Positions 1-64,000 of a stretch of 64,000 bases of DNA are shown piece by piece. Each line of letters opens with the position of its first letter. The stretch's first letter is position 1. The position numbers and the translations under genes were made by a program. Under the pieces are notes generated by a model. That model did no database searches and was not told the origin of the DNA. It was given only the letters and a program-made list of their open reading frames with translations. The DNA comes from Macrostomum lignano (lineage: Eukaryota), in NCBI GenBank assembly GCA_002269645.1, contig NIVC01001363.1, positions 241,707-305,706 of the forward strand. The letters are read 5' to 3'.

Positions 1-20494: not shown

Positions 20495-20955
20495 CCAGAC
20501 TGAGACTCTCTCCTGTCTCCTCTTCGCTCTATCTATAATCTCTCCTCTCTGCTCTCATCTCCTCTTTCATCTTTACTCTCTTATCTATGATTTCTCATCC
20601 TATCTCCCATCTCTATTCTCTGAGCTTTCATATCTACTGTCTTCTTTCTCCCCACTACTTTCTCCTCTCTATTTTTCCTCTCTCCTCTTTCATGTCTTCT
20701 CTCTCCTCTCCTTTATCTCTTCTCTGCTCTCTCATCTCTCTACTTTCTGCCCGCTCCTCTCTCTCTTCTCTTTCGTCTTTTGGCTCTACTCCCTCCTGTC
20801 TCATCTCTAGTATCTTCTCTTCTCTCTGCTCTCCTGCTCTCTCTTCTCATCTCTCGACTCCTCTCTTTTTTCATCTCTACTCTCGTATCTATCGTTTCCC
20901 TCTCCACCCTCTCCTCTCTCTCTTCTCTTTTCTTTCTCTCTCTGTTCTCATTTCT
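20495..20955. repeat. CT-rich low-complexity tract
   Basis: Direct inspection. Confidence 0.9.
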
Positions 20956-22499
20956 TAATAATAATAGTCATAATCGTAGGATAAATATTGATAATAATAA
21001 TAATAATATATAAAGGAGAAAAGACAAAATCATAGTAGAGGAAATGATAATGTTGCCCGGCCGGCTACGCTGTGCCCCCTGCAGACGAGCTCTGCCACGG
21101 TGCACCCGCAGACGCCCTCACGCCGAGCCTGCAAAGTCTTAGTGGGGGACCGTTCGAGCAGCGCCGCGAATCTGAGGACCCTCCCAGCATCCCTGGCATC
21201 CACCACTTTTTAGGGCGAGCCTCCTGGAGCCCAGGGAAGAGGACCGTCTGCACTCTGCCCCACCCCAGAGTCTGTGAATGCCGCCAGCCACTCGACGCTC
21301 TGCGTGGATGACCGCACCTTCAGCTGCAACGCCGAAGTCTGGAGGTTTGGGTGGCGGCCCAGGGGCATTTTGGTGGAGGCGCTCGCAGCCCAGACAGAAG
21401 CGGGGGGCAGCTTCGGGGGCTGCTATCTAGGTTGGTAACGCCTGCATCATCATTGCCGAACACAAGATAAGTATTTATAATAAAAATAGAAAATCAAAAA
21501 ACTGAACCAGCTTGCATGCAGCTAACAGAACTGGTTGCAAGGACATTGTGGCGTGTGATTGGGCCTACACTTGGGCCAACAGATGCATTCAGATGCTGAA
21601 TGCTCTATTATGCATCCATTTAGCACAGCGATTGCACTACTATATAGTGCAGGAATAGCTTCTCTTGCTCAGAGTGCAAATACATGTAAAGTAGATCCCT
21701 AATAACAGAGTGTACTCGTTGTGTCGTGTAACTTGACAGGTAAACTTAATTATAATTTTGTTACACTGATTTCCAGTATAAGTATGGAATAACGTAAATG
21801 CTAACTATATTAATATTATTCTTGTCTTTTACTTATACTGCCACTTTAAGTAGAGTAGTCGATAAATTATCTGTATAATGTATTATTTAATTGAATGCTC
21901 AAATTTATCGATCATTTAGTTTTTCTAATGTGACTAAAATATAAATAAAACAACTGTGCGCACCTGGCACTTTACGCTGCAACTACAACTGGAAACCTCA
22001 TGACTTGGCTACACAACACTCGCAACTGAACATACATGTACAAGATTGAAAATAAATTGATAAAAAATCAAATAAATTTGACATGCAACAAGAAATTCAG
22101 CTTTTTTCGAATACTTATACCAAACAAAGATTAAAAAATTCATATTGCAAGCATTTTTAACACAACGCATTTGTATTATTTACTGCATAAAGACAATGAC
22201 AAGAATAACAAAAATCCAATGATGTATTTTGCTAATTATAAATTAAGAATTTAAAGACAATTAGAAAAATGCGAAATAGTTTCACCAGATTACTAGCAGT
22301 AGCAGCTGCGACCATAAAAGTACATTAAGTAATAGCACGCTGATGCACACATGTACATACTAGTACAGCATTATGGTATAGAAATTAGCACACAGAAATA
22401 CAAATACAATGCATGATAAAACGCCTTTTGAATAACATAGCTAATAGCCAAATAAGCGAAGATGGATGCTAAAAATACAGGAAAATCAGAGTCAGTGAG

Positions 22500-23003
22500 T
22501 CAGAGGGAGGGTCAGAGGGTCAAAGGGTCAGAGGGAGGGTCAGAGGGTCAGAGGGTCAGAGGGAGGGCTAAAGGGTCAGAGGGAGGGTCAGAGGGAGGGT
22601 CAGAGGGAGGGTCAGAGGGAGGGTCAGAGGGAGGGTCAGAGGGTCAGAGGGTCAGAGGGAGGGCAAAAGGGTCAGAGGGAGGGTCAGAGGGTCAGAGGGA
22701 GGGTCAGAGGGAGGGTCAGAGGGAGGGTCAGAAGTCAGAGGGTCAGAGGGAGGGTCAGAGGGAGGGTCAGAGGGAGGGTCAGAAGTCAGAGGGTCAGAGG
22801 GAGGGTCAGAGGGAGGGCCAAAGGGTCAGAGGGAGGGTCAGAGGGAGATTCAGAGGGTCAGAGGGTCGGAGGGAGGGTCAGAGGGTCGGAGGGAGGGTCA
22901 GAGGGAGGGTCAGAGGGTCAGAGGGAGGGTCAGAGGATCAGAGGGAGGGCCAGAGGGTCATAGGGAGGGCCAGAGGGTCTGAGGGAGGGTCAGAGGGTCA
23001 GAG
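22500..23003. repeat. (GGTCAGAGG/GA) degenerate tandem repeat, expanded paralog of 4707-4830
   Basis: Direct inspection. Confidence 0.92.
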
Positions 23004-23085
23004 TCACAGATTAAATTAAAGACAAGGAGGACTGACATTGAACTGTAGATCGAAGCAGACAGACAGAAGGAGAAAGCAGTATTGC

Positions 23086-23733
23086 TCAGATCTGGTCAGT
23101 AGGTGCCGTCTGAGCGAAACGTTTAGCGTGAAAGTCGATAACCAGCTGGGGACATTTGACATTGGCCTGCCGGGCCGGCACCAGGTCCAACTCGGGGCTG
23201 TCCTTCCTGTGAAAAAACAAGTTTGCCATCTTTTTTAAATACGATTCTCCTGTTGAAAAGCGGGAAATTTGATTGCTTTGCATAACAATATTCATTCAAG
23301 AATGGGATTTAGAGAGAGAGAGAGGCGCCAGCATCAGAGGCGCCAGACGCCAACATCAAGCTCACCACTTCATGAGCAGCATGAGCTCCCCGCCTTGCCG
23401 ATGGGTGGATCCCAGCACCCGCTCAGGCTGCAGGCCTCTCTCAAATCCGCGCTTCTGCTGCTGCTGCTGCCTCCTCGGGGCCGGCCGCTTCTTGGCGACC
23501 GCCTCCGCTTTTGCCTTGTTGGCCCTCCGCCTGGCCAGGAAGGCCTCAACAGCGGCCGGAGCCGACTTCAGCAGCTCGGCCTCCGACACCCAGTCGGAGC
23601 CGGCGGCGCTACCGCCAAGGCGAACCAGAAACTGCCGCTGACCGTCGGCTGCAGTTCGTCTGACTCGCTCGACGATGCAGTCGGCATCTTTGGCGGCGTC
23701 GGGCTTCGAACTTTGAGGCTCGTTGGTGCTCAT
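23086..23733 (-). CDS. HP1/CBX-like protein (162 aa; exons 23733-23366 and 23206-23086) with a degenerate chromodomain and a recognisable chromoshadow domain
   Basis: Chromoshadow RGFERGLQPERVLGSTHRQGGELMLLMKW|KDSPELDLVPARQANVKCPQLVIDFH closely follows the HP1 consensus; TG|gtgag...tttcacag|G splice restores Trp in frame. Confidence 0.88.
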
Positions 23734-23782
23734 AGCTGGCAAGAGGGACTGGGTTGCAGCTGGAATTTGTGGTGCGTGTGCA

Positions 23783-24328
23783 GCAACTGAGGATCTGAGG
23801 CTGGCCCAGCAACTGAGGATCTGGGAGGATGGCTCAGCAACTGAGGATCTGGGAGACTGGCTCAGCAACTGAGGATCTGGGAGGCTGGCCCAGCAACTGA
23901 GGCTCTGGGAGGCTGGCCCAGCAACTGACACTCTGAGAGACTGGCTCAGCAACTGAGGATCTGGGAGGCTGGCCCAGCAACTGAGGATCTGGGAGACTGG
24001 CCCAGCAACTGAGGATCTGAGGCTGGCCCAGCAACTGAGGATCTGGGAGGCTGGCCCAGCAACTGAGGCTCTGGGAGGCTGGTCCAGCAACTGAGGATCT
24101 GGGAGGCTGGCCCAGCAACTGAGGATCTGGAAGGCTGGCCCAGCAACTGAGGCTCTGGGAGGCTGGCCCAGCAACTGAGGCTCTGGGAGGCTGGCCCAGC
24201 AACTGAGGATCTGGGAGACTGGCCCAGCAACTGAGGATCTGAGGCTGGCCCAGCAAGTGAGGATCTGGGAGGCTGGTCCAGCAACTGAGGATCTGGGAGG
24301 CTGGCCCAGCAACTGAGGATGTGGGAGG
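23783..24328. repeat. About 28-bp tandem minisatellite (CTGGGAGGCTGGCCCAGCAACTGAGGAT) between the SDR and HP1-like genes
   Basis: Direct inspection, with some 21-bp deletion units. Confidence 0.93.
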
Positions 24329-24619
24329 CTAGTTTATTAATATTAATACTAGGTGAAAAATGAGACTTGAACAAGCTCTTTTTAATAATCAACACATAAT
24401 CAAAGTAGAATCCCAAAATCAGTGGCAGTACAACTAACTGTGTATAAATCTCGTTAGCAGTATGATTTATAATTTATAAAAAACGGCTAAAATAGGCAAC
24501 AGAACAGAATCGCACTCAAACGATATCAAATCGTTTAAAAATGATTAGATAAATTATAGTTTATAGTTAGAGTTTGGCAAAGCTATTTGCTTTAAGTAGT
24601 TGCTCAGAGTTGGCGCTGC

Positions 24620-28217
<3,598 letters not shown>

Positions 28218-28326
28218 AATTAATTATATGAGTAAAAAACAACGGTATACTTCTCAATCGCAACTTAAAAGAAAGCTTATTTTGGTATCGGTCTTGGCCT
28301 ATTTAATTTTCGCATTTATGCAACGA

Positions 28327-28969
28327 CAAGCTGTTGAAACCCGCGGATTTTGAACCCGGGGAATTCCAATCCCCGGAACTATTTTTGCATGTATTCTGAA
28401 ATCTAAGGCCATACACAAACAAAAACTTGTTAATAGTTCGTAGGATAGAGGTAGACATAAAATGGAGCACATTCGTGTAAAATTAGGGTCTGAGACATTG
28501 TTGGCTGGGGTACTGCGCAGAATGTCAGGCAATGTCTGTCTGACTCTAAAACATATATTGCTAAACTCTGGTCTCTCCCTGACTCTCACTACGTCCCTTG
28601 GATCTTTTAAAATTTCTATCGTTTCTTTGTTTCCTCTCATCTCTCTCGTCCCTCATCTCTCCTCTCTCCTCTCTCCCCTCTTCTCTCGTATCTTCCCTCA
28701 TCTCTCTTATCTCATCTCTTGTCTCTTCGTTTCTCTCTCCTCTCCTCTCTCCTCTCTCCCCTCTCCTCTCTCCTCTCACCCCCTCTTCTCTCTTATCTTC
28801 CTTCTCCTTTCTATTCTTTTCTCTCTTCTCTTAACTCTCTCCTCTACTCTCTCATCTCTCCCCTCTTCTCTCGTCTCTTCCCACACCTCTTTTCTCTCTC
28901 GTCTTTGCTCTCTCATCTTTCCTTTCTCTTCTTTTATCTTTTCTCTCTTATCTCTTCTCATTTCTCTCT

Positions 28970-29047
<78 letters not shown>

Positions 29048-30281
29048 GTCTTTCTCTCTTATCTCTCCTCCTCTCTCTACTCTCTCCCCTCTCCATTCTC
29101 CTCTTTCCTCTCCTCTCTCCTCTCATCTCTGTAACCTCTCCTCTGTTCTCTCTACTCTCTCATCTTTTATCTGTTCACTCTCGTCTCTGCTCTCTCACCC
29201 CCCTCTTTAATCTGGCATCTCTGTCTTATATGTTCTCTCACATCTCTCCTCTGTACTCTTTTCTTCCCCCTCTTTTGACTCCTCACTTTCCTTTCTCCTT
29301 TCTTCTTTTCTCTTCTCTTCCCTTTTCTATACTCTGTCTCCCTCTCTTCTCTCACTCCACTCTCCTCTCTCCGTTATCTCTCATCTCTCATTTCTCATCT
29401 CTCCTTCCACATCTCTCATCTCTACAACCTTAGAGATGTAGAGATGTATCTTTATCTCTTCTCTCTTCCCTTTACTCTCTCATCTCTTCTTTCACCTGTT
29501 TCCTCTCTGCTCTCCTCTCTGCTGTCTCCTCTCTCCTCTCATCTGCAGCTCTCTGCTCTCTCCTGGCCCATCTCTCTTTCTCCTCTAATCTCTCCCCTGT
29601 TTCCTCTCCTCTCTCGTCCTTTCTCCTCTTTCCCCTGTCCTCTCGGTTCTCTCCCCTCTCCTCCTCTCTCCTCACTCACTTCTCTCTCCTTGTCTCACCT
29701 CTCATCTCTTATTTCTATCCTTTTTTCTCTCCACTCTCCCATCTCTCGTCTGTTCACTCTCGTCTCTGGTCTCTCATCTCCCCTCTCTCATCTGCCATCT
29801 TTACTCTCTTATACTCGTATGTTTTCTCACCTCTCTCATCTGTACTCTTCTCTTCCCCTCTTTTGACTCCTCTTTTTCCTTTCTCCTTTTTCCCTTCTCT
29901 TCTCTTCCCTCTTCTATTATCTCCCTCTCTTGTCTTCTCTCTTCTCTCTTCACTCTCCTCTCTCCTCTCATATTTCGCGTTCACTCTCATCTTTGCTCTC
30001 TACCCCCTCTCTCTTCTGTCATCTTTACTCTCCACTCTCCTGTGTACACTTCTTTTTCCCCTCTACTGAATCCTCTCTTCTTACTCCTCTTCTCTTCCCT
30101 CTTCTATACTCTCTCCCCTCTATTCTCTTCTCTTGTCTCTGCACTCTGCTCTCTCTTCCTTCATCTCTCATCTCTACTCTCTCATCTTTCCTTTCATCTC
30201 TCTCATCTCCACAATCTCATCTATTTCTCTCTCCTCTTCTTCCCTTTACTCTATCATCTTTCCTTTCTCCTCTCTTCTTTC

Positions 30282-30344
<63 letters not shown>

Positions 30345-31899
30345 ATCTTTTATCTTCTCTCTTCTCACTCCTCTCTACCTCTCTCTCCCCTCCTATCTCC
30401 TCTCTGTTCTCGATTCTCTTCTCACTCTTCTCTACTCTCCTCTCTCATCGATCCTCTGTCTCATCTCTCCCCTCTTCTCTCTTCCTCTTCTCTCCTCTAC
30501 TCTTTCCTCTCCCTCCTGTCTCCCCTCCTCCTCCCATATTCTCTCTCTGCTCTCTCCTCGTCCTCACCCCACTCGTCTCTCCTGTTATCTTAATATATTC
30601 TCTCTTACCCCCCTCTCGCCCTTCCTCTCTTTCTAATAGTCTATTCCTTTTCTTTTTCACTCTCATCTGGCCCGCAGCCATGAGTTGGATTCTTTATCTG
30701 GCCTTTGAGTTAAAAATCTACCGATCCCTGCTTCGAAAGCCAGTTTGTGGGACGGTACTATCATGGTTATCATTTCTCATGCTTTAATCACGTCACCTTT
30801 CTGGCCAATTAGCAGCCCTGAGAGGAATTTGTGTATCTCCAGCTCCACCACCACAGTCTGCACTCTGCAGCAGTCTAACAACCAAGGAAATACGCATTTC
30901 TTAGGAGTCATTTAAATTTTAAAGTTACCCTATGCGAAACTTAATGTTAAAAGCTTCATGGTGTAACTAATTTAGTAGGATTGCATTGTAATCAGTTATT
31001 CATTAATTTTTCGATATTTTACAAACCATCCCACATCGCCTTGGTTTGCCATCCTTGTTTAACTGCTGCAGACTTGTCTATTCAGAGGACAGTGGTTTGA
31101 AATTGAATCTCTCGCTAAACTCTCTCCTCTCCACGCCTCTCCATTCGCGGGGTACAGAGAAGGCTATTAAAAAGTTATTCCAAAACACTGTACATTCGCT
31201 ATGTACATTGAGCCCTATCGCCTGATCCTTCGTCTGGGGGAATGAGTTGATGAGCGGCAAACAACAGAAAAAGCAGACAAAACTTCACATGTTTACAGTT
31301 TCTTTTTCGGTTGAGTTACAGAGTTGAAACTTTACATTTAGATAGAGAATGAGTCAATGAAGAATTGTGTCAAGTGTGAAGTCAATCGCTTTACGTGGAG
31401 CAACTTATGGCAGCTGAAAGTTAGTCAATTTTGAAACCCTTTTACACATCTGGGCCCAGATCGGGAAAGAGAGGCAGGCGGGCGGAGGTTGGGGTGGTTG
31501 CTATGCTGAAAAAACAGCCTAACTTTAAAAGCGCACAGCACCGCTCAGGATTAACTTTGAGACTCGAAATTTTACATGATTGTGCCAAAATAGTTAAAGA
31601 TTATCTGTGTCAAATTTGAAGAGAATCGGTAGAAGTGGAGCGGCGCTATGGAGGATTTAGTAAAAAAATCGCGAATTTTGAGCAGTTTTTTGCACTTTTA
31701 GGTAGGAAGACTCAAATTTAGGAAATTAAAAGATAGCCTAAGACATTCTCCGTAGTGAGTTTAGGGTGGGTGCTAAAATTTTGGTGTTAGTTGGTTGAGT
31801 GGTTTGGGAGTCCATAGCGATCAAAATTGTCCACGACACACAGACAGACAGACAGACAGACAGACACACAGACAGAGTTTTGATTTTTATAGTTAGAGA
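28327..31899 (-). mobile_element. Non-autonomous Helitron-like element, copy 1 (3573 bp), carrying a long CT-rich tract
   Basis: On the - strand it starts TCTCTAACTATAAAAATC...(TCTG)n and ends with GC-rich imperfect hairpin CCCGGG..CCGCGGG then ...AGCTTG|T; no TIR or TSD. Confidence 0.72.
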
Positions 31900-32743
31900 C
31901 AAGCTGTTGAAACCCGCGCGATTTTGAACCCGGGGAATTCCAATCCCCGGAACTACTTTTGCATGTATTCTGAAATCTAAGGCCATAAACAAACAAAAAC
32001 TTGTTAATAGTTCGTAGGATAGAGGTAGACATAAAATGGAGCACATTCGTGTAAAATTAGGGTTTGAGGCAAACATTGATATTGTTGGCTGGGGTACTCC
32101 GAAGAATGTCAGGCAATGTCTGTCTGACTCTAAAACATGTATTGGCAAACTCTAGCCTCTCCCTGACTCTCCCTACGTCCCTTAGATCCTTTAAAATTTC
32201 TATCGTCTCTTCTGTTTCCTCTCTTCTCTCTCGTCCCTCGTCTCTCCTCTCTCCTCTCTCTTCTCTCGTATCTTCCCTCATCTCTCTTCTCTTTCATCTC
32301 TCTTATCTCATATCTTGTCTCTTCTCTCTCCTCTTTCCTCTCTCTCTCCTCTCTACTTTTCGTCTTCTCTCTCCTCTCCTCTCTCCTCTCTACTCTTTCG
32401 TTTTCTCTCTCCTCTCTTCTCTCCTATCTTCTTTCGTATCTTCCCTTATCTCTCTTCTCTTTCATATCTGTTATCTCATCTCTTCCCTCTTCTTTTCTCT
32501 CTCCTCTCCTCTCTCCTCTCTCCCCTCTTTTCTCGTCTCTTCCTTCTCCTCTCTATTCTTTTCTCTCTTCTCTTAACTCTCTTCTCTACTCTCTCATCTC
32601 TCCTCTCTACTCTTTCCTCTCTCTCTCTCCTCTCTCCCCTCGTCGCTCGTCTCTTCCTCACTTCTCTCGTCTGCGTTTTCATCTCTTCTTTCTCTTCTTT
32701 TATCTTTTCTCTCTTATCTCTTCTCGTTTTCTCTCTCTGCTCT

Positions 32744-32841
<98 letters not shown>

Positions 32842-34851
32842 CTCTCCCATCTCTCTTCTCCTCTCTACTCTCTCCCCTCTTCTTTCTCATATTTCCTCTT
32901 CTCTCTCCCTGTCTCTCCTCTCTCCTCTAGTCTCTGTAATCTCTTCGCTCTTATCTCTCCTCTGTTCTCTCTACTCTCCCATCTCTCGTCTGTTCACCCT
33001 CATCCCTGCTCTCTCATCTGTCAACTTTACTCTCTTATACGTTCTCCCACTTATCTCCTCTGTACTCTTCTCTTTCACCTCTTCTGACTCCTCTCTTTCC
33101 TTACTCCTCTCTTCTTTTCTCTTCCCTCTTCTATACTCTCTCTCCTCTATTATCTTCTCTCGTCTCTCTGCACTCTCCTCTCACCTTTTCATCTCTCATC
33201 TTTACTCTCTCATCTCTCCTTTAATCTGTCTCATCTCTACAATCTCATCTCTCCTTTCTCCCCTCTTCTTACACCCCTCTCTTATCTCTATCTCTTCTCT
33301 TCTCACTCCTCTCTCCCCCTCTTATCTCCTCTCTTCTCTATGCTTTCTACTCTCTCCTCTCTAATCTCTCCTCTCCTCTTGACCCTCTGTCATCTTCTTT
33401 CTGCTCTCTCATCTCTACTCTCTTCTCACTCTTCTTTACTCTCCTCTCATCGATCCTCTGTCTCATCTCTCCCCTCTTCTCACCTTTACTCTTTCCTCTC
33501 CCTCCTTTCTCCCCTCCTCTCGCTTCTTCCTCCCTTCTTCTCCGCTCTCTCCTCACCACTTGTCTCTCCTCTTATCTTCCATGTTTTCTCTTATCCCCGT
33601 CCCGCCTCTCCTCTCTTCTAATAGTCTATTCCTTTTCCTTTCCACTCTCATCTGGCCCGCACATAAGCTGGATTCTTTTTCTGGCTTTTGAAGTAAAAGT
33701 CTGCCGATCACTGCTTCGAAAGCCAGTTTGTGGGACGTACTACTCTCATCGTTATTCTCATGCTTTGATCACGTCATCTTTCTTGCCAATTTGCAGCCCT
33801 GAAAGGAATTTGTGTATCTTCAGCTCCACTGCAGTCTGCATCAGTCTAACAACCAAGGAAATACGCATTTCTTAGGAGGCCCTTTAAAATTTACACACTA
33901 CTTTTAAAAGAAACCTAAAATTTCCATGGTGTGCCTAATTTAGTAGGGTTGTATTGCATTGTGCATTGCATCGCATCTCCTTTTCATAAATCTTTCGCTT
34001 TTACAAACCGCTTTTCGCTTTCGCTTTTTTGCTGGATTCCCTCGATTTGTCAATTGCCATCCACTGTTAAACTGCTGCAGAGTTTGCCAATACAGAGGGG
34101 AGGGCAGTGGTTAGAATTTCTCACTAAACTGTTATGGCTAAACGTAGCCTCTCCACTCTCGGGGTGCAGAGAAGGCTATAAATAAAGTCATTCCAAAACA
34201 CTGTACATTCGCTATGTACATTCAGTCCTATTGCCTGACCCTTCGTCTGGCTCTGGGGAATGAGTGAGTGAGTGGCACAAACAACAGAAAAAGCAGACAA
34301 ACTTCACATGCTTACAGTTTCTGTTCTGATTGAGTTAGAGAGTTGAAACTTTACATTTAGACAGAGAATGAATCAAAGAAGAATTGTGTTAAGTTAGAAG
34401 TCGTGGAGCTTCACGTGGAGCAAACTTATGGCAACTGAAAGTTAGTCAATTTTGAAACCCTTTTACACATCTGGGCCCAGATCGGGAAAGAGAGGCAGGC
34501 GGGCGGAGGTTGGGGTGGCTGCCTCGCTGAAAAAAACAGCCTAACTTTAAAAGTGCACAGCGGCTTTCAGGATTAACTTTGAGATTTGAAATTTTACACG
34601 ATTGTGTCAAAATAGTTGAAAATTGCCTGTGTCAAATTTGAAGAGAATCGGTAGAAGTGGAGCGGCGCTATGGAGGATTTAGTTAAAAAATCGCGCATTT
34701 TGAGCAGTTTTTGTACTTTTAGGTAGGAAGACTTGAGTCTAGGAAATTAAAAGGTAGCCTAAGACATTCTCCGTAGTAAGTTTAGGGTGGGTGTAAAGTT
34801 TGGTGTCATTTGGTTGAGCGGTTTGGGAGTCCATAGCGAAGTAATTTGTCC

Positions 34852-34884
<33 letters not shown>

Positions 34885-34907
34885 GTTTTGATTTTTATAG
34901 GTAGAGA
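31900..34907 (-). mobile_element. Non-autonomous Helitron-like element, copy 2 (3008 bp), head-to-tail with copy 1
   Basis: 5' A|TCTCTACCTATAAAAATC at 34908/34907; 3' end CTTG fused directly to the TC start of copy 1; high similarity to copy 1 outside the CT tract. Confidence 0.72.
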
Positions 34908-36086
34908 TTACACTTAGCTGCTTAACTTCAGTCTATTCGTGGTAAATAACGATAAAATTTTATGATAGCAATTTTATCGCCTTTTTCAATTTGAAACTTT
35001 CAGGCCGTCAAAACGCTTGGCGCGGCACAAAAGAATGCATCGTATTGTGGCAGAAGGCAGACGTGCCAATAACGCAAAACTTGCTCTGGAGAAATTAAAC
35101 CCTAGCTTAAAAAAATCTTTAACACTTAATGACTATTTCCTATGAGCTGCTATGTGGAACCAATGGTTAATTCTTAATCACCAGTGATGGACCAGAATCA
35201 CCAGAGTTAAAACGAGTCAAGCACAGACTACATGAGAAATTCATACATTTTTATTGCCACACGGCGTCCATCAGCCTACTGAGACAATTTTGGTCGAATC
35301 GAAGTTGGAGTATAATGACAGGCTGTTTATTTAAAAGCAGTTTTTTAATGCAAGCATGCAGAGACCGAGCAACAAGGCCAGAGCCGGAAAGCACAGGAAA
35401 GCAGTGCTTAGCAATCTGGGCGCACTGTTCAAGAAAAGCCACTTAGACTGGTAGCAGTTTGCCTCGGCCCTTACCGCCTCCCAGCACAGCCCCCCCCCCC
35501 CCCCTACCCAGCACGCATCTATGCTCACCATTAGCCACAGGAAATTGTGAGAAGGAAATTTTCGTTTCATTTTTGCCGGCCGCCTACATTCGCACAGCTG
35601 GCAAAGGTTGCATCGGCTGTACAGCAACTGCCGTCCAATTGAAACTCCGGGGGTAAAGAGACAATGATGAGGCAGAGAGGCAGAGAGCCAGCCGTATTGA
35701 GAGAGGAGAGAGAATGATGAGGCCAGTGCCTCAGCGAGTTGGAGACCAAAGGCGCTCTGCATTGCCGTCCCAGCTAGTGGGTAAATGGAATCGCATCGAC
35801 CTCCCCTCCGCCCCAGCCTCTCCAAAACAATCTGGCACACTTTGAGCAGCGCTCTCAAAGCTTTACCCAGAGTAAGGTAAAGATAAAAAGGCGCACAGTC
35901 TAAAGCTACGGAGGAAACGCATCACAAACAGGGCACTCTTGAGCTCTGGCACTCTGACTGCGCTCGCTGAAAAGTTTGCAACTGTATATGCATTGAAAAC
36001 ATGCAGCTGAGACCAATCTGCTTTTGTTGACATAATAATAGCAATTCAAATTCAAATTTAAAACTCCCAATTACTTGCAATTGAAC

Positions 36087-37502
36087 ATGGCCGCATCGTC
36101 ATTCAGCATCAGCGCAGAGTACCTTGGCTGGAAGCCGACAGACGGTCTCTGCGGCAGGCAGTTCGTGGAGCCGATCGTCCGCGACATGCTGGCCAGACGG
36201 GGCAGCCAGCGGTACCAGCTCAAGCGACACGTGCTGGAATTCGACAAGCGCAAGCTGCGCCTCTGGGAGATGGATCACAGGACGGGCGGCAGGACCGGCG
36301 GCCGCTATCCTTCGGTGCCAGTGGAGGACATCACATTCGCCCTGCAGGAGGACGGCAACACCGACCCCCTGGTGTTCTCGCTCATCCTGTTCGGTAGGTC
36401 AAGCCGCTCTGTGGCGGATTTCACATTGAATCGGCCTCTAAAACAGTCACTAACTCCTTAATATTTCCCAGGCTTTAACGAAGAATCCAACCGTTCAATT
36501 CACACTCACGTGTGGCGCGGCTTCAACCTGGAGTCGGTGTCGGAGTTCACCGGCAGGCTGATCCGCTGTCTGACCAGCCCGGCGCACCTGCACTCTGTGC
36601 GGGAGATGGAGCTGCAGCTGGTCAAGCGAGGCGAGGCGAGGCCTAGCGGCTATTTTGTAGCTGAGGGGCCCGAGCCGGGCAGCAGAGGCGGCGGCCACGG
36701 GAGTCGCGGCAACAGCCGGCCTTCATCGCTGCTTCAGTCTCCGTCATCGCCGCGGCCGCCGTCATCGCCGCAGCCCCCGCCGCCACCTCCGCAACAGCCG
36801 CCGCCGCCGCCGCCTCCTCCGCAACAGCCGCCGCCGCCGCCGCCTCCTCCGCAACAGCCGCCGCCGCCGCCGCCTCCTCCGCAACAGCAGCCGCAGCAGC
36901 CGCAGCAGCCACCGCAGGTGATTGGCTCCAGGGTGACGGAGGAATTAAGGCAGCGATTTCTGGACAAAAGCGGTGCGCCACTGCTGCACCCGCCTTGCGA
37001 CTACGACACAATAAGCCGTAGCCATGGCAACGTGCTGTTGCGCCGAACAGAGCAGCCGCTCCGCTCCGACTCCAAAGCGCCCACCGGCGCATACATTCGC
37101 CGATCCGATATTTGCGAATCCGACGATACTGTCGACAGAGCCTTCGCCGTTGTCAATGGCAACGGCGGCGCAGACGAGAGGGTAATCATGGTTGAGAACG
37201 CGGACGACGATCCGCCGCCAGACTATGACAGCTACGATGACGACGACGGGAGCGTCGGTGGCGGAGGCGCGAGCACCGGGACGCTGGACTCGTCTCGGCT
37301 GGGGGCCTCCTTCATCTCCAGCAGCGGCCGGTCGTCCATCAGCGACCACTCGGCCGATCCGGCCAGAGGATTTTCCACCTGGCGACGTCGGCGGGGGCAA
37401 CCGCAGCTGCGTCAGTCGCTTCCGGGATGGCAGCCCTCGGCTGAACAACTGCAGCAACAGTCGGTACAGCCTCGGAGACTGCCTAGCAACCATAAAAGCT
37501 GA
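36087..37502 (+). CDS. PTB/PID-like domain protein with polyproline repeats (exons 36087-36393 and 36472-37502; about 445 aa)
   Basis: AEYLGW...G...V..IV N-terminus and HTHVWR...SV.EF..RLI helix resemble a PTB fold; 78-nt intron G|gtaggt...cactaac...ttcccag keeps frame; (QQPPPPPPPP)3. Confidence 0.7.
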
Positions 37503-37937
37503 TGAGAGATCGCTGCTAGCTCCGCTCGTAGACTCTCAGCTTTCAATTCGTTTCTCTTCGCCAAAGTTCAGCAGCAACGGGTTTCTCAGTCATTTTCATT
37601 TTAGTATCCTTGTCAGGCCTCAAACTAATAGAGAAATATTGCCCCTTGATTTGGTGAGGAGCTGGTTGCTCAACCTTGTTAAATCTTGTAAAAAACCATG
37701 AACCATGCCATTCGGTTCATGCCATTAGACCATTAGGCAATTCAGGGATATTTTCATTTCATTGTGTTGCTTTCATAGTTGCTTTAGAGTGGTTTTAAAT
37801 TCCATGGTTATTTTAAATCGTTCGGAGAAGACGGCCGAATGACCAACCAAAAAAATCCTCACAGAACCTTGAGAACGGGCCAGTCAACTATAATCAATAA
37901 TAGACCAGAGACAAAGACAATCATTGTCAACATTGTC

Positions 37938-38297
37938 AACAATAGACAATTAACAACTAATCACAGACAGTCAACAATAGGCAATTAACAACTAATCACA
38001 GACAGTCAACAATAGACAATTAACAACTAATCACAGACAGTCAACAATAGACAATTAACAACTAATCACAGACAGTCAACAATAGACAATTAACAACTAA
38101 TCACAGACAGTCAACAATAGGCAATTAACAACTAATCACAGACAGTCAACAATAGACAATTAACAACTAATCACAGACAGTCAACAATAGACAATTAACA
38201 ACTAATCACAGACAGTCAACAATAGAAAATTAACAACTAATCACAGACAGTCAACAATAGACAATTAACAACTAATCACAGACAGTCAACAATAGAC
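37938..38297. repeat. 35-bp tandem minisatellite CAATAGACAATTAACAACTAATCACAGACAGTCAA
   Basis: Direct inspection, about 10 units. Confidence 0.95.
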
Positions 38298-39553
38298 TTC
38301 CATCCGAGAATAGACATAGCTCTACAAGATAAGCTCTTTTTATGCTTGTTCCCTGCTCTTGTCTCCCGCTCATCGTGAATTCCCATTTTAAAAAGGATTT
38401 TCAGAGCTAAGTTAAAATTGCTTGAGGAAGAACTTCCGGAACAAAGTCGGCTCTTAGCTGTCATTTTGTTTTAACTGGCATTTTAATACAGTAGATACAA
38501 TGCCTGCTGCTCATTCTATTTCTGTATAAACAATTTTGTGCGCGATTGGGCAAACTCAAACATATCCAAACTGTTCAACCCTGATCCCAATTGTCTCTTT
38601 GAAAGCTGCGAGAGAGACATCATCTGATTTTACCTCAAGTAAACAATTATTTAAATGTTAGGCGAACAATTGCTGGCAACATTGCTGGAGAAATTTTTGT
38701 AAGAATATTTTTCTATTTTTTTGTTTATTTGCTTTGTACAAAACTTAAGCCTCCGAATTTCATCAGCTCTGACTTTGTTGGTCACTGGAATTCATCCACC
38801 CAGAGCTTCCGGACCTTCAACAGGTGGCACCAGGTGATTATAGACGCTCTAGTGCGAATTTCTCTGGTTTCGCTGATCAAGCCTCAACTGCTAGACATCT
38901 TCAGCTAGACTCTCAAGCATTCTGTCATCATCCCGATGCCGTCGGCACCTTCAACAGGTGGCACCATGGTGACTATGAACCTGCCTTGACTAAAGCAGGG
39001 TTTCCGAAAATCAAAACTAATCAATAGTGAGTTTCGAACTTTCTCGAAGCTGCTTCTGGGTAGAGAACGGTAGTACACTATTGTAAGAACTTTGCATGGC
39101 TCCCACCCACCCACGGGTTGCGGTATACTTGACAAAGGCTGGCTGTTGCAGAGTGCCAGAAAGATGAAGCGAGTGCAGAAGCCGTCAGCTCAGTACGTGG
39201 TGGCGCCCGCGCGCGCACTGTGTCGCACTTTGGTGCCGACCTGGCATAAACAATTACACACAGTTGTGAGAGATGGGCGTGGGTAGCGAGCAGTAGTCTT
39301 AAAAAAATAGAAGCAGTTCATTCACAATGCACCAAAGTGCTACGCAGTGAGGGGGCTGGCAGTGTCTCTTGTTACTCTTATTATTGTAATGGCTTTCTCT
39401 CCCTCCCTCTCGTTTTATTTTTGACAAAACTATTAACTGGCAGTGCTGACGTCACACAGTGCCAGTGAGTGTAATGCAGCACTGTGGCAGATACTCTGTG
39501 CAAGTGGCACAGGTAGGTTAAGCAGAACCGAAGCTGGGGAGAGAGATAGAGAC

Positions 39554-39654
39554 TCAAGGTTCAATAGCTAGCAAAGCTTTGAAGGCCTCAAGCTCTTTCA
39601 GTTGATGTAGCTTGTGATGTAGCAACGCGTCTGCCTCTTTCATATTGAGGCTGC

Positions 39655-39724
<70 letters not shown>

Positions 39725-41060
39725 CTCTCTCTCTCTCCCTCGTCTAAAAACGCAAGGGCCATTACACAAAAGCATTACTGACTCCTCAGCAAAATCGAGG
39801 CAAATAATTACAAAAAATTTCTGCATTTTTATGCTTGCAATCGTGGAGATAAGGGTTTGTAGGAAGTACATCCTAGTGCAGATTAATTAGTGAAACAATT
39901 AAAAAGTGGCTAATGACTCCCACTGTAGTAAAAGAGGACGTATAAACCTCAAAGATACACTGCGCTGATGGGACAAAACCATTTTTCATCACATAATCAA
40001 ATATTTAATTTTATATGGAGCAGTGTAGCTTACCATTATTTTAATTTAACATGCACGATATGTTACTCTGATGTACTGTATGTAGTGAAAAGTGTCATTT
40101 TTCATATTATTATAATTATTATAATAAATACTCACAAGTGGCATCATTGCTTAACTTTTTGTTTTTTGTTTCTTTCTTGAATCAAGTATATTTGTAATAA
40201 AAAATTTGCATTCAGGTACTTTTGTAGATATTTTGTAGATATGATTCCATTTCGATGCATATTAGTTCCTGCACGCATACATGATGACTGCTAATAAACC
40301 TTGAGTAGACTAAATATTGACTCGCAGTTACCCAGATATTGTCTTCGGACTTTTGTAACCACCGATAATTAAATCGCCTGAAAGCCTGATTTATTTAGTA
40401 AGTAAAATCATAGAATAAAGTTATTTTTACGTACTGCCACTTCAAGTAGTATGGTGAAGATGTCATAGAAAAACGTTCCTCCCGTTGCACAAAAGATTTT
40501 TGCTCTGCTTGTCACAGGACTTGATTTACAAGATCGAGGGGAGAGAGCCATTTTCAGTGGCAGGGCAAACACCCGCTCTCTGCATGAGCACCCTGCATGG
40601 TCAGGTGACTAAACTGCTATCTATTTATTCTTTCTATTGTCCAACTGGCAGCAGCGGCGAGAGGGCGAGAGGGCGAGAGGGCGAGAGGGCACTTGAGGCC
40701 AGAGCCCGAGTATTATTCGATAGTAACCCGCAGCTTCTTCGCCATCATAGCCCGCGAGGCAATAAAGTACACCTGTGATATCATTGCAAAAAAGCAACGG
40801 TGCTTTTTGATGACGCGAGTCTGGTCTAAAAAAGGCTGGCGTTTATGACGAAATTCTGAATTTAGATTGCATCTTGAGGCCCACATCTACCTGGATTGGT
40901 TTGGGGCTCTACGTATAAAGCTGACAAAACTGTCTGGAGCAGTTAGAGCAAATTCAACCCTCCTTTGACTGCGTGACAAAACCCTATCTATGTCAACACT
41001 GCTGCCACTGATCAACCGACCGAAGTCTTCGGCTGGCCTGCCGCGCAGGTCGGGAGCCAT
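39554..41060 (-). CDS. Possible small 2-exon gene (41060-40891 plus 39650-39554; 88 aa, unknown product)
   Basis: gccATGG start, AG|gtagat donor and phase-2 join to SLNMKEADALLHHKLHQLKELEAFKALLAIEP*; the acceptor follows a (GA)n tract and lacks a pyrimidine tract. Confidence 0.3.
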
Positions 41061-41333
41061 GGCACCGGCTGATGCAGCTAATGATGCTGCGGCCAACAGG
41101 TGAGAAGAGAACCGCTCAACTTAAAAAATCCGCAACCAAAATAAACAAACATAACCGTTAGGTAGCCATCGAGAACCATTCACTGACAACCACAAATGAC
41201 AATTGAACGAATTTCAAGTTCCATATGGTATTACTACTTGTTACATTTGCTATTACACACTCAAGGTAGCTATGTGGGAATGCTCTTTTTTCAAAGACTT
41301 CGTTCGTGTATACTGCCCAATATGAGTTGCACA

Positions 41334-42019
<686 letters not shown>

Positions 42020-42043
42020 TACCGTACGATAATTAGGGAATAT

Positions 42044-43066
42044 ATGCCAACTTTGACCCCTCAACAAACATCCATCCGCCCTCTGAGCAGCCGGTCGCGT
42101 CTCCCGAGTCTCGCCGGCGCCGTCTCGTGTCTCAGCCGGCAGCCCAGCCGGCTCTGGTCCACCGGCCCGCCGGACCGACCGCCCTGCGTCATCGGCGAGG
42201 GCGCATTCGGCCGCGTACTTCGCGGCACTTTCAAAGGCCAGCCAGCGGCCATTAAAGAGGTCGGCGAACGGCCGAATGCGCGTCGACGCTGGCGCGGACC
42301 CGGCGACAGTCCAGATCACGACTATCGGCGGGAGATTCGCGGCGCCGAGTTCCTACTGAAGCTCAGCCACGAAAACGTGGTCCGCTACATGCACTTTGAC
42401 AGCAGCAGCGAGCCCGGCCTGCTTTACGTTGTCATGGAGCTGATCGAGGGCCGGAATCTCGCTGAGTTGAGACGCAAAGGGCCCTTCAGCGAAGACGATT
42501 TGCGATCGCTCATGACTCAGGTGAGTAGAAATCGTTCTCACTCGGCTTGGATGTTTTGGTGTTTAGACTCCAATCAGCAACCCAGTTTTATCTTTCAACC
42601 CTGCCAGACCTGCTGCGGCTTGCACTATCTGCACAGTCGGCAGCCGTCAATCATTCACCGCGACGTCAAGGGCTCCAACATCATGCTGTCGAGCCGGGAC
42701 AACGTGGCCAAAATCGTGGACCTCGGCTTGGCGGTCCAGGGCGCTCCAGCTGTCGGCCACTCGCTGGCTGGCACGCATCGCTTCATGGCGCCAGAGGTCT
42801 ACGAGACCCGGGCTTACTCCACCAAGTCTGACGTGTTCGCTCTGGGCTGCGCCCTCTTCGAGTTGCAGTGCGGCCAGCCGCCTCACTCGGACAAGTCCAA
42901 CGGGATGGCCGTCTGTTACGCGGTGATGTACAGCCCGATGCCGCGGCTGCCTGATGGTTGTAATCGCCGACTGGTGGACTTCTACGATCGGTGCACCAGA
43001 AAATACCCGATTGAGCGGCCAACTGCTGAAGAGCTGCTGGGACACACCTTTCTGGTTGGAGCTTGA
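42044..43066 (+). CDS. Ser/Thr protein kinase (STE/NEK-like by appearance); intron 42521-42607; true 5' end uncertain
   Basis: GEGAFG, AAIK, E in alpha[32 protein letters not shown]; gtgagt...ctgccag intron of 87 nt. Confidence 0.92.
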
Positions 43067-43097
43067 TTCTATCATTCTCAAACCGGGAATGTTACCA

Positions 43098-44075
43098 CCC
43101 GGAAGGATTCCAACCGGAAGGATTCCAACCGGAAGGATTCCAACCGGAAGGATTCCAACCGGAAGGAAGGATTCCAACCGGAAGGATTCTAACCGGGAAG
43201 GTTTCCAACCGGAAGGATTCCAACCGGAAGGAAGGATTCCAACCGGAAGGATTCCAACCGGAAGGAAGGATTCCAACCGGAAGGTTTCCAACCGGAAGGA
43301 TTCTAACCGGAAGGATTCCAACCGGAAGGATTCCAACCGGAAGGATTCCAACCGGAAGGAAGGATTCCAACCGGAAGGATTCCAACCGGAAGGATTCCAA
43401 CCGGAAGGATTCCAACCGGAAGGATTCTAACCGGAAGGATTCCAACCGGAAGGTTTCCAACCGGAAGGTTTCCAACCGGAAGGATTCCAACCGGAAGGAT
43501 TCCAACCGGAAGGATTCTAACCGGAAGGATTCCAACCGGAAGGTTTCCAACCGGAAGGTTTCCAACCGGAAGGATTCCAACCGGAAGGTTTCCAACCGGA
43601 AGGATTCCAACTGGAAGGATTCCAACCGGAAAGAAGGTTTCCAACCGGAAGGATTCCAACCGGAAGGATTCCAACCGGAAGGTTTCCAACCGGAAGGTTT
43701 CCAACCGGAAGGATTCCAACCGGAAGGTTTCCAACCGGAAGGTTTCCAACCGGAAGGATTCCAACTGGAAGGTTTCCAACCGGAAGGATTCCAACTGGAA
43801 GGATTCCAACCGGAAGGATTCCAACCGGAAAGAAGGTTTCCAACCGGAAGGATTCCAACTGGAAGGATTCCAACCGGAAGGATTCCAACCGGAAAGAAGG
43901 TTTCCAACCGGAAGGATTCCAACTGGAAGGATTCCAACTGGAAGGATTCCAACCGGAAAGAAGGTTTCCAACCGGAAGGATTCCAACTGGAAGGATTCCA
44001 ACTGGAAGGATTCCAACCGGAAAGAAGGTTTCCAACCGGAAGGATTCTAACCGGGAAGGTTTCCAACTGGGAAGG
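43098..44075. repeat. 15-bp tandem minisatellite CCGGAAGG(A/T)TTCCAA directly after the kinase stop
   Basis: Direct inspection; explains the EGFQP/KDSNR/GRIPT ORFs. Confidence 0.97.
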
Positions 44076-44566
44076 TTAACCAAAACTGTACAAAATACCT
44101 GACTGCTGACACCTGTGATGTCACTGATTTGCTCAATTTCGCATGCATCTACAAATTTAACCACAGATTTCTTAATTGGATAAATTTTCCTAATTGAAAC
44201 TTTTTGGCCCGTTCTTTACATCCAGCTTTGAAAGGCAATAAATGCAAGCCAAGACAATCTGCATTTTCCACTGCAGGCTTTTCAATTTTTTTGTAAAAAT
44301 GTAAATATATTCCTAAATGAAGATTGTTAAACAGATTTTCTATATAGAGACCGTTCGATTTTTTCTTCTAATTCAACTTTTGAACAACTAGCAATCATTT
44401 GAAGCTCTATCTAACAATTCCCAGAAATTTCCATACCTGTGCGTAATACTCTACTACTACTATTGACCTATAAGTAGGCAGAACTGGTGTTTATTTTGTA
44501 CTTTACCCGAAGATAATCGCATTCGAACAAACACAGTCCGGGAAAACTCATCCCTCAAAAGTTCTC

Positions 44567-44800
44567 TCAAGAGTTGCGCGTCGCCTTGACAGCCTTGGCA
44601 ATTTTGCCAACAACCTTGGCAGTTCCGATCACCATGCCGAAGAGGCCTCTCTCCTCTGTCAGGGCGGACGCGTCCACGTCGGACATGGCCCGCATAGCGG
44701 CCAAGTTCTCAGCCTCCTCCCGGTTGAGTCGCTGATGGTTGGGAGCGGCCGCGGCCAGGGCTGCGCAGAGCAGAAATCCGAGAGCGAGCTGCCACTTCAT
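44567..44800 (-). CDS. Secreted antimicrobial-peptide-like precursor 1 (77 aa): signal peptide, acidic pro-region, cationic GLFGMVIGTAKVVGKIAKAVKATRNS
   Basis: MKWQLALGFLLCAALAAAAP signal; EEAE..LTEER pro-piece; predicted mature part has 4 K, 1 R and no acidic residues; paralog at 53669-53902. Confidence 0.8.
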   Translation of the reverse strand: MKWQLALGFLLCAALAAAAPNHQRLNREEAENLAAMRAMSDVDASALTEERGLFGMVIGTAKVVGKIAKAVKATRNS

Positions 44801-45494
44801 GCTTGAGTCTGAGTCTGTTGCTGTGCGAGCTGATGAAGCTGAGAGTCTGCGATTGAGCTGGCTCGATTGTCTCATGGAGCGGTCGGGAGATCGGCATTTA
44901 TGCACAAAACAGCGGCACGTTTTTCCGGTACAACGAGCGGCACGCGTCAGAGTTTGAGCTGGGGACTCAAGTGAGCAGAGCGCATGCAGCTCTGTTGCTT
45001 CGTCTACTTTCTTGGACTTACCTCACCATTGTGATTGTCCTGCCGAATTTTTTGTGTTACCTGACGGTTCTGCGTAAAAACTATCAGAGCAAACGTAAGT
45101 TTATGTCAAAATTTTGAATCTGGATATCAATGTATAAAGTCACTATAAGATTGAGTACAATTATATTATTACGTTTATCTCTCAAAGCGTTTTTTCGACG
45201 GTGTGACTTCTAAGACTACCTACCAATTTCTTTGTAGCAATACTAATTTGTATCTTGATTGATATTCAACCCATGTCTAACCAGAAATGATTCAATAAGT
45301 TCATCTATATGACCCAACATGACCATGCACATTTTTGCTTGTCGTCTCGTAGGTATACTTTTTTACGTGAAGCTTTGCTAGCAACTCAGGTGCTTGCATA
45401 GATTTGTGCACAGTTTGCGTCAAAATTCTGAAATTTAACGGAAGGAAGCTTTTCCGTCTCGTAAATTTTATTAGAAAAGGCACAGATGGCAGTT

Positions 45495-48400
45495 TCACAG
45501 CACATTCCACTGCATTATGCAGGCTTCTGAGCCGCCCACAGCAACGAGACGAGTGCCTTCCGATAGGAATTTCAAGCTGGAAATTTTGCACGGACCGTGG
45601 AACACTCGGAATTGCGCCTGCGGAAAGCGAAAACGTTTTTAGCGATGTCACGCATGCTTGCATCAATCCTTGCAGCTATGATCTGCACAGCAGCATCCAA
45701 CATCAACCGGACACCAACCAACTCTACCCAACAGCATCCAACATCAACCGGACACCAACCAACTCTTACCCAACACCATCCAGCATCAACCGGACACCAA
45801 CCAACTCTACCCAACACCATCCAACATCAACCGGACACCAACCAACTCTACCCAACACCATCCAACATCAACCGGACACCAACCAACTCTACCCAACACC
45901 ATCCAACATCAACCGGACACCAACCAACTCTACCCAACAGCATCCAACATCAACCGGACACCAACCAACTCTACCCAACACCATCCAGCATCAACGGCCG
46001 TGGATGCCGCTTACATTCGAACTGATGCAGGGCATCCTGTACAGCAGCACTTGGCCCGTGTCCAATCCCACCGCCAGCAGGTTCCGTGACGGACAGGCGT
46101 CCATTGCTGTGATGTTTCTCTTGGCGGCCACCTCTGAGTTCCACACACCTATACGGAGAATTGAATATTACTGTTATGAATCCATTTGAACGAGTCCGAT
46201 CAAGCACCAATTATCGCACAGATTATAAAGTGCTCGATCTCTTACCAACAGAATAGTAGCAACATAGGCAGCTATGGGTACTCCAGGTCACATTGCGAAA
46301 TCGCTCCTCCCCAGTGGTCAGGTGAAAGTTTGTTGCGTCGCCTGTCAAAGTCAATAATTTTCATATTACTTAAGTCGGGGCAGACAATTTGACTCAACTT
46401 CCATTAGCTGCAACCCATCTCAATAGTCTTAGTCTTAGTCCCAACAGAACTTTGGAAACGAGAACAGCTTTCGTTTAGAAACTTGGCCTCAAAAATGTTG
46501 ATAGAGAAAAGTTTTTATTTGTTAAGCATCCCTCGCTTCTGAAGTTATTTATGGGTCATTGTTTGTAAGAAGTTGTACAGAACCGTTGGGTTAGCGCTCC
46601 GACCCAGCGTCGAATGTACATCGAAGTTTCGTAGTTTACAAAAAAATGGCTCGTAATAATAATTATTATTGATTACACCTGCCCTCATGGCCAGATGTGC
46701 AACCGACAGCTCAGCCGCAGCTATTGCGCGGCGCATCTGAAGGTTGCGTACGGCTGTTCAGTCCAAGGACTGGGAAGGGGGTCGCCACACCCTCAATTAC
46801 CCCAGCTAATGTTGGCACGCCCATTTTACAGCTGGGTGAACTGAAGCAATGCAGAGTTCAGTGTCTTGCTCAAGGACACAAATTGTTCTTAGTGGGATCG
46901 GGAATCGAACCCCCGACCTTGGGGTTCGATCCCCGCTCTGACTACTAGGCTGCAAGCCAACAGCATTCGTCACTCTTCAACAGTTTACAAAGCTTTTAAA
47001 GCTCACAGAAAGCCAGCTCGGCGATACGGTTGCTGGCACGCAGCAGCAGGGAGCCCTCGAATCGGTCGCTGGCAAAGTCGATGGCCTCGACGGCCCGACG
47101 GAGGACGCAAATCTCACCAACGACGAGCCAGGAGCTGCTGCGAAGCTCGGCAGCCGATGACTGTGGAGCATCGGACCTGTCCTGCTCCGTAGAAGTTGGC
47201 CGCGTCAGAGAAGCTGACAGCTGAGGCTGATGCCTGCGCTGCTCGATAAAGTAGATCCTGCCGCGGGCGTCTCCAACGGCAACCATCTCGCCGGCTGGAG
47301 TGGGAAAAGCAAACTTTTCATCCACTCAGTTTATGCACTCTTCAACAAGCAAGTGCGTTTTTCGATTGATCTACTTCGTCTGGTCAATTAATGTGACTTA
47401 AGAAATTGTCAAAAGCTGTAGGGTAGTCAGGATTCACTTCTGTGGGTTATTAAATAATAATAATTGATTAAACCTGCCCTAATAGGTAGATGTGCAACCG
47501 ACAGCTCTGCCGCAGCAATTGCGCGGCGCATCTGAAGGCTGCGTACGGCTGTTCAGTCCAAGGACTGGGGGGTCGCCACACAGCCTCAATTGCCCCAGCT
47601 AATGCTGACACCCATTTTACAGCTGGGTGAACTGAAGCAATGCAGAGTTAAGTGTCTTGCTCAAGGACACAGATTGTTCTCAGTGGGATCGGGAATCGAA
47701 CCCCCGACCTTCAAGTCGTGAGTCCGTCGCTCTAATCGCTAGGCTACGACCCCTGCTGGTTAGTATAACATTATGATAGAATTTTGCAGTTGTCAATGTG
47801 AAAATCTGAGGGGGCGCATTGTTTGTATAAAATTTTAGGAGGCAGTTTTTACCAAATACGCTCGAAATACGTTTTTGGAGAATGGAGATTTTCATTTTTG
47901 CAGCAAAAAATTGTAATTACTTTTGATAGGAGTCAGATCCAATGTTCAAATTTTAAAACTAATAATAAATGATAATTTTATAGTCTTCACACTCATCAGT
48001 AGTGAGCCTTCATACGAGGGTAACGTAGAATATAATGTTTTAATCGGGCTATTATAGACCATATTTATGACAAAAAACTTAGCCTAGTCAGTGTTGTCTC
48101 ATTTGGCTGAATGCTTGAACTATTGCAGTTAAAAATTAATTTAGTAACATAATCAATAAGCTAATAATGAATAAAAAGATTCATAATACGAATGAATTAA
48201 ATTGTGTCATTTTTATTATTTTTAGTCACAAAATATGTACGTTGGACAAAAAAGTTAAACCTACCCGTACAATCCTAATTTTATAAGCAGAAAGCTTTAC
48301 AAATATGAACATTGGGTCTGCCTCCTCTTCAGCCGATAAGCTGCTTACAAAGCTTCAAACAAAGGAAACATCAACGCCAAGTTGAAACTCACAGGGAGCG

Positions 48401-51400
48401 GTTGCGATTGCAGTGATTTTGTGTCTGGCCGTCCTCCGTTTGAAAACCTGGCACAGAACGGAGCCGGACCGCTGCAGAATGATCAGCTGACCAGTTCTAG
48501 TTCCCAGGATCAGCGTTCCGCTGCTGTGCCACAGAACGCTAGAGATGCACTTTTTCTGAAGATAAGATTGTGTAATAGTGCTGAGGCCGGCCACACAAAC
48601 AGAAAATACAGTAGGTTTTGGTGGGTTCCATTTTAGGATGAATTGAAGGAAGGAAGGAAGGAAGGAAGGAAGGAAGGAAGGAAGGAAGGAAGGAAGGAAG
48701 GAAGGAAGGAAGGAAGGAAGGAAGGAAGGAAGGAAGGAAGGAAGGAAGGAAGGAAGGAAGGAAGGAAGGAAGGAAGGAAGGAAGGGAGGAAGGAAGGAAG
48801 GAAGGAAGGAAGGAAGGAAGGAAGGAAGGAAGGGAGGAAGGAAGGTAGGAAGGAAGGAAGGGAGGAAGGAAGGAAGGAAGGAAGGAAGGGAGGAAGGAAG
48901 GTAGGAAGGAAGGAAGGGAGGAAGGAAGGAAGGAAGGAAGGAAGGAAGGGAGGAAGGAAGGAAGGAAGGAAGGAAGGAAGGAAGGAAGAGGAAGGAAGGA
49001 AGGAAGGAAGGAAGGAAGGAAGGAAGGAAGGAAGGAAGTCCCAGTAAGTCTTGGACACTGATTACAATCAATAATAAAGAAGTTAAAGCTGCTCAGCACT
49101 TACCGGTAGAACGGCAGTGTGCAGACACCGGTGGGACTCGGCATTGTACATTCGCACCTGGCTGTCGTAGCCGGCCGTGACGAAGACAGACGGGTGGCTG
49201 GTCAGGCCGCCGAGGCTGCGCAGCCGATCGTAGTGCCCGGCAGTCAGTGGATCTGGAAGCAGCTGCGCCTCCGCCAGAGGGTTCTCCGGAGTATGCTCTG
49301 AGTCGTCTCCAGAAGTTACTTCGGTTTCACGTGCTCCTGGCGCTGGGAGACGGCACAGAAAGATGGCATTGGTTGTGGTGCCAAGCGCCAGCAGAATGCC
49401 GCCAATGTCCTGGTCCTGCTGACTTGCGTTATCGGCAGCGTCTTTTTCTGCGCCACCAGCAGTCTTGCAGGCGCAGACGCAACGAATTCCGGCGTTGCCT
49501 GCAGCTTCCTCTGGCAGGGCCAGACTGCTCACGGCTGACGATTCATTTTGTTTTTTTAACGAAGTTGACGAGCCAGCTTCTTGGCGATTTTCATCAGGAC
49601 TCATTGTTGGTGGCATGTCGGATGCGCGCCAGACTAACAGGCGCCCATCGCGACCGCCGCTGAGAATCCAGTTCTGGTCATTGAATAGGAGCTCCAGTAA
49701 GGTGAACACGGGACCCTGTTCAGATAGGCAGGTAATAGTAGCTGTAGATTGTATTTTCCGTCTTTGAGCCTGTCCAAGTCCTAGGAAAATTCCCTTATAG
49801 TCCACAGTATTGAGGGCCAAACACAAAGGCCGAGTGCGTATGACGAGTACACTGCCCGATTATGAGATAGTCTGGGCCGATGTACATCCTGTGGGAGCGT
49901 GTGCCTTCGTTCGTATCCGGGTCAACGGATTGTAGAGTGTTCTACCTCCCGTAAAAAAGGTAAAAGAAGTTAATCATAGGATGCTACTGTAAGTAGGTAA
50001 GTGCACGCATGCGCAACTGAAACTTAACAATTAACCATGTTACTGTATAATACGCAAAAAGTTATGTTACCCTTTTAGCGCAACACATGAGTTGTAATGC
50101 TATTTTGGACTGCAAATTCGCCTATAAATACAAGCGGTCCGAAGCGGACCAGGAGCCAACTCCCGACGAGAGGAGAAGCTCCGAAGAGGAAGCCTTAGGA
50201 GGACTTCCTGATCACCAAGTCAATCGAGACTCGGTCGAGTTGTTGCGGTAAGCCTTCCTTATTTGCGCCCGTTGTGTTAGAGACGCCTCGCTCAAGTCTA
50301 GTGTTACTTGAGTTTAGTTGAGTCTGTTGAGACTCTTGAGTCTGTTTAGACTCTACTGGTTGCAGTCTCCAGAAGGACTGCCACTGATAGATCTTAGAAG
50401 ACTATCAGTGGTTTCCGGAGCTATACCTAGAGTGCATAGAGGCACTGCTAGAAGAAGGAGGCTTAACTCGAACCGCTGTTCGGCGCAGGGTACCCATTGT
50501 TGATACGAGGCCTCTGATTGGTCCTGACTGCAGATACCGGCCGGAAGGAACTTCATCGAAAGTCCAAGAAGAACCAGGAACAGAACCAAAGAAGAGACAA
50601 GGCGCCTGATCTACGGATCATCTGAGACCAGAACTACTGGTGACTAGACCTACAGCGAGATCTAAAAAGAGTACTCAACGGAGGATACAACTAAAGGTAA
50701 GTGATACCTTTATCTGATAACTGGGTTGCCTAGCAAGTAGCTAGAAGTGATTGTTCCTTGATTACAGTTGAGGACTGGTAATAAGGAACACATCAGGATT
50801 GAGCACTGCTCGAATTCCCTACTTCGAGCTTCTTATGAGTTCCTTACTCCTCGGACCACCGGTCACTCAGTAGAAGTTTCTTCGGCTGCTCAACAATTGT
50901 GAACATTGCTTTTATTGTAAAAAGGCTCATGTCTTCTGTCTAATATAGAAGCATATAAACTCCTAAAATATAAATACAAAACCGAAAATTAAATGCTTCA
51001 CACCTGATGCAGCTGGCTTCCCAGTCGTATTATTCGACAGCCGCTACTCTCGTTCTCCGGATCGGCGTCATCCCACACGGCAACTCCTCCGCTTGAGTCG
51101 CCAGTGACCAGCAGGCCATCGGTGCAGTAGACCGCGCTAACCACGTACCTCGCCGACAGGGCAGTCACGTCACCCTCTCGGACCAGCTGCAGCTGTTTCT
51201 TACCATCGCCATCGCGATCCCAATGACGCCACCAGGCGATGTGGCCGCGCCCGACCGTCACGAACGCGCCGTCGACGCCGGGGCTCACAGTGACGTCGCA
51301 GACAACAGCTGCAGACGGTCGAACCATGGCGAGAATCGATCGGGACTCGAGGCTCCAGAGCTTCAGCTGCGGTTGAGGCGAGCTGTCGTCCACGGATATC

Positions 51401-54400
51401 AGGCGCTGTTGCGATGGTGGAATGAATGCGGAATTACATAATGTTGATGGTGGATGGTTCGAGGCCGACCAAATAAACTAAAGAATAAAGTAGATCTAAC
51501 TGCGTGAAATTTTGGTCTGACTCTCAACCAGAAGAATCCTGCATGTATATAACAAGGACGACTTAAGTAGAAGGACGGGAAACCTCGTTTCTTAGAAAAT
51601 TTTTGAAGGCACTTTTTCCCGAAAAAATACACTGCGGAGATAGGAAATTTTCATTTTTTCAGCACAAAAATTGCTATAACTTTTGATAGGAGGCAGATCC
51701 AGTGTTGATCTTTTGATATGTTGTGCCTTTTTTATTGCTCTATCGATATTTATAAAGCTTTCCGTTCAGAAAATTAGGATTCTATGTTAATTTTTTATTC
51801 TACGTATATTTCCTGCATCTAAAAATCACAAAAAGGCATGACACAGCTCCAATATTTGGTTTTATGAATCTATTTTATCATCTTTGTTACAAATATTTGC
51901 TACACAGTCTGGTAAGAATTATAAAATAGACTCATAAAATCAAAGAGCCAAGCCGTGGCATTCTAATGTATTTCAAGCACAAGACACATGAAAATATACG
52001 TAGAATAAAAAATTAACATAGAATCCTAATTTTCTGAACGGAAAGCTTTATAAATATCGATAGAGCAATAAAAAAGGCACAACATATCAAAAGATCAACA
52101 CTGGATCTGCCTCCTATCAAAAGTTATAGCAATTTTTGTGCTGAAAAAATGAAAATTTCCTATCTCCGCAGTGTATTTTTTCGGAAAAAAGTGCCTTCAA
52201 AAAAATTCTAAGAAACGAGGTTTCCCGTCCTTCTACTTAAGTCGTCCTTGGTATATAATTCATTGCATATTCACACCGCTCTGGTTTGAATTGAAGATAA
52301 AACATAAAACAGTCTCCCTGTCACTGCGTTCTCGATCCTGCAGCGATATCCCGCTTAAAAAATTCAAGCCGATTCCTGGTTAAATTCCAAGTTAAACTGT
52401 GAATATTCAAGGTTTATCTAGGAATGAGAGTTAAGATCGCTTCCAAGTTAAACTGACGTTTGAATTCATTGCACTTTAACAAAGTACGGATTAAAAAAGT
52501 TGAAAAAATGACTGTTAAACTTAGCTAACTGTAAATAAATTTCAAAGTTTAAAGTTAAAATATTAGGCTGAACTTCTGTACACACATAAATGAAACGCAG
52601 CATGAGAAGTAATAGATTTGAATGTTATCGCTCGCTGCTCAGACATACGCTGTTCGGCATCAGTGTTCACTTGTGTCGCCAAAGTTTAATGCACACGCTT
52701 CAGCTGATGGCCATAGACAAACTGCCGATAGGTTAATAATGTTTCAACTGATGCCCATAGACAAACTGCCGATAGGTTAATAATGTTTCAACTGATGGCC
52801 ATAGACAAATTGCCGATAGGTTAATAATGTTTCAACTGATGCCCATAGACAAACTGCCGATAGGTTAATAATGTTTCAACTGATGCCCATAGACAAATTG
52901 CCGATAGGTTAATAATGTTTCAACTGATGCCCATAGACAAACTGCCGATAGGTTAATAATGTTTCAACTGATGCCCATAGACAAATTGCCGATAGGTTAA
53001 TAATGTTTCAACTGATGCCCATAGACAAATGCCGATAGGTTAATAATGTTTCAACTGATGCCCATAGACAAATTGCCGATAGGTTAATAATGTTTCAACT
53101 GATGCCCATAGACAAACTGCCGATAGGTTAATAATGTTTCAACTGATGCCCATAGACAAATTGCCGATAGGTTAATAATGTTTCAACTGATGCCCATAGA
53201 CAAATTGCCGATAGGTTAATAATGTTTCAACTGATGCCCATAGACAAATTGCCGATAGGTTAATAATGTTTCAACTGATGGCCAAAGACAAACTGCTGCC
53301 GATAGGTTAAGAATTTTTCATCCGTGGACTTGCCGAAATTGAAGTCACTTCTGCTAAAGTCGAGATCAAAATGGCATGCTAAGCTAAGACAGACGATCCG
53401 CTATAGACTATATACGAACACACTCGGTTTTTGCTCATATACAGGACTGTACGCTGGTTTTTGTTAAATTAGTCAACACATTGATAGTAAAAATGTTAAT
53501 AAATGAAGGATCCTGTTACGCGTGTATTTTAGAGTACTTAGTTGACAAATTCCAGATGGTATTAGAACTTTATATTATCATATTACATAGCGCTTTTTAG
53601 GCCTTTTGAAAATCGTTGGAAAGCTAGTAAAGTCTGGTCCGTTGTGTCATTCATTGTCTTGTAGATCTTCAGTTGGCGATGGCGTGGGCGACCTTCTTGA
53701 TGTTCCTGATGACGCGGACCACCTTCCTGATGCGGATGCCCTTCTTGGCCAGCTGCTGGAAGCCCTCCTCCGTCAGGCCGGACTCTTCCAGGTTGGCCAC
53801 GGCCTCCAGAGCCGAGGTGGTCTCGGCCTCCTCCTGCTGGCTGGGCACGGCGGCGGCCAGAGCCGCGCAGAGCAGAAGTCCGAGAGCGAGCTGCCACTTC
53901 ATGCTTGACTCTGAGTCTGTTGCTATGTGAGCTGATGAAGCTGAGAGTATGCGATTGAGCTGGCTCGGTTGTCTCATGGAGCGGTCGGGAGATCGGCATT
54001 TATGCACAAAACAGCGGCACGTTTTTCCGGTACAAGGAGCGGCACGCGTCAGAGTTTGAGCTGGGGACTCAAGTGAGTCCATGAAGTACTGCTACAGTAC
54101 TTCTTCTCTTATGCAAGTTCGACCAAAGGGCAAACAATCCTTTTCTGTGAGTAGATGGTTTACTTATGATTCATTTTTCGGCAGCCTGCAATGTAACAAT
54201 AACTTGAACAAAGTTTCTCATGCTCCCACTCAATTACTCAGGACTTCAAGAGAAATCATGTCAGTAGCTTTCCATTGGCAAGCCATTATGATTGTTTGTG
54301 TTTGCCCAGCTTGTGTGCTCAGAGTACAACAGCTCACAAAGTAGCAAGAGACATTGCTAATTAAACATCTCTCGCCTAGAGTTTACGAGCCGCAAGTCAA

Positions 54401-57400
54401 TCTTGTCCTGAAAGGAATTTTTACCATAATTTACGCCTTCTAGGAGGTAAAGCTTACATCGGGGTCCAGAAAGACCAGACACACGATTGACGAAGCTGCA
54501 GAAGAGGCTTCGCTGTCACATAGTTCGGCGTCCGTCTCCAGGGTGGCGGTGCTCCAAACGCGTACGCCGCCGCCACAGCCGCCACTGGCAATGGTGTTGC
54601 CGTCCGGGTGCAGACAGAGGCTGCAGAAAAGAAAGAAACACACGATGAGAAAATAGTAAATTTGACCTCAATAAAAGTTGCACCATGACGCAACGCTTTC
54701 GGCGACATGGTCGCGCAACCAGGCCTGAGTCAATTCTGCCAATTTCGCTGACTCCTGAGCAGATTTAATACTGTACGCAGGCCCAGACTTTCTAATCTTT
54801 AGGCATGTACACTCTCTGAGCGGACTAGTAGAGGTCACTTCAATAGTAGAGGTCTAAATATGGAGTTTACGAATAAAAAAGGCATGAATTTCATTGTCCT
54901 CAATCCACTGTGACGCATAACATCCCCGTTTCATTCGACAACAGAAGTCGGCAAACTCCGGCCTGCTGGTCACATGCGGCCCGCGAAGCCTCTTCATCTG
55001 GCCCTCGGGTCTTGTGAAACTTCACAATGGCAATCCGGCCCGCTCAAGGTTCATGTCTCTTTTCAGCACTCTCTTTTTATCTCTTCTCTCCCCTCTTCTC
55101 TCCCCTCTGCTCTCCCCTCTTCTCTCCCCTCTTCTCTCCCCTCTTCTCTCCCCTCTGCTCTCCCCTCTTCTCTTCCCTCTGCTCTCCCCTCTTCTCTCCC
55201 CTCTGCTCTCCCCTCTTCTCTCCCCTCTTCTCTCCCCTCTTCTCTCCCCTCTTCTCTCCCCTCTTCTCTCCCCTCTGCTCTCCACTCTTCTCTCCCCTCT
55301 TCTCTCCCCTCTTCTCTCCCCTCTTCTCTCCCCTCTGCTCTCCCCTCTTCTCTCCCCTCTTCTCTCCCCTCTGCTCTCCCCTCTGCTCTCCCCTCTGCTC
55401 TCCCCTCTGCTCTCCCCTCTTCTCTCCCCTCTTCTCTTCCCTCTGCTCTCCCCTCTTCTCTCCCCTCTTCTCTCCCCTCTTCTCTCCCCTCTTCTCTCCC
55501 CTCTTCTCTCTCTCCTCTTCTCTCCCTGCTCTTCTCTCCCCTCTTCTCTCCCTCTGCTCTCCCCTCTTCTCTCCCCTCTTCTCTCCCCTCTTCTCTTCTC
55601 TCCCTCTTCTCTCCCCTCTTCTCTCCTCTTCTCTCCTCTTTCTCTCCCCTCTTCTCTCCTCTCTTCTCTCCTCTCTCTCTCTTCTCTCCTCTTCTCTCCC
55701 CTCTTCTCTTCCCTCTTCTCTCCCCTCTTCTCTCCCCTCTTCTCTCAAGCTAAGCTATCAAATCAAGCTATCAAATTACCTTTTTACATCGCCAGCATGC
55801 TCTCGATAGTGCCTCTGCTTTGAGCCGCTTCCGTCAGGTGAGTAGCTGAGCAGTACGACCAGCCGGCCGGTGGGGTAGACCAGCTCGCCCGTGCTCGGCA
55901 GCGATGCCAGGTTCTTTCGACAGTCGTTGCCCCGGTAACCGTAGCTTAAGAGGAGGAAACAGAGTTTTTCGGTCATGCCATCGCCAGTGCGGCACGTGAG
56001 AATTTTGTCAAACATTTCCAATGGCTTTCCATCAGCGTCTACACCTGGGGGTCAGCAAAGTTTTTTACCTTAAGGCACAGATAGAGAACCCAGCGCATGG
56101 CTGCGAGCCAGAGGAGGGGATAAAGAAGAGGGGAGTAGAGAAGAGAGATAGGAGAAATTAGAGACGAGGGAAAAACGAAAATAGGGGAAAAAGGACGAGA
56201 GGAGAAAAGAGATGAAATAGGAGGGGAGAGAAGAGCTTGTAGAGAAGGGAGAGAAGGGAGAGGAAAGAAGAGAGAAGTGAAGGAGAGGAGAGGAGAGGAG
56301 ACGAGAGGAGACGAGAGGAGAGGAGAGGAGAGGAGAGGAGAGGAGAGGAGAGGAGAGGAGAGGAGAGGAGAGGAGAGGAGAGGAGAGGAGAGGAGAGGAA
56401 AGAAGAGAGAAGTGAAGGAGAGGAGAGGAGAGGAGACGAGAGGAGACGAGAGGAGAGGAGAGGAGAGGAGAGGAGAGGAGAGGAGAGGAGAGGAGAGGAG
56501 AGGAGAGGAGAGGAGAGGAGAGGAGAGGAGACGAGAGAGAAGGAGAGAAGATTGTAGAGAAGGGAGCTGAGAAGAGACAAAAACCTTTAGCGGGGCCGGA
56601 TTGCTGTTTTGAAGTTTTTGTGCACCACATGCGGCCCTTCGGGCAGGAGTTTGCCGATCCCTAATCTACATCTATGCTTCCACCTTACACCCAGTCCAGT
56701 TCGAGCCGGTCAACGGGCTCCGGCTGCACCTCCGTGGTCGCCCCGTCGGTCCATTGTATGTCATCTGGACACGTGATCAGCCGCTCGCCAAATCTGCATT
56801 TGATTTCCAGCTGCCTGATTGCCATCGCTGTCGGATGCTGAATAGGAGACGGCGTCAGCTGTGCTGCTGGGTGCTGCTGATGCGGTATCGCCAGTTGATT
56901 TTTACTGCCACCTCCCAGGTGCGCCACTGCAGGGGTTGGAACGGCTTCGATTCCAGAAGCAGCAGCAAACGAACTCCTGGACCCGTTGATTCCGATCGAC
57001 TTCTTAGCTGGCGATTGGCCTCGCAAACCGTCTTTGCGATTGTCTTTGCCATTCTCAACGACTTCGTCGCCGCTCTCCGTTGATGCGAGGGTCACCGTGG
57101 ACCAGGTGGCACTGCTGGCTGCCTGCAAGACGGTGCAAAGTAAACTAATGCAGTCAATTATGTTCTGGTACGACAAGCAATATCACACAAGGTCGCATGT
57201 TGAACCCGCGTGATTTACCGAGCTGGTCCCGCTGAGCGATTGAAGACTCGCGTTGATCGCCGCACTGACGGTCTTGGCCGATTCCTGCCTGGGCGCCTCC
57301 GGGTGCGCTTCGAAGTAGGCCTGCTGTGCCTGCTGCAGGAACTTCATGAACTTCTGCCAGCTGAATTGGAGAAGTTGGGATTTTATGGAGAGTAAAAAAT

Positions 57401-60400
57401 TACGGCTGGTAAGAAAGACGTCGCTTAAAAATGATAAAAATGTTTTTCCCTCACCGCACAGCTCCAGTTGCTGAATCTTTACATTGATGGAGCACAGCTG
57501 CCAGCACCGAGCCATAGACTGGATTGTCGTACCTGGCGCACACATCCAGCACCTGAAGGGGTTCGCATTGTAAGGTTCATTCATGTCTTATATTTCTATG
57601 TCTATATTTGTCTTGGGCTAAGTGACACCGCTCAGTCTGAACGGACTGTAAGTGACACCGCAGTCTGAACGGACTGTAAGTGACACCGCAGTCTGAACGG
57701 ACTGTATGTGACACTGCAGTCTGAACGGACTGTAAGTGACACTGCAGTCTGAACGGACTGTAAGTGACACTGCAGTCTGAACGGACTGTAAGTGACACTG
57801 CAGTCTGAACGGACTGTAAGTGACACTGCAGTCTGAACGGACTGTAAGTGACACTGCAGTCTGAACGGACTGTAAGTGACACTGCAGTCTGAAAGGACTG
57901 TAAGTGACACTGCAGTCTGAACGGACTGTAAGTGACACTGCAGTCTGAACGGACTGTAAGTGACATGCAGTCTGAACGGACTGTAAGTGACACTGCAGTC
58001 TGAACGGACTGTAAGTGACACCGCTCAGTCTGAAAGGACTGTAAGTGACACTGCAGTCTGAAAGGACTGTAAGTGACACTGCAGTCTGAAAGGACTGTAA
58101 GTGACATGCAGTCTGAAAGGACTGTAAGTGACACTGCAGTATGAAAGGACTGTAAGTGACACTGCAGTCTGAACGGACTGTAAGTGACACTGCAGTCTGA
58201 ACGGACTGTAAGTGACATGCAGTCTGAACGGACTGTAAGTGACACTGCAGTCTGAAAGGACTGTAAGTGACACTGCAGTCTGAAAGGACTGTAAGTGACA
58301 CTGCAGTCTGAAAGGACTGTAAGTGACACTGCAGTCTGAAAGGACTGTAAGTGACACTGCAGTCTGAACGGACTGTAAGTGACATGCAGTCTGAACGGAC
58401 TGTAAGTGACACTGCAGTCTGAACGGACTGTAAGTGACACCGCTCAGTCTGAAAGGACTGTAAGTGACACTGCAGTCTGAAAGGACTGTAAGTGACATGC
58501 AGTCTGAAAGGACTGTAAGTGACACTGCAGTATGAACGGCTCACCGCACGCTTTGGCAGCAGGCCGCTCCTACTGATGTTCCGCTTGCGAAGGTCCCTCC
58601 GGATGATGTCTAAATCCACGTATCGCCTGTGCAGCGTCAGCTGCTCAACCACGCGCCGAGTGAGCTCCGACGAGGCCGCAGTGGTCGATTCCGAGCTCTC
58701 CAGGAGGCCTGCTCCAGTGGAAACTTGGACGCTCTCTCGACGGGTATCGGCATGAGCGCTCACCAGACGGAAGGTAGCGGCGTCGCTGTCAACCCAGCCC
58801 GTGGCGGCGAAGCTCAAACTCGCCTGACTGTCGTTCAAGTGCGCACGGCTGTCATTTTGATCGATACCGACAACATCGGCGGCGCATGCGGCAGCCAGAC
58901 GGTCGAGTAGTCGTTCAGACAACGGCATCTGGTGCTCGTTGGCAAGTCTGTGCAAATCTTTGCATGGCAGGGCGCCTTCGGCTGTGGAAGCGGCGCTCAG
59001 CGCGGAGACGAAAGCGCGGAGTTTCAACCGGCTGACCGACTCCAACGAGCGGGTCAGCTGGCGCTGAAGAGGCTCGGATTGCGGTCCTCCATCACTGGCG
59101 TCTGCGGAAGCAATTTAAAAATTTAAGTGGGCTATTGTAGCCGCCATTCGAGTGCTATGGTTAGGGTAGGGTAGGGTAGGGCTAGGGTAGGGTTAGGGTT
59201 GGGTTAGGTTTGGGTTAGAGTAGGGTCAGGGTAGGGTAGTTTTAGGGTAGGGTTAGTGTAGGGTTTTTTGTAGAGTTTGTTAAGATTTGCAAAGGGGGTC
59301 CGGGAGACAAAAAGATGCAGGCAGTTTGCAACAATGTCACATAATAAGTTTCCAATCCAATCGTTTGAAGTTTCACTCAGATTTCGGTGCACTAATTTAC
59401 GATTATCTTAATGTAACTTGTCAGAGCAAGGAATTTAGGAACATTCAAAAGCTTTATTAGGCAAAGATTGCAATGAATTGAACTCCCCCCAGTGCGTGCC
59501 GTGTTAGTGAAGAATTGAAGAATTTGCGTCCGTTCCAGCCTCCGTTGGCGATCCCCCATCAGCGTCCAAACCCTTGGCCAGAGAAGTTCTAAGTCAGCAT
59601 CGCCCCATCATCATAAAACTGCGAGCGACCTCTCGGTTCCGGGGAGCAACAATGGCCAAACCGAGGCACTTCCTGCCGGGGAGTTAGGGCATTTTTATCC
59701 CGAGAGACCTGCTCCAGCCTTCCCTACTTACCTACAGCAGGTATGCTTGGGTTAACAACAAGGTGAATTGGTGCGGTTTATTAGCCAGAAAGCATCACTA
59801 AGGCGGTGGCCACGCTGTCAAGCAAACGACAAGAATACCTCTGGTTGGCAAGGCTGATCATGGGAGCCGGCTGGAGCATTGAAAAAATCAAAGCCAAGAG
59901 GTTCTGAGCACAGAGAGCGGTTGGCGTATGAGCAACCCAATAACAAATTAACGCAGTAGGTGCAAAAATTTGCTTTTATGTTTCTTCTGACTGCTACCTA
60001 ATTTTTTCTTTTTTCGTTTAAAAAATTCCCGGTGATTAGTAATTATTGATGTGTGCCTAACTGCCTACCTACCTACCTATCTACCTGCAAATCTACCTAC
60101 TTAACTACCTATCTATCTGCCAATCTACCCACGGGTACCTAAATGCCAACCTATCAACCTACAAACCTACCAACATACCTACCTACCTACCTACCAACAT
60201 ACCTACCTACCTACCTACCTACCTACCTACCTAGACTACTCTTAAATCAGACAAAACTACAATAGAATGAAGTCACTCAGTTATTCAGCTCACTTTAAGA
60301 GAAGCAACTGCTATTTTGTTTTATTACTTTGCTTTTTCAACATCAATTTCCTGTGTGATTTGAAAGTCATAAAAACTTTACAAGATGGCCAGCTTCTGGC

Positions 60401-61076
60401 TTAAAAATAACTAGAAACACTAATTTAATAATAATAACAATTGATAACACCTGCCCTAATGGCCAGATGTGCAACCGACAGCTCAGCCGCAGCTACTGCG
60501 CGGCGCATCTGAAGGCTGCGTACGGCTGTTCAGTCCAAGGACTGGGAAGGGGGGTCGCCACACAGCCTCAATTACCCCAGCTAATGCTGGCAACCATTTT
60601 ACAGCTGTGTGAACTGAAGAAATGCAGAGTTTAAGTGTCTTGCTCAAGGACACAAATTGTTCTTAGTGGGATCGAGAATCGAACCCCGACCTTCAAGTCG
60701 TGAGTCCAACGCTCTAACCACTGGGCTACAAACACTAAAGGCAGTCAATTTTGCAATTTTGCAACCAGCTGAAATATGTATAACGAATTTTCTAATCTAA
60801 TTTTCTTAAGCATTTTTCCCGAAAACGTTGGGCCTTCAAGTACAAATTCCAGGGAGCGTCCTTGTTCTTCTAGCGGTCTTTGGAAGCTTAAACGGTTCTT
60901 GGCCTTCAGCATAATTAGTCAAATTAGTCAGCGCTTCCTGCATGCTCACCGGCGCAGTTGCTGTGGGCTGCCCAGCTGCCAATTCTCTTCATTCTTTGAG
61001 GCGGCGAGCCCTCGTTGGAGAGGCCGAAGTTGCAGACCTCGCGGCCCTTCTGCCGCTGCCGGGGCTGCTTCTGCAT
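45495..61076 (-). CDS. EML/EMAP-like HELP-WD40 microtubule-associated protein with an N-terminal EF-hand-like region; 15 exons: 61076-60950, 59101-58545, 57552-57455, 57360-57219, 57122-56689, 55944-55780, 54620-54458, 51405-51004, 49715-49104, 48555-48393, 47294-47007, 46341-46246, 46148-46015, 45617-45495 (14 traced; a further 5' exon is possible)
   Basis: HELP motif PVDRLELDWVYGYRGNDCRKNL..L.TGELVY; WD repeats; EML-type VTWSTHSC..GVW, LLAVG...QVLLYRMPC and terminal LVAVGG.EACIMQW; all traced junctions are GT-AG and phase-consistent. Confidence 0.88.
45693..45994. repeat. 41-bp tandem minisatellite in the last EML intron
   Basis: CCAACATCAACCGGACACCAACCAACTCTACCCAACACCAT units. Confidence 0.93.
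46655..46952 (-). mobile_element. tRNA-derived CORE-type SINE, copy 1
   Basis: - strand tRNA head with B box GGTTCGATTCC, CORE-like GTGTCCTTGAGCAAGACACT...CACCCAGCTGTAAAATGG, (AAT)n tail; two more copies in the window. Confidence 0.85.
47455..47752 (-). mobile_element. tRNA-derived CORE-type SINE, copy 2
   Basis: Near-identical to 46655-46952; A box-like TAGCCTAGCGA and B box GGTTCGATTCC. Confidence 0.85.
48646..49038. repeat. (GGAA)n microsatellite, intronic
   Basis: Direct inspection. Confidence 0.97.
51546..52257. mobile_element. MITE with about 266-bp near-perfect terminal inverted repeats and about 180-bp spacer, TA(TA)-flanked
   Basis: 51546-51811 is the reverse complement of 51992-52257 with few mismatches; termini TATATA(A/C)CAAGGACG; no coding capacity. 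Confidence 0.9.
52700..53312. repeat. 44-bp tandem minisatellite CAACTGATGCCCATAGACAAATTGCCGATAGGTTAATAATGTTT
   Basis: Direct inspection, about 13 contiguous units with no spacers. Confidence 0.95.
53669..53902 (-). CDS. Secreted antimicrobial-peptide-like precursor 2 (77 aa), nested in an EML intron: signal, acidic pro-region, cationic GFQQLAKKGIRIRKVVRVIRNIKKVAHAIAN
   Basis: MKWQLALGLLLCAALAAAVP signal; EEAE..LEES.LTEE pro-piece; C-terminal 31 aa contain 5 K, 4 R and no acidic residues. Confidence 0.8.
   Translation of the reverse strand: MKWQLALGLLLCAALAAAVPSQQEEAETTSALEAVANLEESGLTEEGFQQLAKKGIRIRKVVRVIRNIKKVAHAIAN
53903..54078 (-). promoter_or_regulatory. Conserved 5' UTR/proximal promoter shared by the two AMP-like genes (paralog 44801-44975), with a TATA-like CATAAAT
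   Basis: About 175 bp nearly identical upstream of both ATGs, including TGCATAAATGCC on the - strand about 100 nt before the ATG. Confidence 0.6.
55078..55746. repeat. 12-bp CT-rich tandem repeat CTCTTCTCTCCC / CTCTGCTCTCCC
   Basis: Direct inspection. Confidence 0.95.
56280..56535. repeat. (GAGAG)n purine microsatellite
   Basis: Direct inspection. Confidence 0.93.
57618..58535. repeat. 28-bp tandem minisatellite GTAAGTGACACTGCAGTCTGAA(C/A)GGACT filling an EML intron
   Basis: Direct inspection. Confidence 0.96.
59160..59258 (+). repeat. Degenerate interstitial telomere-like (TTAGGG/TAGGG) tract
   Basis: ttagggtagggtagggtagggctagggtagggttagggtt... Confidence 0.8.
60062..60232. repeat. (CCTA)n-like microsatellite
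   Basis: Direct inspection. Confidence 0.85.
60425..60732 (-). mobile_element. tRNA-derived CORE-type SINE, copy 3
   Basis: A box-like TAGCCCAGTGG, B box GGTTCGATTC, same CORE body and AAT tail as copies 1-2. Confidence 0.85.
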
Positions 61077-61654
61077 GATCGCTGCTGTTAGAATCGCCAA
61101 TTGCAAGCTGATCTGCAATCATAACTCAATCAGCTGCAGCGCTTCCCAGTCTGCTCAAGTCAACCCTGATTTCTTGAGTCTGTTTAAAAATGATCCGCTC
61201 CGCTCCAAGCAAACTTTTCCTAACCCTCGCGTAAGGCCGCTGATCCACTCCAATCGAACGGCAGCCAAGGAAGCAAACACACACAAACACAAGCGGCCCC
61301 AACTCCCAAGGCGACCTTGAGCCAACGATGCAGTATTGAATACTGCTAAGCTAATCCCTTTTTACCTGAGAGGCTAGCAAGCACCCCTCAGCTCCTGCTA
61401 ACCCTACTCTTCTCTCTCTCGCCTCTCCATAGGGAATGCAAGTGGCAGGCACTGTTCACTTTTTCTTTCCAATCTAAAGCCAACTTTTCCGTTCTCAATC
61501 AATCTAAAAAAATCTTCAGCATAATAAAAGCTACCGACTCTGTGCTGGAGCTGTGTGATGCGGCAGTTCTGAATTTGTAAGTACTAACGTACTTTTGAAA
61601 TTGCTAAATTTCTACAGCTTAGACAGACTTGAGTCTGGAGTCTTGATCATTTCT

Positions 61655-62172
61655 CTCAAACCGTGAGAATCTGCTTCTCCGCTCCCTCAAACCGTGAGAA
61701 TCTGCCTCTCCGTCCCCTCAATCCGTGAGAATCTGCCTCTCCACCCCCTCAATCCGTGAGAATCTGCCTCTCCACCCCTCAATCCGTGAGAATCTGCCTC
61801 TCCACCCCTCAATCCGTTAGAATCTGCCTCTCCACCCCCACAATCCGTGAGAATCTGCCTCTCCGCTCCCTCAATCCGTGAGAATCTGCCTCTCCGCTCC
61901 CTCAATCCATGAGAATCTGCCTCTCCACCCCCTCAATCCGTGAGAATCTGCCTCTCCACACTCTCAAACTGTAAGAATCTGCCTCTCCGCTACATCAAAC
62001 CGTGAGAATCTGCCTCTCTGCTCCATCAAACCGTAAGAATCTGCCTCTCCGCCCCTCAAACCGTGAGAATCTGCCTCTCCGCCCCTCAAACCGTGAGAAT
62101 CTGCCTCTCCGCCCCTCAAACCGTGAGAATCTGCCTCTCCGCTCCCTCAAACCGCGAGAATCTGCCTCTCCA
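61655..62172. repeat. About 30-31-bp tandem minisatellite (CCCTCAA(T/A)CCGTGAGAATCTGCCTCTCC..)
   Basis: Direct inspection. Confidence 0.93.
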
Positions 62173-62707
62173 GCCCCAATGTGGCGCCGAAATGAGTAAC
62201 ATTTCTCAATATACGTGAAGTGTACGATTGGCATCATTCTATCAGAGTGGGTCCAGCGCACTCATAATTTGTATATTTATTTGAAACGAACTAACAAACA
62301 GATAAACAAATCGTTAATAAGGCCAAGCAGTTATAGCTTTGATTTGAACAATTTACTGGTCACATTTCAAAACGCATATGCTGTTACAATTGAAGCACAA
62401 AAAGACTAAAAATAGAAAGAGAAGATACACGCAAAAGGAATGTTGAATAGGATATTAATCATAGTAAAACATTGCCCTCAGTAGTTATAAATGGAATGGA
62501 ATGAGCTCAGCTTCACAGGAAGTTTCTTAGTCTCCCAGTTTACAGGTGAAAATACTGATAAAATACTTAATTTGTACACAACTAACGGGAAAACAGCTGC
62601 AATCTAGAAATTATGATTGATATGATTTTAAAACTAAAAAACTCAATATGCACTACTCATTCAGGCAAGGCGAGTAGTCTAAAGCGATTTTTCTCGGATT
62701 AGCGCTA

Positions 62708-64000: not shown

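Follow-up and report, generated by a model that had tools for sequence, protein, structure and literature searches.

A clustered Macrostomum gene family of predicted prepropeptides with a uniform promoter and signal region and hypervariable cationic C-termini

We analyzed a 64,000-nucleotide stretch of the Macrostomum lignano genome (contig NIVC01001363.1; hereafter the window) and found that two short open reading frames in it, genes A and B, are genuine, unannotated members of a clustered Macrostomum gene family. Members of this family share a conserved promoter, 5′ untranslated region (5′UTR), signal peptide and acidic pro-piece, followed by hypervariable cationic C-termini, an arrangement that the first-pass annotation had proposed from A and B and that holds across the family. 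From this layout, the best reading appears to be a lineage-restricted family of host-defence or cytolytic peptides. We lean, on balance, towards the proposal as a whole, namely that these are independently transcribed prepropeptide genes that would yield membrane-active host-defence peptides.

Both genes are, as first described, single-exon, and run from ATG to stop on the minus strand (Table 1); the encoded proteins are MKWQLALGFLLCAALAAAAPNHQRLNREEAENLAAMRAMSDVDASALTEERGLFGMVIGTAKVVGKIAKAVKATRNS for A and MKWQLALGLLLCAALAAAVPSQQEEAETTSALEAVANLEESGLTEEGFQQLAKKGIRIRKVVRVIRNIKKVAHAIAN for B. The EEAE and LTEE motifs are present in both, and the C-terminal charges given earlier proved correct (+5 for A; +9, or +7 after KK, for B). 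Third-codon-position GC reaches 75% in A and 92% in B, close to or exceeding the values in the adjoining exons of an EML-like gene (65–74%). A 24-mer at the ATG and a 40-mer that includes the TATA box have exactly two occurrences each in the window, with zero expected, and neither tblastn nor blastn found a third copy there. Scanning of the window for Rfam families and tRNAs gave none. Repeats in the window have M. lignano counterparts at 72–91% identity. In exact look-ups, A, B and one neighboring open reading frame were absent from the records of called genes.

Gene B is located inside an intron of the EML-like gene, between coding matches ending at about 54533 and starting at about 51408, with gene A some 500–520 bp beyond that gene's last coding match, on the 3′ side. 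The possibility that A or B is an EML exon was ruled out, because the same promoter and ATG persist in family members in unrelated genomic contexts. No EML gene was found near the M. lignano loci of the nearest relatives, and therefore no orthologous locus was identified. A and B are probably independently transcribed.

Table 1. Positions of genes A and B, their component parts and the host gene in the window.
Feature	Position	Strand	Remarks
Host EML-like gene (context)	45498..59084	−	HELP motif and two EML beta-propellers
Gene A coding sequence	44567..44800	−	Single exon, 77 codons + stop
Gene A signal peptide	about 44744–44800	−	
Gene A pro-piece	44648–44743	−	
Gene A putative mature peptide	44570–44647	−	GLFGMVIGTAKVVGKIAKAVKATRNS
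Gene A candidate polyadenylation signal	44490..44495	−	AATAAA, 72 nt past stop codon
Gene A conserved 5′ block (promoter + 5′UTR)	44801..44975	−	169/175 identical to gene B block
Gene A TATA box	44896..44903	−	GCATAAAT, about 102–103 nt before ATG
Gene A family cis-element	44916..44926	−	GGAAAAACGTG, ACGTG core 18 nt upstream of TATA box
Gene B coding sequence	53669..53902	−	Single exon, 77 codons + stop
Gene B signal peptide	about 53846–53902	−	
Gene B pro-piece	53741–53845	−	Includes KK site
Gene B putative mature peptide	53672–53740	−	GIRIRKVVRVIRNIKKVAHAIAN
Gene B candidate polyadenylation signal	53571..53576	−	AATATA, weak variant, 93 nt past stop codon
Gene B conserved 5′ block (promoter + 5′UTR)	53903..54077	−	
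Gene B TATA box	53998..54005	−	GCATAAAT
Gene B family cis-element	54018..54028	−	GGAAAAACGTG

Alignment of A with B revealed a gradient of divergence along the gene. The upstream DNA is 96.6% identical over 175 bases (six differences), beyond which identity falls sharply to 31%, the background level; the signal peptides agree at 51/57 nt (89%) and the pro-pieces at 61/81 nt (75%), consistent with the near-identity of signal peptide and upstream DNA noted at first reading. The mature regions, described there as unalignable, are indeed no more alike than shuffled sequence (40 identities vs 35.9 ± 3.1 in shuffles, p 0.13), and we rejected the possibility that the two mature peptides are relatives of each other; identity in the 3′ flank is likewise not above shuffles. 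Purifying selection acts on the signal peptide (pN/pS 0.18 between A and B); the corresponding value for the pro-piece is 1.44. The upstream block has diverged less than the adjoining synonymous sites (Fisher p about 0.0003–0.001). A coding function for this block was rejected, because none of the six A/B differences would be synonymous in the open frame leading into the ATG; the TATA box also lies inside the block. Within the precursor, the mature part evolves fastest: between close M. lignano paralogues, pN rises from 0.02 (signal peptide) through 0.06 (pro-piece) to 0.27 (mature part). Synonymous divergence is also raised in the mature part (pS 0.35 vs 0.04–0.06 elsewhere), so the pattern is no proof of positive selection.

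The prevalence of the family was examined by searching a profile of A and B against 1.84 billion representative proteins, which gave seven matches (E 1e-14 to 4e-4), six of them M. lignano hypothetical proteins and one a Logan assembly contig. Further family members, which the first-pass annotation had suggested seeking with the conserved regions, were thus found, and a 10-member profile extended the set to at least 26 clusters, 25 with M. lignano names and one being the same Logan contig (E down to 2e-35). A word-indexed search with A alone returned no homologues; only the index-free profile search recovered the family. The M. lignano members are all labelled "hypothetical protein" (BOX15_Mlig names); the expectation that annotation would miss such genes therefore holds for A and B, which are not on record, but not for these relatives. 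All M. lignano copies examined are single-exon with an uninterrupted reading frame, and copies cluster locally, with six in 20 kb at one locus (L007), a tandem pair at another (L003) and an inverted pair at a third (L002). The relatives in M. lignano are transcribed; RNA-seq transcripts with TransDecoder ORFs are the sole source of the Mlig_3_7 GenBank annotation (PMC5730564), and the 5′-partial gene models mostly begin 30–93 nt before the ATG, i.e. downstream of the TATA box.

Searching the family against Pfam and PDB by sequence yielded nothing beyond sub-threshold noise, and A, B and eight relatives had no match to the frog skin peptide profile PF03032 at E ≤ 1. A literature search with peptide strings, gene identifiers, and terms for antimicrobial, cationic and neuropeptide peptides of Macrostomum returned no description of the family. 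The family has so far been found only in the genus Macrostomum, and deep conservation is therefore unusable as a test. Taken together, these searches bear out the earlier suggestion of an uncharacterised invertebrate family, here a multigene one.

Members are built alike: the signal peptide (MKWQLALGLLLC) is followed by an acidic pro-piece, and a K/KK/KKK site then precedes a cationic tail of 7–47 residues whose sequence is highly varied. The signal peptides follow the pattern M[KR][WY]Q[LFI][AV]LGLLLC..., which A and B match over residues 1–19, and the pro-piece core is (A)LEAL..L(D/E)E(S/P)..(S/T)EE. The pro-piece of B is ALEAVANLEESGLTEE (net charge −6), and that of A, AAMRAMSDVDASALTEE, is a degenerate, weakly acidic version of the core (net charge −3). 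Among the tails are helical, Arg/Trp-rich, Pro/Arg-repeat, His-rich, Cys-containing and very short types, spanning 7-residue (X-Arg)n peptides, predicted to be amidated, to a 47-residue Arg/Tyr/His-rich peptide, with charges of 0 to +19. Some relatives have tails of 7–9 residues, the uncharged tail GFHVHFHG or the non-cationic tail AVYKPNYYKD. Peptide A and the M. lignano member P0015 have only a marginal GK[IV]AKAV stretch in common (p about 0.05). A C-terminal G or GK, a predicted amidation signal, is present in 20/25 members; this feature is common but not universal, and A (ending TRNS) and B (ending AIAN) are without it.

A promoter module could be aligned in all 16 family copies examined. 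In this module A[AC]ACGTG precedes [CT]ATAAAT by 18 nt, 85–125 nt before the ATG, and variants of it are retained by divergent members. The pattern GGAAAMAYGTG-N(8-22)-ATAAAT is found once upstream of 15/16 copies and is otherwise absent from about 180 kb; in 13 of the 16, ACGTG and TATA are separated by 18 nt. The modules of A and B are complete and identical to each other, with the element at −120 and the TATA box at −102.

The C-terminal peptides were then compared with respect to processing site, charge and helicity. The basic site before the tail reads LAKK, followed by GIRIRK, in B, which is probably cut after KK, judging from the family alignment; A has lost the family KK site and has EER followed by G, where the cut is predicted. 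AlphaFold2 models a single continuous C-terminal helix in each protein (residues 51–76 in A, 45–76 in B; pLDDT about 70–76), and both peptides have a periodicity peak at 100–120 degrees. The helical hydrophobic moment is 0.54 for B (best 18-mer 0.82; shuffle p 0.04) and 0.25 for A (best 18-mer 0.40; shuffle p 0.25), the latter not above shuffled sequence, so that the cationic amphipathic C-termini claimed at first reading are clear for B and only moderate for A. In charge, hydrophobic fraction and helical moment, the peptides lie within the range computed for melittin, magainin 2, cecropin A and LL-37. Across the family, the net charge of the pro-piece mirrors that of the mature peptide (r = −0.85, n = 25; Spearman r = −0.82, p = 0.001, for 12 representatives), the values being −3/+5 for A and −6/+7 for B.

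On the basis of these features, we propose that each gene, A and B included, would be transcribed from its own compact promoter, in which a TATA box lies about 100 nt before the ATG and A[AC]ACGTG another 18 nt upstream. The product would be a prepropeptide in which a signal peptide of 18–19 residues precedes a helical, acidic pro-piece and the cationic peptide forms the C-terminus. It would enter the secretory pathway with the cationic tail neutralised by the acidic pro-piece until a protease cuts at the basic site, which would be KK in B and most relatives and probably the EER–G junction in A. The freed peptide may then attack membranes as a host-defence effector, antimicrobial or cytolytic. 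The predicted B peptide has 23 residues, a charge of +7 and an amphipathic helix; the predicted A peptide has 26 residues and a charge of +5, its N-terminal half hydrophobic and its C-terminal half Lys-rich. The peptide-coding 3′ end would diversify, with the 5′ cassette of promoter, 5′UTR and signal kept near-uniform by constraint, gene conversion, or both.

An extended version of this proposal, doubtful when its parts are taken jointly, would combine a gene-converted 5′ module, a hypermutable 3′ end, new effectors and shared regulation. Short-tract gene conversion would homogenise a 5′ module of ~325 bp (promoter, 5′UTR, signal and start of the pro-piece) in dispersed as well as clustered copies, and the 3′ end would have a locally raised mutation rate, synonymous and non-synonymous, plus internal duplications. 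The ultra-short amidated peptides of alternating hydrophobic and Arg residues with a beta-strand pattern (FVRVRVRL-NH2, IFRVRVRI-NH2) would form an undescribed class, and the ACGTG/E-box and TATA elements would mediate co-regulation, with a bHLH-Zip factor (TFEB/MITF/USF type) as a possible regulator.

Other roles were weighed against host defence. The peptides could be cytolytic or toxic secretions acting outside immunity, either in the gut, lysing prey or food (diatoms, bacteria), or from the epidermis or rhabdites, deterring predators. The same architecture and charge neutralisation would support this, as would the match of peptide A to melittin in length and charge (26 residues, +5) and in having a hydrophobic N-terminal part followed by a basic C-terminal one, and the Glu-Glu-Arg motif of A, which resembles the processing motif of linear spider venom peptides. 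Sequence gives no separation of such a role from an antimicrobial one, the two often coinciding, and we regard secretion outside immunity as unlikely.

Precursors of neuropeptides or peptide hormones, cleaved at dibasic sites, often amidated and acting on receptors, would account for the K/KK/KKK sites of many relatives, for the C-terminal Gly or Gly-Lys in 20/25 and for short peptides of 7–11 residues; one subgroup ends in RF-Gly and is predicted to give an RFamide-like ...HVRF-amide (P0012, P0023). These RF-Gly relatives and the very short, uncharged or non-cationic ones leave room for a signalling role. For the family as a whole we consider it improbable, since conservation along the precursor is lowest in the mature peptide, the opposite of neuropeptide genes, and this peptide varies from 7 to 47 residues and from 0 to +19 in charge. 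Each precursor holds a single peptide, clustered paralogues number in the dozens, the amidation Gly is absent from A and B, and no Pfam neuropeptide family was matched, a match to a known one being what the first-pass annotation had named as refuting its view. Charge neutralisation (the co-variation of pro-piece and peptide charge), a fastest-evolving mature part and varied peptide types fit host-defence peptides or toxins better than neuropeptides.

Similarly improbable is a reproductive role, as seminal-fluid or prostate-gland peptides evolving fast under sexual selection or conflict. Small, lineage-restricted, quickly diverging products, predicted to be secreted, would agree with it, as would the many fast-evolving reproduction-related genes known in Macrostomum (PMC7336406, PMC5977470). 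Against it, charge-neutralised, highly cationic amphipathic tails are no known hallmark of seminal proteins, and six gene identifiers of the family, sought for expression data, do not occur in the searched supplements of four M. lignano papers. That A, B or both are functionless, as decaying copies or chance open reading frames, is highly improbable given the intact frames, the complete, mutually identical promoter modules, purifying selection on the signal peptide, strong codon-position GC bias and a family match far above chance, even though A departs from the family pattern (KK site lost, weakly acidic pro-piece, no C-terminal Gly) and both genes are missing from the records of called genes.

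The host-defence reading invites comparison with known systems. The first-pass annotation had recognised in A and B a hallmark of amphibian and fish peptide families; the resemblance stands as an analogy and not as homology. Neither PF03032 nor PF00666 was matched. Like the Macrostomum family, frog skin precursors of the preprodermaseptin type (FSAP_sig_propep, PF03032) combine a conserved signal peptide and acidic pro-piece with a hypervariable mature peptide, a frequent C-terminal Gly amidation signal and multigene clusters, and their 5′ part is conserved far above the 3′ part, synonymous sites included. They belong to another phylum, are processed at KR rather than at K/KK/KKK or EER, and have a signal/pro exon and a mature-peptide exon where the Macrostomum genes have one exon. 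Vertebrate cathelicidins also join one conserved prepro cassette to structurally diverse C-terminal cationic peptides released by proteolysis (predicted here), but their cathelin pro-domain (PF00666) has four conserved cysteines and their genes four exons, whereas the Macrostomum pro-piece is acidic, cysteine-free and 27–58 residues long, with no sequence homology.

Arminins of Hydra are lineage-restricted cnidarian antimicrobial peptides with many paralogues, and consist of a signal peptide, an anionic N-terminal region and a strongly cationic, Arg-rich C-terminal peptide. The Macrostomum family agrees with this layout and with the lineage restriction and number of paralogues; the whole-library profile search gave only Macrostomum proteins and one Logan contig, with no arminin similarity. 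The linear cytolytic venom peptides of spiders and scorpions (latarcins, cupiennins), with an acidic pro-piece, Glu-Glu-Arg and a Gly-started amphipathic cationic helix, resemble gene A only; the remaining family, B included, has Lys-Lys instead, and no homology exists. Trematode helminth defence molecules (HDMs) such as FhHDM-1 share with the family a flatworm origin, a size of about 8 kDa, an amphipathic helix at the C-terminus and, by prediction, secretion, but they are conserved parasite immunomodulators, unlike these hypervariable multigene clusters, and the library-wide profile search gave no HDM match.

In the literature searched, we came across no account of antimicrobial peptides encoded by genes of free-living flatworms, and no mention of A, B or the family sequences or genes. 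M. lignano is a flatworm model for regeneration with working transgenesis and, as the promoter is self-contained within roughly 180 bp, the family is directly testable by reporters and knockdowns. Should the peptides prove active, dozens of natural variants would be available, and the family would represent convergent evolution of the 'conserved prepro, hypervariable effector' type outside vertebrates and cnidarians. Even without antimicrobial activity, it would remain an unannotated, fast-evolving class of predicted secreted peptides in a regeneration model.

Pairwise DNA alignment of the two 77-codon genes A and B revealed identity at 169 of 175 positions immediately 5' of the ATG, dropping suddenly to the background level of 31% beyond -175. 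Within the genes, 51 of 57 positions were identical in the signal-peptide codons and 61 of 81 in the alignable pro-piece. The mature-peptide regions shared 40 identities, compared with 35.9 ± 3.1 in shuffled sequences, and the likeness of the 3' flanks was not above that of shuffled sequence. Alignment, region counts and shuffles thus bear out the first-pass annotation, which had described a pair with a conserved 5' part and unalignable mature peptides; it had also quoted the peptide charges and the motifs EEAE and LTEE correctly. A diagnostic 24-mer and a 40-mer each occurred twice in the window (zero expected), and tblastn and blastn found no third copy there. A frame runs open through the upstream block into the ATG; all six differences between A and B are amino-acid-changing in this frame, so the block is non-coding. 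Codon-position GC bias was strong in both genes, with third-position GC (75% in A, 92% in B) comparable to or higher than that of neighbouring exons (65–74%). Neither gene was recorded as a called gene in a database look-up.

A alone gave no match in a word-indexed protein database. An index-free search of 1.84 billion representatives with an A+B profile returned seven matches (E 1e-14 to 4e-4), six of them annotated 'hypothetical protein BOX15_Mlig...' from M. lignano and one from a Logan contig, and a ten-member profile recovered 26 clusters. All members share a signal peptide (M(K/R)(W/Y)Q(L/F/I)(A/V)LGLLLC...), an acidic pro-piece with the core ALEAL..L(D/E)E..SEE, a K, KK or KKK site and a C-terminal peptide. 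The C-terminal peptides are highly diverse and 7–47 residues long, including short alternating hydrophobic/Arg peptides (FVRVRARIRLG, IFRVRVRIG, WLRVRARVRIG) and their His counterparts (GFHVHFHG, FIHIHFG), 20–34-mers rich in Arg/Trp/Tyr and ending in GK, a Pro/Arg repeat (FLRVRLPRVRMPRVRLPRVRLPRLRVRFRWSKK), a 38–47-mer type rich in Arg/Tyr/His, a peptide with two Cys, and a hybrid, WRRRRRFRWRKAIRVAGKVAKAVL, whose end resembles that of A (marginal, p ~0.05). The M. lignano genes have uninterrupted ORFs and are locally clustered: six copies on both strands within 20 kb at one locus, one tandem pair and one inverted pair. Some gene models at three M. lignano loci (L007, L003 and L002) fuse adjacent copies, one (P0009) covering an inverted pair with a 4-kb 'intron' and a 69-residue model covering 3486–17256 in L007; such mergers are probably artefacts of annotation arising from near-identical 5' cassettes.

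The promoters were compared by aligning the 260 nt 5' of 16 copies from the window, M. lignano and the Logan contig. A shared module, CGGAAA(A/C)ACGTGCC followed by (G/T)(C)ATAAAT, lies 85–125 nt before the ATG; 13 copies have a spacing of exactly 18 nt from the ACGTG core to the TATA box downstream of it, and six have a distal CACGTG E-box ~38–48 nt farther upstream. All but one of the 16 copies are preceded by a single occurrence of the pattern GGAAAMAYGTG-N(8-22)-ATAAAT, which was absent elsewhere in ~180 kb, and variants of the module were kept in the most divergent members. This common module supports the reading of the copies as independently transcribed, co-regulated genes over that of host-gene exons. 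The M. lignano GenBank annotation was built solely from RNA-seq-supported transcripts with TransDecoder ORFs (PMC5730564), so the M. lignano relatives are transcribed; their 5'-partial gene models mostly start on the 3' side of the TATA box, 30–93 nt ahead of the ATG. P0014 (AVYKPNYYKD), the sole member with a non-cationic tail, keeps both ACGTG elements and has lost the TATA box, possibly a sign of decay or re-purposing.

Net charges of the pro-piece and C-terminal peptide were inversely correlated across 25 distinct members (Pearson r = -0.85) and across 12 subgroup representatives (Spearman r = -0.82, p = 0.001), the precursor minus its signal peptide being near-neutral. Charge neutralisation of this kind is familiar from defensin-type precursors and is not expected in neuropeptide precursors. 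A C-terminal Gly or Gly-Lys, an amidation signal, ends 20 of the 25 members; A and B are without it. By family alignment, B is predicted to be cut after KK to give GIRIRKVVRVIRNIKKVAHAIAN (23 residues, +7, helical moment 0.54, best 18-mer 0.82). The KK site is lost in A, for which cleavage after Glu-Glu-Arg appears most likely, giving GLFGMVIGTAKVVGKIAKAVKATRNS (26 residues, +5), with a hydrophobic N-terminal half and a whole-length helical moment of 0.25, not above shuffled sequence. The strongest periodicity of both peptides is at 100–120 degrees, and both fall inside the computed range of four classical helical antimicrobial peptides. AlphaFold2 predicted, with modest confidence, a single helix over residues 51–76 of A and 45–76 of B.

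Comparison of A with B indicates purifying selection on the signal peptide (pN/pS 0.18) and none on the pro-piece (pN/pS 1.44). Divergence of the non-coding upstream block (0.034) was below that of adjacent synonymous sites (~0.2; Fisher p ~0.0003–0.001). Among close M. lignano paralogues, with small counts and non-independent pairs, pN was 0.02, 0.06 and 0.27 and pS 0.06, 0.04 and 0.35 for the signal, pro-piece and mature part, respectively; because pS climbs along with pN, the pattern is not simply one of positive selection. It is compatible with a 5' cassette homogenised by constraint and/or short-tract gene conversion, and also with a 3' end that mutates faster, and the data do not tell these apart. 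Internal duplications were also found, with the pro-segment doubled in P0020 and the signal in P0019, and an Arg/Tyr tail is expanded at the M. lignano locus L006.

Coordinates of genes, ORFs and repeats (window positions unless a locus is named)
Feature	Position	Strand	Remarks
Gene A	44567-44800	minus	77-codon ORF
Gene B	53669-53902	minus	77-codon ORF
EML-like gene	~59084 to ~45498	minus	HELP motif and two EML beta-propellers
HELP motif of EML-like gene	55782-55988	minus	
Protein kinase ORF	42020-43063	plus	long ORF, complete domain; Pkinase, E 4.7e-46
Minisatellite	43071-44080		15-bp unit
Tox-ART-HYD1 ORF 1	5779-6207	minus	Pfam Tox-ART-HYD1, E 3.9e-13
Tox-ART-HYD1 ORF 2	8782-9135	minus	Pfam Tox-ART-HYD1, E 6.6e-6
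Tox-ART-HYD1 ORF 3	17011-17370	minus	Pfam Tox-ART-HYD1, E 6.6e-13
Non-LTR retrotransposon ORF	9806-15094	plus	1763 residues, uninterrupted
Palindromic repeat	51553-52251; 3369-4048		L006 counterpart 17806-18499
Short interspersed repeat	46689-46882; 47488-47753; 60458-60731		L006 copy 16452-16736
P0014 gene	6001-6198		L008, M. lignano NIVC01003344.1
Locus L007	438102-458419		M. lignano NIVC01000181.1

The window is repeat-rich and eukaryotic, and shares repeats of 72–91% identity with M. lignano contigs; the peptide family and these repeats assign it to the genus Macrostomum. Gene B lies within an intron of the EML-like gene, in the same orientation, and gene A ~520 bp past its last coding match. 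The EML-like gene was most similar to EML proteins from scallops and one barnacle, at only 21–26% identity; its N-terminal part aligns with the scallop EML EF-hand region, and its open frames contain long low-complexity and minisatellite-encoded stretches. A ~700-bp palindromic repeat, whose first copy sits in the EML intron holding B, matches its L006 counterpart in both orientations (91% and 83% identity) and resembles a foldback or MITE-like element. A short interspersed repeat with three window copies is also present in L006 (73–82% identity); ARAGORN called no tRNA at these copies. The minisatellite lies directly downstream of the kinase ORF. The three small, single-exon, paralogous Tox-ART-HYD1 ORFs match an ADP-ribosyltransferase toxin domain uncommon in animal genomes and may be another effector family. 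The retrotransposon ORF encodes PWWP, AP-endonuclease, reverse transcriptase and RNase H domains and may belong to an active element.

Collectively, the best-supported reading of these sequences is that the genes encode lineage-restricted, secreted, charge-neutralised cationic peptides that would be proteolytically released and act on membranes in host defence. The data do not tell an antimicrobial role from other lytic ones, for example food lysis or predator deterrence, and a reproductive role is possible. A neuropeptide role is less likely, given that conservation is lowest in the mature part, which varies hugely in length and charge and co-varies in charge with the pro-piece; amidation signals and one RFamide-like subgroup make it conceivable for some members. 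Decay or chance ORFs are unlikely because ORFs and promoters are intact and the signal peptide is constrained.

Cathelicidins, frog skin peptide precursors and Hydra arminins likewise combine a conserved prepro region with a variable cationic effector, but the Macrostomum family belongs to none of them, since Pfam gave no match to any family, frog FSAP and cathelicidin included, a PDB sequence search gave none, and a library-wide profile search found no non-Macrostomum protein, the Logan contig apart. In the literature searched, the peptide strings, gene identifiers and Macrostomum antimicrobial peptides were not found in any paper. The earlier proposal of an antimicrobial or toxin family is partly supported: it stands as to family, architecture and evolutionary pattern, and the activity is putative. 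The setting in a transgenic flatworm model, together with the compact conserved promoter, makes the family readily amenable to experiment.
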